From contig JAJZVO010000003.1 in NCBI GenBank assembly GCA_021845665.1, positions 11,026 to 75,025 on the forward strand: DNA of 64,000 nucleotides, given 5' to 3'. This DNA comes from Bacteroidota bacterium (GTDB taxonomy: Bacteria; Bacteroidota; Ignavibacteria; Kryptoniales; JAKASW01). Within the stretch, counting starts at the first letter, position 1; each line of letters opens with the position of its first letter. The position numbers and the translations under genes were made by a program. The notes below the pieces were generated by a model. It worked only from the letters and a program-made list of their open reading frames with translations, made no database searches and was not told the DNA's origin. Of this stretch, positions 1-64,000 are shown in pieces.

Positions 1-222
1 ATTATTTCGCACCTCATCGATGTATGCCATAAAAACGCCGAGCCCCGCGCTCGATATATAGTTCAGGGCATTGAAGTTAACCACAATGTTGTATTTGCCT
101 TTGGACATGAGTTCAGAAAATGTCTTTTCAAGATCCGGCGCAGTGTGGGCGTCAAGGAAGCCTTGAAGCTCCATGACCACCGCATTGCCCGATTCTCGAG
201 TCAGCACCTTAAACTCATTCAT
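1..222 (-). CDS. STAS-domain anti-sigma factor antagonist (RsbV/SpoIIAA-like), runs off window
   Basis: Hand translation MNEFKVLTRESGNAVVMELQGFLDAHTAPDLE...NFNALNYISSAGLGVF; STAS phosphoserine motif YISSAGLG; GGAGG SD upstream; not in ORF track. Confidence 0.9.
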   Translation of the reverse strand, partial: MNEFKVLTRESGNAVVMELQGFLDAHTAPDLEKTFSELMSKGKYNIVVNFNALNYISSAGLGVFMAYIDEVRNN

Positions 223-303
223 CACTTCCTCCACCTTTGCTAGAATTTTCCCGTCCGTCGGCAACCCGGCTGAAAAAAAGGTCCAATCGAACGCAGCTCA
301 AAA

Positions 304-2415
304 TCATCTCCATTTCAATACCAACACGGTCGTATCGTCGACCGCGTCCGTCCCTTGTGAAAACTCAGCCAGGGCCCGGATAACGCCTCCTTTAATTTCC
401 GTCGCCGATCCTCCGCTCAGCTCCTTCAGAAGTGCGTAGAACCGCTCTTCTCCAAACTCCTCGCCGGCGGGATCACGTTGATCCGTAATTCCGTCGGTGT
501 ACAGCACCAATGTGTCGCCAGCTTTTAATTCAAATCTTTCCTCGCCAAGATGCCTTCCGAAATCCGCCGAAGGCTCGAGACCGAGTCCAACTCCGGTCGG
601 TCTGATCATCCTGCAGACTTTCTCCCCCGATTTATCGTCAAGGCTTATTAAAACACCCGGCGTATGTCCGGCCCTTACCACCGAGATCTCTCCGGTATCG
701 GCGTTCAGCATCGTGTAAATCAATGTAATAAAAAAATTCTTCTGCAACGTGTTCCCGACGGCTTCGTTTGCCGCCATCAGGAACTCCGTAGGAGACTTCG
801 CGGAAGCCGACAGCGATTGGAACACTCCCTTCATATATGCCATGTAGAAAGCTGCAGACGTTCCTTTTCCGGAAACGTCTCCGACTACGAAGGCATATCG
901 CTTCGGGTCGATCTGTGAGCAGTCAATATAGTCACCGCCGACCTCGAATGCAGGGAACGAGAGGAAATCAGTCTCGAACTTATCCGAGCTCGGCAGGCTC
1001 ACCGGGAGAAGCTTCAGCTGCATTTCATGCGCAATCCGCAATTCGTGCTGGAGCCGTTCGTTCTCCAGCGATTTCGAGAAAAGGAGTGAATTCTGGATCG
1101 CGACGGCGGCAGTATCCGCAAAAGCGCTTACCGTGGAAATCTCCTCCTCATCGAACGCGTACGGCATCTCGTGCGCCGCGTAAAGCATCCCGATGAATTC
1201 TTCATGCGCAGTAAGAGGGACTGCCAGGAGAGACTTCGACGGGAAATTCCTCAGCCCGAATTTGCCGAACTCTTCCGCGTCGTGGATGATCACGCGGCTG
1301 TTCGTCCTGACTTCTTTGCGCATCGGGTCGAAGTCAAACGCCGAAAGCTCATACTGGCTCGTCCTGTGCGTGGCCGAAATCCTGTACTCGTCGGCAGAAT
1401 CTCCATCCCCATCATACCGGAGCTCGATCCAGACTTTGTTTGCCTGTGTGACGGCACCTACGACGGCGACCGTGTTATTGAGGACCTCCGTGGTATCCAT
1501 GACGTTCGTGATGACTTTACTGAGGTTCTGATATGAATCGAGCTCCCTCTTCTTTTTTTCAAATACCCCGCTCGTCGGTATGTGAAATATCGTGATTATG
1601 AAAGCGAAAGAGAAGTAAATAGTCAGGAAGAGGAACACTATTTTCGCGAATTCGCTCATTGGCGGACTGTAGAAACCGAGCACCCCTCCCGCGAGATTTG
1701 CCGGGCCGATCGACGCGTATGAATAACCGAAAAGGACAATCAGCACAAGTGAATGAACAAGAGACTTATATTTCTCCTTCCTTGTCAGAAAGACAATCCA
1801 GTTCATGCTGACGATGTGCAGTACCGCTATGAAGACGGCGATCACGAACGCGATTTCCCTCACTGCGGAAAGAAACGGCGAGCCGACGAAAATGCTGAGT
1901 AACGATGCCGCAATTGTGAAACACAGGAAGAGCTCGAATCGCTTCCTCACTTTTCTTTCGGGCTTGATGTAAATGATATCGCTTACCGTCATCAAAAGAA
2001 TAAAAACGAAAGCTGCAATGCCATAAGCGAAAGCCGTGGTTGCAATCAGCTGCATCATGTTGGATGGAACGAATCCTCCCGACGAATTGCCTTTGCCCTC
2101 GAGAAGTATCCCCCAGGTGGATATTATGGCCGCAGAGAAGAATCCGTACCCTACAAGCCTGCGAAGAATCTCAAGAGGTTTCGAAGACTTCTTTGTCCTG
2201 AATATTCTAATCGCGGCATAAAGGAAGAAGAACGAAGCAACGGTGAACAGACTTCTGAAACCGTTCAGAACAGGGTCTTCAAGACCGATCGATATCCTGA
2301 TCCAATCAAATGCGAGTAAGAGTGCCGCGATCGATCCTGCCGCGACAAAGAAGAGGCTATTTCGGAAGTTTATTTGCATGTGCTTTAATCTAATTCTACT
2401 ATTCGCATTCTGCAA
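304..2415 (-). CDS. Membrane-bound GAF + SpoIIE/PP2C (RsbU-type) phosphatase
   Basis: About 8 hydrophobic helices, GAF-like region, then EVGGDY, GDVSGKG, LYTDGI and DDTT motifs. Confidence 0.9.
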   Translation of the reverse strand: MQNANSRIRLKHMQINFRNSLFFVAAGSIAALLLAFDWIRISIGLEDPVLNGFRSLFTVASFFFLYAAIRIFRTKKSSKPLEILRRLVGYGFFSAAIISTWGILLEGKGNSSGGFVPSNMMQLIATTAFAYGIAAFVFILLMTVSDIIYIKPERKVRKRFELFLCFTIAASLLSIFVGSPFLSAVREIAFVIAVFIAVLHIVSMNWIVFLTRKEKYKSLVHSLVLIVLFGYSYASIGPANLAGGVLGFYSPPMSEFAKIVFLFLTIYFSFAFIITIFHIPTSGVFEKKKRELDSYQNLSKVITNVMDTTEVLNNTVAVVGAVTQANKVWIELRYDGDGDSADEYRISATHRTSQYELSAFDFDPMRKEVRTNSRVIIHDAEEFGKFGLRNFPSKSLLAVPLTAHEEFIGMLYAAHEMPYAFDEEEISTVSAFADTAAVAIQNSLLFSKSLENERLQHELRIAHEMQLKLLPVSLPSSDKFETDFLSFPAFEVGGDYIDCSQIDPKRYAFVVGDVSGKGTSAAFYMAYMKGVFQSLSASAKSPTEFLMAANEAVGNTLQKNFFITLIYTMLNADTGEISVVRAGHTPGVLISLDDKSGEKVCRMIRPTGVGLGLEPSADFGRHLGEERFELKAGDTLVLYTDGITDQRDPAGEEFGEERFYALLKELSGGSATEIKGGVIRALAEFSQGTDAVDDTTVLVLKWR

Positions 2416-2584
2416 TCTTTTGTTACAAAGGCGTCCATAATAGAGTCATACCGCGATCATGCTACGCGTACCACGACGAAATTAAGAAGGACCTCGTCGA
2501 TCAGTTGCCGAGCCTTGGCATCCCCCAAACGTTTATCTTGATCTCGATTCGAATTTCGCCAGATCCCTGATGCCTCGCACAAAA

Positions 2585-3262
2585 CTAATACTTCATTTCA
2601 CCCGCATCAATCTTCACATCAAGGTAATTATCCGCCGGAACTATGGGACAACTGAAGTCGTGATTGTAAGCACAGTAAGGATTGTAGGCGTAGTTGAAGT
2701 CAAGTGTATACTCACCGGTATCATTTTCCCGCAGATCGATATACCGTCCCCCGGCGTAGGAAGTGCTTCCGCAAGTCTTGTCGATGAACGGCAGAAAAAG
2801 TTCGTTCTCCCGATCCCCGATCATCTTATAGACATAAAGCGTAAGTTTCTTCCCGTCTATCTCGAAATCAAATTTCCCGTACTTGATTGCCGGCCGCGTT
2901 TCACCCCCCGTTGCCTGGATGCCGACCTGCTCCGGTTTACTCTCCCTGATCAATTTCACCCGGAAGATCAGGTTGAAATTAGGAGGATAATAATTCAGAT
3001 GGTAAAATTGGCCTCTCTGTTGATTTGTCAAAGGCGAAGAGGGATTTGATTTGAAAAAGAAGTCCTTATTTTCCCTGAAAGAATCGAGCCGTATGATGTA
3101 GTTGCGCTGCTGGCCAGGGTTTAAGGTGAGCTTCTTGTAGTTCGCGGTGCACGATGCTAGCGCCAGGCAGGCCAGCGCCAGCAGGGATGCAGCAGGTCTA
3201 CTTGCTGTTATCGAGGACAAGTTCCAGGGAAATCCTGTGAGTGTCGCCAAGAGCTCCCGCAT
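2585..3262 (-). CDS. DUF1684 family putative lipoprotein (true start probably later)
   Basis: LFLPFxD, YAGGRY and DFNxAYNPYCAY motifs; lipobox-like LASC. Confidence 0.85.
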   Translation of the reverse strand: MRELLATLTGFPWNLSSITASRPAASLLALACLALASCTANYKKLTLNPGQQRNYIIRLDSFRENKDFFFKSNPSSPLTNQQRGQFYHLNYYPPNFNLIFRVKLIRESKPEQVGIQATGGETRPAIKYGKFDFEIDGKKLTLYVYKMIGDRENELFLPFIDKTCGSTSYAGGRYIDLRENDTGEYTLDFNYAYNPYCAYNHDFSCPIVPADNYLDVKIDAGEMKY

Positions 3263-4256
3263 ACGCGAATCGAGCGAAGGAGTAGTCTATTTCGAGTTTC
3301 GGGAGGTGGATGCCCGCACCCACGGTGAACTGTCTTACTTCATTAAATCCGGCCCTGATTGCAATGACATTCTTGTAGCTGATCTCCGCTCCCATACGGA
3401 CGTCCGCGCTGAAGGGCCCGAGGTGGACGGTTGACGACGCGCCGAGGTTATCGGCATTGAATATCAGATCCAGAGCCGGCATTACCTGGACCGGACCGAT
3501 GTCCAGGCCGTAACTCACCCCTGTGGCGAGGGTCGGTGGAGCAACTTCTGTAGTGCCGTCGGTCCAGGCTACTATCGTGGTCGTGGCGTTTTGAAGGTCC
3601 GCCCCGAGATTGAACCGGGTGAAAGGACTATAGAGCGCTCCGATATCGAAGCCGATCCCGGTCCCGTAAGTCGAGCCGATGTTTCTTCTGATGAACTTGA
3701 CGTTCGCCCCATAGGAGAAATTGTCCGTCACGCGCCGGGCGAAGCTTCCAATGAAGGCAACGTCGGTAGCGCTGAAGAAGGTTATCTTTGAATAGTCGAG
3801 CCGGCTTAGATTGCTCGGATAGTCGGAGCCGGGTGGAATGGGATTCCCGTTCGCGTCTATGCCTGCCAGTTGCGTGTTCGGAATACCGCTGACATTCAGG
3901 ATGATGAGGCTCAGCCCGACGGTTTCATTCTTGGAAAGCGATATCGCTCCGGCGCCGTAGTTGAAACTGACCGCGTTTGCATAGCGTTGGTCATGCATAA
4001 GCATAATTTCCGGGTATTTTATTCTGGCGAGGCCAGCTGGGTTCCAATAACCGGCAGTAACATCGTTTGCGACGGAAGTATAGGCGCTACCCATCCCGAG
4101 CGCCCTTCCCCCGACGCCAATCGAGAGAAAATCGTTCGCGTATTTTGCCAGTGTAAGGCCCTGGGCGTGCGCGCCCGGTGCGTATCCAAAAGCGATAAGC
4201 ACTATCGGCAGAGCCGCCAGCAATAGACGATTTCTTCTACTCGAGCGGCTCAGCAC
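3198..4256 (-). CDS. PorV/PorQ-like (FadL-type) outer-membrane beta-barrel
   Basis: Signal peptide; FLSIGVGGRALGMG and YWNPAGL motifs; C-terminal HRISL. Confidence 0.8.
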   Translation of the reverse strand: MLSRSSRRNRLLLAALPIVLIAFGYAPGAHAQGLTLAKYANDFLSIGVGGRALGMGSAYTSVANDVTAGYWNPAGLARIKYPEIMLMHDQRYANAVSFNYGAGAISLSKNETVGLSLIILNVSGIPNTQLAGIDANGNPIPPGSDYPSNLSRLDYSKITFFSATDVAFIGSFARRVTDNFSYGANVKFIRRNIGSTYGTGIGFDIGALYSPFTRFNLGADLQNATTTIVAWTDGTTEVAPPTLATGVSYGLDIGPVQVMPALDLIFNADNLGASSTVHLGPFSADVRMGAEISYKNVIAIRAGFNEVRQFTVGAGIHLPKLEIDYSFARFAYAGALGDTHRISLELVLDNSK

Positions 4257-5892
4257 CGAATTCGTCTTTCAAATATTTCACCAGCGGATCGTTAGCATCG
4301 GTATCGACGGCCTGTCCGCCGTCGACAATCGTGAAATCGATAGCTACACGGGCTCCAAGGGTTCTCTGTATTGCCTCTTGAATATATGTCTTATAAGGTT
4401 TAGTCATTCCTATCACTATCTCATTCGGCGCACCGAGCATCAGCCAACCATTCTGTACCCCGATAGGCTTGAGGTTTATGAGCTGAGACCACACGCCGAT
4501 CCTCTCTTTTCTGATCGCAAGAAGGAGCTCATCCCAGCGCACGTTTATTTCCTGAAGCGAGGTTTCTGTGACGGAATTGGCGGGTCTTTCCTCCTGTACC
4601 TTCGGTGCAGGCCGCTGGGCCGGCAGTGAAAGAGGAGAAGTTTTTCTTTCCGCGTAAGCCGGGCGTGTCTCCTTCAAGGGCGGTGCCGGGGGGGGCTGAT
4701 ACTGCGCCGGTCGCGCCGTCCGTGTCGTCGTCATTTCACTCACGCGGTTAGCTGAGTTTTTTTTTAACTCTTCGACTTTCCTCAAAAGATCGCGGAGATC
4801 CACCGCCCGCTCCATGTTCACAAGCTGCAGAAGCGTCATCTCAAGCTTGATTCTCGGCTGGGACACATATTTGATTTGCTGGACCGCTTCGCTTGTCAGT
4901 TTAAGCATCCTGAGAAGATCGAGCTTGCCGAAACCTGCGGCGGTATCGAGATACCTCTTCCTGTAATCCTGCGACGCTTCAATTAGGTCCGCCTTGCCGG
5001 TTGTCGATGCGACGAGGAGGTTTCTGAAATGTTCGGAGAGTCCCTGAAGAAAGTCCACCGGGTCATACCCGCGGGTGACTATTCTGGAGACAAGCTCTAT
5101 CGCACCTTTAGAATCATTCTCCCCGATAAGTCCGGTGGTTTCGAAAAACAGCTCACTGTCGACGAGGCTGAGCGCATTCACGACCACTTCATGTTTGATT
5201 TCGCTTCCGCAGAAGGCGGCGACCTGGTCGAAAATGCTCAACGCGTCGCGCATCGAGCCGTCCCCTTTCTTGGCAATCGTTACGAACGATTCCTCGTCCA
5301 CCGTTATCTTTTCTTCCCTGGCGATGAATCGCAGCCTGTCTATGATCTGCTCGATCTCAATCCTCTTGAAATCGAATCTCTGGCAGCGTGTGAGGATGGT
5401 CGGCAGCACTTTGTGCGGTTCCGTGGTCGCGAGGACGAATACGGCATAGGCCGGAGGCTCTTCAAGGGTTTTGAGGAGCGCGTTGAAAGCTTCCTTCGTA
5501 AGCATGTGCACTTCGTCGATGATGTACACCTTGTATTTCAGGCGTGAAGGCGCGTATCGTACCGATTCCCTAAGATCCCTTATCTCATCAATACCCCGGT
5601 TTGAGGCACCGTCTATCTCTATGACGTCGAGGCTTCTCCCTTCGGTAACCTCTTTGCAGATGTCGCATTCGTTACACGGCTCGCCGTCCTTGACCTTTGG
5701 ACAGTTTATCGCCTTCGCGAAAATGCGGGCGGTCGTAGTCTTTCCTACTCCGCTTGGTCCGCTGAAGAGATAAGCGTGAGCGATCCGATTCCTGATAATC
5801 GCGTTTTTCATCGTGACGGTGACGTGCTCCTGGGCGGTCACTTCGTCGAATCGCATTGGGCGCCACTTACGGGCCGTCACCAGATAGGACAT
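4237..5892 (-). CDS. dnaX: DNA polymerase III subunit gamma/tau
   Basis: ARKWRP, GPSGVGKTT, PCNECDIC zinc motif, IIDEVHML, TILTRC. Confidence 0.97.
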   Translation of the reverse strand: MSYLVTARKWRPMRFDEVTAQEHVTVTMKNAIIRNRIAHAYLFSGPSGVGKTTTARIFAKAINCPKVKDGEPCNECDICKEVTEGRSLDVIEIDGASNRGIDEIRDLRESVRYAPSRLKYKVYIIDEVHMLTKEAFNALLKTLEEPPAYAVFVLATTEPHKVLPTILTRCQRFDFKRIEIEQIIDRLRFIAREEKITVDEESFVTIAKKGDGSMRDALSIFDQVAAFCGSEIKHEVVVNALSLVDSELFFETTGLIGENDSKGAIELVSRIVTRGYDPVDFLQGLSEHFRNLLVASTTGKADLIEASQDYRKRYLDTAAGFGKLDLLRMLKLTSEAVQQIKYVSQPRIKLEMTLLQLVNMERAVDLRDLLRKVEELKKNSANRVSEMTTTRTARPAQYQPPPAPPLKETRPAYAERKTSPLSLPAQRPAPKVQEERPANSVTETSLQEINVRWDELLLAIRKERIGVWSQLINLKPIGVQNGWLMLGAPNEIVIGMTKPYKTYIQEAIQRTLGARVAIDFTIVDGGQAVDTDANDPLVKYLKDEFGAEPLE

Positions 5893-5899
5893 ACTAAAC

Positions 5900-8308
5900 T
5901 CATTTCCTTTTGCGCGCCGATTTTACCTTCTTCGGCCCTATGTCGAAAACATGTTCCATGGCGTCTTCAATTTTCTCAAGGGGAATTACCTTTATACCTT
6001 CCTTGAGTTTCTCAGGAATTTCGGTCAAATCCTTCATGTTGTCTTTTGGAATGAGGACTTTCTTAATCCCGTACCTCCTTGCCGCGAGCATCTTTTCCAT
6101 CAACCCACCGATAGGAAGGACTTCTCCGTTCAGATTGATCTCCCCCGTCATGGCGACATCCGCCCGGACAGGCTGCCTGCTCGCTGCGGAGATCAGCGCG
6201 ACCGACATCGTGATTCCTGCCGACGGTCCGTCCTTCGGCGTAGCCCCTTCGGGCACGTGGATGTGAATCTCTTTCCCCTTATGAAAATTCTTCGGGATAC
6301 CGAATCTTGATGCGTTCGCCCTGACATAGGTAAGCGCAGCGCGCGCAGATTCCTGCATTACATTTCCCAAGCGTCCCGTCAATTGCAACCTGTCCGGTCC
6401 TTCCATTAATATCGCTTCGACATTCAGAATATCGCCACCCCCACTTGTCCACGCAAGACCAAGAGCTACTCCCACGCGATTTTTCTTCCCGAGCTGTTTC
6501 GAATGGAATACCGGTACCCCGAGAAATTCCTCGATCTTCTTCTCGTCGACGATAATTTGTTTGATCTTTTTATTACCGCCATTTTTCTGGAGGACGACCT
6601 CTTTTGCGATCTTTCGGCAAACACCGGCAATAGCGCGCTCGAGGTTTCTGACTCCTGCCTCCCAGGTGTACTCCCGAATAATCTTCATGAGCGCGGCTTC
6701 TTCACACCTCGCAAACTCGAGGCTGATCCCGTGCTCCTTAAGTTGTTTCGGTATTATGTGCCGCTTGGCGATTTCTATTTTGTCGTAATCGAGATAGCCG
6801 GGCAGCTCTATGACTTCCATCCTGTCCTGAAGCGGTTCCAGGATATTATCACGCACGTTTGCGGTCGTTATGAAGAAAACCTTCGAAAGGTCGTACTCGA
6901 CCTCGAGGTAATGATCCTGGAATGAATGGTTCTGTTCCGGGTCGAGGACTTCGAGAAGGGCGGCGGACGGATCGCCGTGAAAATCGTAGGCGAGCTTGTC
7001 GACTTCATCGAGGAGCATCACGGGATTGACGACGGCCGCCTTTTTCATCGCCTGAATGATCCGGCCCGGGAGCGATCCGACGTAAGTGCGGCGATGTCCC
7101 CTGATCTCGGCTTCGTCCCTGATCCCGCCGAGAGACAGCCTCACGAAATTCCTCCCGACAGCGCGGGCGATCGATTTGGCGAGCGATGTCTTGCCTACTC
7201 CCGGAGGGCCCACGAAGCAGATAATCTGCGATCGCATCTCCTTCACGAGATTGAGAACCGCGATCTGTTCCACGATGCGATCCTTCGCCTTCTCCAGCCC
7301 ATAATGATCCTGGTCGAGAACTTCCCGGACATGCTTGATATCAAGATTATCCCTCGTCTTCTTGTGCCAGGGAACGTCGACGAGCCAGTCGAGGTAGTTC
7401 CGGATCACGGTCGCTTCAGGAGAGAAGGCCTGGGTCCGTTTAAGCTTGTCGAGCTCATCGAGAGCCTTGTTCTTTGCCTGCTCAGGCATCTGAGCCTTCT
7501 CGATCCTCTCTTTCAGCTGCGCGAACTCGCCGGTCGGGCTTTCATCACCGAGCTCATCCTGCATTATCCTCACCTGTTCCTGCAGGTAGTACTTCCGCTG
7601 GTTCTTCTGGATGCTGTCCTGTACCTTATTGTCTATCTCCTGCTCGATCTTCAGGATGTTTATCTCACCGAGGAGAATCTTAATCAAAGACTCGTATTGT
7701 TCCCGCAGGTTTCTCAGGCTGAAGATTTTGATCTTGTCCGGTACAGAAACGTCCATATTTGCCAGAATGTAATAGAACTTCCTGTCCGCCTGTTCCATAT
7801 TCTCGTAGGACATGATCGTCTCAGGCGGTATGTCGCGGCTGTTCCGCACATAGTCGCGGAACAGCTGACCCGAATGTTTCACGTACGCATCCAGGGAAGC
7901 GTCCTTCTTCGATGCCGTCAAATTCGGAGCGTACTCGGCGTGAACGATTCCCTTCTCTTCGTAGAACTTCCTGACGAATGCCTGTGCAACGCCGTCTACC
8001 AGAACTTTCAACAGCCCGTTAGGTAACTTCAGGACCTGAAGTATGCGAGCGACCGTGCCTACTTTGTACAGCTCTTCTTTTCGTGGATCTTCGACGGAGC
8101 TGTCCTTCTGCGCGATCAGCAGGATAAACTTATCCGCCTTCGCAGCCTGTTCCACGGCTTCGACCGATTGTTCGCGCCCCACCAGTATCGGGAAAAGCAT
8201 GTACGGAAGGATAAGGGAGTCCCGCAACGGAAGAACCGGGAGACGGGTCGGGATGTCTTCAACCTTCTTTATCTCGTCAACATCTTCAATTTCTTCAAAA
8301 TCCTTCAA
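5900..8308 (-). CDS. lon: ATP-dependent protease La (paralog 1)
   Basis: LON N-domain LPVLPLRD, GPPGVGKTS, PKDGPSAG catalytic serine. Confidence 0.97.
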   Translation of the reverse strand: MKDFEEIEDVDEIKKVEDIPTRLPVLPLRDSLILPYMLFPILVGREQSVEAVEQAAKADKFILLIAQKDSSVEDPRKEELYKVGTVARILQVLKLPNGLLKVLVDGVAQAFVRKFYEEKGIVHAEYAPNLTASKKDASLDAYVKHSGQLFRDYVRNSRDIPPETIMSYENMEQADRKFYYILANMDVSVPDKIKIFSLRNLREQYESLIKILLGEINILKIEQEIDNKVQDSIQKNQRKYYLQEQVRIMQDELGDESPTGEFAQLKERIEKAQMPEQAKNKALDELDKLKRTQAFSPEATVIRNYLDWLVDVPWHKKTRDNLDIKHVREVLDQDHYGLEKAKDRIVEQIAVLNLVKEMRSQIICFVGPPGVGKTSLAKSIARAVGRNFVRLSLGGIRDEAEIRGHRRTYVGSLPGRIIQAMKKAAVVNPVMLLDEVDKLAYDFHGDPSAALLEVLDPEQNHSFQDHYLEVEYDLSKVFFITTANVRDNILEPLQDRMEVIELPGYLDYDKIEIAKRHIIPKQLKEHGISLEFARCEEAALMKIIREYTWEAGVRNLERAIAGVCRKIAKEVVLQKNGGNKKIKQIIVDEKKIEEFLGVPVFHSKQLGKKNRVGVALGLAWTSGGGDILNVEAILMEGPDRLQLTGRLGNVMQESARAALTYVRANASRFGIPKNFHKGKEIHIHVPEGATPKDGPSAGITMSVALISAASRQPVRADVAMTGEINLNGEVLPIGGLMEKMLAARRYGIKKVLIPKDNMKDLTEIPEKLKEGIKVIPLEKIEDAMEHVFDIGPKKVKSARKRK

Positions 8309-8406
8309 AATTATCTCCGGTTGGTAAGAAACTTAAATGGGATTAGGTTTTGGAAAATATAGCAGAGTACGCAGGGCAAAACAAGGTTAGCCGGTAGCGA
8401 CGCGGT

Positions 8407-8530
8407 CTAATCCCGAAAGGATGAAATTGTTATAAAACGGTCAAAGCCCGCGAAACGCGAACACGGTACGGGCGGCATCATACAAGGAATCTGTTCATCG
8501 ACCGTAATAATGACGGCCCTTCGGGATTGG
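8407..8530. repeat. REP/MITE-like palindromic element
   Basis: AATCCCGAAAGG (8409-8420) and CCCTTCGGGATT (8517-8528) form an 11/12 inverted repeat in the lon/maeB divergent spacer. Confidence 0.45.
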
Positions 8531-8734
8531 TTTCCAATGGCAAAACATTCCAGTCAATTCGACCCCGGCCAGAACATCGTATCATCCCGTCATTGCGTTG
8601 TACTTTCAGATTTCACTGACTAACTTTTTCGCAGGAAAAGGCTAATTACGAGCGTCCCGCCAAAAGCGCGACGTCCGGGCATGTCCCGATTGAAGTCGGG
8701 ATCCTTTGGACGAGTCATAAATAAGGAGTATCAA

Positions 8735-11005
8735 ATGAAAATCAGAGTAGAAGATGTCCTTCAATACCACTCAACGGGAAAAAGAGGTAAAGTCGAAGTA
8801 GTGCCCACAAAGCCGTGCATGACCCAGCGTGACCTTTCGCTGGCATACACGCCAGGGGTGGCCGAAGTCTGCAGGGTGATTGACAAGGAAGCCGATGCCG
8901 CATACGAGTACACGTCGAAAGGAAATCTCGTTGCGGTGTTGTCTAACGGGACTGCGGTCTTAGGGCTAGGCAACATCGGCCCGCTTGCGGGTAAACCCGT
9001 TATGGAAGGAAAGGGGGTTCTGTTCAAGAGATTTGCGGATATCGATGTTTTCGATATTGAAATAAACGCGAAGACGCCCGAAGAGATAATCGCGGTTGCT
9101 AAGGCTCTCGAGCCGACATTCGGAGGAATCAATCTCGAGGACATAAAAGCTCCCGACTGCTTTGTTGTCGAAGAGACTCTCAAAGCCTCTATGAACATAC
9201 CGGTGTTCCACGACGATCAGCACGGTACGGCGATCATCAGCTCGGCAGCGCTCCTCAACGCGCTCGAAATCGCCGGAAAAGATATTTCAAAGGTAAAGAT
9301 AGTGGTGAACGGCGCGGGAGCAGCGGCTATCGCATGCACCAAGCTTTATATCAAACTCGGCGCCGGGATGGAAAATATCACCATGTGCGACTCCAAAGGA
9401 GTCATCTACAAGGGAAGGACCGATTCTATGAATCGGTACAAAGAAGAGTTCGCCCGTGAGACGGAAGCTCGTACGCTCGGACAGGCGCTGGTCGGAGCGG
9501 ACGTCTTCGTAGGGCTCTCCGTCGCCAATGTCGTAACCAAGGACATGGTTCGTTCAATGGCTCCCGTCCCTATCATATTCGCGATGGCGAACCCGGATCC
9601 GGAAATCGCATACGAAGACGCCGTCGACGCACGAGCGGACGTGATAATGGCGACCGGCAGAAGCGATTACCCCAACCAGGTCAACAATGTCCTTGGATTC
9701 CCCTTCATCTTCAGAGGCGCTCTGGACGTGCGGGCAAGAAACATAAACGACGAGATGAAGATAGCGGCGGTCAATGCTCTTGCTACCCTGGCGAAGGAGC
9801 CTGTACCGGATTCAGTGAAGGTCGCCTACGGCGGCATCGATCTGCAATTCGGAAAGGAATACATCATACCGAAGCCTTTCGATCCGAGAGTGATAACCTG
9901 GGTGGCGCCCGCCGTCGCAAAAGCAGCGATAGAAACCGGCACCGCCCGCGTCAACATAGACGATTGGGACAAATACACCTTCCAGCTGGAAGAGAGAATG
10001 GGAATCACGCGCAGCGTAGTGAGGACTGCGATCACTAAATCGCAGGGGAGCGGGATCAGAATCGTCTTCCCGGAGGGGGAAGAGGCAAAAATACTTCACG
10101 CCGCGCAGATCATCATCGACGAGGAAATCGCAAAGCCGGTACTACTGGGGAAGAGAGCCCAGATAGAGATGAAGGCTCACGAAATGAAGATCGACATGGA
10201 AGGAATAGAGGTGATCGAACCGTCCCGGTTTGAGAAATCCCAGGAATACGTGGATGAATTTTTCAAGATGCGCCAGCGCAAAGGGATCACACGCGCCGAG
10301 GCGGCACGCTACCTCGAAAGGCCGAACTACCTCGGGGCGATGATGGTACGTATGGGAGATGCGGACGGACTCGTTTCAGGCCTGACACAATCATATCCGA
10401 ACACTATCAGGCCCGCCCTCCAGGTTATCGGCATGCAGGAAAAAAGAACGAGGGTCGCCGGCTTGTACATCGTCATGACGAAACGAGATACATACTTCTT
10501 CGCCGATACCACGGTGAATGTAGATCCGACGGCAGAAGACCTTGCCGAGATAGCAATTATGACTGCCGAAGTAGTCAGGCGATTCAACATGGTTCCGAGA
10601 GTTGCCATGCTTTCGTTCAGCAACTTCGGGAACACCCGGCTTCCTCAATCTATCAAGGTTCAGCAGGCCGTTGCCCTCGCACAAAAGCTCGACCCGACTT
10701 TGAGCATCGACGGAGAGGTACAGGCAGACGTCGCGCTCTCGCCGGATATGCTCGAAGAGGTCTATCCTTTCTCGAGTCTCAAGAACGGCGCAAACACGCT
10801 CATCTTCCCCGACTTGAACGCGGGTAATATCGCTTACAAGCTGATGGGTAAGATTGGCGGTGCGGCGCTACTCGGGCCAATACTGATGGGAATGAAGAAA
10901 CCGGTTCATGTCCTGCAACAGGGATGCGACGTGAACGCCATCGTTAACATTGCGGCAGTCTGCGCTGTCGAAGCGATTGACAAGGTAAGGAACGGCAGTC
11001 ACTGA
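8735..11005 (+). CDS. maeB: NADP-dependent malic enzyme with PTA-like domain
   Basis: [19 protein letters not shown]-terminal phosphotransacetylase-like domain; AAGGAG SD before ATG 8735. Confidence 0.95.
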
Positions 11006-11026
11006 ACGGTTATGCAAGCATAGGGA

Positions 11027-11065
11027 TTCCGCGGCAGCTCTTTCGTTCCACAGGCTGCCGCGGAA
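11027..11065. terminator. Hairpin between convergent maeB and PAS gene
   Basis: TTCCGCGGCAGC ... GCTGCCGCGGAA perfect 12-bp stem. Confidence 0.65.
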
Positions 11066-11132
11066 CTTCTGACTTGTTAACCGGGTAAGGTTTGGAAATT
11101 AATGAAGCGGCAGTGAATGCGGGTTCAGGCGA

Positions 11133-11594
11133 TCAGTCGCCCTGTGAACGGAGGAGAATGGCTTTCAGGTCGGTTATTTCTTTCTCCTGAGTCTCCAGCT
11201 TGCCGTAGAGATCGACGAGGTGTTCGTAGAGTTGATTCTCCAATATTCTCGATTGTGACACGTCTTCGAAGTGAAATACAATCTCACCCCTCGCATCGTT
11301 CAGGTTGTAGGCTTTCACTTTGAAGTATTTCTCTGTACCCCTTTGCTTCAAGGTACGCGCGCTCTCTCCTCGCGAAAGACAGTCGGTGACGATCCGGTCA
11401 AACGCAACGGAGTCTTCCGACTGAAGGAACTCGTCCATCTCCAGCTTTTTCCCTCTCTCCAGTCTCAACGGCAACACCTCCCGGGCAAACTGGTTCGCAT
11501 AGACGAGAACAAGATTGGTGTCGGTGAGCACAAACGGAATGCGTACGGTCTCGAAGACCCGATAGCAATCGGAAAAAATAGTTTGCTCTGCCAT
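11133..11594 (-). CDS. Stand-alone PAS domain protein with C-terminal coiled coil
   Basis: FVLTD...LVYANQFA start and FEDVS end of PAS; heptad-rich tail. Confidence 0.7.
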   Translation of the reverse strand: MAEQTIFSDCYRVFETVRIPFVLTDTNLVLVYANQFAREVLPLRLERGKKLEMDEFLQSEDSVAFDRIVTDCLSRGESARTLKQRGTEKYFKVKAYNLNDARGEIVFHFEDVSQSRILENQLYEHLVDLYGKLETQEKEITDLKAILLRSQGD

Positions 11595-11605
11595 ACACTG
11601 AATAT

Positions 11606-11621
11606 TTCATTATTCGTGCCG
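11606..11621 (-). promoter_or_regulatory. Possible sigma54-like -24/-12 promoter
   Basis: CGGCACGAATAATGAA (GG-N10-GA) 12 nt upstream of ATG 11594. Confidence 0.3.
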
Positions 11622-11750
11622 ATGAAATAGGCACAAAACAAAGTTCTTTGAGGTCATTCAACCAACTTGAAAGGATTCTTGTTACAGTTTGGTAAGGTAA
11701 GGTTACGATATCTTCCCGCGGTTAACGGGAAGGACGGGACCGGAGACTTT

Positions 11751-12110
11751 TCAGCTTCCGAGGTAAACGACTTCTACTTTCGACACCCCTCTGAAATCAT
11801 TGGTGCTGAAATCACGCACCTGTCCTTGTCGCAAGTCGATAGTAGCCTTGGTGGAGTTGCCCTTCTTCATTTTGATGAGAACATTCTGCGGACAACTGAA
11901 CGAGAGGACGGGCTCGTCTTGTGTACCATGCCCCGACACCAATCGAAGTGACTGACTTTGCCTCGCGACCGGGGTTATCGTCAGGCCGGGGGCCGCAATT
12001 ACAGTTAGTGTCACTGTTGCCGAGGCGCTCACCTGGGCCTGAGTCGCGGGCGCTAAGAAAACGATCACTCCTAACGCAAGCATCGGCGATATGTACCACG
12101 GTTTCTTCAT
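11751..12110 (-). CDS. Secreted pilin-like protein
   Basis: MKKPWY signal peptide ending TQA-Q, then beta-strand VSASATVTLTVI like the neighbouring pilins. Confidence 0.6.
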   Translation of the reverse strand: MKKPWYISPMLALGVIVFLAPATQAQVSASATVTLTVIAAPGLTITPVARQSQSLRLVSGHGTQDEPVLSFSCPQNVLIKMKKGNSTKATIDLRQGQVRDFSTNDFRGVSKVEVVYLGS

Positions 12111-12363
12111 TGTCTTCGAGCAGTTTAAGTACGAAGACAATGCCAAAGTTAGATCCGGCCCCCTCCTTCCACCCCATCGCCATAACTATCGGCGATTTAA
12201 CATGTTACATGTCCAGCGTAATTCCGTCTTTGCGCGCACAGACATAACAACCTGTAAAATTTTCCGCATCTGAGGAAGAAACTACGTGGGGGAGAAGATT
12301 AAACATGACATCCTCCCTATCCATGGCCAGCCCCTTGTTGTCGAATGAATCCGGCTGCACCAC

Positions 12364-12527
12364 CTAGAGACGCGGCCGAAAAGTCCAACCACGAGAGCAC
12401 GAAGATTTTTCACGAAGGACACGAAGGGATCTATTCATTTATCGCTCTTTCTTTGTGCTCTTTGCGCCCTTTCTTCGTGACCTCGCGGTTGAATAGTTTT
12501 GCAGCGGGTTTTCGGCCACGTCCCTAG
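12364..12527. mobile_element. MITE-like element (164 bp) at a CTAG site
   Basis: TIRs GAGACGCGGCCGAAAA (12367-12382) and rc GGGACGTGGCCGAAAA (12509-12524), 14/16; CTAG at both ends; internal inverted CACGAAG-rich repeats. Confidence 0.75.
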
Positions 12528-15298
12528 AAGCCGGATTTTGGCGAGTGGCGCTCCACCAGGACTTGACCCGTTCCAACTCTTCCATCCTTGGCAAACTTGA
12601 CAGCACTTTCTTTCGAAGTAAACGCACCTACTTGTACAGAATATTTTGTAGGGGGTGTTAACATTCCCACTTCTGCAGAGGGATTACTCTTCATAGGTTT
12701 TGGCTTCGGACGAGATTTAAGAATAATCTTGAGACCATCGATAATGTCTCCGTCCTTGGTGGATTTGACGGTGAACCGTAGAATCGCCGGGTTGGCATCG
12801 ACCCCGAGTATCGACAATTGAGCCGAGTCGATGTGTGCTTCGTACCCGCCGGGAGGAAGGCCCATGTAATAGAAACTCCCGTCGTTGAACACGGGGACTG
12901 TCTTCTTGAAGCTTCCGTTATCGGACGCAATATCGAGGCTCAATCCGGGGATAGCCGAGAGCACTCCTTTTTCATCGCGCAGGACAGTTCCTTCGGCTAT
13001 GCCTCCTGCATAAAAGGGTATATCGATCCTCTCATACATGTCGGGGTCGGTGATGAAAGAGAAGGACTTCCATTTCGGAATCAGCAGAGGATTTCTAATC
13101 GTACTCATATCGACATCGGCAGTATACTGGGTGTAAGGGAGCATGTTCCATTCCCTTGTGATGCCGTTGCTCGATTGTTCCGTCGACACGGCCTGCCTGA
13201 GCGTGATGTCGCCGTGCCGGATAATCTCTTCACCCTTATCGTATCGGCCGTTGCCGTTGGCATCGACGAACATCCTCACCGAAGCCGCCGAACGCCCGAC
13301 CCATCCGAGGTCGTTAAACATGAATTGGCCGTAATTGCCGTCGTACCCGACCGAGCCTGAGAAGTTCTGACTGTAGAATCCTGAGCTTCCCTGGAACTGG
13401 GCGCTCGTAGTCGATCTCATGAACGGTAGATCGGCAATAATCTGAAGGTTAAATGTCGTTGCATTGTTGATGTAATTTCGATCCGCCGTGAAGCCAATCC
13501 TGATGTATCGCTGAACGTCCTTCGAGATTTGAATCGAGATGTCGTCAAGAGATTTTTTCAAGACGCCATATCGCGTGGATACATTGACCAGTGTTCCGTT
13601 CAAAAAGTCGAAAGAACCGTGCGGGAAGAAGAGCGAGTATAAGATGGACCCGGTCAGATCGTAAGTGCTGATTGCCGGCCCGACACCGTAATTGATGATC
13701 GATCTGGTATATCCGGCGCTGATATTCATTTGTGACAGGCTCGAGGAGAAATTCGCGGAATAACTATAAGCTTTCTGCCCGCCGTAGTAAGTCTGGTAAC
13801 TTCCGGCGGCCCTGAAATTCAGGGAACTCCTCCCGATATAGAACGGCATGAAAGCATCGGCCTGCATTTCCTGCAACCGGAGGCCGGGGTTGTAGAGCAT
13901 GTTCTGACTATAGCGACCGTATTCAAGATCGAATGCAGCCTGCGAAGCATAGAGAGCGCTGAACGTCGATCTGTAAAATGCATCCGGGGCCGCATCGATG
14001 CTCATCGTGTATTCAGGACCGAACCGCAAATAGAGAGAGTTGTACAGCAATGGCTTCGAGAACAAAGGGTTGTCGACGTAATCCATCCCGATTTTGTCAG
14101 TGGCCCAATCGGTGATACCGAACAACGCATTCGCCGAGAGAAATTCATAGTCGGTGTTGTTGACCAGTCCGGAGCTGACTGTGTAATTGATCTGACCGGC
14201 CGGCACGAAGGAGAAGGGGATTTGAAGCCGGCGGTCCTGTTCACGGAACTGTCCGTTTGGTCCGTAGTACTTGATCTGAATGAATGTGGTACCATAGACG
14301 AGCGGAATGGAAAACTGCGCTCTTCCCTGGGCATCGGCGTGCTTGTAGCCGGCGAGCTGACCGTTCAGATAGAGCTCGACGTCCCAGTTCGGATTTGTCC
14401 GCGCATTGATGATGTATTGACCGAACAGCGTCCTGACGGTCAGCGGTGCATTCGACACCTGCACACCGCGGAACCCATAGCTCGTTAAACCGTTCGAGTA
14501 GAGATTGCCGAGCCCCGCATACGTTATATAAGCAGAAGAATCGAATGTGTATTTCCAGTTTAGTGTACTCGAATAGACAGTCGGGGTGCTTCCTGTAACG
14601 CCGCCGAGCACGCTCCCTTCAGTCTGTCCGCCGAGTACTTCCCCGCCTCCAGTTAAATTGTAACTATACGAAGTGGGCCCACCGGTATTGAATGCCGACA
14701 GCGAGTAATCGACGACTCCTCCGTTGAGCAGGTATTTCTTCCCCGGAAATTTCAGGGGAGCCTGTTCCAGATTCGTCAGCGGAGAGACGACCATATAATT
14801 ACGCCGCATTTCCCGCTGATAATCCCGGACTATCGGAAGATCCTGATTGGTGCTAAGTATCAGCGAGAGCGAATTGAAATCTATGTTGAAATCGAGACCG
14901 AAGGCTTCCTTGAAGAAGGAAGGAAGGACGTAGTAATCAAGCTGTCCCTGAATGACTTTAGAGGTGTCGAACCGGAAGGTTCTGCTGCCGATTCTTCCCA
15001 CGCCCGTTCCAAAATTTATATGGTAGAGATCTTTCTGATCGATGTAAAACCCCGTCAGTGTCTTGGCCCGCATATCGACGTTCTCGGCAACCCTGAGTTG
15101 TCTCAGAACCGTTCCGATCGGAAGATAGACCGAGTCCTGATAGTAAAGCCCGGTTACTACGGAATTGACAATGCCGCTGAAGCTGAAAGAGAGGTATATA
15201 TCCTGCGCTTCCTGATATGCAGAGACATTCTGTGCCCTTGCAGAATTAGCAAGGAGCGCGATGAGAATGGACGTCCAGATAAACCTTCGTGCGCAGAT
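12524..15298 (-). CDS. Usher-like outer-membrane protein with prealbumin-like domains and truncated SPOR domain; non-canonical ATC start
   Basis: Beta-strand-rich; DVELYLNGQL...FSIPLVYG plug-like motif; FVDANGNGRYDKGE; frame open 75 codons above ATG 15073 and encodes a signal peptide. Confidence 0.75.
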   Translation of the reverse strand: MCARRFIWTSILIALLANSARAQNVSAYQEAQDIYLSFSFSGIVNSVVTGLYYQDSVYLPIGTVLRQLRVAENVDMRAKTLTGFYIDQKDLYHINFGTGVGRIGSRTFRFDTSKVIQGQLDYYVLPSFFKEAFGLDFNIDFNSLSLILSTNQDLPIVRDYQREMRRNYMVVSPLTNLEQAPLKFPGKKYLLNGGVVDYSLSAFNTGGPTSYSYNLTGGGEVLGGQTEGSVLGGVTGSTPTVYSSTLNWKYTFDSSAYITYAGLGNLYSNGLTSYGFRGVQVSNAPLTVRTLFGQYIINARTNPNWDVELYLNGQLAGYKHADAQGRAQFSIPLVYGTTFIQIKYYGPNGQFREQDRRLQIPFSFVPAGQINYTVSSGLVNNTDYEFLSANALFGITDWATDKIGMDYVDNPLFSKPLLYNSLYLRFGPEYTMSIDAAPDAFYRSTFSALYASQAAFDLEYGRYSQNMLYNPGLRLQEMQADAFMPFYIGRSSLNFRAAGSYQTYYGGQKAYSYSANFSSSLSQMNISAGYTRSIINYGVGPAISTYDLTGSILYSLFFPHGSFDFLNGTLVNVSTRYGVLKKSLDDISIQISKDVQRYIRIGFTADRNYINNATTFNLQIIADLPFMRSTTSAQFQGSSGFYSQNFSGSVGYDGNYGQFMFNDLGWVGRSAASVRMFVDANGNGRYDKGEEIIRHGDITLRQAVSTEQSSNGITREWNMLPYTQYTADVDMSTIRNPLLIPKWKSFSFITDPDMYERIDIPFYAGGIAEGTVLRDEKGVLSAIPGLSLDIASDNGSFKKTVPVFNDGSFYYMGLPPGGYEAHIDSAQLSILGVDANPAILRFTVKSTKDGDIIDGLKIILKSRPKPKPMKSNPSAEVGMLTPPTKYSVQVGAFTSKESAVKFAKDGRVGTGQVLVERHSPKSGF

Positions 15299-15340
15299 GT
15301 GTTACTCCCGCGTGTTTCTTTCCTTGTAGCCCAATGACAA

Positions 15341-15379
15341 CTTCAGCCCGGCCCTGAGAAAGATCAGGCCGGTTGAAGG
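15341..15379 (-). terminator. Hairpin between chaperone and usher genes
   Basis: CTTCAGCCCGGCC ... GGCCGGTTGAAG imperfect stem directly after the chaperone stop. Confidence 0.4.
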
Positions 15380-16201
15380 TCACTCCATTCTGAATACGAA
15401 CGACTTTTCCACGGCAGGGACCTTGATTATGTCGTCACCGGGGATGTCGGTCCTTTCAGATTCCAATTTGAAGTCCGCAGTGTACACTCCGCTCCTTAGA
15501 TCGGAGAGCGGGACAGGGAATTTTATCACCATCTTGTTCTGGTAAATGGCAAGCACCTGCTGGTTTGAGTACACTGTGTTTCCGGCATGATCCTTCACAA
15601 CCACAGACATTCTTCCAAAGAAGGGGGAGTTTCCGCCGCGCGCGACATCGGCCAGGAGGTTCATCGACGTGCTGTCCTGATACGAAACCAAATTGGGGAT
15701 CTGGACGCTCGTATTGACATACCCCTTTTTAAAAATCACTGTCGTGACTTGTTGCAGCACAAAAGTGATGTTCGCGGTAATCCCGTTCCTGACAGTGTCG
15801 ATAGTCTTTGCCTGAGGAGTCGAGCTCGTGATCAGTCGTGTCCAGTACTCACCGTCAGTGATACCTGCGGGCGGAGACGCCAGTAGGCGAACCACCTGTT
15901 GCTGCCCCGGATTCACGATGAACTTCTGAGGAAATCCGTGGAGCCACGGTTCACAGGAATGCTCGCTGGCCATCACGGAGTCGTTATAGTTCATGGTTAT
16001 GTTCCCGAGTGAATCCGATTCGGGAAATCCGAACTTGAACGATATTGTGATTTCCTGGGGGGCGTTCGACCTGTTCATCACCACAAAAGTGCCGAAGCGG
16101 GACTGGTCGCCCATGAATAGTATTGTCGGAGCGACGATCACCTGTGCCCTCGCGGCTGCGAAGGACAAGAGGATCAACAACGCGGATAGTGTTTTTTTCA
16201 T
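15380..16201 (-). CDS. Fimbrial (PapD-like) periplasmic chaperone
   Basis: Signal peptide; VAPTILF, FPQKFIVNPGQQQVVRL and DGEYWTRL motifs of pilus chaperones. Confidence 0.8.
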   Translation of the reverse strand: MKKTLSALLILLSFAAARAQVIVAPTILFMGDQSRFGTFVVMNRSNAPQEITISFKFGFPESDSLGNITMNYNDSVMASEHSCEPWLHGFPQKFIVNPGQQQVVRLLASPPAGITDGEYWTRLITSSTPQAKTIDTVRNGITANITFVLQQVTTVIFKKGYVNTSVQIPNLVSYQDSTSMNLLADVARGGNSPFFGRMSVVVKDHAGNTVYSNQQVLAIYQNKMVIKFPVPLSDLRSGVYTADFKLESERTDIPGDDIIKVPAVEKSFVFRME

Positions 16202-16240
16202 GCCCGTAATTTAATTGTTTAACAATTATGTCCCAACGTT

Positions 16241-17194
16241 TCAGTAGCTTACAGTCAACGTGAAGGTTCCACTGTATGCTCCCGGAAGCTGGCTCGGGGG
16301 TACCGCAGCGATCGATCCGCCGAGCCAGAAATAATAGAAACCTGTCTGACCCGCGCTTCCGCTCAGGACCACCGTCGATTGCGAAGCCACAGAGGCGGCA
16401 CCAGACTGGCCGGTTGAGCTGCTCGATCCGCACAGGCTCGGAATGAATGTTATCGTGTTGCCGTACATATCGCTGATCGGGACGGAAGATGAGTAGGATA
16501 CGGTTATGGTTTTCCCTCCGGTACCGGCGGCGGTTATCTCAGGTGCGGAGCCGCTTTGCGCAGAGATTGCGGGAGGGGTCGTGCCGGCTATGATCTGACC
16601 GAAATTGAGCGATCCCGTCTCAGTCATTGAAAGTCCCTGGATGACAGACGCGCTTACAGGGATTGTCTGGCTTACCGTATATCTGGCTTTAGGTTTTGTG
16701 ACCGAAATATTGACCGTAACACTTATTGTCCCAGTGTAATCTCCCGAAGGAAGCCAGCTCCCGCCCGGGGCAGCGGTTCCACCGATCCATATGTATAAAT
16801 CGAGAGGTGTGTTTGCATACAGCTGCTGATAGATCCCCGAGCTTGGACCGAAGTAAGTAATCCCGGAGAAGCTGTTGGTCGTGTTCCAGCCCGCCGAGTT
16901 GGACGTGTAGGAAACGTTCATCGTATGGCTGCCGCCCGCCGTCAAACTATAGGGTACGGTGATCGAGACCTGTATGCTGGCATAAGCATACTTTGACATC
17001 GTATACCCCGGCACCTGTATCAGGAACGAAGCTGCTGTCGGGTCAGTCGGAGCAACCGTGTTAGTGGTGTTCCCGAGAGACATGCCGAAAGTGAGATCGT
17101 TGAAAACGGTAATTGTGGGTGACTGAGCTTTCAAAATGGGAACATCAATCGTTAACATGACAAGCAACACTGATATGTTTAATAGCTTCTTCAT
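16241..17194 (-). CDS. Two-domain DUF4402-like pilin / putative tip adhesin
   Basis: Signal peptide; two repeats of LxFG...xIGG...PxGxYxGTxxxTV. Confidence 0.75.
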   Translation of the reverse strand: MKKLLNISVLLVMLTIDVPILKAQSPTITVFNDLTFGMSLGNTTNTVAPTDPTAASFLIQVPGYTMSKYAYASIQVSITVPYSLTAGGSHTMNVSYTSNSAGWNTTNSFSGITYFGPSSGIYQQLYANTPLDLYIWIGGTAAPGGSWLPSGDYTGTISVTVNISVTKPKARYTVSQTIPVSASVIQGLSMTETGSLNFGQIIAGTTPPAISAQSGSAPEITAAGTGGKTITVSYSSSVPISDMYGNTITFIPSLCGSSSSTGQSGAASVASQSTVVLSGSAGQTGFYYFWLGGSIAAVPPSQLPGAYSGTFTLTVSY

Positions 17195-17312
17195 GCTGTC
17201 CTTCGGTAATGTAGCTCAAACACGTAGATATGGCAAAACCTCGAGAGACAGTTGCGCCAAGAATATCTGGAGCTTCCGCCGGCCGCAAACACACGGAAAG
17301 TGCGGCACATTT

Positions 17313-17576
17313 TCACAATATAACCATCTTTCTATGATATGTAACCAAGGTAGACGGGTCTCCTGAAGTTACCGAACCGCTTTGCTCTTTAGGCCTGGCA
17401 TGGTACACGGCTGCGGTGGCGTTATTGTAAGCCAGCGTGGTCGTTCTAGTGATACTGCGGAACGAAAGGTTCCTGGTAACCACAATGGTGCCGCTCCGGG
17501 CCATGGACTCGCCAGCCGCTGCCAGCAGCAGGAAAATCATGACAGATATCTGACGCAATCGCTTCATAGATTTCAT
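17313..17576 (-). pseudogene. Truncated DUF4402-like pilin
   Basis: Signal peptide plus TIVVTRNLSF pilin start; no C-terminal GxYxGT strand found. Confidence 0.5.
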
Positions 17577-17630
17577 CTCAAACCCGACCCGAAAGAGACT
17601 GCCACATCGCTCCGATCCATTGATACATGA

Positions 17631-18128
17631 TTAATATGAAACGCTCACGAGGTATGTCCCGGTGTAAATTCCGGGAGGCACCGTCCCGACATTCACGGAG
17701 CCGAAAATATATACAAAAGCGCCCGCCGTCTGGCCCGAGCGGTTCGCACGCAGCCTTATCCCGGTCTGTGTCCCTGACGGCGTTGTCCAGATCGTAGCGG
17801 ATGCAGGCGCATCGGCGGTATTGTTATGGCCCGCTCCCGGAGTATATGGTATAGAGTTGCTCCCGTTGATGAGCGAGACCGGCAGAGTGAGCGTAACGTA
17901 GACTGTCTTATTGAACTGTCCCGATATGGTGACCTTTCCCGCTGCCGCATCGGTTATCGTCACCGAGTCAATGCTCGTTCCCGCTACTGCATTTCCAAAA
18001 TTCAATCCTTTATCAGCATAAACAGAAAGTCCCACCGCAACGCCGATCGAAACCGACCTCGTCTGTGCGCTCGAGGATTGAGCCTTGAGATCCGACAAAT
18101 GAGAAGGCGATGAGAATGCCGATCGCAA
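17631..18128 (-). pseudogene. DUF4402-like pilin with frameshifted signal peptide
   Basis: Mature domain intact (GLNFG...YIFG...PPGIYTGTYLVSVSY); hydrophobic LFAIGILIAFSF lies in another frame near 18100. Confidence 0.65.
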
Positions 18129-18375
18129 ACAGGCTTGCCAATGAACTCGTGTTCGGGTTAATCGACGCAGTGGTGTTTACAATAGTGAGTCCGAAGTTGA
18201 GGTCGCCGGCGCCGTCGTTGTCGGAAGAGGATGTGATGGAAACGATAGGGAGAATTGAGAGCGATATGACAGCTTGTAAGCAGGCGGAAACCTGAGCTTT
18301 GGCCGAATCGGCCAAAAAGGCTAAGAGAAGACCAAGTGCGGCCGATTTCCTTCCTTTGAGAATTCCAGAGTTCAT
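18013..18375 (-). pseudogene. N-terminal half of a DUF4402-like pilin fused to the next gene
   Basis: MNSGILK...SAKAQ signal, GDLNFG motif, then runs into the next pilin's signal peptide. Confidence 0.6.
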
Positions 18376-18609
18376 GACACTGCGCGCAGAAAGGACTTTG
18401 TTGCGAACGCAATAAGACCCGGCACGCAATAGTTCATGCTCATCGAAAATTGGAGGCACTGTCTTTCAACGCTCCACGATATCATTTCAGCTTTCACGAT
18501 AATAAGGACAATCAAAAGGAAAGGCTCAGCTAGCCCACTGAGCCTTGGTTCTAAACATATCATCGATCTTGCTCCCAGGCAGAAAGCCATGGTTGAAAAA
18601 CGAATCGAC

Positions 18610-19113
18610 TTAGTTGTAGGTTGCTGTGAGCGTGTACGTACCCTTATAAACACCCGCCGTGGTCGAAGTTGTCACGTTTACAGAACCTCCCAGCAGAAAA
18701 TAATAATGGCCTGGGTGCGCAGAGCTAGGGGCTCCTAACGGGTACTGCGTATTGTCGGCAGCATCACTACCAACGGTGGTTCCGTCTACGGAGCATTTCA
18801 GATCAGGTGTGAAGACGATCGTCGAAGCGTCGCTAATATTGGTAAGTACAGGAGAACTCGGCAGGGTAATTTCGAAACTTGCACTGTCTGTCCCTGAGAC
18901 AATGAACGTCGCGCCACTTCCAACGGCAATTGTCGGTGTGGCAGCAACCCCTTGCGGCACCATGCCGAAATCAAGTGACCCGCTAACGCTCATTTGCATG
19001 GCCGCAAGGACCTGTAGTTGCAGATTTGCAGAGTTGGTGGCGGTGTTGTACTGCGCCAACGACATTCCGGACATGCCGAGGACCATCGTCGCTACTAACA
19101 ATAATTTCTTCAT
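18610..19113 (-). CDS. DUF4402-like major pilin
   Basis: MKKLLL signal; GSLDFG; YFLLGG...AGVYKGTYTLTATYN; strong AGGAGG SD; first gene of cluster. Confidence 0.8.
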   Translation of the reverse strand: MKKLLLVATMVLGMSGMSLAQYNTATNSANLQLQVLAAMQMSVSGSLDFGMVPQGVAATPTIAVGSGATFIVSGTDSASFEITLPSSPVLTNISDASTIVFTPDLKCSVDGTTVGSDAADNTQYPLGAPSSAHPGHYYFLLGGSVNVTTSTTAGVYKGTYTLTATYN

Positions 19114-19222
19114 TTAAAGCCTCCTGTTAAGGATTTTGGCTCCGCCGCTCTTCCCCTCCGGGAGGAACAACCGACGAAGGCCGGTTTGTGAAATTGTTTT
19201 GCTCCATAGCCAGAGCTTATAG

Positions 19223-19238
19223 GACAAAGCGCGTGCCG
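19223..19238 (-). promoter_or_regulatory. Sigma54-like -24/-12 promoter of the pilin operon
   Basis: CGGCACGCGCTTTGTC versus consensus TGGCACGNNNNTTGC. Confidence 0.45.
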
Positions 19239-19780
19239 GAAAGTAAGTGTGTTCCAGCATGGATTCGAGTTCCCCCGCGGCAGGATTTCTTATGGAGTTA
19301 CCGGATCGTAATGGAGGAGGCCGTTAATGTAACAGAAACATCTCATGCCGATTACCTGCCATACGGCAGTGGTACACTCACGATACGCCGGAGCAATTCG
19401 ATCTCATTATCTACACCTTAAGCTGGAGCTTTCGATTTTCACAGAACTTCAGCTCATTTCCCACTCGCCTCGGAACAAGTACCTCAATTCGTAATGACCG
19501 CTCACCGTCGCCTAATGCAAAATTAGGATTTCGTAAATGCCGCTCACCGGTTTGCTAAGAGGGATGAACGCTTTGCAACAAGCAGCCGCTGCTTGGCTTT
19601 GGGCATCTCACAGCAGCATGAGGTGTTCCAAAAGCGGCATCGATTGAAATCGACGCCTCGCAAAACATGAAACCCGGAGGGTTTTACGCTGCTGGTAGCC
19701 GTCCGATTCATCGGATGGCTCCTTTTGGGACACACCTTCCTTGCTCAATCAGGTAACGATGCTTCTTGCGGGCTAGGCAC

Positions 19781-19810
19781 AAAAAAAGGGAGCCGGACCG
19801 GGCTCCCTCA
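19781..19810 (-). terminator. Rho-independent terminator after GH31
   Basis: Minus strand AGGGAGCC-CGGTCC-GGCTCCCT followed by a T run. Confidence 0.85.
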
Positions 19811-19843
19811 CTACGCAAATGTCTCTTTTGTAATCCGGGACGC

Positions 19844-22243
19844 TTACTCTACGTGGATCGAGCGTACCCCGACATCGAACGGCAGCGATACCTGTACCAC
19901 CCCGCCTGAAAGATTTTCTATGGTGCACTTGACAGTTCCGCCGCCGCTCAACTTCGCGACCGCTTCGCGCGCCGGCGCGGGCATCCGGAGCCGGACTGTG
20001 AGTTCTTTATATGCCGGCTTGAATTCCCCTTCGGGCTTGAACTCGACATCGGCACTTCGTCCCGTCCGCTTCACCGCTACATCCATATTCAGGTAGTCGC
20101 CGTGCCGGAACGCGTACGTTTCACCGTCGTCGAAGTATGCGCCCCCCTCAGCATCACCATTGCCGTAAGCGCGGACGCAAAGTGTGTCTGCCTGCTCGCT
20201 CGTCGACTGGATCAGGCTCTGCGTGAAGAGCACGGTACCCTCTTTCACGAACACAGGCGTGAACCCGAGCGGCGCGTTCACTTCGTGCCATCCGCCGGAA
20301 ATTTCCGACCCGTCGTACATGCTCGCCCATTGGCCGGGCGGCAGGTAGACATCCCTTTTCACCGCGCCGGAGTCGAGGACGGGAGCGACGAGGAGTTTGC
20401 TTCCGAACGAGAATTCGTTGTAGATCTTATAGGCTTCCGGATCGTTCGGGAAATTAATATACAACGGCCTGATTATGGGAAGCCCGGTCTCGTGCGCTTC
20501 CCTGAATGCCGAGTAGACTTCCGGCATGAGCTCATATCTCCTGTCGATTATCTCACGGTTCAGCTTCGTATACGGCTGTCCGAACGACCACGGCTGGCGC
20601 TGTTTTGAATCCTTCACGCTGTGGGTCCTGAAGAAAGGCGTGAATGCGCCGAGCTCCAGCCATCGGGTGTAGAGTTCAGGCGAGGGGTTGCCGACGAAGC
20701 CGCCGACGTCGCTGCCGACGAACGGCTGGCCGCTGACGCCGATGTTCAGGAACATCGCGAGCGCGAGCTTCAGATGGGCGAAGCTGGCGAAGTTGTCGCC
20801 GGTCCACATCGCCGCGTAACGCTGGCCGCCGGCATAATTGGACCGCGTCAGGACGAATGGGCGCTTGCCCGGCTCGAGCTTTTCGAGCCCATCCCTGGTG
20901 CCGCGCGCCATCTGCATGCCGTACGCGTTGTGAACCTCGTAGTGTTCCACCATATCGCCGTCGATGTCCTGCAGGACGTCGGGCGGGAAAGTCTTGTTGG
21001 GCGTGTTGAACACGCTCGGCTCGTTCATGTCGTTCCAGAACCCGTCAACGCCGTAATCGAGCAGGTACTTATATTGCTCACCCCACCACTCTCTCGCCTT
21101 CCTGTCGAAGAAATCGGGGAACACGCAGTTGCCGGGCCATACCCGGCCGACGAAGTACTTTCCGTCAGGGAGTTTCACGAAGGCATCTTTCTTGATGCCG
21201 CTGTCGTAGACGCGGTACCCTTTCTCGTCCTTGATGCCGGGATCGATGATGGTCACCACCTTAAAGCCGAGCGAATGGAGCGTGTCGAGCATCTTGCGCG
21301 GAGTCGGAAAGTTCTTCGGGCTCCAGGTGAAGCACCTGTACCCGTCCATGTAGTCGATGTCGAGGAAGATGACGTCGCATGGTATCTGCTCTTTCCGGAA
21401 TTTGTGGGCAAGATCGAGCACCCTCGATTCGGGATAATAGCTCCACCTCGACTGCTGGTAGCCGAGCGACCAGATCGGCGGCATGTGCATCCTGCCGGTC
21501 AGATCCGAAAATTTCCTTACGACCTCCGCTGCGTTCTTCCCCGTGATTATGTAGAGTTGAAACGCGCCGGCCCTGGCGGTATATACGAACCTGTCGCTGT
21601 CCGTCTTGCCGATATCAAAGGTAGTGCGCGAAGGATTATCGAGGAAGATTCCGTAGGCGCCGCCCGGATCCGCCTTGAGCAGAAATGGAACGGTCTCATA
21701 TAACGGATCGAACTTGACGGCGTACGCCGGGTGGTCGGTATTCCACATCGTCCAGCGGCTGTCGTACTTGTTATACGGAAGTGTCTTCTCGCCGAGCCCG
21801 TAGAAATCACGCGCGCCGTGGATATTGAAATCGGCAACGAGACCCGAGTCGCCGAACTCGACCTTATCGAGGTCGACGATGTCTTTCCCATTGTCAGAGA
21901 CAAATCTGAGTTTCATTGTCTCCGGAGAAAACTCGATAGAGCCCTCAGGCAATTTCACCCTGATCGTCTCTTTTCCGACTTCCATTTTGTAACCGGACAG
22001 CTCTTCCGGAGATTCGATGACTGCAAAAGACTTGAGTGCCTTGCCGCCCCGTTCCAGCGTCAGGTGGAAAATCCCCGGTTTGAAGAGTTGTACTTTCGCC
22101 TTACCGGACTCGTAGTCCGCTACAACTTCGTGCGTGGACTTCTCCACGCTTTTAAGTCTGCCAAGTGCACCCATTTCGTCAGCTTTGTTGTGATTGGTTC
22201 CCAGAAAGGTCCCGAGACTAAGTATCAAGGCATAGATGAACAT
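19844..22243 (-). CDS. GH31 alpha-glucosidase, secreted
   Basis: GFWNDMNEP nucleophile; WTGDN; LDIDYMDG. Confidence 0.93.
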   Translation of the reverse strand: MFIYALILSLGTFLGTNHNKADEMGALGRLKSVEKSTHEVVADYESGKAKVQLFKPGIFHLTLERGGKALKSFAVIESPEELSGYKMEVGKETIRVKLPEGSIEFSPETMKLRFVSDNGKDIVDLDKVEFGDSGLVADFNIHGARDFYGLGEKTLPYNKYDSRWTMWNTDHPAYAVKFDPLYETVPFLLKADPGGAYGIFLDNPSRTTFDIGKTDSDRFVYTARAGAFQLYIITGKNAAEVVRKFSDLTGRMHMPPIWSLGYQQSRWSYYPESRVLDLAHKFRKEQIPCDVIFLDIDYMDGYRCFTWSPKNFPTPRKMLDTLHSLGFKVVTIIDPGIKDEKGYRVYDSGIKKDAFVKLPDGKYFVGRVWPGNCVFPDFFDRKAREWWGEQYKYLLDYGVDGFWNDMNEPSVFNTPNKTFPPDVLQDIDGDMVEHYEVHNAYGMQMARGTRDGLEKLEPGKRPFVLTRSNYAGGQRYAAMWTGDNFASFAHLKLALAMFLNIGVSGQPFVGSDVGGFVGNPSPELYTRWLELGAFTPFFRTHSVKDSKQRQPWSFGQPYTKLNREIIDRRYELMPEVYSAFREAHETGLPIIRPLYINFPNDPEAYKIYNEFSFGSKLLVAPVLDSGAVKRDVYLPPGQWASMYDGSEISGGWHEVNAPLGFTPVFVKEGTVLFTQSLIQSTSEQADTLCVRAYGNGDAEGGAYFDDGETYAFRHGDYLNMDVAVKRTGRSADVEFKPEGEFKPAYKELTVRLRMPAPAREAVAKLSGGGTVKCTIENLSGGVVQVSLPFDVGVRSIHVE

Positions 22244-22244
22244 T

Positions 22245-24071
22245 TCAGATCACCTTCAGGTGTAGTTCCATAAGTTGTTCTCTGCTCACTTCACTCGGCG
22301 CGTCGTCCATCAGCGACATGGCACTGCTCGTCTTCGGGAAAGCGATTACGTCGCGTATCGATTTGCTCCCGGTGAAAAGCATGATCAGCCTGTCGAAGCC
22401 GAATGCTATGCCGCCGTGAGGGGGAGCCCCGTACTTGAAGGCATCGAGGAGAAAGCCGAATTTTGTATTCGCCTCGTGCTCGGATATGCCGAGGCATGAA
22501 AACATTTTCTGCTGAAGCTCCGGCTGGAATATCCTGATGCTCCCTCCCGCGATCTCGTTACCGTTCATCACGAGGTCATAAGCTCTGGCGCGAACCTTCC
22601 CTATCGGGTTTTCAATAGTCCATCTTTTCTTCTTCTTGTGCTCCTCGATTCCCTGGTCGAGTATCGCCACATCTTCCTCCTTCGGGGAAGTGAAGGGATG
22701 ATGCATCGCCGCGAACCTCTTCTCATCATCGGACCACTCGAAAAGAGGGAACTCCGTAACCCAGAGGAGCGCGATCTTGTTCTGGTCGATGAGATCGAAT
22801 TTCTTCGCGACCTCGAGACGGAACTGCCCGAGAGTTAGGTAAACCTGTCGGCGAGGCTGCGTGACGATAAGGATAAGGTCGCCGTCTTCGGCCGCGAAGC
22901 TCTCGCGAAGGCCTTTGAGCTGATCGGCCGAGAAGAATTTCGCGGTTGGCGACTCCAGAGCGTCTGCAGTGACTTTGAAATAAACGAGTCCGGCAGCACC
23001 GCATGACTTGGCGAGATCGGTCAGATCATCGATCTGTTTCCTGCTAATCCCGGCCTGCTTCGGGAGATTGATTCCACAGATGAGGTTCCCCGCCTGCAAT
23101 CCTGTCTCGAACACCTTAAACTGCGACCCCTTCAGTATGCCGGTGACGTCCTGGATTTCGAGACCGAAGCGCAGGTCCGGCTTGTCGCTGCCGTATTTTG
23201 TCATGGCCTCGTCGTACTTCAGACGCGGAAGAGGAGTCTTTATATCCATTCCCTTCGCTTCCTTGAAGAGAGCCCTTATGAGTCCTTCGGCCATTTCATA
23301 TATATCCTCTTCGAGGACGAACGACATCTCGATATCTATCTGCGTAAATTCCGGCTGGCGGTCGGCGCGCAGGTCCTCGTCGCGGAAACATTTCACGATT
23401 TGGAAATACCTGTCGAAGCCGGAAACCATGAGTATCTGCTTATATGTTTGTGGAGATTGGGGAAGTGCGTAAAATTTCCCGTGGTGAATCCTGCTCGGGA
23501 CGAGATAATCGCGGGCACCTTCGGGAGTGCTCTTCATGAGGAACGGCGTCTCTATCTCCATGAAATTCAGGGAATCGAGATACTTCCGCACAGCCTGTGC
23601 CATCTTGTGTCTCGTCAGCAGGTTGCTTTGCATCTGATGACGCCTCAGATCAAGGAAGCGGTATTTCAGCCTGAGGTCTTCGCTCGTCTCGATTTCATCC
23701 TCTATCGGGAACGGAGGAGTCTCCGCCTCGTTGAGGATGACGAGATCGTCTCCCAGAATCTCGATCTCGCCCGTCGGAAGGGACTTGTTTTCAGTGCCGT
23801 CGGGTCTTCTTTCGGCCTTTCCGACTACGGCAATTACATCTTCGCTTCTTAACTGCTTCGCAATTTGATAAACGTTCTGGTTGTGCTGCGGAGCAAAGAC
23901 AACCTGTGTCTTGCCATACCGGTCGCGGAGATCAATGAAGATCACTCCACCGAGATCGCGCCTCCCGTCGACCCAGCCATTTAACGTCACGACTTCATTA
24001 ACATTCTTCGCCCTGAGCTCACCGCACGTATGCGTTCTTTTCTTGCCACGCAATGATGTTGTTTCAGACAT
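22245..24071 (-). CDS. aspS: Aspartate--tRNA ligase
   Basis: RTHTCGELR, FRDEDLRADRQPEFTQ, GAPPHGGIAFGFDR. Confidence 0.97.
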   Translation of the reverse strand: MSETTSLRGKKRTHTCGELRAKNVNEVVTLNGWVDGRRDLGGVIFIDLRDRYGKTQVVFAPQHNQNVYQIAKQLRSEDVIAVVGKAERRPDGTENKSLPTGEIEILGDDLVILNEAETPPFPIEDEIETSEDLRLKYRFLDLRRHQMQSNLLTRHKMAQAVRKYLDSLNFMEIETPFLMKSTPEGARDYLVPSRIHHGKFYALPQSPQTYKQILMVSGFDRYFQIVKCFRDEDLRADRQPEFTQIDIEMSFVLEEDIYEMAEGLIRALFKEAKGMDIKTPLPRLKYDEAMTKYGSDKPDLRFGLEIQDVTGILKGSQFKVFETGLQAGNLICGINLPKQAGISRKQIDDLTDLAKSCGAAGLVYFKVTADALESPTAKFFSADQLKGLRESFAAEDGDLILIVTQPRRQVYLTLGQFRLEVAKKFDLIDQNKIALLWVTEFPLFEWSDDEKRFAAMHHPFTSPKEEDVAILDQGIEEHKKKKRWTIENPIGKVRARAYDLVMNGNEIAGGSIRIFQPELQQKMFSCLGISEHEANTKFGFLLDAFKYGAPPHGGIAFGFDRLIMLFTGSKSIRDVIAFPKTSSAMSLMDDAPSEVSREQLMELHLKVI

Positions 24072-24215
24072 TTTTACTTCAGTTAGTTAGTTCACAATTG
24101 GAAAATTCAATATAAGAAAGGGGGGAACCAGTTTCAAAATGACGGTTTTCTGGGGTGGTGCCGTGATTTGATTTCCTTCGAGACTGGACCGGACGAGACA
24201 GAGCCGGTGCTTAAA

Positions 24216-26021
24216 TCAGAGTCTGCCGAACTTCTTGTCCAGCTCGAGCAGCGGAATCTTGACGAGTACCGGTCTGCCGTGAGGACAAACGTACGGCACT
24301 TCCGCCTGGAAGAGCTGATCGATGAGAGATTCCATCTCCTCCATCGTAAGATAGTCGCCCGCCTTCACGGCCGCTTTGCAGGCATACGTCTTGCAGAGCT
24401 TCTCGCGCGGAGTGAGGCGCAGATCGTTGTCGCGCTTGTAGTCCTCGAGGATCTCGGTGAGTATCGTGCTCTCCCTGCCGGGCTTCAGATCGACCGGGAC
24501 CCCATCGAGAACGACGGTCGATCCGCTGAAAGTCTTCAAGCTGAACCCCATCAGGTTGAGGTCGGGGAGGATTTCTTCGATGATAGTGAAATCGGCGGGA
24601 CCGAGGTTGAGGCTGATCGGAAAGAGAAGCTGCTGAGTGTTCTGACCATGTTCGCTGAATCTCCTGAGGGTTCTCTCATAGATTACGCGTTCGTGTGCGG
24701 CATGCTGATCCACAACGAGGAGCCCCGTAGAGATCTGGGATATGATGTACTTGTTGTGGAGCTGGTAGATGATGCCCGCACCGCTATCGATAGGTGCGCT
24801 TTCATCTTCAGCGGTATCGGTAGAAGTGCCGCGATTTTGCGGAACGCGGAGCGAGAAAAGGGGATCCACAGCGTCGGCAATTCTCTCGTCATCGAGGAAT
24901 CTGCCTCTCGAACCCGACTGCTGGGCGGCAGCTGAACTGAACGTTACGGGGACGATCCCTCCCCGGGACGACTCAGTAGTCGGACGGCTGAAGAAGCGCC
25001 CCGATTCGGAGGAAATCCCCATCTCGGGCACCAGATCGCTCTTGACGAGCGCGCTTCGAGTAGCTGAACGGATCGCGCCGTAGATGCTTCTCTCGTCCCT
25101 GAATTTCACCTCCATCTTGGACGGATGGACGTTCACGTCGACCTCGTCGGGAGGCATCTCGATGAAAATCGCAAAGAACGGGAAGTCGCCTTTATCGATC
25201 AGATTCTCGTAAGCGGAGAAGGCGGCGTGATTGACGGCCTTGCTGAGTACATATCTCCTGTTGAGAAAGAGGAACTGCTCGCCGCGGGTCCGCTTCGTAT
25301 ATTCAGGCTTTCCGAGGAATCCGCTGATCTTGAGACGATCATATTCTTCTTCGAATGCGACCAGTGAATCGGTGAACCGGTCTCCGAAAACTTCGTCCAG
25401 CCTGCCGCGAACGGTGTCCGACTTCGCGCGGAGCACCAAGTCCTCGCCCGACTGCAGTGTGAATTTTATATTCGGGAAAGCTATGGCATACCGAGAAACG
25501 GTCTGGTACACATGCCTGAACTCGGTAGGATTTGCCTTCATGAAGTTTCTTCTTCCGGGCGTATTGAAAAAGAGATTCCTGACTATGATGGTCGTTCCGG
25601 TGGCATGGGCGGCTCTGGAAAGCTCTTCCCTTTTTCCTCCATCTATTCGGATGTAAACGGCCGCGTCCTCTTCGTCGGTCTTCGTTTTCAGTTCGACCTG
25701 AGACACAGCCGCTATCGAGTAGAGCGCTTCGCCGCGGAAGCCAAGAGTAGATACATTCTCGAGGTCCTGGTACGTTTCGATTTTGCTTGTAGCGTGCCGC
25801 TCGAAAGCGAGGAGGGCGTCTTCCTCGTTCATACCCGTGCCGTCGTCGGTAACCCTGATGAAGCTTTTGCCTGCATCTTTGACCTCGACGTCGATCGATC
25901 TCGCCCCGGCATCGATTGAATTTTCGATAAGCTCTTTGACGACCGACTCCGGGCGCTGGACCACCTCGCCTGCGGCTATCTTGCTCGCTATCTCTTCGGA
26001 AAGGACTTTAATATTTGCCAT
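24216..26021 (-). CDS. mutL: DNA mismatch repair endonuclease MutL
   Basis: IAAGEVV, GFRGEAL, DQHAAHE, CPHGRP. Confidence 0.97.
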
Positions 26022-26989
26022 TACGTTCCTTCTGCCACGGATCCTGCGGCGGAGTTTTCATCCTGTGTGTCGGAAAACAGCGCTTCGACGAATGTGTCCC
26101 TGTCGAATGGCTGCAAATCGTCTATCCCTTCGCCGACTCCAATATATTTAACCGGCAATTTAAGTTCCTGGCTGATAGCAATCACGATCCCCCCTTTTGC
26201 GGTTCCGTCGAGCTTGGTGAGGACAATGCCGGTGACGCCCGCAGCATCGAGAAACTGCCGCGCCTGGACGAGCCCGTTCTGACCGGTGACGGCATCGAGG
26301 ACAAGGTAGACTTCATGCGGCGCTTCGGGGATCACCTTCTTCACGACCCTGACAATCTTTTTGAGCTCTTCCATCAGGTTTGTTTTTGTATGGAGCCTTC
26401 CTGCGGTGTCCACCAGGACCACATCGATTCCGCGGGCCTTTGCGGCATTGACCGCGTCGTAAGCCACGGCACCGGGATCGGTACCCGGGGTCTGCTGAAT
26501 CATCTCCACGCCTGCCCGTTTCGCCCAGATCTGAAGCTGTTCGTTGGCTGCCGCGCGGAAGGTATCTGCAGCGGCGATGAGCACTCTCTTTCCGTCGTTC
26601 CTGAAATTATAGGAAAGCTTCCCGACGGTCGTGGTCTTCCCTACTCCGTTTACGCCGACGATCATTATAACTTGCGGCCCGCCGTCGTGACGGGAGGTGC
26701 CATCGGGCACGATCAGGTATTTCGCGATCTCCTCTCTCAAAAGCCGCTTGAGTACCGCCGCGTCTTCATAGCCCTCAGACTTGACGCGTGCCCGGATGTC
26801 CCCGATGATTTTCTCGGTGGCATCGAATCCTACGTCGCTCGAAAGGAGTGTCTCCTCTATTTCGCCGATCAACTCGTCGTCGATCTTCGTCTTCTTAGCA
26901 ATCACCTTCGTGATTCTTTCGACGAAAGTCGAACGAGTTCGCGACAGCCCGTCTTTTACTTTCTTGAATCGATCAAGCAAACCCATCAA
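26021..26989 (-). CDS. ftsY: SRP receptor FtsY
   Basis: [32 protein letters not shown]. Confidence 0.97.
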
Positions 26990-27034
26990 TAGTAAATTCC
27001 TTTAAGTAATGAAACGGCAGGCCGCAACCCGTGA

Positions 27035-27598
27035 TCAGGCTGCCCGATTCTCCGCCATATGCTTCCGATAAATAGCGACGTATACTCCAAGTGAAATGAA
27101 AAGTCCCGCCGTGCTCAGATAAAGGAGGACGGTCTTCAGCGTCGCGAGCGATTCCTCCCTCAGAGTCGCAACAAGAAGAAAAGCCGCGATGAACGCCACG
27201 GTCCACTTACCCGCCCATACGGACTGAACGACCACCTTACGCCTGTTGATGATCAACACACTCCCTGCGACGATGAGAATATCGCGGAGTGCGACCAGGC
27301 CTGCGTACCAGAGAGGCGCATCACCGACAACGACAAGCGCGGCGGAAATTGCAATAATACATATCTTATCCGCGATTGGATCGAGGAGCCGGCCGAAGTC
27401 GGTTACCTGGTTCAATGCTCTCGCCAGGAGTCCGTCAAAAAAATCCGTTGCCGCCGATAGGACCATCAGCACGATAACCCATAAACGGTATTGATTTCCT
27501 GGCTGGAGGATCAGCAGCACGATCGGAACCATCAAGATCACACGGCTCAGGCTGAGAACGTTTGAGACGGTCCACTGCCTCTCAACCTTCAATTCCAT
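27035..27598 (-). CDS. CDP-alcohol phosphatidyltransferase (PgsA-like)
   Basis: DFFDGLLAR...GRLLDPIADK motif; start taken at MELKVE. Confidence 0.9.
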   Translation of the reverse strand: MELKVERQWTVSNVLSLSRVILMVPIVLLILQPGNQYRLWVIVLMVLSAATDFFDGLLARALNQVTDFGRLLDPIADKICIIAISAALVVVGDAPLWYAGLVALRDILIVAGSVLIINRRKVVVQSVWAGKWTVAFIAAFLLVATLREESLATLKTVLLYLSTAGLFISLGVYVAIYRKHMAENRAA

Positions 27599-27717
27599 AC
27601 TTCCGCGAGATGCTTGGGTCAACCGAGGTTTACTCCCAGTTTCCGGATCAAAAAGCACTTATTCCAAATGGTCCAGCCGCTGCCCGCGGCGACCGACGGA
27701 AGACCGAAGCGAAACAG

Positions 27718-29223
27718 TCAATACCTTGCCTCATTTATATTCGCTTCAAACTCTTCCTTGCGGTTTATCTCGACCTCGGTCGGGTATTGCCCGCTGAAAC
27801 AGGCAGTACAGTAGTTCTTGTGCTCTCCTCCTGGCACCGAGTCGAGAAGCTTTTCCAGCGAAAGATAGGAAAGAGAATCTACGTTCAATTCCTTCCGCAT
27901 GGCTTCAAGATCGCCGTCCTGCTGGTTGGCAAACAGCTCTCCTTCCGATGGGAAGTCCATACCGTAATAACATGGATGCATGATCGGAGGCGAGCTCACA
28001 CGGAAATGCACTTCCGCAGGCTCGGCCTCCCTGATAAGCTTCACCAGCTGCTTGCTCGTGGTTCCGCGGACGATGGAATCGTCCACTATCACGACTTTCC
28101 TTCCCTTCAGCACTCCCTTCACTGTATTGAACTTAATCTTCACCTTGAGGTCGCGGGAATACTGGTTCGGCTGTATGAAAGTTCTCCCGATGTAATGACT
28201 TCTTATCAGGCCGATCTCGAATTTAGCCTTAATACCCATCTTGAGACTCTGCGATACGAAGCCAAGAGTGGCGGTGTTCGATGAGTCCGGTACGCTTATG
28301 ACGACAAGTTTCTCGTCCTCATCGTTCTGTACAGGAGATTCTTCGGCAAGCCCCTTGCCGATTTTTCTCCTCACCTTATCTACACTCTCTCCAAAGATTT
28401 TGCTGTCGGGCCGTGAGAAGTAAATGTATTCGAAAATGCAATGCCTGGACTGTTTCGGAATGTCAGGCAGAAACATGGAATGAACCTCACCGGCTGCCAA
28501 TGCATCGTCATCTATGATGACCATCTCGCCCGGTTCGACGTCGCGTAAATACTCGGCGCCGAGGATGTCGAACGCGCATGTTTCGGAAGCGGCAATGAAG
28601 GCATTTCCTATCTTGCCGAGCGACAGAGGCCGAAAGCCGTAAGGGTCCCTCGCCACAATAAGTTGATTGTCCGTGAGTATGACAAGCGAGAAAGCGCCCT
28701 TTACGATCTGCAATGCTTCATAAACCTGCTCGATTATGGTCTCTTTCTGACTCTTTGCAATCAAATGCAGAATGATCTCTGTGTCTGTTGTCGTCTGAAA
28801 GATTGTTCCGCTCTCAGTCAGCTCGTCACGCAGGCGGTGGGAGTTGGTCAGGTTGCCGTTATGAGCGATCGCGAGATTTCCCTCTCGATAATTAACGATT
28901 ATCGGCTGGACATTTTTCCTGCTCTCGGCCGCACCGGTTGTCGAGTACCTGTTATGACCAATTCCGGCATTGCCCCTGAGGACTTCGGTCAATATTCGCT
29001 CGTCCTTGAAGACATCTGAGATAAGGCCGGTACTCTTGTGGACATTGAAGGCCGTTTTCTCAGGGGTTTTTTCTCTGGTGACGATGCCGGCAGCTTCCTG
29101 GCCACGGTGCTGAAGGGCATTCAAACCGTAATAAATGAAATTCGACGCGTTTTCGGCCCCGTAAATACCGACTATCCCGCAGAAGGTTTTCGGCTTGTTT
29201 ATCTTCAGGTTTGCTTCGCGCAT
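27718..29223 (-). CDS. purF: Amidophosphoribosyltransferase
   Basis: Propeptide then CGIVG, QHRGQE, VDDSIVRGTT, Fe-S cysteines CYYG and CTAC. Confidence 0.97.
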   Translation of the reverse strand: MREANLKINKPKTFCGIVGIYGAENASNFIYYGLNALQHRGQEAAGIVTREKTPEKTAFNVHKSTGLISDVFKDERILTEVLRGNAGIGHNRYSTTGAAESRKNVQPIIVNYREGNLAIAHNGNLTNSHRLRDELTESGTIFQTTTDTEIILHLIAKSQKETIIEQVYEALQIVKGAFSLVILTDNQLIVARDPYGFRPLSLGKIGNAFIAASETCAFDILGAEYLRDVEPGEMVIIDDDALAAGEVHSMFLPDIPKQSRHCIFEYIYFSRPDSKIFGESVDKVRRKIGKGLAEESPVQNDEDEKLVVISVPDSSNTATLGFVSQSLKMGIKAKFEIGLIRSHYIGRTFIQPNQYSRDLKVKIKFNTVKGVLKGRKVVIVDDSIVRGTTSKQLVKLIREAEPAEVHFRVSSPPIMHPCYYGMDFPSEGELFANQQDGDLEAMRKELNVDSLSYLSLEKLLDSVPGGEHKNYCTACFSGQYPTEVEINRKEEFEANINEARY

Positions 29224-29509
29224 TTAGTGCTTCACTCCATCAATTCTCGGTAGGAAATCTAAGACGTTCACCAGCGACATAGATGAACTTATCCTGTGAA
29301 ATCGGGATCGGTATAAAATTAACTAAGACTCAAAAGTAAAACAAACGTGTGCGAGTGCCTGAAAACCTTTGTGCCCTGAACGCTGCGCGTGTTCAATTTT
29401 CAACCGCAAGGATCGAGGAGAACGCGCACTAAACATCAAGGGTCAGGAACTCGCTTACCCGGCAACCTTTGGAGATCAACTTTCGCTCCGGCCTCATATA
29501 GAACACACA

Positions 29510-29532
29510 GCGGCGTCTCGATGGGACGCCGC
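29510..29532 (-). terminator. GC hairpin after lon paralog 2
   Basis: GCGGCGTC ... GACGCCGC 8-bp stem; weak U tract. Confidence 0.5.
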
Positions 29533-29553
29533 CGGATTACGAATCGTATCTTT

Positions 29554-31968
29554 TCAGTTTGCGATCGGCGTTTCGGCGCGTGCCGGCGGTTTATCTTCCT
29601 TCTTATTCGGACGAAGGGCAAAGCCGAGCACTTCCGGCATTTCGCTGACAAACTTAAACTTCAACTCGTCCCTGACGTGCGGAGGGACTTCGTCGAGATC
29701 GTGCTCGTTCTTCTTCGGAAGGATGACTGTTTTTATGCCCGACCGCACGGCGGCGATGACCTTTTCTTTAACACCTCCGATTGGCAGTACCGCTCCTCTG
29801 AGCGTGATTTCTCCGGTCATCGCAAGGTCGTTGCGGACGAGCCTGCCGGTCAAAAGCGAAACGAGGGCCGTGAGCATCGTTACGCCGGCCGAAGGGCCAT
29901 CCTTGGGTATTGCACCTGCGGGGACGTGGACATGTATATCGTACTTCTCGCGGAAATCGGGTTCCACACCGAGGGCTTCGGCATTCGCCCCGATGAAGCT
30001 GAGCGCCGCCTGGGCCGATTCTTTCATGACGTCGCCAAGTTGGCCGGTAAGAATCAGGCTTCCCTTTCCCTTCATCTTTGTCGCTTCGATGAAGAGTATG
30101 TCGCCGCCGACCGGAGTCCATGCAAGGCCGGTAGCGATGCCCGGCTTATTGATTCTCTCCGAGACTTCGAGGAAAAACTTCTGGTTGCCGAGATATTTTA
30201 CGACGGCTTCGCGGTCGATGATGAACTGCTTCTTCTCTCCCCCAGCCACTTCCATGGCCACGCCTCTGCTGACGTCCGCTATCTTTCTCTCCAGACTCCG
30301 GACGCCGGCTTCCCTGGTGTAACCTGAAATGAGAAAATGTATCGCCTCGTCGGTGAAGTTAATTTGTTTCTCCTTGAGCCCATGCTCGCCGATCTGCTTC
30401 GGAACGAGGAAATTTCTGGCTATATGCAACTTCTCATCGTCGACGTAACTTGGGATCTCAATTATTTCCATCCTGTCTCTCAACGCGGGCGGAATGGGTT
30501 CCATCATGTTAGCCGTCGCGATAAACATCACCTTGGAAAGGTCGAACGGAATCTCGAGATAATGGTCGCTGAACGAAAAATTCTGCTCAGGATCGAGCAC
30601 TTCGAGGAGCGCGCTTGAGGGATCGCCCCTGAAATCCATGCCGAGCTTATCGACTTCATCGAGCATGAAAACCGGGTTGTTGGAACCGGCCTTTTTAATG
30701 CCCTGTATGATTCTGCCGGGGAGCGCACCTATGTACGTACGCCTGTGCCCGCGAATTTCAGCCTCGTCATGCACTCCACCGAGGGACATCCGAACGAATT
30801 TCCTGCCGAGCGCTTTAGCTATCGATTTGCCGAGACTTGTTTTTCCGACGCCCGGAGGGCCGACAAAACAAAGTATCGGACCGCGCATATCGTCCTTCAG
30901 CTTTCTAACGGCGAGGTACTCGAGGATTCTTTTCTTCACCTTCTCGAGTCCGTAATGATCTTTCGCGAGCGACTTCTCCGCAGCCTTTATATCGAGATTG
31001 TCCTCCGTCGAAGTGCTCCAGGGAAGGTCCAGAATCCAATCGAGATAGGTCCTCGAGACCGTATATTCGGCGCTCGAAGCATGCATTCTCTGGAGTCTGT
31101 CGAGCTCTTTCGAAGCTGTAGTCTTCACTTCCTCGGGAAAATTCCCTTCCTCTATTTTCTTCCTGAGCTCGTCGACCTCGACATTCCCTTCGTCCTCACC
31201 GAGTTCATGCTTGATGGCTTTCATTTGTTCGCGCAGGAAATAGTCGCGCTGGCTCTTGTTAATCTCGTCCTGAACTTCTGTCTGAATTTTGTTTCCGAGT
31301 TCGAGGCGCTGGACGAGCTTGCTCAGGTACAGGTTGGATTTCTTCAGTCTCTCCTGGACACCGAGCTCCTCCAGGACTTCCTGCTTCTCTTTGACTGGGA
31401 TATTTATCAGCCACATCGCCATGTCGGCCACATGACCTGGGTCCTCAGTATTCAAGATCAACCCCAGGTGCTCGGGGGTAAGGTCGGGCGCAAGGTCCAC
31501 CGCTTTCCGGAATCCATTCTTTATTGTCGCAACCAGTGCTTCGGTCTCAATCCCCTCGGCTTTCTTGTCTTCAATTCTCTGGACAAAGCCCTTAAGGTAG
31601 GGTTCCTGTTGTACGAGGTTGAATATCTCCGCCCTGTACAGCCCCTGGACAAAAACACTTTTCGACCCGTCGGGCAAATTGTAAACCTTCAGGATTCTCG
31701 CAACGGTACCGATCTTATAGATGTCCTCGGGATTCGGGCGCTCGGTATTGGCATCTCTCTGGGCGACGATCAGAACGGGAAGGTCGTCCCTGAAGGCTTC
31801 ATCGACCAGTTGTATCGTGCTTTTCCTGCCGACCGAAAGCGGCATCATCTGCCGCGGATAGAACACAGAATTTCTAAGCGGCATGATCGGGAGTATTTCC
31901 TGGTTGTAAAGCTTTCCGGGATCTTCCATGACTATTTGTTCGTCCTTGTCGAAATCTTTTTCACTCAT
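29554..31968 (-). CDS. lon: ATP-dependent protease La (paralog 2)
   Basis: LPIMPLRN, GPPGVGKTS, PKDGPSAG, IGGVKEK. Confidence 0.97.
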   Translation of the reverse strand: MSEKDFDKDEQIVMEDPGKLYNQEILPIMPLRNSVFYPRQMMPLSVGRKSTIQLVDEAFRDDLPVLIVAQRDANTERPNPEDIYKIGTVARILKVYNLPDGSKSVFVQGLYRAEIFNLVQQEPYLKGFVQRIEDKKAEGIETEALVATIKNGFRKAVDLAPDLTPEHLGLILNTEDPGHVADMAMWLINIPVKEKQEVLEELGVQERLKKSNLYLSKLVQRLELGNKIQTEVQDEINKSQRDYFLREQMKAIKHELGEDEGNVEVDELRKKIEEGNFPEEVKTTASKELDRLQRMHASSAEYTVSRTYLDWILDLPWSTSTEDNLDIKAAEKSLAKDHYGLEKVKKRILEYLAVRKLKDDMRGPILCFVGPPGVGKTSLGKSIAKALGRKFVRMSLGGVHDEAEIRGHRRTYIGALPGRIIQGIKKAGSNNPVFMLDEVDKLGMDFRGDPSSALLEVLDPEQNFSFSDHYLEIPFDLSKVMFIATANMMEPIPPALRDRMEIIEIPSYVDDEKLHIARNFLVPKQIGEHGLKEKQINFTDEAIHFLISGYTREAGVRSLERKIADVSRGVAMEVAGGEKKQFIIDREAVVKYLGNQKFFLEVSERINKPGIATGLAWTPVGGDILFIEATKMKGKGSLILTGQLGDVMKESAQAALSFIGANAEALGVEPDFREKYDIHVHVPAGAIPKDGPSAGVTMLTALVSLLTGRLVRNDLAMTGEITLRGAVLPIGGVKEKVIAAVRSGIKTVILPKKNEHDLDEVPPHVRDELKFKFVSEMPEVLGFALRPNKKEDKPPARAETPIAN

Positions 31969-32002
31969 GATATAGTTTCTCCTGATGAGGAATCCTTCGC
32001 GT

Positions 32003-32497
32003 TCACGAGAGCCTCATCACAATGTCCAGTAATTCTTCTCTTTGATTTTGCATATCGGATGCAACCGAGCCTAACAAGGCTGCGACGGCGGCGTCACGGA
32101 TGCTGTTCTTCTGATGGACAAGAAGCTCGCTTCTCGATGCGTGTGCCTCCATATCGCCCACGAGGCGCTTGATATTTTGCCTGAAGTCGACATCATCTCT
32201 TGTTTCGGAAGTGACCTGCGGAATTGGGCCGCCGAGACGCACGATCGCTCCTCTGATTAATTCAGCCTGTCCTCTTACTTCGTCGGCGATGTTCTTCAGC
32301 CGGTTGAGAAGAAAAGGATACGGGATCCATTTGGAATGGGAAGACAGATTGGCCGCCAATCTCATAAAGGCCGAGTAATCGTCGCTCAATATGTTCAGGA
32401 TCTTCTCATGCTCTCTTTTGTCGGAGTGCGACACCGAAAGGCTTTCGAGGAAAGCCAACCGGTGATGACTCTTTTCCGCCACATTCTGCTGTAACAT
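32003..32497 (-). CDS. Hypothetical helical protein, ferritin-like fold suspected
   Basis: Four amphipathic helices; IxRLGG turn typical of the ferritin superfamily; GGAGG SD. Confidence 0.5.
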   Translation of the reverse strand: MLQQNVAEKSHHRLAFLESLSVSHSDKREHEKILNILSDDYSAFMRLAANLSSHSKWIPYPFLLNRLKNIADEVRGQAELIRGAIVRLGGPIPQVTSETRDDVDFRQNIKRLVGDMEAHASRSELLVHQKNSIRDAAVAALLGSVASDMQNQREELLDIVMRLS

Positions 32498-32522
32498 TAT
32501 TCCTCCGTTGTAAGAATAGAGT

Positions 32523-32546
32523 GAGGCCCCCGGTCTCGGGAGCCTC
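32523..32546 (-). terminator. Hairpin after hsp20
   Basis: GAGGCCCCCG / CGGGAGCCTC 9/10 stem. Confidence 0.45.
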
Positions 32547-32559
32547 TTGTTGGAATCTC

Positions 32560-33030
32560 TTAAGAGACCTTTACTTCGATCTCTTTCGGTTTCGCTTCTT
32601 CGGCCTTGGGCAAGGTTATCGAAAGTACGCCGTCTTTGAAAGAAGCATCGATCTTGTCGCTCTTGACCGACAGCGGAAGGGAAAAAGCCCTCTCGAACAC
32701 TCCGAAGGAGCGCTCGATGCGATGGACATTGACGTCCTTCTCCTCTTTCTCTTCCTTCTTCTCACCTTTGATGGTGAGGATATTGTCGTGGAGCGTGATC
32801 TTGACATCATTCCTGTTCACGCCGGGAAGTTCTGCTTTGATAAGGTAAGCGTCTTTGTTCTCACTAACATCGACGCGCGGAGCCCACTGAGCTATGACGG
32901 CATTCTCTGCGTCATACTCCGGAAACAGGCCGTCAAAGACGCGCCCGATTTCTCTCTGCATATTTACCAGGTCTCTGAACGGAGTCCAGCTTGAAAGTTC
33001 ACGTTCGGGTTTCCATCTTGTAATCGCCAT
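32560..33030 (-). CDS. Hsp20/alpha-crystallin small heat-shock protein
   Basis: PRVDVSE, AELPGV, ERSFGVFER, ASFKDGVLSITLPK. Confidence 0.95.
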   Translation of the reverse strand: MAITRWKPERELSSWTPFRDLVNMQREIGRVFDGLFPEYDAENAVIAQWAPRVDVSENKDAYLIKAELPGVNRNDVKITLHDNILTIKGEKKEEKEEKDVNVHRIERSFGVFERAFSLPLSVKSDKIDASFKDGVLSITLPKAEEAKPKEIEVKVS

Positions 33031-33068
33031 TTAATCATCCTCCTTTTTTGTTTTCACTTCTGCTATAG

Positions 33069-33084
33069 TTCAAGCACCGTGCCA
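33069..33084 (-). promoter_or_regulatory. Sigma54-like -24/-12 promoter of hsp20 operon
   Basis: TGGCACGGTGCTTGAA about 40 nt upstream of the hsp20 ATG. Confidence 0.55.
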
Positions 33085-33220
33085 ACAGAAAAGGGCTCCA
33101 AAAATGTTCGAAAGAAGACTTCTCCAGTGATCCTCAGACTCATCGGGACAAATTTATCAAAAGGAAAGACATAAGAAGAAAAAACCATGCCTCCGGTTCG
33201 CCAATTTGTCAAAGGAATGG

Positions 33221-34165
33221 TCAGCCGATAGTCTCTTTGTAGAGTCGTTCGATCGTTTGCATGTCTGCTTCATCGATCCGGAAATCACCGCCGACATTTT
33301 CTTCTACCTGTCGGACCGCTCTGGCGCCCACGATAGAAGAAGTGATGGCAGGGTTCATATTGACCCAGGCAACGGCTAGATTCCCGACGGGCTTGTCATA
33401 CTTTGCCGCGATGGGGCGGAGATTCTCAACGAGCGCGAGTTCTTTAGAGAGAAGCGGCTCCTGGAATTTCTTGTCCTTCCTTCTCCAATCATCCTCAGCC
33501 AATCGTTGCATGTTGAATTTTCCGGTAAGTAGGCCGGACATCATGGGGCTGTAGGCAACGACACCGATACCGTTTTGAAGGCAATAGGGAAGGATTTCCA
33601 TAGCGACTTCCTGCATAACGAGACTGTACGGTGGCTGCAGGGATTGGACCGGCGCTACCGATGCACAGCGGCTAAGGAGAGGAACATTGAAGTTGCACAC
33701 ACCTATGTATTTCACCTTCCCTTCTTTTTTGAGTTCGGCCATTACCTGCCATGATTCCTCGACGGGAGTTTCCGGATCGGGCCAATGGAACTGGTACAGG
33801 TCGATGTAATCCGTTCTCAGTCTTTTCAGGCTGTCTTCGACTTCTTTCCTTACGCTTTTCGGCCCGAGATGAATTTTGACATTGCGCCGGTCGTCCCAGA
33901 TCATTCCACATTTGGTTGCGAGGAACACCTTGTCCCGCATTCCGGCAATGGTCTTGCCGACGACCTCTTCCGAATGACCAAGTCCGTAAACCGCGGCGGT
34001 ATCGATCCAATTGATTCCAAGGTCGAGCGCTTTTCTTATGGCTCCGGCCGATACTTCATCGTCAACCGCACCCCAGCCGTAAAGCCATGGGCCTCCGATT
34101 GCCCACGCGCCGAAACCGACTACTGTCAGTTCAGGACCTCCTCTTCCCAATTTTCTTTTTTCCAT
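33221..34165 (-). CDS. Aldo/keto reductase
   Basis: GFGAWAIGG, IDTAAVYG, SLKRLRTDYIDLYQFHWPD; SD before MEKRKLG. Confidence 0.93.
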   Translation of the reverse strand: MEKRKLGRGGPELTVVGFGAWAIGGPWLYGWGAVDDEVSAGAIRKALDLGINWIDTAAVYGLGHSEEVVGKTIAGMRDKVFLATKCGMIWDDRRNVKIHLGPKSVRKEVEDSLKRLRTDYIDLYQFHWPDPETPVEESWQVMAELKKEGKVKYIGVCNFNVPLLSRCASVAPVQSLQPPYSLVMQEVAMEILPYCLQNGIGVVAYSPMMSGLLTGKFNMQRLAEDDWRRKDKKFQEPLLSKELALVENLRPIAAKYDKPVGNLAVAWVNMNPAITSSIVGARAVRQVEENVGGDFRIDEADMQTIERLYKETIG

Positions 34166-34462
34166 ATTGACTCCTGCTCTCTTTTTGTCATCCTGTGTAA
34201 ACATAACTGTGTTCGGATAAAATTCCGACTCCAAGGAGACGCGGCCGAACTGTTAATCAGCCGAAGGACAGCTCAGCTCGCTCACGGTCGGCCACTTGGA
34301 CCGCGTGAATAACGCCGTCACCGTCGTTCGCATCGTGAACGCATTTCACTTTAAGAGCAGTCGACAGCCGGGAGGTGGCTGACCTTGCCTTAGTTTAAAG
34401 CTTGTGTTATACTAAAAAAGTCCTAAAAAACAAGTACAGAGTCGCTTTCTTCCTTTTTATAT

Positions 34463-35053
34463 ATGAAAACTGAACAAATTCCTGCGAAGCACAAAGATTT
34501 CGAGACTGAAATGCTGCCTCATATGGCGGCACTCTACAATTTCGCGCTGAGGATGACGGGGGATCCGGACGACGCAAAAGATCTGGTGCAGGAAACGTAC
34601 ATGAAAGCCTACCGCTTCTTCGACAAATACGCTCAGGGAACGAATGCAAAAGCGTGGTTGTTCCGAATAATGAAGAACTCATACATCAATCGTTACCGGA
34701 AGGAATCGAAAGAGCCGGACAAGATTGATTATGATGACATAAAGGATTTTTACGCCAGTGTCAAGGATTCGGCGGTCGATACGAATGATCTTCAGGAGAA
34801 GATCTTTGGAAATCTTTTTGAAGACGAAGTCGCAAAGGCTTTGCAGGAGTTGCCCGAGGATTTCAGAACAGTCGTCATTCTTTGCGATATAGAAGGATAC
34901 ACTTACGAAGAAATCGCAGACTTCATCGAGATCCCGATCGGAACGGTTAGATCGCGTCTCCATCGGGGAAGAAAAATGTTGCGCTCCATGTTGAGAGACT
35001 ACGCTTTCAAACGAGGATTCAAAGACGTCGACGTTGATACGGACGAAGATTGA
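34463..35053 (+). CDS. ECF sigma-70 factor (SigH/RpoE-like)
   Basis: DAKDLVQET, AWLFRI, YEEIA...GTVRSRLHRGR. Confidence 0.95.
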   Translation: MKTEQIPAKHKDFETEMLPHMAALYNFALRMTGDPDDAKDLVQETYMKAYRFFDKYAQGTNAKAWLFRIMKNSYINRYRKESKEPDKIDYDDIKDFYASVKDSAVDTNDLQEKIFGNLFEDEVAKALQELPEDFRTVVILCDIEGYTYEEIADFIEIPIGTVRSRLHRGRKMLRSMLRDYAFKRGFKDVDVDTDED

Positions 35054-35068
35054 ATACAGAAGGAACTG

Positions 35069-35935
35069 ATGGCGGTGGATTGCAGAGAGTCACGCGATTT
35101 GATGAGCGGTGCTGTTGATAATGAATTGAATCGACAGGAGTCGGAAGGGTTCAACGAGCACATTGAAATTTGCGGCAGCTGCCGCGATGAATACGAGCTT
35201 GAGAAGCTGACGAAGGCCTACCTTAAAAGAAAGATGACTTTCGTAGACGTCCCTTACGACCTCGAAGCGACGATAATAGCCCGGATTTCCTCCGAGGGCA
35301 CCATCAGCTTCCAGCCAGGGTTCTTCTCGAGGCTCCTCTCGAACACGATATTTCAGCCGGTAGCCACGGTCGGAATCATGCTGGCTATAGCTGTGGTACT
35401 TTTCTTCGCCAACAGGTCGAACGTGATAGGGCCTTTTTCGCCGGCCGAATCGATAGAAGCGATCAACGCCTCGGGACCGGACGTACTGACGATGGCAATG
35501 GACAATTTCCAGGATGTGATGAGCGGGAAGTTTGAGCCGCAGATTACTGCGACAAAAGTCGCAGATGTTTCCGCGTACCTCAAGCAAAACGCAGGCGTTG
35601 CTGTTCCGGTCCCGTCGATCCGCGATGCAGATTGGATCGAAGGAAGCGTGACCGACGCGGACGGCGCGAAGGTAACTCACGTCGTTTTCAAGATCGGAGA
35701 TGGGTATATCTACATTTACAGCTTCCCGAGAGAGGCGATGAACTCGAAGCGCGTCAGACTCCCTTCCGATTGCGCCAGCGCCATCGAGAAGAACAAATGG
35801 TACTGGGGGATGGACGAAAACGGTGACACGCAAGCAGTCTGGAGCGACGATAGCCGCGTCTGCGTCGCGACGGCGAACATTGGCAAAAGAGACCTGATCA
35901 ATTACCTCCGAACTTCCGGAAGGACGGCACAATGA
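35069..35935 (+). CDS. Zinc-finger (HxxxCxxC) transmembrane anti-sigma factor
   Basis: HIEICGSC; one TM helix; directly follows the ECF gene. Confidence 0.88.
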   Translation: MAVDCRESRDLMSGAVDNELNRQESEGFNEHIEICGSCRDEYELEKLTKAYLKRKMTFVDVPYDLEATIIARISSEGTISFQPGFFSRLLSNTIFQPVATVGIMLAIAVVLFFANRSNVIGPFSPAESIEAINASGPDVLTMAMDNFQDVMSGKFEPQITATKVADVSAYLKQNAGVAVPVPSIRDADWIEGSVTDADGAKVTHVVFKIGDGYIYIYSFPREAMNSKRVRLPSDCASAIEKNKWYWGMDENGDTQAVWSDDSRVCVATANIGKRDLINYLRTSGRTAQ

Positions 35936-36513
35936 TAAAGAGAATTTTCGTTCTGCTTATGGCTGTCTCGCTTGCTTCGTGCGCGGCCAAACCGGGCAAG
36001 AAAGCGAGCGCAGCTTCGACTGCGGCTCCGGCACCGTCGAAAGCAGTCTACCTGAATAATGTGTCCGCCACCGCCGGCGTCACCTCCGAAGCGGGAAAAA
36101 CCGCCTCCAACTTTTCATGGTATAACAGCGAAGGGATGAAGGTCTCGCTCAGCTCGCTCAGAGGCAAGACGGTACTGATAAACTTCTGGGCCACGTGGTG
36201 CGGTCCATGCAAAGAAGAGCTCCCTGACGTCGAAGCGATCAGCAAACAATACTCGTCAAAGGGATTGGTCGTCATCGGGGTATCGGAAGACAACGGCGAC
36301 AGCGTGCTGAACGACGTTTCACACTTCGCGGCAAAACATGGTCTGACTTACCAGATAGTCGTCGACAACAATGACATCGCAAACGCTTACGGCAACATAA
36401 ACGCGATACCTACATCTTTCATAGTCAACAAGGCCGGCAAGATCGTGGATCAGTGGGTGGGACTCAGGAATAAGTCATTCTTCGAATCCACGATAAAGAA
36501 ATATTTAGATTAA
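35932..36513 (+). CDS. TlpA/ResA-family thiol-disulfide oxidoreductase lipoprotein
   Basis: Lipobox LASC; NFWATWCGPC; IPT cis-Pro. Confidence 0.93.
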   Translation: MIKRIFVLLMAVSLASCAAKPGKKASAASTAAPAPSKAVYLNNVSATAGVTSEAGKTASNFSWYNSEGMKVSLSSLRGKTVLINFWATWCGPCKEELPDVEAISKQYSSKGLVVIGVSEDNGDSVLNDVSHFAAKHGLTYQIVVDNNDIANAYGNINAIPTSFIVNKAGKIVDQWVGLRNKSFFESTIKKYLD

Positions 36514-36660
36514 CTCATAAGCTCCTACCGACATCTTTCAGGAGATAGCAAACCTCCTATCAGGCGAGAGTACAAAAGAACGCTCCTCAAGATATATGTC
36601 TCGTGTGATTGGAACAGGTTTGAAGCTTCAAATTGCGGTAGGGAATTCCCCAGAGGGCTG

Positions 36661-36733
36661 TAGCGCTAACGGGAGTCGAACCCGTGTTTTCGCCTTGAGA
36701 GGGCGACGTCCTAGGCCACTAGACGATGGCGCC
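36661..36733 (-). tRNA. tRNA-Glu(CUC)
   Basis: Cloverleaf GGCGCCA...CTCTCAA anticodon loop...GGTTCGACTCCC; CCA not encoded. Confidence 0.93.
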
Positions 36734-36773
36734 ATGCGTAACGAGAATTTTGAATTCAACATTCAAAGAAGTG

Positions 36774-36846
36774 CTGCCCGGCAAGGGCTCGAACCTTGAC
36801 TTTCCTGATCCAGAGTCAGGCGTGTTGCCAATTACACCACCGGGCA
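36774..36846 (-). tRNA. tRNA-Gln(CUG)
   Basis: TGCCCGG...CTCTGGA loop...GGTTCGAGCCCTTG CCGGGCA G; U1-A72 pair. Confidence 0.93.
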
Positions 36847-37194
36847 ATCTGAAAACGATCTACAAGTGAAAACGCGAACTTTCTCGCCTCAAACGACCGC
36901 TTTCCAATGCGCGCCGCACGGCAAGCACAGGTGAAATTTAAGACCTGCCGGCCAAATTACAAAGTCATTTGCTGATGGGCTATTCAAGAACCGGAATCGG
37001 AAAACCGATGATTCGGGAAACGGACGGGATGAGCACGGACAAGACTCTAATCAACCCTTGTCCGTAAGATTCGGTGCTCTTTCGACGTTCTTCGTGTGCA
37101 TCGATTAGTGAATAGCCCTACCGGACATTTGGCGGTGGGTTGTTCCAAGCTATTCCACACAGAGTAGACTGTAGGCAACATATTCTCACTGTGA

Positions 37195-37722
37195 TCAGAT
37201 ATGCGCCGCGTCGTACGCCTTAACAGATTTCTTAATAGACTCTTTAGCAGCTTGGGCCCCTTCCCAACCGAAACTCTTGACGAACTTCCCTTCAAGCTCC
37301 TTGTAGGTCTCGAAGAAATGTTCGGCTTCACGGAGAAAGTGCCTTGCCACGTCGGTAATATCGAACACATGGTTATAACGAGGATCGAGCGAAGGGACCG
37401 CCAATATCTTGCTGTCAGATCCCTTTTCATCGGTCATCACGAGCACCCCCACCGGCCGTGCGCGGAGCAAGAGTCCGGTCTGCAGCGGCTCCTCGTTTAG
37501 AACCAGGACGTCGAGCGGGTCGCCATCATCCCAGAGCGTGTGTGGAATGAACCCGTAGGCGGTGGGATAGTGAACGGCTGAGTACAACACACGATCCAGC
37601 CTGAAGACTTCGAGTTTCGGATCGTATTCTATTTTAGTGTGAGTTCCTTTCGGTATCTCTATTATGACATTGATTTCATCCGGCGCGGTATCGCCGATCG
37701 GCAATTCCTTTAGATTCGGCAT
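37195..37722 (-). CDS. ppa: Family I inorganic pyrophosphatase
   Basis: IEIPKG, YGFIP, DGDPLDV, FFETYKELE. Confidence 0.96.
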   Translation of the reverse strand: MPNLKELPIGDTAPDEINVIIEIPKGTHTKIEYDPKLEVFRLDRVLYSAVHYPTAYGFIPHTLWDDGDPLDVLVLNEEPLQTGLLLRARPVGVLVMTDEKGSDSKILAVPSLDPRYNHVFDITDVARHFLREAEHFFETYKELEGKFVKSFGWEGAQAAKESIKKSVKAYDAAHI

Positions 37723-37906
37723 TTACTCTCTCAAACTTTGTTGTAGTTTTCTTTCCTTGAAATGGAGGCTCGGCGGAGTGTTGACATAAAACCCGGCGAA
37801 CATGCATCTCACTAACTTCAGATTCTACAACAAAGGGAAAATAGAATTCGTTCTAAGGAACGAGGATCAAGTTAAGGACCGTGCAGAACCAGTAGGGCCG
37901 CTTCGA

Positions 37907-38422
37907 TCAGCGGCCAGTCTTCTCCCTTACGATCTCTATTATCTTCTCGATGCTGACCATTGTTCCGGGACAGCTCTTCAGGGAATAGATTTCCCGGTGT
38001 CCTATTATATGCTCCCTATCGATCGGAATGTTCCAACGCGCGCCTATGCCGGAGACAAGATCAGCGCTCGAATCATACATTTCAGCTGTCCATTCGCTCT
38101 CTTTATAGCCTTCGTGTTCAATACCTATCGTATAGTAATTGGGGTTGATGAATTTATCGTCTGCGGCATCGCGCTTGATCAGTGACCACTGCGGGTCGTT
38201 CACCCGCCCCGCGTGCCAGGCGGTATCCGACTCCCGCACGTAGTGGTGGATCTCTCCATTGATACCGATGCCGTAATGAGCCGACACCTTCGACTTTGGA
38301 TTTTGGAACCAGCTGTCCGTGCCGGCCAGCATCCCTTCCATGATGTGTATTACGATCGCCTCCGGATAATAGCCTCTCCTTCCGGCAGAAAAATTCGGAC
38401 TCGGTATTTCGATTATTTTCAT
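37907..38422 (-). CDS. N-acetylmuramoyl-L-alanine amidase (Amidase_2)
   Basis: IVIH, VSAHY, AWHAG, IGIE, IGHRE, KSCPG. Confidence 0.92.
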   Translation of the reverse strand: MKIIEIPSPNFSAGRRGYYPEAIVIHIMEGMLAGTDSWFQNPKSKVSAHYGIGINGEIHHYVRESDTAWHAGRVNDPQWSLIKRDAADDKFINPNYYTIGIEHEGYKESEWTAEMYDSSADLVSGIGARWNIPIDREHIIGHREIYSLKSCPGTMVSIEKIIEIVREKTGR

Positions 38423-38689
38423 AGCATCACCATTGTACGGTCCATGTTGAGGTCTCGCTGTACTGCAGACACCCGGCACCTACGGTACGGCGATGTAGCC
38501 AGTTAAATCGAATCCACATAAAAGCAGGCATGGAATTGTTAGGCGGTGATGTGCACTTGGACGGTCCGAGGTTGTTACCAACTCCGCTGCCGCGAGCATG
38601 GCAGGAATCGCGCGGGTTTTCATCTTCCCCTCTTCAGGCCCGATCACATTGACGCTGTTCGGCCGATCTTCTCTCCAGGAACAAAAAGG

Positions 38690-41185
38690 CTACGCGTCCA
38701 GCACACGCCTTATCCCGTCCAGCACTTCCGCTTGCTTGTAAGGCTTCAGTATTATCGCCATAGCCCCCGCTTCCAGAAGCTCCTCTCTCTCCTCAGGTAC
38801 AAGGAACCCGGTAGCGGCGACAAATCTAACATCCGGATTAATTGTCTTCATGCGTTTCATCACTTCCAATCCGGATAATTTCGGGAGACCATAATCCGAG
38901 AAGACAATGTCGATCCCTTTCCACTGCCGCTCGTAAATTTCGACCGCCTGCTCGCCGTCATCGGCGGTAACCACCTTGTAGCCGCTGGAACTAAGTATAG
39001 ATATGGCGAGCTCCTTCAACATCTCTTCATCCTCTACCACGAGGACGGTCTCGTCACCTGCGGCCGTTTCCGAAACCGTCTCAGTTTTTGCGTGTCCCTC
39101 CCCATCTTTAGTATCCCCGGTTGGGATGTAAATAGTGAACGTTGTTCCGCGCTCCGGCTCGCTTGCCACATCGATGAAGCCGCCGTGATTCTCAACTATT
39201 CCGAAAACAACCGACAATCCAAGACCGGTTCCTTTCCCCGGTCCCTTAGTAGTGAAAAAGGGCTCGAAGACATGCAGGCGTGTTTCTTCATCCATCCCTT
39301 CACCGTTGTCGCTGACCGACAACCGTACATAAGTTTCGGCCGCCGCCCCGTTGAACTTAGACCGGACTTCTTCACCGCTTGCCGTGTCCGTCGATATGAC
39401 CAGGACGCCTGAACCGCGCATGGCGTCGCGTGCGTTCACCGAAAGATTGAGGAGGACCTGATGTATCTGTGTCGAATCGGCGGTGACGAGCGGTAGATTG
39501 TCATCAAGCTGGCACACCAGCGTCATCGTGCGCGGGAAAGTCTCGTAGAACAGCTTCTGGAGTTCCCGGACACAATCGTTCAGGAACACCAGGGAAAAGG
39601 AAACCTCACTCTTCCGGGCAAAGGTAAGCATCTGCCTGACAAGGGATGCCCCGCGATCGGCCGCTTGCGTAATCGCATGCGCACTTTTGATAATTCTTTC
39701 GTCGGCACCGCGGGTGCGCTCGATCAGAGACGAGTTTCCAAGTATTATCCCGAGGACATTATTGAAATCGTGCGCTATCCCGGCGGCGAGAATCCCGATC
39801 GACTCCATTTTTTGGGACTGGATCAGTTGCTCCTGGAGCCTTTTGCGCTCGCTCACGTCTTCTTTGATTGCAATGTAGTGTGTAACATTCAACCCATCGT
39901 CCTTCACGGGTGTAATGGTCATCTCCTCGTCGTAGAGGGAGCCGTCTTTCCGGCTGTTTACCAGCTGGCCGTGCCACGGTATTCCTGCCGAGATTGTCCC
40001 CCACAATTGCTTGTAAAACGACTCGGGCTGTCTTCCTGATTTGAGAATGCGTGGATTTCGTCCTATCACTTCGTCCACACCGTATCCTGTCAGAGTTGTA
40101 AAGGCTGCGTTTACGAACTGTATGTTCGCCTCGCGATCGGTAATGACGACGGCGTTTGCGGCAGACTGTATGGCGGCCACCCAAAGTCGCATTTCCTCTT
40201 CCGCCCTCTTGCGGGAAGTGATGTCGCGGTAGTTGATGACAATCCCCCTGACGGAATTGTTGTCGAGGAGATTGACGGCTGTCGCTTCAATATTTCGCCA
40301 AGATCCGTCTTTATGCCTGAGACGAAGGTCAACGGTGGCCCTTGAACCCGGCGTCCGAATAAGCTCCTTCAGAGCGCTCTGTGCCGGGACTCTATCGTCC
40401 GGATGAACTGTATCGAATGGCCCGACAAGCTCGTCATTTTCGTAACCAAGTAAGCGCTTCCTCGATGGGCTTCTGTAGACATTCTCAAGGTCCTTTGTCA
40501 GGACGGCAATTGCGTCTGAAGCATTCTCGACCAGGGCACGAAGGTACTCTTCCTTTTCCATCAAGAGTTCTTCCGCGTGTTTGCGCTCAGTGATATCGCG
40601 GATCACCATGCTGGTCCGTTCATTGCCGGACCGGTCCTTTAGAACAGAGCTGGACAGTTCAGCCGGAAATCTCGTGCCATCTTTCCTGACCAGAGTGAGC
40701 TCGCCTCTGAACTTCCCTGTCCGCCGCCGCTCCTCGAGCGCAGCTTTATGTCGCAAGTCTTCGGGGTCAGCAACGCCTGCGCGGCCCATCGACTTCAGCT
40801 CCTCTTCAGTCCAGCCAAAAACCCGGCACGCCGCGGTATTTGCCGATAATATCTCCCCGTCGGGGCTGGTCAGCAAAATCGCATCGATGCTGTTCTCGAA
40901 TAATGAGCGGTAATTCTCCTCGCTCGCAATGAGCGCCTCCTCCGCAAGTTGACGGTCCTTTGATTCGGACTCCCAGTGCCTGAGCTCCTTCTTCAGCAGG
41001 ATATAGAGCAGAACTGCCGTCACCGTTACGAAAGCCCACCCCTTGTAGGTTTGAATCTCAGAAATGAGCCTGACATTGTTTACCAGCATCGCCAAAATCC
41101 GATCCGATAGAAGTATCCAGACGACAGAAATGACCCAGTAGATGAGTGCGGTGCTAAGGGAAATCCGGACGGGCTTGTTCTTCAC
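38690..41185 (-). CDS. Hybrid histidine kinase (2 TM, 3 PAS, HisKA, HATPase, receiver)
   Basis: IAHDFNN, NLSVNARDA, PFFTTK, GTGLGL, C-terminal receiver. Confidence 0.93.
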   Translation of the reverse strand: MKNKPVRISLSTALIYWVISVVWILLSDRILAMLVNNVRLISEIQTYKGWAFVTVTAVLLYILLKKELRHWESESKDRQLAEEALIASEENYRSLFENSIDAILLTSPDGEILSANTAACRVFGWTEEELKSMGRAGVADPEDLRHKAALEERRRTGKFRGELTLVRKDGTRFPAELSSSVLKDRSGNERTSMVIRDITERKHAEELLMEKEEYLRALVENASDAIAVLTKDLENVYRSPSRKRLLGYENDELVGPFDTVHPDDRVPAQSALKELIRTPGSRATVDLRLRHKDGSWRNIEATAVNLLDNNSVRGIVINYRDITSRKRAEEEMRLWVAAIQSAANAVVITDREANIQFVNAAFTTLTGYGVDEVIGRNPRILKSGRQPESFYKQLWGTISAGIPWHGQLVNSRKDGSLYDEEMTITPVKDDGLNVTHYIAIKEDVSERKRLQEQLIQSQKMESIGILAAGIAHDFNNVLGIILGNSSLIERTRGADERIIKSAHAITQAADRGASLVRQMLTFARKSEVSFSLVFLNDCVRELQKLFYETFPRTMTLVCQLDDNLPLVTADSTQIHQVLLNLSVNARDAMRGSGVLVISTDTASGEEVRSKFNGAAAETYVRLSVSDNGEGMDEETRLHVFEPFFTTKGPGKGTGLGLSVVFGIVENHGGFIDVASEPERGTTFTIYIPTGDTKDGEGHAKTETVSETAAGDETVLVVEDEEMLKELAISILSSSGYKVVTADDGEQAVEIYERQWKGIDIVFSDYGLPKLSGLEVMKRMKTINPDVRFVAATGFLVPEEREELLEAGAMAIILKPYKQAEVLDGIRRVLDA

Positions 41186-41429
41186 GCTGCGTCACCCTTT
41201 GTTTTTCTAATACAATGAAATACGCTAGTATGATCGCACTAAGATTGTCAGGCTTGTTGAAAATCTAAAGAAACGGAGAGCCAATTCCAAAAAGCGAATA
41301 CCGCATGACATCCCACCCCCTGGTACAGGTTTTCCTTTGCGGCAAAGGCCTGGATGCCTGGTGTGTCTCCGGCACGCCGTCTGCTGAAAGGCCGGTTCGC
41401 CGTTACTGGCCCCCGGACTAATCGACGGG

Positions 41430-43241
41430 TCAGCGCAGCTCGTTCAATATGGGATTTCGGATCGCCCCGATCTCATCCTGTCCGGTCTTCAGTTCTTCGA
41501 ATACCGTGATGGTGTTCTTCCCCTTCTTCAGCCACGGCGCCGGCACGTAAATGGTCTGCTGCGGCCCAATGTCCCAGTATCTTCCGAGGTTGTGCCCGTT
41601 TATCCAGACACATCCTTTTCCCCAGTCTCTCATGTCCAGGAAGGTGTCGCCGACCTTCTCGAGGGTGAAGCTTCCTTCTCTTATGACGGGATATTGGAAA
41701 TCTCCTTTCAGCTCAGATCTTGTACGCGGTTGCGTCGTGAATGGAAAGCGGTACATTTCCCATCCATCTATCACACTTCCTTCGAGTGTCACTTCCTTAG
41801 TAATTCCCTGGTGGTTGTCGTTGATGTACTTTCCGTAATTTATCCGCCCGAGATTCTCGACAAAAATGTCGAGCGTGTTCAGGCTCTCCGGTAGATCGAC
41901 CTTGCAGGAATCCTGTGCCAGCATCCTGTTGAGGACAGCAACCCTTTTCCCGTTCACGAAGATGATCCCGTAATCTCTCAGACGGTCTATGTATAATTCC
42001 CCCGATACGGGCCCCTTCACGTGTGTGCGGTACATAACGTAACCGTATGCCTGGTGAAGAGCTTCGAAGGTAAGGGGATTTTCCGAGCGGACAGGTGAGG
42101 GAAGGTCATGGATTAGATCGGTCACATATTCGAGCTTGAACTCCGGAATGGTTATCACCCTTTCAACCGGGGGAACTTTCGGGAGCTTAGTGCCGGGAGG
42201 GAGATACTTCTCGATCACCTTTCTCAGGGCGAAAAATTTCGGAGTCGGGTGTCCCGCTTCATCTATCGGGGCATCGTAGTCGTAGCTGCTTATCTGAGGC
42301 GAGTAAGTCATGGGACCGGAATAGTTGGCCCCGTTCATGAATCCCCTCGTAGTCCCGCCGTGGGCCATGTACATGTTGACGGAAAGTCCGTGGGAAAGTA
42401 TGGTGTTAAGTTGTTCCACGCACGTCTTCGTCGAGACAGTGTTGAAGGGCTTCCCCCAGCTGTCGAACCACCCCGGATACCATTCGCCGATGAAGAACGG
42501 CCCATGGCCGTCGTGGTTTTCCCTGACGACTTTCTCGATATGCCTGATATCGATTGAACCGTCCACCGCGGGAAGTGCCCCCTTGACAGAGCCCTTGGAA
42601 ACGTTGTCGATCCCATCGAGCGTATAAAATGGCACATTGAATCCGGCGTCCCTCATCATCTGCTCGTTTATGCTGAGATACTTCTTGTCGTCGCCGTATG
42701 AACCATACTCATTTTCGATCTGGACCATAAGTATCGGCCCGTCGTGAGTAATTTGTAGAGGTGCGAGTTGCTTACCGAGCTGCTCGTAATATGCTTTCAT
42801 CAATTTCAAGAACTTCGGGTCACGGCTCCGCACTTTCAGTCCATTTATGTTGAGAAGCCAATATGGGTAGCCACCAAACTCCCACTCTGCACATGCGTAA
42901 GCGCTAGGTCTTATCAGGACCCATAACCCTTCCTGCTGTGCCATCTTAACGAAGGCCGCAACGTCCGCGTTACCCTTGAAGTTGAATTTCCCCGGCTCCG
43001 GCTCTTCCTGGTTCCAGAAGACGTAAGTGCATATCGTGTTCAGCCCCATCGCTTTCGCCATTCGGAGCCTGGCACGCCAGTAGGCTCTGGGTATTCGAGC
43101 GAAATGCATCTCGCCGCTTATGATCTGGAACGGCTTGCCGTCAAGGAGGAAATGATTTCCGGAAATCTTGAAAGTGTGCGCCTGTACACCCGGCACAGTA
43201 ACGCACGCTGCGAACAGCAGGGCTGCAACTATGTTTCTCAT
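41430..43241 (-). CDS. GH35 beta-galactosidase, secreted
   Basis: ISGEMHF, QIENEYGSY, YMAHGGT, SYDYDAPI. Confidence 0.93.
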   Translation of the reverse strand: MRNIVAALLFAACVTVPGVQAHTFKISGNHFLLDGKPFQIISGEMHFARIPRAYWRARLRMAKAMGLNTICTYVFWNQEEPEPGKFNFKGNADVAAFVKMAQQEGLWVLIRPSAYACAEWEFGGYPYWLLNINGLKVRSRDPKFLKLMKAYYEQLGKQLAPLQITHDGPILMVQIENEYGSYGDDKKYLSINEQMMRDAGFNVPFYTLDGIDNVSKGSVKGALPAVDGSIDIRHIEKVVRENHDGHGPFFIGEWYPGWFDSWGKPFNTVSTKTCVEQLNTILSHGLSVNMYMAHGGTTRGFMNGANYSGPMTYSPQISSYDYDAPIDEAGHPTPKFFALRKVIEKYLPPGTKLPKVPPVERVITIPEFKLEYVTDLIHDLPSPVRSENPLTFEALHQAYGYVMYRTHVKGPVSGELYIDRLRDYGIIFVNGKRVAVLNRMLAQDSCKVDLPESLNTLDIFVENLGRINYGKYINDNHQGITKEVTLEGSVIDGWEMYRFPFTTQPRTRSELKGDFQYPVIREGSFTLEKVGDTFLDMRDWGKGCVWINGHNLGRYWDIGPQQTIYVPAPWLKKGKNTITVFEELKTGQDEIGAIRNPILNELR

Positions 43242-43415
43242 CTCGAAGTCCTCTTACTTCCGCCGTAGGTTTGCTGCCAATAAGAACTATCTCGGACTGC
43301 CTCACGCAGATAAATAGAGAAGCACGGAGAATAGCGGTTCTCCGTGCACTGAAGTCATCAGGCCGATTGCTGTGAATCTCCATGAAACGCGTGTCGAGAG
43401 CGGTTGTGCACTCTA

Positions 43416-43533
43416 CTAGTGCCCATCCAACTATCATTTGCTAACTTGGTCCCGCCAAAAGCGAGCGGGATGCTCATTCCAACAATAATTTTACCTGCAC
43501 GTTGTTTGGTAAAATTAGTTGGAATGGCACTAG
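43416..43533. mobile_element. MITE-like element (118 bp) at a CTAG site
   Basis: CTAG at both ends; TIR GTGCCCATCCAACTA versus rc GTGCCATTCCAACTA (13/15); internal hairpins. Confidence 0.6.
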
Positions 43534-44660
43534 AACGCACCGCCGTAAGGGGTTTTTGTAATCCACGTCATCCCGTCCTGCCTGATATGGACAGTCTTCT
43601 TCCCGTCCTTGCTCTCTATTCTTCCTTCGAAGAGGTCGGGAGTGACATAAATCTTCGGTGGAAGAATATAGCCTTTGGCAGGGATGAATTTTATGTTGAG
43701 CTTCGAGAGATCGGGCGTAAATTTATGATGATTCATGAAATATTGCCGCTCGGCGTAGTAAACGAGACGCAGATCCCATTTTGCATCCTCGACGTTGTGC
43801 CACACGAACTTGTCGTGGCCTTCGCCGACCTTCTTGGTGGAGAATTGCACGAACCCCCACATCTCAGGGTAGTGCATGTCGATGATTCCCTGCGGCGACC
43901 AGACCCAGTTGTAGAGCGGAAGGTACTGCCCGGTCTTCGGATCTCTTTCTTTGAAGTAAGCCCCGTTCTTAACGCCAAGATGCCATTCCACTCGCGAGAA
44001 ATTGATGCGCCACTGCTGACCTTCCTTCGGCGGTGCACCTTTCAAGGCACACTGCCCAAGCACCGACCATGGGAAGGCTGCCTCGACCGTCCAGCCGGTA
44101 TCTACATCCGCCGGGTTATTAATTGTACCATGAAGCCCGATGCCGACCTTCAGGCCGACATCATTCCAGGCGTTCACCGCGGCATCCTGCACATCCCTGT
44201 AAGGCGCTCTCAGCAGAAGATCCCAGACGGTTCCAAACGCGTTTATCTCCGTCTCGTAATATGGCTGCGTGCTCCCGTTAGGATCTATGAACACTTCGAA
44301 GTCGTTGTTATCGAATATGACCGTGTCTCGTTCTCTCAATGTGGCCCACAAGTTCGGCTCCTGAAGCTTTGCACCGATATAGAGGTACTTGCTGTCCCAG
44401 AGCATCTTTACCCTGGTCTTGTAAATCGGAAGCGGCTGTGAGGGCCCTTGAATGTCCACAAAGTAAGATGTCCACTTGGCTTTCTTCCATGACGGTTCGT
44501 TCAGATGACCGTCGATCTTGATCGGTCCGTCAGCGCGGTAGCAGACGTAATGTTTCGGGGCGAAAGGAATTATCGGAACGGGGAATATCTTCTTTCCGCC
44601 GGCTAATGCATACCCACTGCAACTGACAACTGCTGCCAAAACAAGAAGCATCTTCTTCAT
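43530..44660 (-). CDS. Carbohydrate-binding family 9-like secreted protein
   Basis: IDGHLNE, DFEVFIDP, WRINFSR, WVWSP...HYPEMWG. Confidence 0.85.
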   Translation of the reverse strand: MKKMLLVLAAVVSCSGYALAGGKKIFPVPIIPFAPKHYVCYRADGPIKIDGHLNEPSWKKAKWTSYFVDIQGPSQPLPIYKTRVKMLWDSKYLYIGAKLQEPNLWATLRERDTVIFDNNDFEVFIDPNGSTQPYYETEINAFGTVWDLLLRAPYRDVQDAAVNAWNDVGLKVGIGLHGTINNPADVDTGWTVEAAFPWSVLGQCALKGAPPKEGQQWRINFSRVEWHLGVKNGAYFKERDPKTGQYLPLYNWVWSPQGIIDMHYPEMWGFVQFSTKKVGEGHDKFVWHNVEDAKWDLRLVYYAERQYFMNHHKFTPDLSKLNIKFIPAKGYILPPKIYVTPDLFEGRIESKDGKKTVHIRQDGMTWITKTPYGGAF

Positions 44661-45064
44661 TCTTTACTCCGGTTGAATTATTTGAATCACTTGATGGGAT
44701 AATTTTGACGACCTCTTTATGAGAACCAAGAACGAGAGCAATTGATAGTTGTCCTCAAAGTGAATCGTTTGTTCCAATCCAGGGTGCCAAACACTCTCGG
44801 CTGGTATATTCACTGTCCGAATATACCTTACGACCTGCAAAGATGTCAAGTAATATATCGAGCTTTGCTCGCAACAGAAATGGGCCGTATTCTAATGCCG
44901 CCGCTTCCCCTCGTCCGTCGACCTCGCCCGAAAACTTGCTCTCAGAAGATACCCTTTCGTGAAATCTGTGAATACAATTTGGCGCGGCTCGTCATAGTTA
45001 TCACGATCTGCCGCCCCTACGGAGTCAAACGGTCTGATTATAACACCGCCGGCGGCCACTACCG

Positions 45065-46567
45065 TTACCCCAGCCCCGAGCCAACGATATCAGTCACTTT
45101 TTCGCCGCCCGTATTGACTTCATCTCCCTCAATCGCCTCCCGTTCGTTCTTCATTGCCTCTGCTATTTCCTCAAAGCTGTGGCCGCTCGCCGGAGTCAGC
45201 AAGCTGATAATTACATGTACCACCGTACCTGCTGCGACCGCGGGCAAGATAGGGACGCTCAATAATCCCGCTTTCGAATGGAACACCATTAGCGAAAGCG
45301 CAACTGCAGGCGTCATGACAAGGGCCGCCAATGCTCCCTGCCAGTTGGAGCGTTTCCAGAAACGGCCGAGGAGTATTATGACCGCGAGCCCGGCAGCCGT
45401 GAGCGGGAGGAAATTCAATACGAAGCCTACGATGTTGGTCGCCCGAAGTGCAACGGCCGTCGAAAGCACAAATGCTCCTATGAGACCCAACCTCGTCGCA
45501 GCTACCGGGTGCTTCGGGTAACGGCGTACCACTGAGTAGTAAATATGCCTGATGAAGAATGAACCGATTGCGCTGGCACTGCCGCTGGCTGAGGAAAAGA
45601 TCGCCGAGCCGATGGCTACCGTCAAAAGGGCGGCAAGCCATGGTGGCAGTGCATTCAGTATGAGCCATGGGAGCGCCAGGTCGGGATGCGAGAGAGCCGG
45701 ATTCAGCTTTAACACGTACATTCCGGCAATGCCGATGGAAGCTGAAAAGAAGACGACGACGGTACCCGCAATCAGCATGCTCCACCTGGCAACGAACTCG
45801 CTTCTTGCTCCGTACACGGAGAGCCTCCGGCCCGGCTCAGCAACGATGCCCAGGACCAGCACTACGATGAGTCCTGTCAGTCGAAGCCAGCCAAACGATT
45901 CAATGCCCAGAAAAGTAAAATACGCCCCGGGCACCGAAGCGTGCAGGCCCGAAAGGCCGCCCACATCTGTCAACGCAACCTTAGCCAGCGAACCGAACCC
46001 CACAAGGAGAAGAATACCCTGGAGGAAAGCGACGTAGACCACGGCTCGCAGTCCACCGGGAATGCACAGCACCGCAATGATTACTCCCGCCGCGACGATG
46101 CTGAGCCTCGGCCCCAGACCTAAGATTGCATTTAGAACGGCACCTCCCCCCATGATCTGCACCGTAAGCCAACCGAGTTGAGAAAGGAAAAGGCTTATGT
46201 TTGAAAATTCCATTACGGCCCGATTCTGTCCGTAGTAGCACGCGATTTCCTCGCCGAGCGTCATGAAGTTGTAGCGCCGCATAGAGGCGAATAGAAAACC
46301 TGTGACAAGCACCCCGAGCCCAAGCGACATAGGGTATGCGCTCCCCGCCCATCCGTGTTGAAACGCCAGACCTGACGCCCCGATCGTGGCTCCGGTCCCG
46401 ACGCATGTCCCGGCTATGCTTCCGGTCAGGATCCAAAACGGAATCCGCCGTCCGGCGATGAGATAGTCCTCGGCTTTCCTGACGCGGGCGGCGAAGAAGA
46501 TTGACAAGATAGATATGAAAGAAGCGTAGATACCCAACCCGAAGAGTATGGTTGTCCGTGTCGTCAC
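45065..46567 (-). CDS. Sodium:solute symporter (SSS) family protein
   Basis: DYLIAGR, about 13 TM helices, GGLRAVVY. Confidence 0.9.
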   Translation of the reverse strand: MTTRTTILFGLGIYASFISILSIFFAARVRKAEDYLIAGRRIPFWILTGSIAGTCVGTGATIGASGLAFQHGWAGSAYPMSLGLGVLVTGFLFASMRRYNFMTLGEEIACYYGQNRAVMEFSNISLFLSQLGWLTVQIMGGGAVLNAILGLGPRLSIVAAGVIIAVLCIPGGLRAVVYVAFLQGILLLVGFGSLAKVALTDVGGLSGLHASVPGAYFTFLGIESFGWLRLTGLIVVLVLGIVAEPGRRLSVYGARSEFVARWSMLIAGTVVVFFSASIGIAGMYVLKLNPALSHPDLALPWLILNALPPWLAALLTVAIGSAIFSSASGSASAIGSFFIRHIYYSVVRRYPKHPVAATRLGLIGAFVLSTAVALRATNIVGFVLNFLPLTAAGLAVIILLGRFWKRSNWQGALAALVMTPAVALSLMVFHSKAGLLSVPILPAVAAGTVVHVIISLLTPASGHSFEEIAEAMKNEREAIEGDEVNTGGEKVTDIVGSGLG

Positions 46568-46790
46568 TTGTACTTAGTCAATTTCCTTCCATCAGTTGTT
46601 GTTTAGTCTGCCAGTATCCGCCGAGTCGATGCGGTACGGGATAGACCCTGCCCGCCTCAAAGGCGTGAAGCAACGCGAGAGCCCTTACAGTCTAACCACC
46701 GTGAACGGATAAATCAATGAAATGCGCCTGTTGCCGACGTGCTCTCGACAGACATGCACCCCGGGGAACGCGAAGGAAACGGGTACAAGC

Positions 46791-48077
46791 TCACGCCAAC
46801 GCAGCGCAAATCCGTCCTATTCTCTTGGCCATAGCCATGATAGTAAGAATAGGAGGATTACCGAGAGATTCAGGGAAGAGGGTCGCATCTGCCACGTAGA
46901 GATTCTGCGGGAGCCAGTCGTGATGAAAAGTCGTCGCTTCTTTCCCGGTGAGCGGAAGCATTCCGCCCGGATGGCCCGCGTTGATAGTGCCGAGGAACAT
47001 ATCACCCTCCTCCCTGCCGAGTCTTCTGAATATCTCCATACAGAGCGAGACACCTTCATTCATCCTACTCCTGTCGATCTCGTTCAGGCCTTTGGTGATT
47101 TTCTTCCCCGTCACGCTCCCCGAGCCCGTATCCGCGAGCTTGACCATCATGCTGTAGATGTCCGGGGAAGAATATTTCCACTGTCTGTTGAAGAAAAAAC
47201 TGAGATAGTCGAAATACGGAGAGACCATAAAGTGTTCTCTTTGCACGATGAAAGGCATCGGGATTTCCTGGTCCTGTCCAACCCCTTCCCATTTTGTCGC
47301 GACGCAAAGCATCGGATCGACGAAGAGGCGGTCCTCACATTCGAAACCCGATTCCCTCAGTATCACGGGCGTTCCAAGACCTCCCGCCGCGAGCACGACA
47401 AGATCCGCCGGGAGGAATCCGAATCGAACAGACCCAGCGACCTCAACACCATAGACTTCTCCGCCGTCCGCAAAGACCCGCTTTACTCTGCACCCGGACA
47501 GAAGTTTGGCTCCCCTTTCCATTGCTACATTCAGAAATTCCCTGCTGTCCCACTTCGCGCCGCGCCTGCAGCCGAATATGCACCTACCGCATGCCGCGCA
47601 CCGGTTGCGATATGCCAACTTGGGAGAGGGCACAGGATCGAGGCCCATCTCACGACAGATTTCGAACACACGCTTTGTCCCGGCGTTCCAGTGTCTCCGG
47701 TGATCGTCCGAGAGCGGAACCTCCCGCTCAAGCTCCTCGAATTCTTTGTCGAGATTTATCCCTATTTCCTTCAGACATTGATCGCGGCGTATTCCGTTTG
47801 CCGTGCATATGGTAGTCGTTCCGCCGGCACCACTCCCATTAACTATTATCAGCTCTCCGCTGCTCTTCCTCACCTTCATCGCGGGAAAAAGAAACCGGAT
47901 CATCCTCTCGTCGAACAAAAGGCCGCTCTTTCTGAATTTCCCGACTAGCGAGAGGTCGGCCGTGAAGGGTCTGAACTCTCTACCTGCTTCCAGAACCGTG
48001 ACTTCAAATGCGCCCTGTAATTCTTTCGCCACTGTAGCACCGCCGGCACCGCTCCCGACAACAATCGCGCGTTTCAA
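46791..48077 (-). CDS. GMC-family FAD oxidoreductase with 4-Cys motif
   Basis: TTG start overlapping upstream TGA; VVGSGAGG, CAACGRCIFGC, HPGG, LGNPPILTI. Confidence 0.85.
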   Translation of the reverse strand: MKRAIVVGSGAGGATVAKELQGAFEVTVLEAGREFRPFTADLSLVGKFRKSGLLFDERMIRFLFPAMKVRKSSGELIIVNGSGAGGTTTICTANGIRRDQCLKEIGINLDKEFEELEREVPLSDDHRRHWNAGTKRVFEICREMGLDPVPSPKLAYRNRCAACGRCIFGCRRGAKWDSREFLNVAMERGAKLLSGCRVKRVFADGGEVYGVEVAGSVRFGFLPADLVVLAAGGLGTPVILRESGFECEDRLFVDPMLCVATKWEGVGQDQEIPMPFIVQREHFMVSPYFDYLSFFFNRQWKYSSPDIYSMMVKLADTGSGSVTGKKITKGLNEIDRSRMNEGVSLCMEIFRRLGREEGDMFLGTINAGHPGGMLPLTGKEATTFHHDWLPQNLYVADATLFPESLGNPPILTIMAMAKRIGRICAALA

Positions 48078-48619
48078 GTAGATTTCACTCCATGCGAAAT
48101 GCGCGCGAAGCAGCAATCGTTGCCCTCCGTCAGTCTCTGTGAAAACGTCAGTCTTCCACCTGCCGTGAGGCCGGAAATCAGTCCCGCATCGAGAGATGAG
48201 ATCACGGAACAGACTTCCGAGGAATAGAAATCCGTGAAATAGCATCTGCTTATTACGACATCGCCCCGCGGACCAGCCATGAAATTTATCCCGACAACTT
48301 GGTAAACCGTATGTGCAAGCTTCATCGCTTGATTCATGTTTTTCACACCGAACTCTCCCCTTAACGCGCTCCCCAGCCTGTATGCATTCCGGTAAAGTCT
48401 CTGTTTTACTTTGCCTCCCGCACCATTGCAGATCGCCCTGGCGGCCTCATCCCTCGTGAAGCGGGCGTATTCCTTGAGACAATCTTCAATCCGTAATCCA
48501 TTCATCGGAGGCATTGTCACTCCGAAAGCATCGGCGGTGGCGGAAAACAACTGCAGAAGCTTCCTCTTCTTGAGAAACACCGGGATGTATATGTCCAACA
48601 GCTCTATGAGGATTCCCAC
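48074..48619 (-). CDS. ATC-hydrolase/V4R-like small protein
   Basis: ISRCYF...EVCSVI..LD.GL..G....RLTEGxDCC pattern. Confidence 0.55.
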   Translation of the reverse strand: MGILIELLDIYIPVFLKKRKLLQLFSATADAFGVTMPPMNGLRIEDCLKEYARFTRDEAARAICNGAGGKVKQRLYRNAYRLGSALRGEFGVKNMNQAMKLAHTVYQVVGINFMAGPRGDVVISRCYFTDFYSSEVCSVISSLDAGLISGLTAGGRLTFSQRLTEGNDCCFARISHGVKST

Positions 48620-49020
48620 TTCCGGCTCCCGACAATTTTCAGATAGAGGACAAGTACGAGCACGCCGATGAGGCCATCAACAATAAAGTTTGCCAGATAG
48701 ACCAAATATCGGGAATGAAATAGGAAGAGGCCAAACGACATGATGGACGAAGCGAGTTTAGCATTTACCAATAGGATCGGGAAAGATTTGCTCCCCGGAA
48801 AGCGATACATCATTACGGCAAGTACCGTCACGATATACATGTAAGCGACGGCAAGTATGAGATAGAAATTGAAGCCGGTCTCCGGACACGGAGGAAATGA
48901 AAGCGGTTTCGACAGGTTATTGAAGAAAGCGATAACCTCGTCAGGCATTGTACCGAAAATAATTCCGACTGCCGCGAATCCGATTGCGAGTGTAAGACAG
49001 AATACTCTGTACGGTTTCAA
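48604..49020 (-). CDS. Four-TM membrane protein of unknown function
   Basis: Four hydrophobic segments; tightly coupled to neighbours. Confidence 0.7.
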   Translation of the reverse strand: MKPYRVFCLTLAIGFAAVGIIFGTMPDEVIAFFNNLSKPLSFPPCPETGFNFYLILAVAYMYIVTVLAVMMYRFPGSKSFPILLVNAKLASSIMSFGLFLFHSRYLVYLANFIVDGLIGVLVLVLYLKIVGSRKWESS

Positions 49021-49022
49021 TC

Positions 49023-50240
49023 TTAAGCCTCGCTTTTATATCTTCCCACCGGTCCGATTCCGTCTGAATCTTCCCGGTCATAGTACAATTTGAAAAACGC
49101 CGCTCTCTCTCCGAACTCGACTTCATCCATCAGCCTCAATGACTCTTCCGGGCCGAGTACCTTCTTCCCATTTGAATGCCTACCGAAGAGCCTGTAATTC
49201 TTGTTGATGAAGCATTTCGAATCGGAAGGGAAACAGCTCTTCATCTTCGCGAACAACGCCGTGATATCCAGCTCGTGAACATTTCCGAAGCTCATCGGCG
49301 TAAATACGCACGGACTGACTTCCCCAAACGCGTCGACGTAGACCATCTTGTTCGCTGCATTGCAGCCGAAACATTCTTTCCCTTCGAAATGTCCCAGATA
49401 GTTGACGGTCATCTTGCCGGACGCGTTGTAACCATCCTGCAGCCTAACGAGCTTCAGACGATCTTCTTCAGTAATCACGCATCTGTCATCGCGAACAATT
49501 CCGGCGGAAGGCTTGACCTCGCTCAACCAGGCTTCGCTTATCCCGAGGCCTTCGAGGAATTTAAGAAATTGTTCCGTCCCACCGCTTCTTATCATATCCC
49601 GGGAGAGGACCGCCGAGATGCCGACGTCGGTGTCGCCAAGTTCTTTGAATACTTCGATGGCCTTCAACGCTTCCCTGAATGCACCACGGTAGCCGCGTAC
49701 CGAGTCGTGGACTTTTTCATCCCAGTGGTCGAGGCTCACCGAAACGGAGAACAAGCCCGCGTCCCTCAATCCGGCAGCGCGATCGCGCGTCAGAGCGCAT
49801 CCCGTCGTGAACAGTTTCACGGCGCAATCTTCGGATACAGCTTCCACGATCTTTATTATGTTTCTATTGAGCAACGGCTCGCCGCCGGTAATTCCAAACC
49901 AGACCATTCCCATCTCTTTCAGTTCAGTTGCAACGTGAATGATGGTGTCGGTGTCTATGACTTTTCCGTCCCTGCCCTTGTTATAACAGTACGAACAATT
50001 CTGCGGGCACAGATTTGTGACGGAGATTTGTGCGTGAGAAGGGCCTGCCGTCCGCGAGATCAGGTGAAGGTCTACGAACCTCGAATATGCCTTGCTGTTC
50101 AGCGGGGGAAGATGTGAATGCAGGATCAGGTTGTGACCGGCCTTCCGCACCTTAAACTTGTTCATGTAGGAACACATGAATCTCGTCAGCGACGGCTTGA
50201 CGTAAAGCATGTGAGGGTTGGATGCAAACACGCTCGCCAT
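49023..50240 (-). CDS. Radical SAM protein with twitch/SPASM-like C-terminus
   Basis: CPQNCSYC, TGGEPLL, GC.A...VDAFGEVSPC; start taken at MASVF after the TonB receptor stop. Confidence 0.9.
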   Translation of the reverse strand: MASVFASNPHMLYVKPSLTRFMCSYMNKFKVRKAGHNLILHSHLPPLNSKAYSRFVDLHLISRTAGPSHAQISVTNLCPQNCSYCYNKGRDGKVIDTDTIIHVATELKEMGMVWFGITGGEPLLNRNIIKIVEAVSEDCAVKLFTTGCALTRDRAAGLRDAGLFSVSVSLDHWDEKVHDSVRGYRGAFREALKAIEVFKELGDTDVGISAVLSRDMIRSGGTEQFLKFLEGLGISEAWLSEVKPSAGIVRDDRCVITEEDRLKLVRLQDGYNASGKMTVNYLGHFEGKECFGCNAANKMVYVDAFGEVSPCVFTPMSFGNVHELDITALFAKMKSCFPSDSKCFINKNYRLFGRHSNGKKVLGPEESLRLMDEVEFGERAAFFKLYYDREDSDGIGPVGRYKSEA

Positions 50241-50272
50241 CGCCGGCAAATTCCTCACCGCGGGAATAGCTC

Positions 50273-52771
50273 TCAAAACTCCACCTCCATCCCGACAACC
50301 GGTAGCAGCGCGAACTGGTACACAGTCTCGACGGTCCCGTCCGAATTGTACTGATAATACGCGACGTTCCTGCGATTGAGGAGGTTCTGGACCGAGAGAT
50401 ACATCACCAGTGTCCACGTCGTAAAATTAAATCTGCTCGAAAAGGCAACGTCGAGCCGCTGATAGTCCGGGTAACGGACAGAGTTGATCCTGTCGGTCGC
50501 GACCCACCAGCCGCTGCTCCACTTAGCGTCGCCTACCCTGTGCTGTTCACTCGTCAGAAACACTTCCGGAGTGTACGGCTTTCCCCTCGCGCACCTGTAC
50601 CGGAGGCTGATCTCCATGTCATCGGAAAACGGGAGTATATAGCTTGGGTACTTGAGATAGAACGGCATCCGGTTGAGCCCGGACCGGAGGTTGGCGAATC
50701 TCTTTCCGGCAATGACGGTCGCAACATAGGGGAAATCGTAATCCGATGTAAAGCTCCTGCCTTCCATTCCCATTCTAGGATCGTAAAATTTGCTGAACAT
50801 TCTCGAGATTGCGATTGTCCCGTATAAGTCCCGGACCAGCTTCTGTTGGACAAACACGTCAATACCGTAGACATCCTCCCTACCGACGTTGAGAATTTTC
50901 TCCGACCTGAAGGTCCGGTCGAAGAAATGCACGAACGCTTCGGAAACCGGAAGGCGCGAGTATCTCTTGTAGTAACCTTCAACGTCGATCTTCATTCCCG
51001 TGGCAGGCAGGTACTCGACACCCGCCACATAATGATCCGCTTCGCTGCTTACAAGGTATCTGTTGATTTCGGACTGGTACCTATCCCCGAAGTACGGAAG
51101 CGACGGCGTCTGAAAATATTTTCCGTAAGAGAGGTTCACACCCATCTGCCCCGGAAGGGTGTAATATGTGGCCGACAATCTCGGGCTGACGTCGCCGTTG
51201 CCGCTGTACGACATATAGTCGTATCTCAACCCCAGATTCAGAACCAGCCGCCCGTTGAGGGACCGGATTCTGTCGTTCATATAAGTGTAAGCCTTAAACT
51301 GTTCCGGGAACTGGAAATCATAATCCAGGCTCACGGGTGCGAGCGAAACGGTCGCGTCGAAGATGCCGTCTGAATTCAAATCGTACCGTGCAACATCTGC
51401 GCCCGCAGACTCGACGGACTTGAAATGGATAAACTTCATCGCCCCCCCGAAGCTGACTTCGTTAACCCGGTTTGCGTTCCAGATGAACTCCGAGTTCACT
51501 GCAGTCTCTCCATTATCCGAGTCCTCACGGTAAACACCCCTGCGGTTTAGAAGGTTTGTGTTCGCGACCTTTCCGCCTGCGTTGTAGTTCCTTTCCGTGA
51601 AGTCGCCGGTCACGTAAGTCCCGCTGTTGTAATTATTATCCGATATCGTGACGAAGGAAACGAACTTTTCAGACCATTTACTTTCCAGAGTCATGCCCGC
51701 AGCATATTGGTGCTGCCTGACGTCGACATTATAGACATCCACGGTATCTGTTCCTCCCGCAAGCAGCATGTTTACAGTACCCGGATCTCCCTCGATGTAG
51801 ATCAGATCATGGCCATAGATGCCGGAAAAAGAGAGCTTGTGGACCGGCGAAAGGTCGTAGACGACCTTCGACTGCAGATCGTAATATTTCGGTATGGCGG
51901 TAAGGCCGAAGGAGCCGGCAACCAGATCGACGTAGCTGTTCCTCGCAGAGATGAGCCACGATCCAGCGTCACCGTTTATTCTTCCTTCGAGTATCGCTCC
52001 GTATCCCGCCATAGAAAGGTTCAGGTTGCCTCGCAGGAGGCTCTCCCGGGATCCCTCTCGCGTAGTGATGGTCATGACGGAGGAACACTTATCGCCGTAT
52101 TTCGAGACAAATCCTCCGGTGGAAAACTGGACATCCTCGATGAGTTCGACATTGATCATGTTGATCGGCCCGCCGGAGTTATACTGATTGGGATAGTGGT
52201 TCGTGGAATGGATCTCCATGTGGTCCAGCACGGTGAGATTCTCGTCCGGTGCGCCGCCGCGGACAAGGAGCTCGTTAGTCTGGTCGGTCGTGAAAGAGAC
52301 CCCTGCCATCGCCTGCAATATTCTCTGGAAATCCTGGGCCGAGCCGGGTGATCGCTTCACTTCTTCGGAACCCAGGACGACGGTGCCCAGGTTGTTCTCG
52401 ACCGCAGCCTTTTCAAAATAATCCGGGGTGACCATCACCTGGCCAAGCTCGACTGGCGATTCGGAGAGCCTCACCACGATGTGATTTTCTCCTCCCGCCG
52501 TCGCTATCACATCTGTCTTCACGACCGGCTGGTAGCCCATGAGGCTGGCCTTGATTGAATAGCTGCCGACCGGTGCCAGTATCTTGAATCGCCCCTTCAG
52601 ATCCGTGGAAGCTCCCACCCCTTTCAATTCGTTGACGATCACATTGACACCGGCGAGAGGTTCGCCGGTTTTTGAATCCGCGACATAGCCCGTGATGGTT
52701 CCGCTCTGTGAAAAAGCCTCGCAGAAGGACAAGAGCAAGAGAGCGGCGACAGACACATAGCCTCTAGACAT
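50273..52771 (-). CDS. TonB-dependent receptor
   Basis: Signal peptide; ITGYVADSKTGEPL N-domain; VRGG..DEN plug; terminal Phe. Confidence 0.9.
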   Translation of the reverse strand: MSRGYVSVAALLLLSFCEAFSQSGTITGYVADSKTGEPLAGVNVIVNELKGVGASTDLKGRFKILAPVGSYSIKASLMGYQPVVKTDVIATAGGENHIVVRLSESPVELGQVMVTPDYFEKAAVENNLGTVVLGSEEVKRSPGSAQDFQRILQAMAGVSFTTDQTNELLVRGGAPDENLTVLDHMEIHSTNHYPNQYNSGGPINMINVELIEDVQFSTGGFVSKYGDKCSSVMTITTREGSRESLLRGNLNLSMAGYGAILEGRINGDAGSWLISARNSYVDLVAGSFGLTAIPKYYDLQSKVVYDLSPVHKLSFSGIYGHDLIYIEGDPGTVNMLLAGGTDTVDVYNVDVRQHQYAAGMTLESKWSEKFVSFVTISDNNYNSGTYVTGDFTERNYNAGGKVANTNLLNRRGVYREDSDNGETAVNSEFIWNANRVNEVSFGGAMKFIHFKSVESAGADVARYDLNSDGIFDATVSLAPVSLDYDFQFPEQFKAYTYMNDRIRSLNGRLVLNLGLRYDYMSYSGNGDVSPRLSATYYTLPGQMGVNLSYGKYFQTPSLPYFGDRYQSEINRYLVSSEADHYVAGVEYLPATGMKIDVEGYYKRYSRLPVSEAFVHFFDRTFRSEKILNVGREDVYGIDVFVQQKLVRDLYGTIAISRMFSKFYDPRMGMEGRSFTSDYDFPYVATVIAGKRFANLRSGLNRMPFYLKYPSYILPFSDDMEISLRYRCARGKPYTPEVFLTSEQHRVGDAKWSSGWWVATDRINSVRYPDYQRLDVAFSSRFNFTTWTLVMYLSVQNLLNRRNVAYYQYNSDGTVETVYQFALLPVVGMEVEF

Positions 52772-52973
52772 GACGTTTCTATGAACCCGTAAAATGATGG
52801 AATATTGCGCGAATGCCTGACGTTGTTGACTACGGCCCGTCCGCTCCGCTTGTTACAGAGCGGTCGCACTGAAGTCCAGTAACTTCGGTCGGTGCAGGGC
52901 GCCCATCACAAAGGGTCGGTAATCTTATGTTGGAGCGTCCGCCGGTAGGGGATGCAAATGCAGTTGAAGTTAC

Positions 52974-53435
52974 CTAGTGCATCTCCTCGACCAGGCGGCC
53001 ACAGCTGCAACATCTCCGGTCGTGGACACAAATTATACCGCCGCACTGCGGGCAGGTATACTTCTTAGTCTGAGCGGCCAGGAATTCCGCCAACCCTAAG
53101 GCCCTGATCTCTTCGAGATTTTCTATCACGCTCATGCCATAATGTTCCCTGTACCGTTTGTCCAGGTTGGATAATTTCTCGCAGGGATACGAATTGCAGT
53201 CGCAGCAATAGTCTATTTCGCTCTCGGTCAGCTTGAGAGTTCTTCTGCAGACAGGCCTCATCAAGGAACACCGCTTGTCCTGGGGACGGCAGCCCTGACA
53301 ATAAACTACACCCTTTGTTCGGGGAACCTTGCTAATGAATGCAAGATAGTGTCTGCAAACGGCGCAATTGATACCGCACGGGGCGACAAGCTCCGGATGG
53401 ATGGCTTTGTTTAAAGCGATCGCCATAACACGCAT
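52974..53435 (-). CDS. DUF3795-like Cys-rich metal-binding protein
   Basis: APCGINCAVC, CQGCR, CCDCNSYPC, CPQCGG. Confidence 0.8.
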   Translation of the reverse strand: MRVMAIALNKAIHPELVAPCGINCAVCRHYLAFISKVPRTKGVVYCQGCRPQDKRCSLMRPVCRRTLKLTESEIDYCCDCNSYPCEKLSNLDKRYREHYGMSVIENLEEIRALGLAEFLAAQTKKYTCPQCGGIICVHDRRCCSCGRLVEEMH

Positions 53436-53479
53436 GCCTCACCTGAAATTAGGCGGCAGCTGTGCAAAAGTCAAACTGA

Positions 53480-53542
53480 TTAGGTAACTACGTTTTCAAT
53501 GTCTTCGATGATGCGTTCATACGCGCTTCGCTCCTTTGCCAT
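53480..53542 (-). pseudogene. Possible 5' remnant of a restriction endonuclease gene
   Basis: ATG overlapping the MTase 3' end gives MAKERSAYERIIEDIENVVT* (20 aa). Confidence 0.35.
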
Positions 53543-54950
53543 TGCCTTTTACCTTTTCCCCCGGCCATTTCAGGAGGAGGACCTCCTCCCTCAGCTGCTC
53601 CCTGGTTGCGCTCGCAAACCTCGTCCGGAACAGGTCCAGGCCCATCACTTCGTATCCGAGAGCCTCGCCAATCTCGGCGAGCAGCTGACCGGTTCTTATC
53701 ATTACTCTCAGGTATGAAGCCTGGTCACCGACGACATACGCAAGTTTTGCGTTAGGTTTAAGAATCTTACGAAGGTCGGCAAAATGGCGAGTCATCCCTC
53801 CGAAATACAGCTTCGTGACTTTTCCGTAAAGCTTCTCGAAGCCGGAATTCTTGTTGAGCTCTATTCTTCTCTTCTCAATCGCGTGAGAAATTCGTTGTAT
53901 TTCTTTGTGTTCAGAGACCCATTTGTCGTCGTCATCGCCCTTGTACACGTTGCGAGTGTTGGAGCGAAGCAGGGATGACTTCAACGAGCGGAGACCGGTC
54001 TTGTCTTCGATGAAACCAAGTAATACCGACTCAAGACGGGTCGTCCTGGTATAGTCTTTTTCGTTTGGATAAGGGGGCGAAGTGATAATCGCATCCACCG
54101 AGGACGGCGGAATATGCAGGCCGATTTCCCGGGAATCTGCAAGGACCGTTCTTGAATCGGGGTAGTCGCGTTCCGAAACACTCCTCAAGTCCCGCACCAT
54201 CTTCTCAATCTCGGAAAGCCAGGACGACACTACGGGCGCATCAGACTTGACGGCACCGAGCCCCACTTCAGGGCCGAAGTGCAGATTGCTTACAGTGAAG
54301 ACGAGTGAGTTGGCAAAAGCGAGGAGCTCGTGCTCCTGTAATCCCTTGCTGCCCATATTCTTAATATTCTCAAGCAGGACAAGTGATTTGTGCAGGGGAA
54401 GGGGGCTAATCGAATTGGACAGCAGCATCTTCAGTTTTTGTTCCGGAAGAGTCAGGAGTTTACTCTCGTCGGGCACCTCCTGAAACAGACCGGAGTCATC
54501 TATTCCCTGGCGTTTGAGCTGCCTAAGCGTCTTCTGGGCGATTGCCCGCGAGTCATCCAAGAGCTCTTCGGCATCGACATCCCAGTTAGTCTTGACTTTG
54601 CTTGCGAAGCAGGCAAAAGGGTTTGCTTCAACACCGACCGTCTTCAGGCCGGCAAGCTTTCCTTCAACGAGCGTCGTACCGCAGCCGCAGAAAGGATCCA
54701 GAAGCACGTCGTCATCCTGCAAGGAGAAACGTTTTATGTAATCACGGACAAGATGCGGAGGGTATGAAAGGACAAAACGGTACCATTCATGAAACGGCTT
54801 GTCCTTTTCCTCTACCTTGTTGGCACTGCCGTTTCGCCTGGTGCGCTGATGGACATCAATGGATTAAACTGCATCTTCAGAGGTGAGCGTGAATTCGGGA
54901 CGCTCCTCTTCACGCACTTTTGGTTTTCTCTTTTGTCTGTTAGTCGCCAC
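53517..54950 (-). pseudogene. N4-C/N6-A DNA methyltransferase interrupted by in-frame TAA
   Basis: DPFCGCGTT and TSPPY motifs; HEWYRFVLSYPPHLV lies upstream of the first canonical start (TTG 54722); in-frame TAA at 54864-54866 below GTG 54950. Confidence 0.75.
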
Positions 54951-55062
54951 CGGGAGTAATATAACCTCAGGCATCTCAAGATGCCAAGTGAGTCGAGTAT
55001 CCTGACCCACGAGCACATGATGGAGTCAAGCTCCCGCCGAGCGCGGGGCCGCGCCGTGCATA

Positions 55063-55106
55063 CAAAAAGAAACCCACCAAACGAAATTGCCTGGTGGGAA
55101 TTTCTT
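55063..55106 (-). terminator. Probable terminator downstream of hup
   Basis: CCCACCA / TGGTGGG stem followed by TTTCTTTTT on minus strand. Confidence 0.55.
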
Positions 55107-55206
55107 TTCTGCAAAAGTTCAGCACAAGATATGCGGGACCCGCTCACTCATGTGTAGATGAGAGACGACGGCTGCGGATCCGCGTCAGTGCGCCTGGGAA
55201 CGGGTC

Positions 55207-55494
55207 TTACTTCTTACCCAACACTGCGTCTTTGCAAGCCTTCGCTACCCGGAACTTCACGACTTTCTTGGCAGGAATTTGAATCTGCTCGCCGGTCGCG
55301 GGATTCCTTCCGATGCGCGCTTTTCTATTTACGAGCACAAGCTTTCCGACCCCTGGAATCGTAAACGAATTCTTTGCCTCGCGGTACGCCAACCCAGCGA
55401 GCTCCTCCAGAAATCCGGTGGCGACTTTCTTCCTTAAATCCATTTTCTTGGCCATATAGTCCGCCACCTGGGATTTTGTCATTGCCTTTCCCAT
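55207..55494 (-). CDS. hup: HU family DNA-binding protein
   Basis: MTKSQ...RKARIGRNPATGEQIQIPAK; AAGGAG SD. Confidence 0.93.
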   Translation of the reverse strand: MGKAMTKSQVADYMAKKMDLRKKVATGFLEELAGLAYREAKNSFTIPGVGKLVLVNRKARIGRNPATGEQIQIPAKKVVKFRVAKACKDAVLGKK

Positions 55495-55738
55495 ACTTAC
55501 TCCTTTTAGTTTGTGAGTTTTAAACACAATATTGGGCAAATAAAGCGAAGATGCAATCTCCGCCGCTCGATTTACGGGTATCGGACGGGCCGGGCCCGCT
55601 CCGGTTCCGCACCATCGCGCCACTGCAACAAAATAGAATATCCCGCATCACGACTTCAAGTCCCGCAATGGCATGCGGTGTACCATCACGCTCCGGCATT
55701 CTGTTTCCGGAAAAGGTCAGAACACTGGGGCTCATGCG

Positions 55739-56818
55739 TCAAGCCGGCTGTTCGTGTGTCAGGCAATGAACGGTGCCGAGTCCCCAGACCAGGTCGAGCG
55801 CATGTATCCCGATTACAGGACGGTCGTCTATCAGCTCGCCGATAATTCCGAGGGCGAGCTTATCGTTCGGATCGTCGAACGCCGGGACAAGGACCGCGGC
55901 ATTCGAGATGTAGAAGTTGGCGTAACTCGCAGGAAGCCGTTGCCCTTTGAAAATCACCGGCTGAGGCATCGGAAGATACTGGACATCCGGCTTCGAGCCG
56001 TCCTCAAGCATGAAATCCCGAACGCGTTCCCTGTTCTCCTGAAGAGGTTTGTAGTTGTCATCCTTCGGGTTCTTCTCCTGAACAAGAAGCAACGTCCTCT
56101 TATTGACGAACCGGCACAGGTCGTCCACGTGTCCGTGAGTATCGTCGCCGACTATGCCTTTACCCAGCCAGAGAACGCTGGTGATACCGAGGTAATCATG
56201 GAACACTGTCGCGTAGTCGTCTTTCGTGAAACCCGGATTCCGAGATTGGACCTTCTCTTCGAGAAGGCATTCTTCGGTGGTGAGAAGAGTTCCTTTACCG
56301 TTGTAATCTATGGAACCTCCTTCAAGTACGATATGGCGGCCGTTGTGTTCAGGGAGGAAAGAAAGTAAGCCGAGCTTCTTCGAAATGAAACCGGGGAGAT
56401 GGCGGTCCTTCTGATAGTTCCGATACTTCGCCCAGCCGTTGAACTTGAAATTCACCTGAGCGACTCCATCGGAATTCTTCACGAACTGCGGACCCGAGTC
56501 GCGGGTCCATCCCCTGTCCGTCTTGAGACTGAAAAATTCGACATTGGACAGATCGACATTCGCAGATTTCAGAACCGTCCGCGCCTGTCGCTCGTGCTCT
56601 TTCGACTCGACGACTACTCTCGCCTTTTCTCCGGCAGAAATTCTTCTGACAATCTCCGCATAGACCCATGGTATCGGAGTGAATTTGCCTGGCCAGTCGC
56701 TTTTGTTGTGCGGCCACCCGAGCCAGGTCGCCTCATGCCGCTCCCATTCGGCGGGGAGACGAAGTCCGGGAGACGGTTTGTTCGGTTTAATGGACTGTGG
56801 TTTCATTTGGTAAGTCAA
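55739..56818 (-). CDS. aguA: Agmatine deiminase family protein (start may be ATG 56806)
   Basis: LPAEWE, WTRDSGP, LEGGSI, DDTHGHVD, GTVHCLT. Confidence 0.92.
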   Translation of the reverse strand: MTYQMKPQSIKPNKPSPGLRLPAEWERHEATWLGWPHNKSDWPGKFTPIPWVYAEIVRRISAGEKARVVVESKEHERQARTVLKSANVDLSNVEFFSLKTDRGWTRDSGPQFVKNSDGVAQVNFKFNGWAKYRNYQKDRHLPGFISKKLGLLSFLPEHNGRHIVLEGGSIDYNGKGTLLTTEECLLEEKVQSRNPGFTKDDYATVFHDYLGITSVLWLGKGIVGDDTHGHVDDLCRFVNKRTLLLVQEKNPKDDNYKPLQENRERVRDFMLEDGSKPDVQYLPMPQPVIFKGQRLPASYANFYISNAAVLVPAFDDPNDKLALGIIGELIDDRPVIGIHALDLVWGLGTVHCLTHEQPA

Positions 56819-56839
56819 GATTCAAAAGTTAAAAGTCAA
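56812..56839. repeat. Heptamer tandem array, left arm
   Basis: AAGTCAA GATTCAA AAGTTAA AAGTCAA. Confidence 0.75.
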
Positions 56840-57234
56840 AAAGACAAATATGCTTCGATAGGTTCATTCACGTGAGGAAGAGGGTCCTTTGTTTTCTTAA
56901 GCTTGACGACAATAGTCCCTGTGATCCTGGAAATTTCAACCGCCTCATTGAGGAGGTCCTTCACTTCCTCTTTGTCAACGTCGAGACCGTCCCTGGAAAG
57001 ATAAAGCCAGTATTTGCTTTCGTTTGCCGACTTGAGAGTAATCTCATTGAATTTTATGAAATCTCTTCTCGAATGGGCTGCAGTCGCCTCAACCAGATTT
57101 GCCCCCACCGAAGTAGCCGATCTCAAAAGTTGATCGACCAAACTGAAATGGATCCTCTTTCCTTCGAATGAATTCGCAAGTCGTAAAACCCCCAACGAGA
57201 AATAATAGCTACGCTTTCTTATGTCCCACTCCAT
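56836..57234 (-). CDS. Four helix bundle protein (23S rRNA IVS-protein / Avd-like family)
   Basis: DQLLRSATSVGANLVE...SRRDF...LKSANESKYWL. Confidence 0.9.
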   Translation of the reverse strand: MEWDIRKRSYYFSLGVLRLANSFEGKRIHFSLVDQLLRSATSVGANLVEATAAHSRRDFIKFNEITLKSANESKYWLYLSRDGLDVDKEEVKDLLNEAVEISRITGTIVVKLKKTKDPLPHVNEPIEAYLSF

Positions 57235-57270
57235 CTCAAGCCCCCCACTCCAAAAATTGATATTCACGCC

Positions 57271-57297
57271 CTACTTTTCACTTTTTACTTTTGACTT
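57271..57297. repeat. Heptamer tandem array, right arm (inverted)
   Basis: Reverse complement AAGTCAA AAGTAAA AAGTGAA AAGTAG. Confidence 0.75.
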
Positions 57298-58221
57298 CTT
57301 CTCCAGATCCTGCCTCTCTCCGAACCGTTCCTTGATCCCCTCATACGCATCAATCCTCCTGTCACGAAGGAACGGCCAGTTCCGGCGGATATACTCGATG
57401 CGAGATGGATCGATCTCGGCCATCACGATTTCTTCTTTGTCTACGGAGGCTTGCGCTAGAATTTTTCCCTGAGGATCTGATATGAAAGACTGTCCCCAAA
57501 ACTCTATGCCGACGCTTTCCGGGTTCAGCTTCTCCAATCCCACCCGGTTTGCCGCGGCGACGTAAACTCCGTTCGCGATCGCGTGTCCGCGCTGAACTGT
57601 CTGCCATGACTCCAACTGGGCCTTGCCATGTTCCTCCTTCTCGTGCGGATGCCAGCCGATAGCGGTCGGATAGAAAAGTATCCCTGCACCTTTCAGTGTC
57701 GTGAGCCTCGCTGCTTCGGGGAACCACTGATCCCAGCAGATAAGAGTGCCGATGTCACCGTAGGCAGTCCTGAAAGTCTTGAAACCGAGGTCACCGGGTG
57801 CAAAATAGAATTTTTCGTAAAAAGCGGGGTCGTCGGGGATGTGCATCTTTCTGTAAATTCCCGCTATCTCCCCATCCAAATCAATTACCGCCAAAGAATT
57901 GTGGTACACTCCCATAGCGCGCTTTTCAAAAAGAGGAACGACCACGGCAACTTTATGCTTCTTCGCGACCTTTGAAACCGCAGCCGTCGAGGGACCGGGA
58001 ATCGTTTCGGCGAGCTCAAAATTCGCGATGTCCTCGGTCTGGCAAAAGTATTGCGACCTGAAAAGCTCAGGGAGACAAATGACCTCGGCACCGTCTTTGG
58101 CGGCCTTTTCGACAAGCGACACCGCCTTCTTCAAATTCGTGTCCGCGTCCCTGCCGGGCGCCATTTGAATGAGCCCGACCGTGAATTTACCTGGAGTCCG
58201 CGCGCCGACTTGTCGTTTCAT
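57271..58221 (-). CDS. aguB: Carbon-nitrogen hydrolase, N-carbamoylputrescine amidase-like
   Basis: LPELF, YRKMHIPDDP, ICWDQWFPE triad; near aguA. Confidence 0.85.
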   Translation of the reverse strand: MKRQVGARTPGKFTVGLIQMAPGRDADTNLKKAVSLVEKAAKDGAEVICLPELFRSQYFCQTEDIANFELAETIPGPSTAAVSKVAKKHKVAVVVPLFEKRAMGVYHNSLAVIDLDGEIAGIYRKMHIPDDPAFYEKFYFAPGDLGFKTFRTAYGDIGTLICWDQWFPEAARLTTLKGAGILFYPTAIGWHPHEKEEHGKAQLESWQTVQRGHAIANGVYVAAANRVGLEKLNPESVGIEFWGQSFISDPQGKILAQASVDKEEIVMAEIDPSRIEYIRRNWPFLRDRRIDAYEGIKERFGERQDLEKKSKVKSEK

Positions 58222-58418
58222 TTCGTTTTGTTGCTCCGTTGATTTAAAGGCCGAGACTAAGATACAAAATGTGAAGGAAAAATCTTGGAGCAGGAAGGCA
58301 CGGGAAGTTCAGGACAGTCGGCTTTCGAAAAACAGAGATCGTCGCTTCAGGCCGTCCCATTTCAAGGAACCGAGCACCCCAATCGATATGGTGGGAGAGA
58401 AGATTGCCTTTCCTCAGG

Positions 58419-59048
58419 CTATATCTTCCTTCTGATTGCCATCGATTCCCTGCGACCGGTAACGGTAACATCAAGGTCTCGCAAGATCCCGTCTGCGATG
58501 TCGTAAATCCAGCCATGGACGTTCAGCTCCCGGCCGCTTTCCCAGGCGTTCTGCACAAAAGTAGTCTGGCAAACGTTCCAGACCTGTTCCATGACGTTCA
58601 GCTCGCACATTATTTTCTGTCGCGCCGGCTCGTCAGGCTGCGCATCGACGAGAGCCTGGTGCTGTCGGTAGTTGTCCCTTATGAACTGGAGCCAGTTGTC
58701 TATGAGACCGTGATTTGCCCCTTCCAAAGCAGCCTTTACCCCGCCACAACCATAATGCCCGCACACTATTATATGACTCACCTTCAGCACTTCGACCGCA
58801 AACTGAATTACGGAGAGCGAGTTCAGGTCCGAGTGTACGACGAGGTTGGCTATGTTCCTGTGGACGAATATCTCTCCCGGCATGAGATCGACTATTTCGG
58901 TTGCCGGGACACGGCTATCCGAGCACCCAATCCACAGATACTGGGGCGCCTGCTGCTTCGAGAGTCGCGTGAAGAAATCCGGATCCTTCTCCTTTATCGA
59001 ATCGGCCCATCTCTGGTTTCTATCGAATAGATGTTTTAACGTACGCAT
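58419..59048 (-). CDS. can: Beta-class carbonic anhydrase
   Basis: WIGCSDSR, HRNIAN, GHYGCGG. Confidence 0.95.
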   Translation of the reverse strand: MRTLKHLFDRNQRWADSIKEKDPDFFTRLSKQQAPQYLWIGCSDSRVPATEIVDLMPGEIFVHRNIANLVVHSDLNSLSVIQFAVEVLKVSHIIVCGHYGCGGVKAALEGANHGLIDNWLQFIRDNYRQHQALVDAQPDEPARQKIMCELNVMEQVWNVCQTTFVQNAWESGRELNVHGWIYDIADGILRDLDVTVTGRRESMAIRRKI

Positions 59049-59187
59049 TGTACCTCAATTCTATTTTGTTCGTACCGTTCGGGCTAAAGACATTTCTCAA
59101 GCATGGCAGATTTCAAGGACAGCGAGCCTCATATTTTCTAACAACGATCCAATCTGTTTAATTCTCCCGTTCCGGCCTTTTACCGGT

Positions 59188-60699
59188 TCACGCCAGCGAG
59201 ACGGCATGCCGATTCAAAGCTTCGGCAGCAGATCGATCCAGGATTTTCCATATCACCGGAATCCATTTTTCGTGCTCCGGTTTCATGAGGACCGATCTCA
59301 GACACGTAATCGTCTCCGCGTCACGCTTCATTCCGACAGAATTGAGGTCAAGAAAATCGGCGGGAAGCTCCGAAAGGGCAAGGTGAAGGTTGTGCTTCGC
59401 AGCTTCGTAGAAGATTGCGCGGGCGAGGCCGGAGGAAACGGTCACACTTTTCGCCACCGGTGCCCAGACGACAATGTCCAGCTCCGGGGGAAACGGCGTA
59501 ATGAACCTTGCGTCTTCACGGAGCCTTCCATATAGATCGAGCGCGGCCCTGCGGCAGCTCGAGAGCGATTTCGCGAATTCTCCTCCCTCGACGAGCGGAA
59601 GCAACCTTTGCGTTGCCCAAAGTCCCACAGCGGAGGCGCCCGCCCTGGAACACTCGAGGCTTATTTCTCCAAGGTGAAGCTCCTCTGAAGTGAAGTACGT
59701 GTAAGGAGAATCGTGCTTGTAAAACCGGGCGACAGCCGGATCGCGAAAGAGCACGCACCCGCAGGCGTACGGTTGCAGACCATGCTTGTGCGGGTCAACA
59801 ACTATTGAATCAGCCTCGCCGAGCCGGCCATAAGCGGCAAGGGTCTCGCCGGAAAGGTTCTTCGCAAGCACGAAGTAGCCACCGTATGCGGAGTCGGCGT
59901 GGAGGCGAAAGCCATACTGTTCGCGGAGCCTGAGAAGTTCAGGCAGAGGGTCGATGGCGCCGGTCGCCGTTGTGCCTATGGTAGCAACTACCGTTCCGAC
60001 GTCTCCGGCATCAAGAAGTGTTTTCAAAGCGTCCAGGTCCATTCTTCCCTTGCCGTCGCACCGCACAGGCTGAAATTCCAGGCCGAGTACGGCGCTTATT
60101 CTCGAATGTGTGTAATGCGCCTGCTCTGAAGCTACGACCTTCTTGCCCGGATTCAACTGTCCTGCAACCCAAAGCGCCTCCAGGTTTGCCATCGTACCAC
60201 CGCCGGTGAGATGACCGAGATGGGCCTTCCAGCCGAACATCCGCGCGATCTCAGCGATGGACTCTTTCTCCATCCTGGAGCTCGCGCGCCCGCCGTCGAG
60301 AGCGTGATTGTTCGGATTGATCCACATGGAAAGCATGTAGGCCACACGGGCTATCGGGTGGGGAGGCTTCAGCATTTGTCCCGCGTATAACGGGTGGAAA
60401 TATGGGTAATTATCCTTCATCCGCTCGGCGACCTCGCGCATGACTTTCTGGAAGTCTTTCCCCTTCCCAGACGCAGCTTCTGCGGCCGGCAAACCGGCGA
60501 ATCCTTTTTCAAGCTTATCGAGGGCGGAACGGAGGGTCTCCAACGAAGCTTTCTCAAATGCAAATGATGATGGTCCCACTCTACAGGCGCGGGGCCCTTT
60601 CTTACCTGCTCTTGCTTTTGATCTCCTTCTTCCGCCTCGCGCCGAAGTCTTCCCTGAAGGGCTTATGTTTCTAAGGTTACTCTTCTTGGTCTTCGCCAC
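59188..60699 (-). CDS. Group II PLP-dependent decarboxylase with basic N-terminal extension
   Basis: GGTMAN, GTTATGAIDP, HADSAYGG, DPHK. Confidence 0.88.
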   Translation of the reverse strand: MAKTKKSNLRNISPSGKTSARGGRRRSKARAGKKGPRACRVGPSSFAFEKASLETLRSALDKLEKGFAGLPAAEAASGKGKDFQKVMREVAERMKDNYPYFHPLYAGQMLKPPHPIARVAYMLSMWINPNNHALDGGRASSRMEKESIAEIARMFGWKAHLGHLTGGGTMANLEALWVAGQLNPGKKVVASEQAHYTHSRISAVLGLEFQPVRCDGKGRMDLDALKTLLDAGDVGTVVATIGTTATGAIDPLPELLRLREQYGFRLHADSAYGGYFVLAKNLSGETLAAYGRLGEADSIVVDPHKHGLQPYACGCVLFRDPAVARFYKHDSPYTYFTSEELHLGEISLECSRAGASAVGLWATQRLLPLVEGGEFAKSLSSCRRAALDLYGRLREDARFITPFPPELDIVVWAPVAKSVTVSSGLARAIFYEAAKHNLHLALSELPADFLDLNSVGMKRDAETITCLRSVLMKPEHEKWIPVIWKILDRSAAEALNRHAVSLA

Positions 60700-60846
60700 A
60701 CAGGCCTCCTCTTTTTTCTACGTTAGATTCCGTGGAACAATTTAAGAATTGGATCGAAGCTAAGCTAACTCGCACATCGAAGGGTGAAAGCGAGCGAGGT
60801 GGAAGGATCGCAGCCTGTTGCGTATATTGGCTTCTGAGGAGACAAA

Positions 60847-61263
60847 ATGGGAATTACGACGTTGAAGCTGCAGGTGGCCAATCCTGCTTATCCAGGTAAG
60901 ACGGAAACCATTGAGTTCATAGTAGACTCCGGCGCAGTTTATTCAGTTGTACCTGCATCGGTACTCCGACGCCTCAAGATCAAAGCGGCGGCAAAAGAGG
61001 AATTCACGCTCGCCGACGGATGTACGATCGTTCGGAGAAAGGGGGGCGCGATGTTTAAGCATGGAAAGAAGGTCGGATTCGCAGACGTCATCTTCGGAGA
61101 AAATGACGATGCAACCCTTTTAGGTGCATTGACGCTTGAAGCTCTCGGACTCGCATTAGATCCTCTTAAGAGGCAACTCAAGCCCCTGCCGGTGATCCTT
61201 GCACATCAGTTCCGAACTGCAGTCTACCCAAAAAGAAGGGAAATGAGTTCGTGGACGCGCTAA
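60847..61263 (+). CDS. Clan AA (retropepsin-like) aspartic protease
   Basis: VDSGA catalytic motif; LLGALTLE; GAGGAG SD. Confidence 0.85.
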   Translation: MGITTLKLQVANPAYPGKTETIEFIVDSGAVYSVVPASVLRRLKIKAAAKEEFTLADGCTIVRRKGGAMFKHGKKVGFADVIFGENDDATLLGALTLEALGLALDPLKRQLKPLPVILAHQFRTAVYPKRREMSSWTR

Positions 61264-61277
61264 GCCACGTTTTCATT

Positions 61278-61303
61278 ACCACCGCTATAGATGGTGGTTT
61301 TCT
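61278..61303 (+). terminator. Terminator after protease gene
   Basis: ACCACC ... GGTGGT followed by TTTCT. Confidence 0.55.
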
Positions 61304-61372
61304 GTCTCGGACGGAACGTATCGCGCCCCGGTGACATCTCTGGCAGTGTTGCCCGGTCGCTACGGCTCCACG

Positions 61373-63535
61373 CTACCAGGTCCCGGGCGCATTCGGGAAC
61401 TTAAGACTCTCGTAGTACTTCAGCATCTTATCGGGTTTCGGCAGCCCTTTCGGTATAGGCATCTTCGAAAACGTTTGGAAATACAAGACGCAAGCGTTTC
61501 TCCACCACACCGCTTCATGTTCCTGGATCTCGAGATACATCCGTTCGCTGTTCCACTCCGCGTAATCGATCTTCCCCTTGAGCGAGTTCCATATCTTCTG
61601 CATCTCTCGAACGCTGTCGACACCGGCATAATAATGATAGCAGATATCGTCCCATAGTGTCTCACCATGCCTCATCTTGTATCTCCAGGGGACATGATGA
61701 AACCAGAGGAGAAATTTGTCCGGACAAGTCTTAAGTGAGGCAAACTTCTCCGCGACAGGTGGAAAATATTGGGCGACAGCGTCGCTCCCGGTTTTCGTCC
61801 TGTCGAAACCCACCCCGATGCTATCGGCCCTGTGGTAGTACGTCGAGTTCCAGTCGGGATGCGAAGACCAGTCGACCCATGGGCCGGGACCGTAATGGTT
61901 GTTATACCCGAATATCATGTTTAATCCAAGAGGATCCATGTAGTTGACGACGTCCTCGCGCGACTGAATCATTATCCTCTCGACTGGTTTTATGACGTCC
62001 TCTTTGTTCGAAAACGTCATCCTTATCCATTCGTCTGCGATTTCTTTGGAAGTAAGATTCGGATTCCAGGCAAGCCGGCCGAAGGCATACCAGCTCGATT
62101 GGCCGAATTCATCTCCGGTCCAGTCACGGTCGGCCCCGATGTTTGAAACTCCGGCCATTCCCGTCAGAGCGTTTCCGTCCAGCGAGCCGTCGACAACCTT
62201 CGCAACAGTCGAACCTTTTCCCTTCGCGTAGGTGTCGGACTCCAGCGTCTCCTTCCAGAGCGGCGCAAGGAATACCGTGCTCGTGCCCTGCCCCAGATAT
62301 TCCATCGTAATCTGAAACTCCATCATGAGGTTCGTATGCGGCATCGCTCCGAACAGCGGGCTGAACGGCTCGCGCGGCTGGAAATCCAGAGGGCCGTTCT
62401 TGATCTGGAGAAGGACGTTCGACGCGAATTTTCCATCCAGCGGCTTGAAAATCTCGTATGCCTGCTTCGCCCGGTCTTTTGCATTGTAGGTGTATACAAA
62501 GGCACGCCACATGACGATTCCGCCGTACGGCTTTATCGCGTTTGCGAGGAAGTTGGCACCATCCGCCTGAGTCAACCCATAGTCAGACGGACCGGGCTGC
62601 CCTTCGGAGTTTGCCTTGACGAGGAAGCCGCCGAAGTCGGGAATGTATGAATAGATTTCCTTCACCTTCTCTTTCCACCAATCCTGTACCTTGGGGTCCA
62701 ACGGGTTCGCGGTCTTCAACTCACCAAGCAATATGGGAGCGTCGAAGTTCGCACAGAGATAGACTTTGATTCCATACGGCCTGAAGACTTTTGCGAGAGC
62801 GGCGACTTTCACGAGATAATGACGCGTCATGATCCGCGGATCGGCGTTGACGTTATTAAGTACGGCACCGTTGATTCCTATCGATGCGTTCGCACGTGCG
62901 TAGTCGATGTAGCGCGGCTTTATGTATACTGGAAGCGTATGCCAGTTCCATATCGAGAAGCCGGCATAACCACGTTCGATCGTTCCGTTTAAATTGTCCC
63001 AGTGGTCGAGCATTCTGAGCTTGATTCTCGGAAATGAAACGACATCGAGATTCTTTATGTCCTGATTAGTTTGAAGCAATCTGAGAAAACGAAATACGCC
63101 GTATAGGACACCTATATCCGTATTCGCCGTAACTACTATGATGCTCCTTCCGTCAATTCTTTCCGTGAAAATCAGAAAACCTTCAGGACCTATCGTATCG
63201 AGTCTGGATCGCACGTTTATCCCTTCGAGAAGCTGCGAACGCTTGTAAGTTCCCACGAATAGGACATCATTTTTGTCGAGGCGGCTCACTTCGGGAATCT
63301 TCGAGCCCAGTAATCCATCCAGTCCAATCTGCAGCTCGTGTCTGGCAGCTTCCATCGTGGGAGAATTTCCTTCAACGAGAAATGCCTTGATCGCAGTCCT
63401 GTACTCATCGAGTCTTCGAGGATTGGATATCAGATCATATTTCAGCCAGAGCCTGTAGCCATCATCTGCCCGGGCAACCGAAAAGCATGAAATCAAAGTT
63501 ACAAGCGAAACCGCAGCGAGCAGCGTCCTCTTCAT
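61373..63535 (-). CDS. GH67 alpha-glucuronidase, secreted
   Basis: DGYRLWL, LDHWDN...ERGYAG, VKANSEGQPGP, KNGPLDFQPREP; start at MKRTLL. Confidence 0.94.
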   Translation of the reverse strand: MKRTLLAAVSLVTLISCFSVARADDGYRLWLKYDLISNPRRLDEYRTAIKAFLVEGNSPTMEAARHELQIGLDGLLGSKIPEVSRLDKNDVLFVGTYKRSQLLEGINVRSRLDTIGPEGFLIFTERIDGRSIIVVTANTDIGVLYGVFRFLRLLQTNQDIKNLDVVSFPRIKLRMLDHWDNLNGTIERGYAGFSIWNWHTLPVYIKPRYIDYARANASIGINGAVLNNVNADPRIMTRHYLVKVAALAKVFRPYGIKVYLCANFDAPILLGELKTANPLDPKVQDWWKEKVKEIYSYIPDFGGFLVKANSEGQPGPSDYGLTQADGANFLANAIKPYGGIVMWRAFVYTYNAKDRAKQAYEIFKPLDGKFASNVLLQIKNGPLDFQPREPFSPLFGAMPHTNLMMEFQITMEYLGQGTSTVFLAPLWKETLESDTYAKGKGSTVAKVVDGSLDGNALTGMAGVSNIGADRDWTGDEFGQSSWYAFGRLAWNPNLTSKEIADEWIRMTFSNKEDVIKPVERIMIQSREDVVNYMDPLGLNMIFGYNNHYGPGPWVDWSSHPDWNSTYYHRADSIGVGFDRTKTGSDAVAQYFPPVAEKFASLKTCPDKFLLWFHHVPWRYKMRHGETLWDDICYHYYAGVDSVREMQKIWNSLKGKIDYAEWNSERMYLEIQEHEAVWWRNACVLYFQTFSKMPIPKGLPKPDKMLKYYESLKFPNAPGTW

Positions 63536-63755
63536 GGTGTCTCCCGTAAGTTGTCTGACTAAACTTACGGTATGAATTGGAAAGAGGCCAGAGGTTTTAT
63601 GCAGACATGAGACTGTGAGGTGCAGGAAGAGGCGATATGACCGTCGTACTCGTCCCCCCCCCCGTCTCTGTTCATGGAAACGAGCAGGGGAAGACGTGTC
63701 TTCTTCAGTGAAAGATTTCATCAAAAAGGTCTTCGAACCAGCCTTCCACGCTTCT

Positions 63756-64000
63756 CTAAGTGTGGCGGTAATTCCTCCTCCGGTAATGCTGCCGGGTGAC
63801 CAGGCCGATTGGCCCTTCATAGATTCCGCCAACCTGCCACGCGTCGAAAACTCGCACAGCTATGACGTTGTCGCCATCGAAGTCGATCATGCCGGACGGA
63901 ATTGGATATGTCCGTTCCATGTTGTACGCGGATTCGTAATCGGGTGGAAGCGCGCCACCACCGCCGATCGGCTTGGCGTTTAAGAATACTTCGTCGGCGT
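63756..64000 (-). CDS. C-terminus of a galactose-binding/jelly-roll domain protein (partial)
   Basis: Hand translation ADEVFLNAKPIG...DNVIAVRVFDAWQVGGIYEGPIG. Confidence 0.75.
   Translation of the reverse strand, partial: ADEVFLNAKPIGGGGALPPDYESAYNMERTYPIPSGMIDFDGDNVIAVRVFDAWQVGGIYEGPIGLVTRQHYRRRNYRHT

Follow-up and report, generated by a model that had tools for sequence, protein, structure and literature searches.

What kind of element places a small gene between inverted arrays of short repeats at the junction of two protein genes, and what are the arrays for? The question is raised by one locus in the window (the whole 64,000-nt stretch of DNA analysed), where the order on the minus strand is an aguB-like gene, a four-helix-bundle gene and an aguA-like gene. 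The original prediction offered a mobile or mRNA-intervening cassette, or a regulator of downstream translation. We compared these readings across related loci and genomes.

Layout of the locus

57271..58221, minus strand: aguB-like amidohydrolase gene, the upstream host gene (TIGR03381, 313 bits against a cut-off of 410)
57273..57297, minus strand: 5′ arm, about four degenerate heptamers (AAGTCAA AAGTAAA AAGTGAA AAGT)
GTG at 57267, minus strand: alternative start of the four-helix-bundle gene, giving a 143-aa product if used
57240..57250, minus strand: G-rich stretch ahead of the ATG, likely a ribosome-binding site; the orthologs of congeners are G-rich here too
56836..57234, minus strand: four-helix-bundle gene, 132 aa, from ATG at 57234 to TGA at 56836
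56812..56841, minus strand: 3′ arm, four inverted heptamers, containing the TGA of the four-helix-bundle gene
55739..56818, minus strand: aguA-like agmatine deiminase gene, the downstream host gene, starting at TTG 56818 or ATG 56806

In a profile search, the aguA-like gene matches TIGR03380/NF010070 and the aguB-like gene TIGR03381, both under the curated cut-offs. The cassette lies between these protein genes and outside any rRNA gene, and zero matches to Rfam families were obtained at 55000-59200 of the window. Its sole gene belongs to PF05635. It has no transposase of its own, and neither a partner transposase nor a target duplication was identified for it. The flanking open reading frames are aguA, aguB, a carbonic anhydrase, HU and others, with no adjacent reverse transcriptase or template repeat. 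A promoter and terminator scan returned two sites, both at chance level: a weak promoter-like one on the plus strand within aguB, and a terminator-like one 3′ of aguA. Elsewhere in the window, a small aspartyl-protease-like gene (PF13650; 60847-61263, plus strand) is oriented opposite to its neighbours and adjoins a PLP-dependent decarboxylase gene.

Inverted AAGTNAA-like arrays do box the gene, with about four degenerate heptamers on each side as first described. Within 2 kb, no inverted repeat is longer than the one joining 56812-56836 to 57273-57297 (25 nt each, 84% complementary, 436 nt spacing); 21 of the 25 bases pair, and none of the four mismatches is G·U. On the plus strand, the 3′ arm reads AAGTCAA GATTCAA AAGTTAA AAGTCAA, and a 7-nt periodicity is present in both arms. 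The arms have an inverted-match score of 17, which none of 500 shuffles of the two 200-nt flanks attained (shuffle maximum, 15). The downstream array was said to cover the gene's own stop and the aguA start region, and both the TGA and a TTG in frame with the aguA ATG (56818-56816) indeed fall within the 3′ arm. The last eight aguB codons and stop (KSKVKSEK-stop) traverse the 5′ arm, so the array does supply the AguB tail here, as claimed; this is incidental, however, because aguB ends before the arm in five of the seven congeners carrying this cassette. A regulon search of the same genome with a matrix of this word found none: there were nine matches, against one in a shuffle, of which two are the arms and most others resemble the word of another clade.

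The four-helix-bundle protein and its relatives

The protein matches TIGR02436 (88.9 bits against a cut-off of 24, E 2e-25) and PF05635 (77.5 against 33.8 bits, E 1e-21), and its predicted model consists of four long helices (pLDDT 84), without a known catalytic fold. The best fold-search matches are the five-chain entries 2RLD (E 3e-6, rmsd 1.7) and 2GSC, followed by Avd, in agreement with the earlier suggestion of kinship to S23/IVS proteins and Avd. By sequence, the closest kin are BT_0352 and Xcc0516, not Avd. By analogy with the five-chain relatives, we infer a homopentamer. The protein shares the four-helix fold of Avd (PDB 4DWL and 8UB7, TM ~0.69 and 0.81) at 13-14% identity. According to the accessible part of the preprint, all five protomers of Avd contact one RNA element via flipped-out bases (bioRxiv 10.1101/2023.10.23.563531); the pentamer considered here is predicted only and, unlike with Avd, no reverse transcriptase gene adjoins the cassette. 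A residue-to-base code sought column by column was not found, and the top columns resemble clade markers.

Arms as a trait of the family

The sample comprised 110 of the 187 PF05635 matches of the genus, high scores being favoured, plus 15 other loci. It yielded 124 locus records, orthologs and a few duplicates included, with four loci giving no record; a scan of genome contigs returned only two loci. An inverted score of at least 13 was found in 96 of the 124 locus records; pairs taken across loci reached it in 79 of 1189 cases and random intervals in 2 of 400. In other families, arms were present at 22 of 27 loci. The expectation that paralogs would be flanked in the same way was borne out: six of the seven PF05635 matches in the same genome show inverted 7- or 8-mer arrays, the word differing each time as read by eye. 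Among 117 unique strong loci, the repeat period is 7 in 90 and 8 in 24. Median numbers of units per arm are 4 and 5, a count that varies with the threshold chosen, and periodicity is equal in both arms (0.684 and 0.689, n = 114).

The repeat word follows the protein. The arms of different loci match in 2% of pairs at protein identities below 30% (n = 727) and in 92% at 70-80% (n = 144), a trend to be read knowing that co-inheritance alone also makes the word track the protein and that kin are non-independent. The TCAAA word also flanks members of this clade at a second site within the genus, in a further family and in one record from Patescibacteria (48% identity). The correspondence between word and protein clade, which extends over different sites and phyla, lends indirect support to the idea that the protein reads its own repeats, as the predicted ring-shaped protein likely would.

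At 94 of 114 loci, purines predominate in the 5′ arm, and a model acting purely at the DNA level leaves this strand bias unexplained. In the same genome, 55 period-7 and 22 period-8 arrays were counted, against 2 and 2 in one shuffle; many inverted array pairs are gene-less, by a tally made without a shuffle control. Dispersed hairpin-like matches to a second repeat type were seen on 12 contigs of this genome (G000; C4, C18, C30, C40, C42, C44, C51, C59, C68, C91, C104 and C112); they are 63-90% alike and MITE-like. PF05635 was also found in an in-frame fusion to FolD of 427 aa (L241:559-1842, plus strand; L242:1495-2778, minus strand), with a linker that resembles a translated 5′ repeat arm. 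In the genome of the cassette, a locus similar to this fusion (G000:C104:3282-3500) has a stop and a truncated domain, and open frames of 428-465 aa surround a PF05635 match in eight congeners.

Two kinds of known repeats bear comparison. TAACTGA heptamer arrays lie ahead of start codons and have no known binder (PMC4679880, accessible part); they are likewise intergenic 7-mer runs immediately before start codons, and MITEs are likewise dispersed gene-less hairpins with inverted ends. In contrast to TAACTGA arrays as described in that part and to MITEs, the arrays here are inverted pairs tied to a protein clade. The accessible main text of PMC4679880 contains no 'four helix bundle', 'S23' or 'Avd', the main text of preprint 10.64898/2026.10.21.760802 does not mention four helix, heptamer, intervening sequence, Avd or GxxExxY, and the part of PMC4853749 consulted for MITE context holds nothing bearing on the cassette. 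A search of titles and abstract starts, with subscription papers and bioRxiv supplements outside its scope, found no literature on an operon form of this layout.

Motif or stem

The original prediction held that the arms pair in mRNA into a stem of about 27 bp that loops out the whole open reading frame. Complementarity is real, the arm duplex has an energy of -16.9 kcal/mol, and the arms do pair in the minimum-energy fold. However, the stem has 21 of 25 pairs, the predicted ensemble of the 531-nt RNA contains only about 7 inter-arm pairs, and the fold of this RNA does not surpass those of shuffles (z 0.05). Among arm mismatches of 114 loci on the sense strand, G·U (149) and A·C (146) are about equally frequent. 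At free positions, true pairs and cross-locus controls passed through the same filter hardly differ in their in-register pairing (0.61 and 0.59). An in-register excess of 0.78 over 0.65 was rejected as selection bias, since cross-locus controls show an equal excess. Across six orthologs, both sides change in just 1 of the 25 predicted arm pairs, and many pairs are broken. In a unit-permutation test, the gain was small (mean +1.46), with 17 of 107 loci at p ≤ 0.1.

From these comparisons, the arms look selected as motifs rather than as a stem, and the claim that they are maintained as an mRNA stem for excision was not supported. The lack of a G·U excess and of extra in-register pairing speaks for a protein that binds 4–5 repeats of its own per arm rather than for RNase III excision. 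The results may also be compatible with a protein reading a bulged duplex, in the manner of the flipped-out bases of Avd. TRAP, a ring-shaped repeat reader, is offered for comparison.

Among known elements, the ORF-bearing intervening sequence (IVS) of 23S rRNA comes nearest, and the cassette is built like it, yet is not an IVS. The helix-45 IVS of Coxiella burnetii has an S23 gene, a 28-bp terminal stem, tandem heptamers and RNase III cleavage (PMC4990558). In the accessible part of that source, the two are alike in size (428-444 nt against ~486 here), in the S23-family gene in the loop, in terminal inverted repeats with tandem heptamers and in patchy distribution. They differ in that the cassette stands between protein genes and has an imperfect stem with no selection for pairing, and in that the Coxiella gene is described there as decaying whereas the gene here is under purifying selection; RNase III cleavage is reported in that part for the IVS, and excision of the cassette is hypothetical. 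On a rival reading, RNase III would act on the paired arms and release the gene from the mRNA. In its favour are the Coxiella layout, with its heptamers and cleavage within the stem, the pairing of the arms in the minimum-energy fold and the presence of an RNase III gene in the genome. We regard this reading as quite improbable: 4 of 25 positions are mismatched and the few pairs expected compare poorly with a 28-bp stem reported there to have one mismatch and one bulge, neither wobble bias nor covariation is seen, and the cuts would hit the aguB stop and the aguA start.

History of the junction

The states of the aguB-aguA junction were read by eye in 26 genomes of the genus. This cassette is present in seven (five with an intact gene, one frameshifted, one interrupted), and the empty aguB-aguA sites that had been anticipated were found in five. 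A gene-less hairpin of a second word occupies the junction in seven and one of a third word in two; one genome each shows this word without the gene, nested hairpins, a lone arm, a different gene and a spacer left unclassified. Outside the genus, aguB is directly upstream in 28 of 30 loci, and most have short spacers. One of these genomes (G201) carries this cassette at the junction, and its gene copy is placed in the sister group of the host genes. In G357, which belongs to another family, the junction holds a PF13366 GxxExxY nuclease-family gene with inverted octamer arms, and the sister genome has a gene-less remnant.

Several individual loci were recorded alongside this survey. GxxExxY/PF13366 genes lie within inverted arms at L203:2219-2593 (minus strand; octamers, aguB-aguA junction) and at G000:C8:3729-4079; a second copy in the same genome as the cassette (C58:14078) has repeats upstream and shows no clear arm downstream. 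An insert of ~390 nt with palindromic parts interrupts the four-helix-bundle gene in G011 (L013), and a hairpin of one word is nested within the arms of another in G008 (L063, contig C83). The junction of G014 (L025) is filled by a 123-aa gene with repeat traces, which we take to resemble AhpD/carboxymuconolactone decarboxylase.

Mapped onto a 29-row host tree from IQ-TREE, the cassette state and the second-word state take five changes each, four of them forced by starred branches, and the tree test rejects monophyly of the second-word genomes (p-AU 5e-9). The junction state thus changes at least four times on the host tree, as expected of a transposase-free cassette that comes and goes. The closest relative, G025 (86% identity), holds the other insert, and sister species differ in their inserts. 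Synonymous distances to G025 are 0.33 and 0.31 near the junction and 0.22-0.34 elsewhere; they are barely raised near the junction, and therefore any swap tract must be short. Among the DNA contigs of eight runs, no near-identical contig skips the cassette, and one that is ~86% alike has 242 other letters at its position. Empty and filled alleles share ~70-75% DNA identity, too diverged to compare for a target-site duplication. Terminal inverted repeats occur together with filled and empty sites, as in an insertion sequence or MITE.

Five orthologs at this site have pS of 0.72-0.88 and dN of 0.14-0.30, values which indicate that the gene is under purifying selection, and the repeat word persists across orthologs despite this synonymous divergence. 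Their saturated synonymous sites show that the cassette did not arrive here recently. It is an old, selected resident, often lost or exchanged. An old, largely inherited gene is unusual for an active mobile element.

Purifying selection would also be expected of a domesticated translational switch, in which paired arms hide the aguA start, binding of the protein releases it and the gene is thus needed by the host. Further points in its favour are that in five of six aligned orthologs a TTG in the aguA frame closes the 3′ arm, that neighbours are co-directional (upstream in 45 of 51 loci, downstream in 47 of 51) and that the upstream stop lies at most 10 nt from the start of the 5′ arm in 30 of 45 loci. 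Heptamer repeats ahead of start codons have moreover been proposed as translational sites (PMC4679880, accessible part). Of four genomes in which the copy at this site is lost or broken, two (G019 and G011) retain a gene of the same clade elsewhere, whereas the other two (G024 and G008) yielded none with this query. The junction is empty in the five congeners mentioned, the arms are gene-less in many places, pairing is not under selection and the neighbouring genes vary between sites. Such a switch is, on balance, unlikely.

In G015 (contig C35) and G005 (contig C18), the 5′ part of aguB is near-identical (third-position difference 0.01), the species being otherwise diverged; this tract points to recent recombination between congeners. 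Such recombination could account for the swaps without special machinery. The plainest account would go further and require no special system at all: the repeats would be born by slippage beside an ordinary small gene, and homologous recombination between host genes would shuffle them. Recombination is seen at this operon, the gene tree broadly fits one old insertion with many losses, and the genome has no close second copy of the gene. Slippage, however, would not yield same-word inverted pairs in so many loci, nor clade-matched words across sites and phyla, nor the same layout around the unrelated GxxExxY gene, and we find this account very improbable.

Discussion

Our preferred explanation, which we consider probable, is a self-recognising mobile cassette: the predicted pentamer would bind four to five of its own repeats at each end, and movement of the element would be aided in trans. 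Two inverted arrays of about four heptamers and a four-helix-bundle gene are lodged at the aguB-aguA stop/start junction, and the predicted pentamer would sit on the repeats, likely with one subunit per unit. The arms would be putative binding sites, and their complementarity a by-product of having the same motif on opposite strands, in the style of mobile-element ends. The cassette, apparently promoterless, would ride the host transcript and survive where both neighbours are left intact, and the gene-less hairpins may be its decay products. As the protein has no known catalytic fold, movement would require enzymes in trans; candidates are host recombination, a reverse transcriptase (as with Avd) or a nuclease such as GxxExxY. 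Here the cassette is a long-standing resident that congeners have exchanged, probably in part at least through homologous recombination.

A wider generalisation is possible, and we put it forward tentatively. Stop/start junctions of operons may host a class of transposase-free cassettes with four-helix-bundle or GxxExxY cargo; at each end, a pentameric ring would read four to five degenerate 7- or 8-mers in a clade-specific word. These cassettes would replace each other at one and the same junction via a dedicated short-tract mechanism and would seed both the unexplained heptamer repeats of bacteria and their ORF-bearing rRNA IVSs.

PF05635 is a large family without an assigned function, although pentamer structures have been solved, and for the abundant heptamer repeats of bacteria no partner is known. 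Should every clade bind its own word, one simple protein-by-arm binding matrix would address both puzzles, and PF05635 would offer a natural collection of ring proteins that differ in sequence specificity. The aguB-aguA junction itself offers a natural experiment: a single junction which, across ~50 genomes, is empty, filled, decayed, nested or swapped between cassette types.
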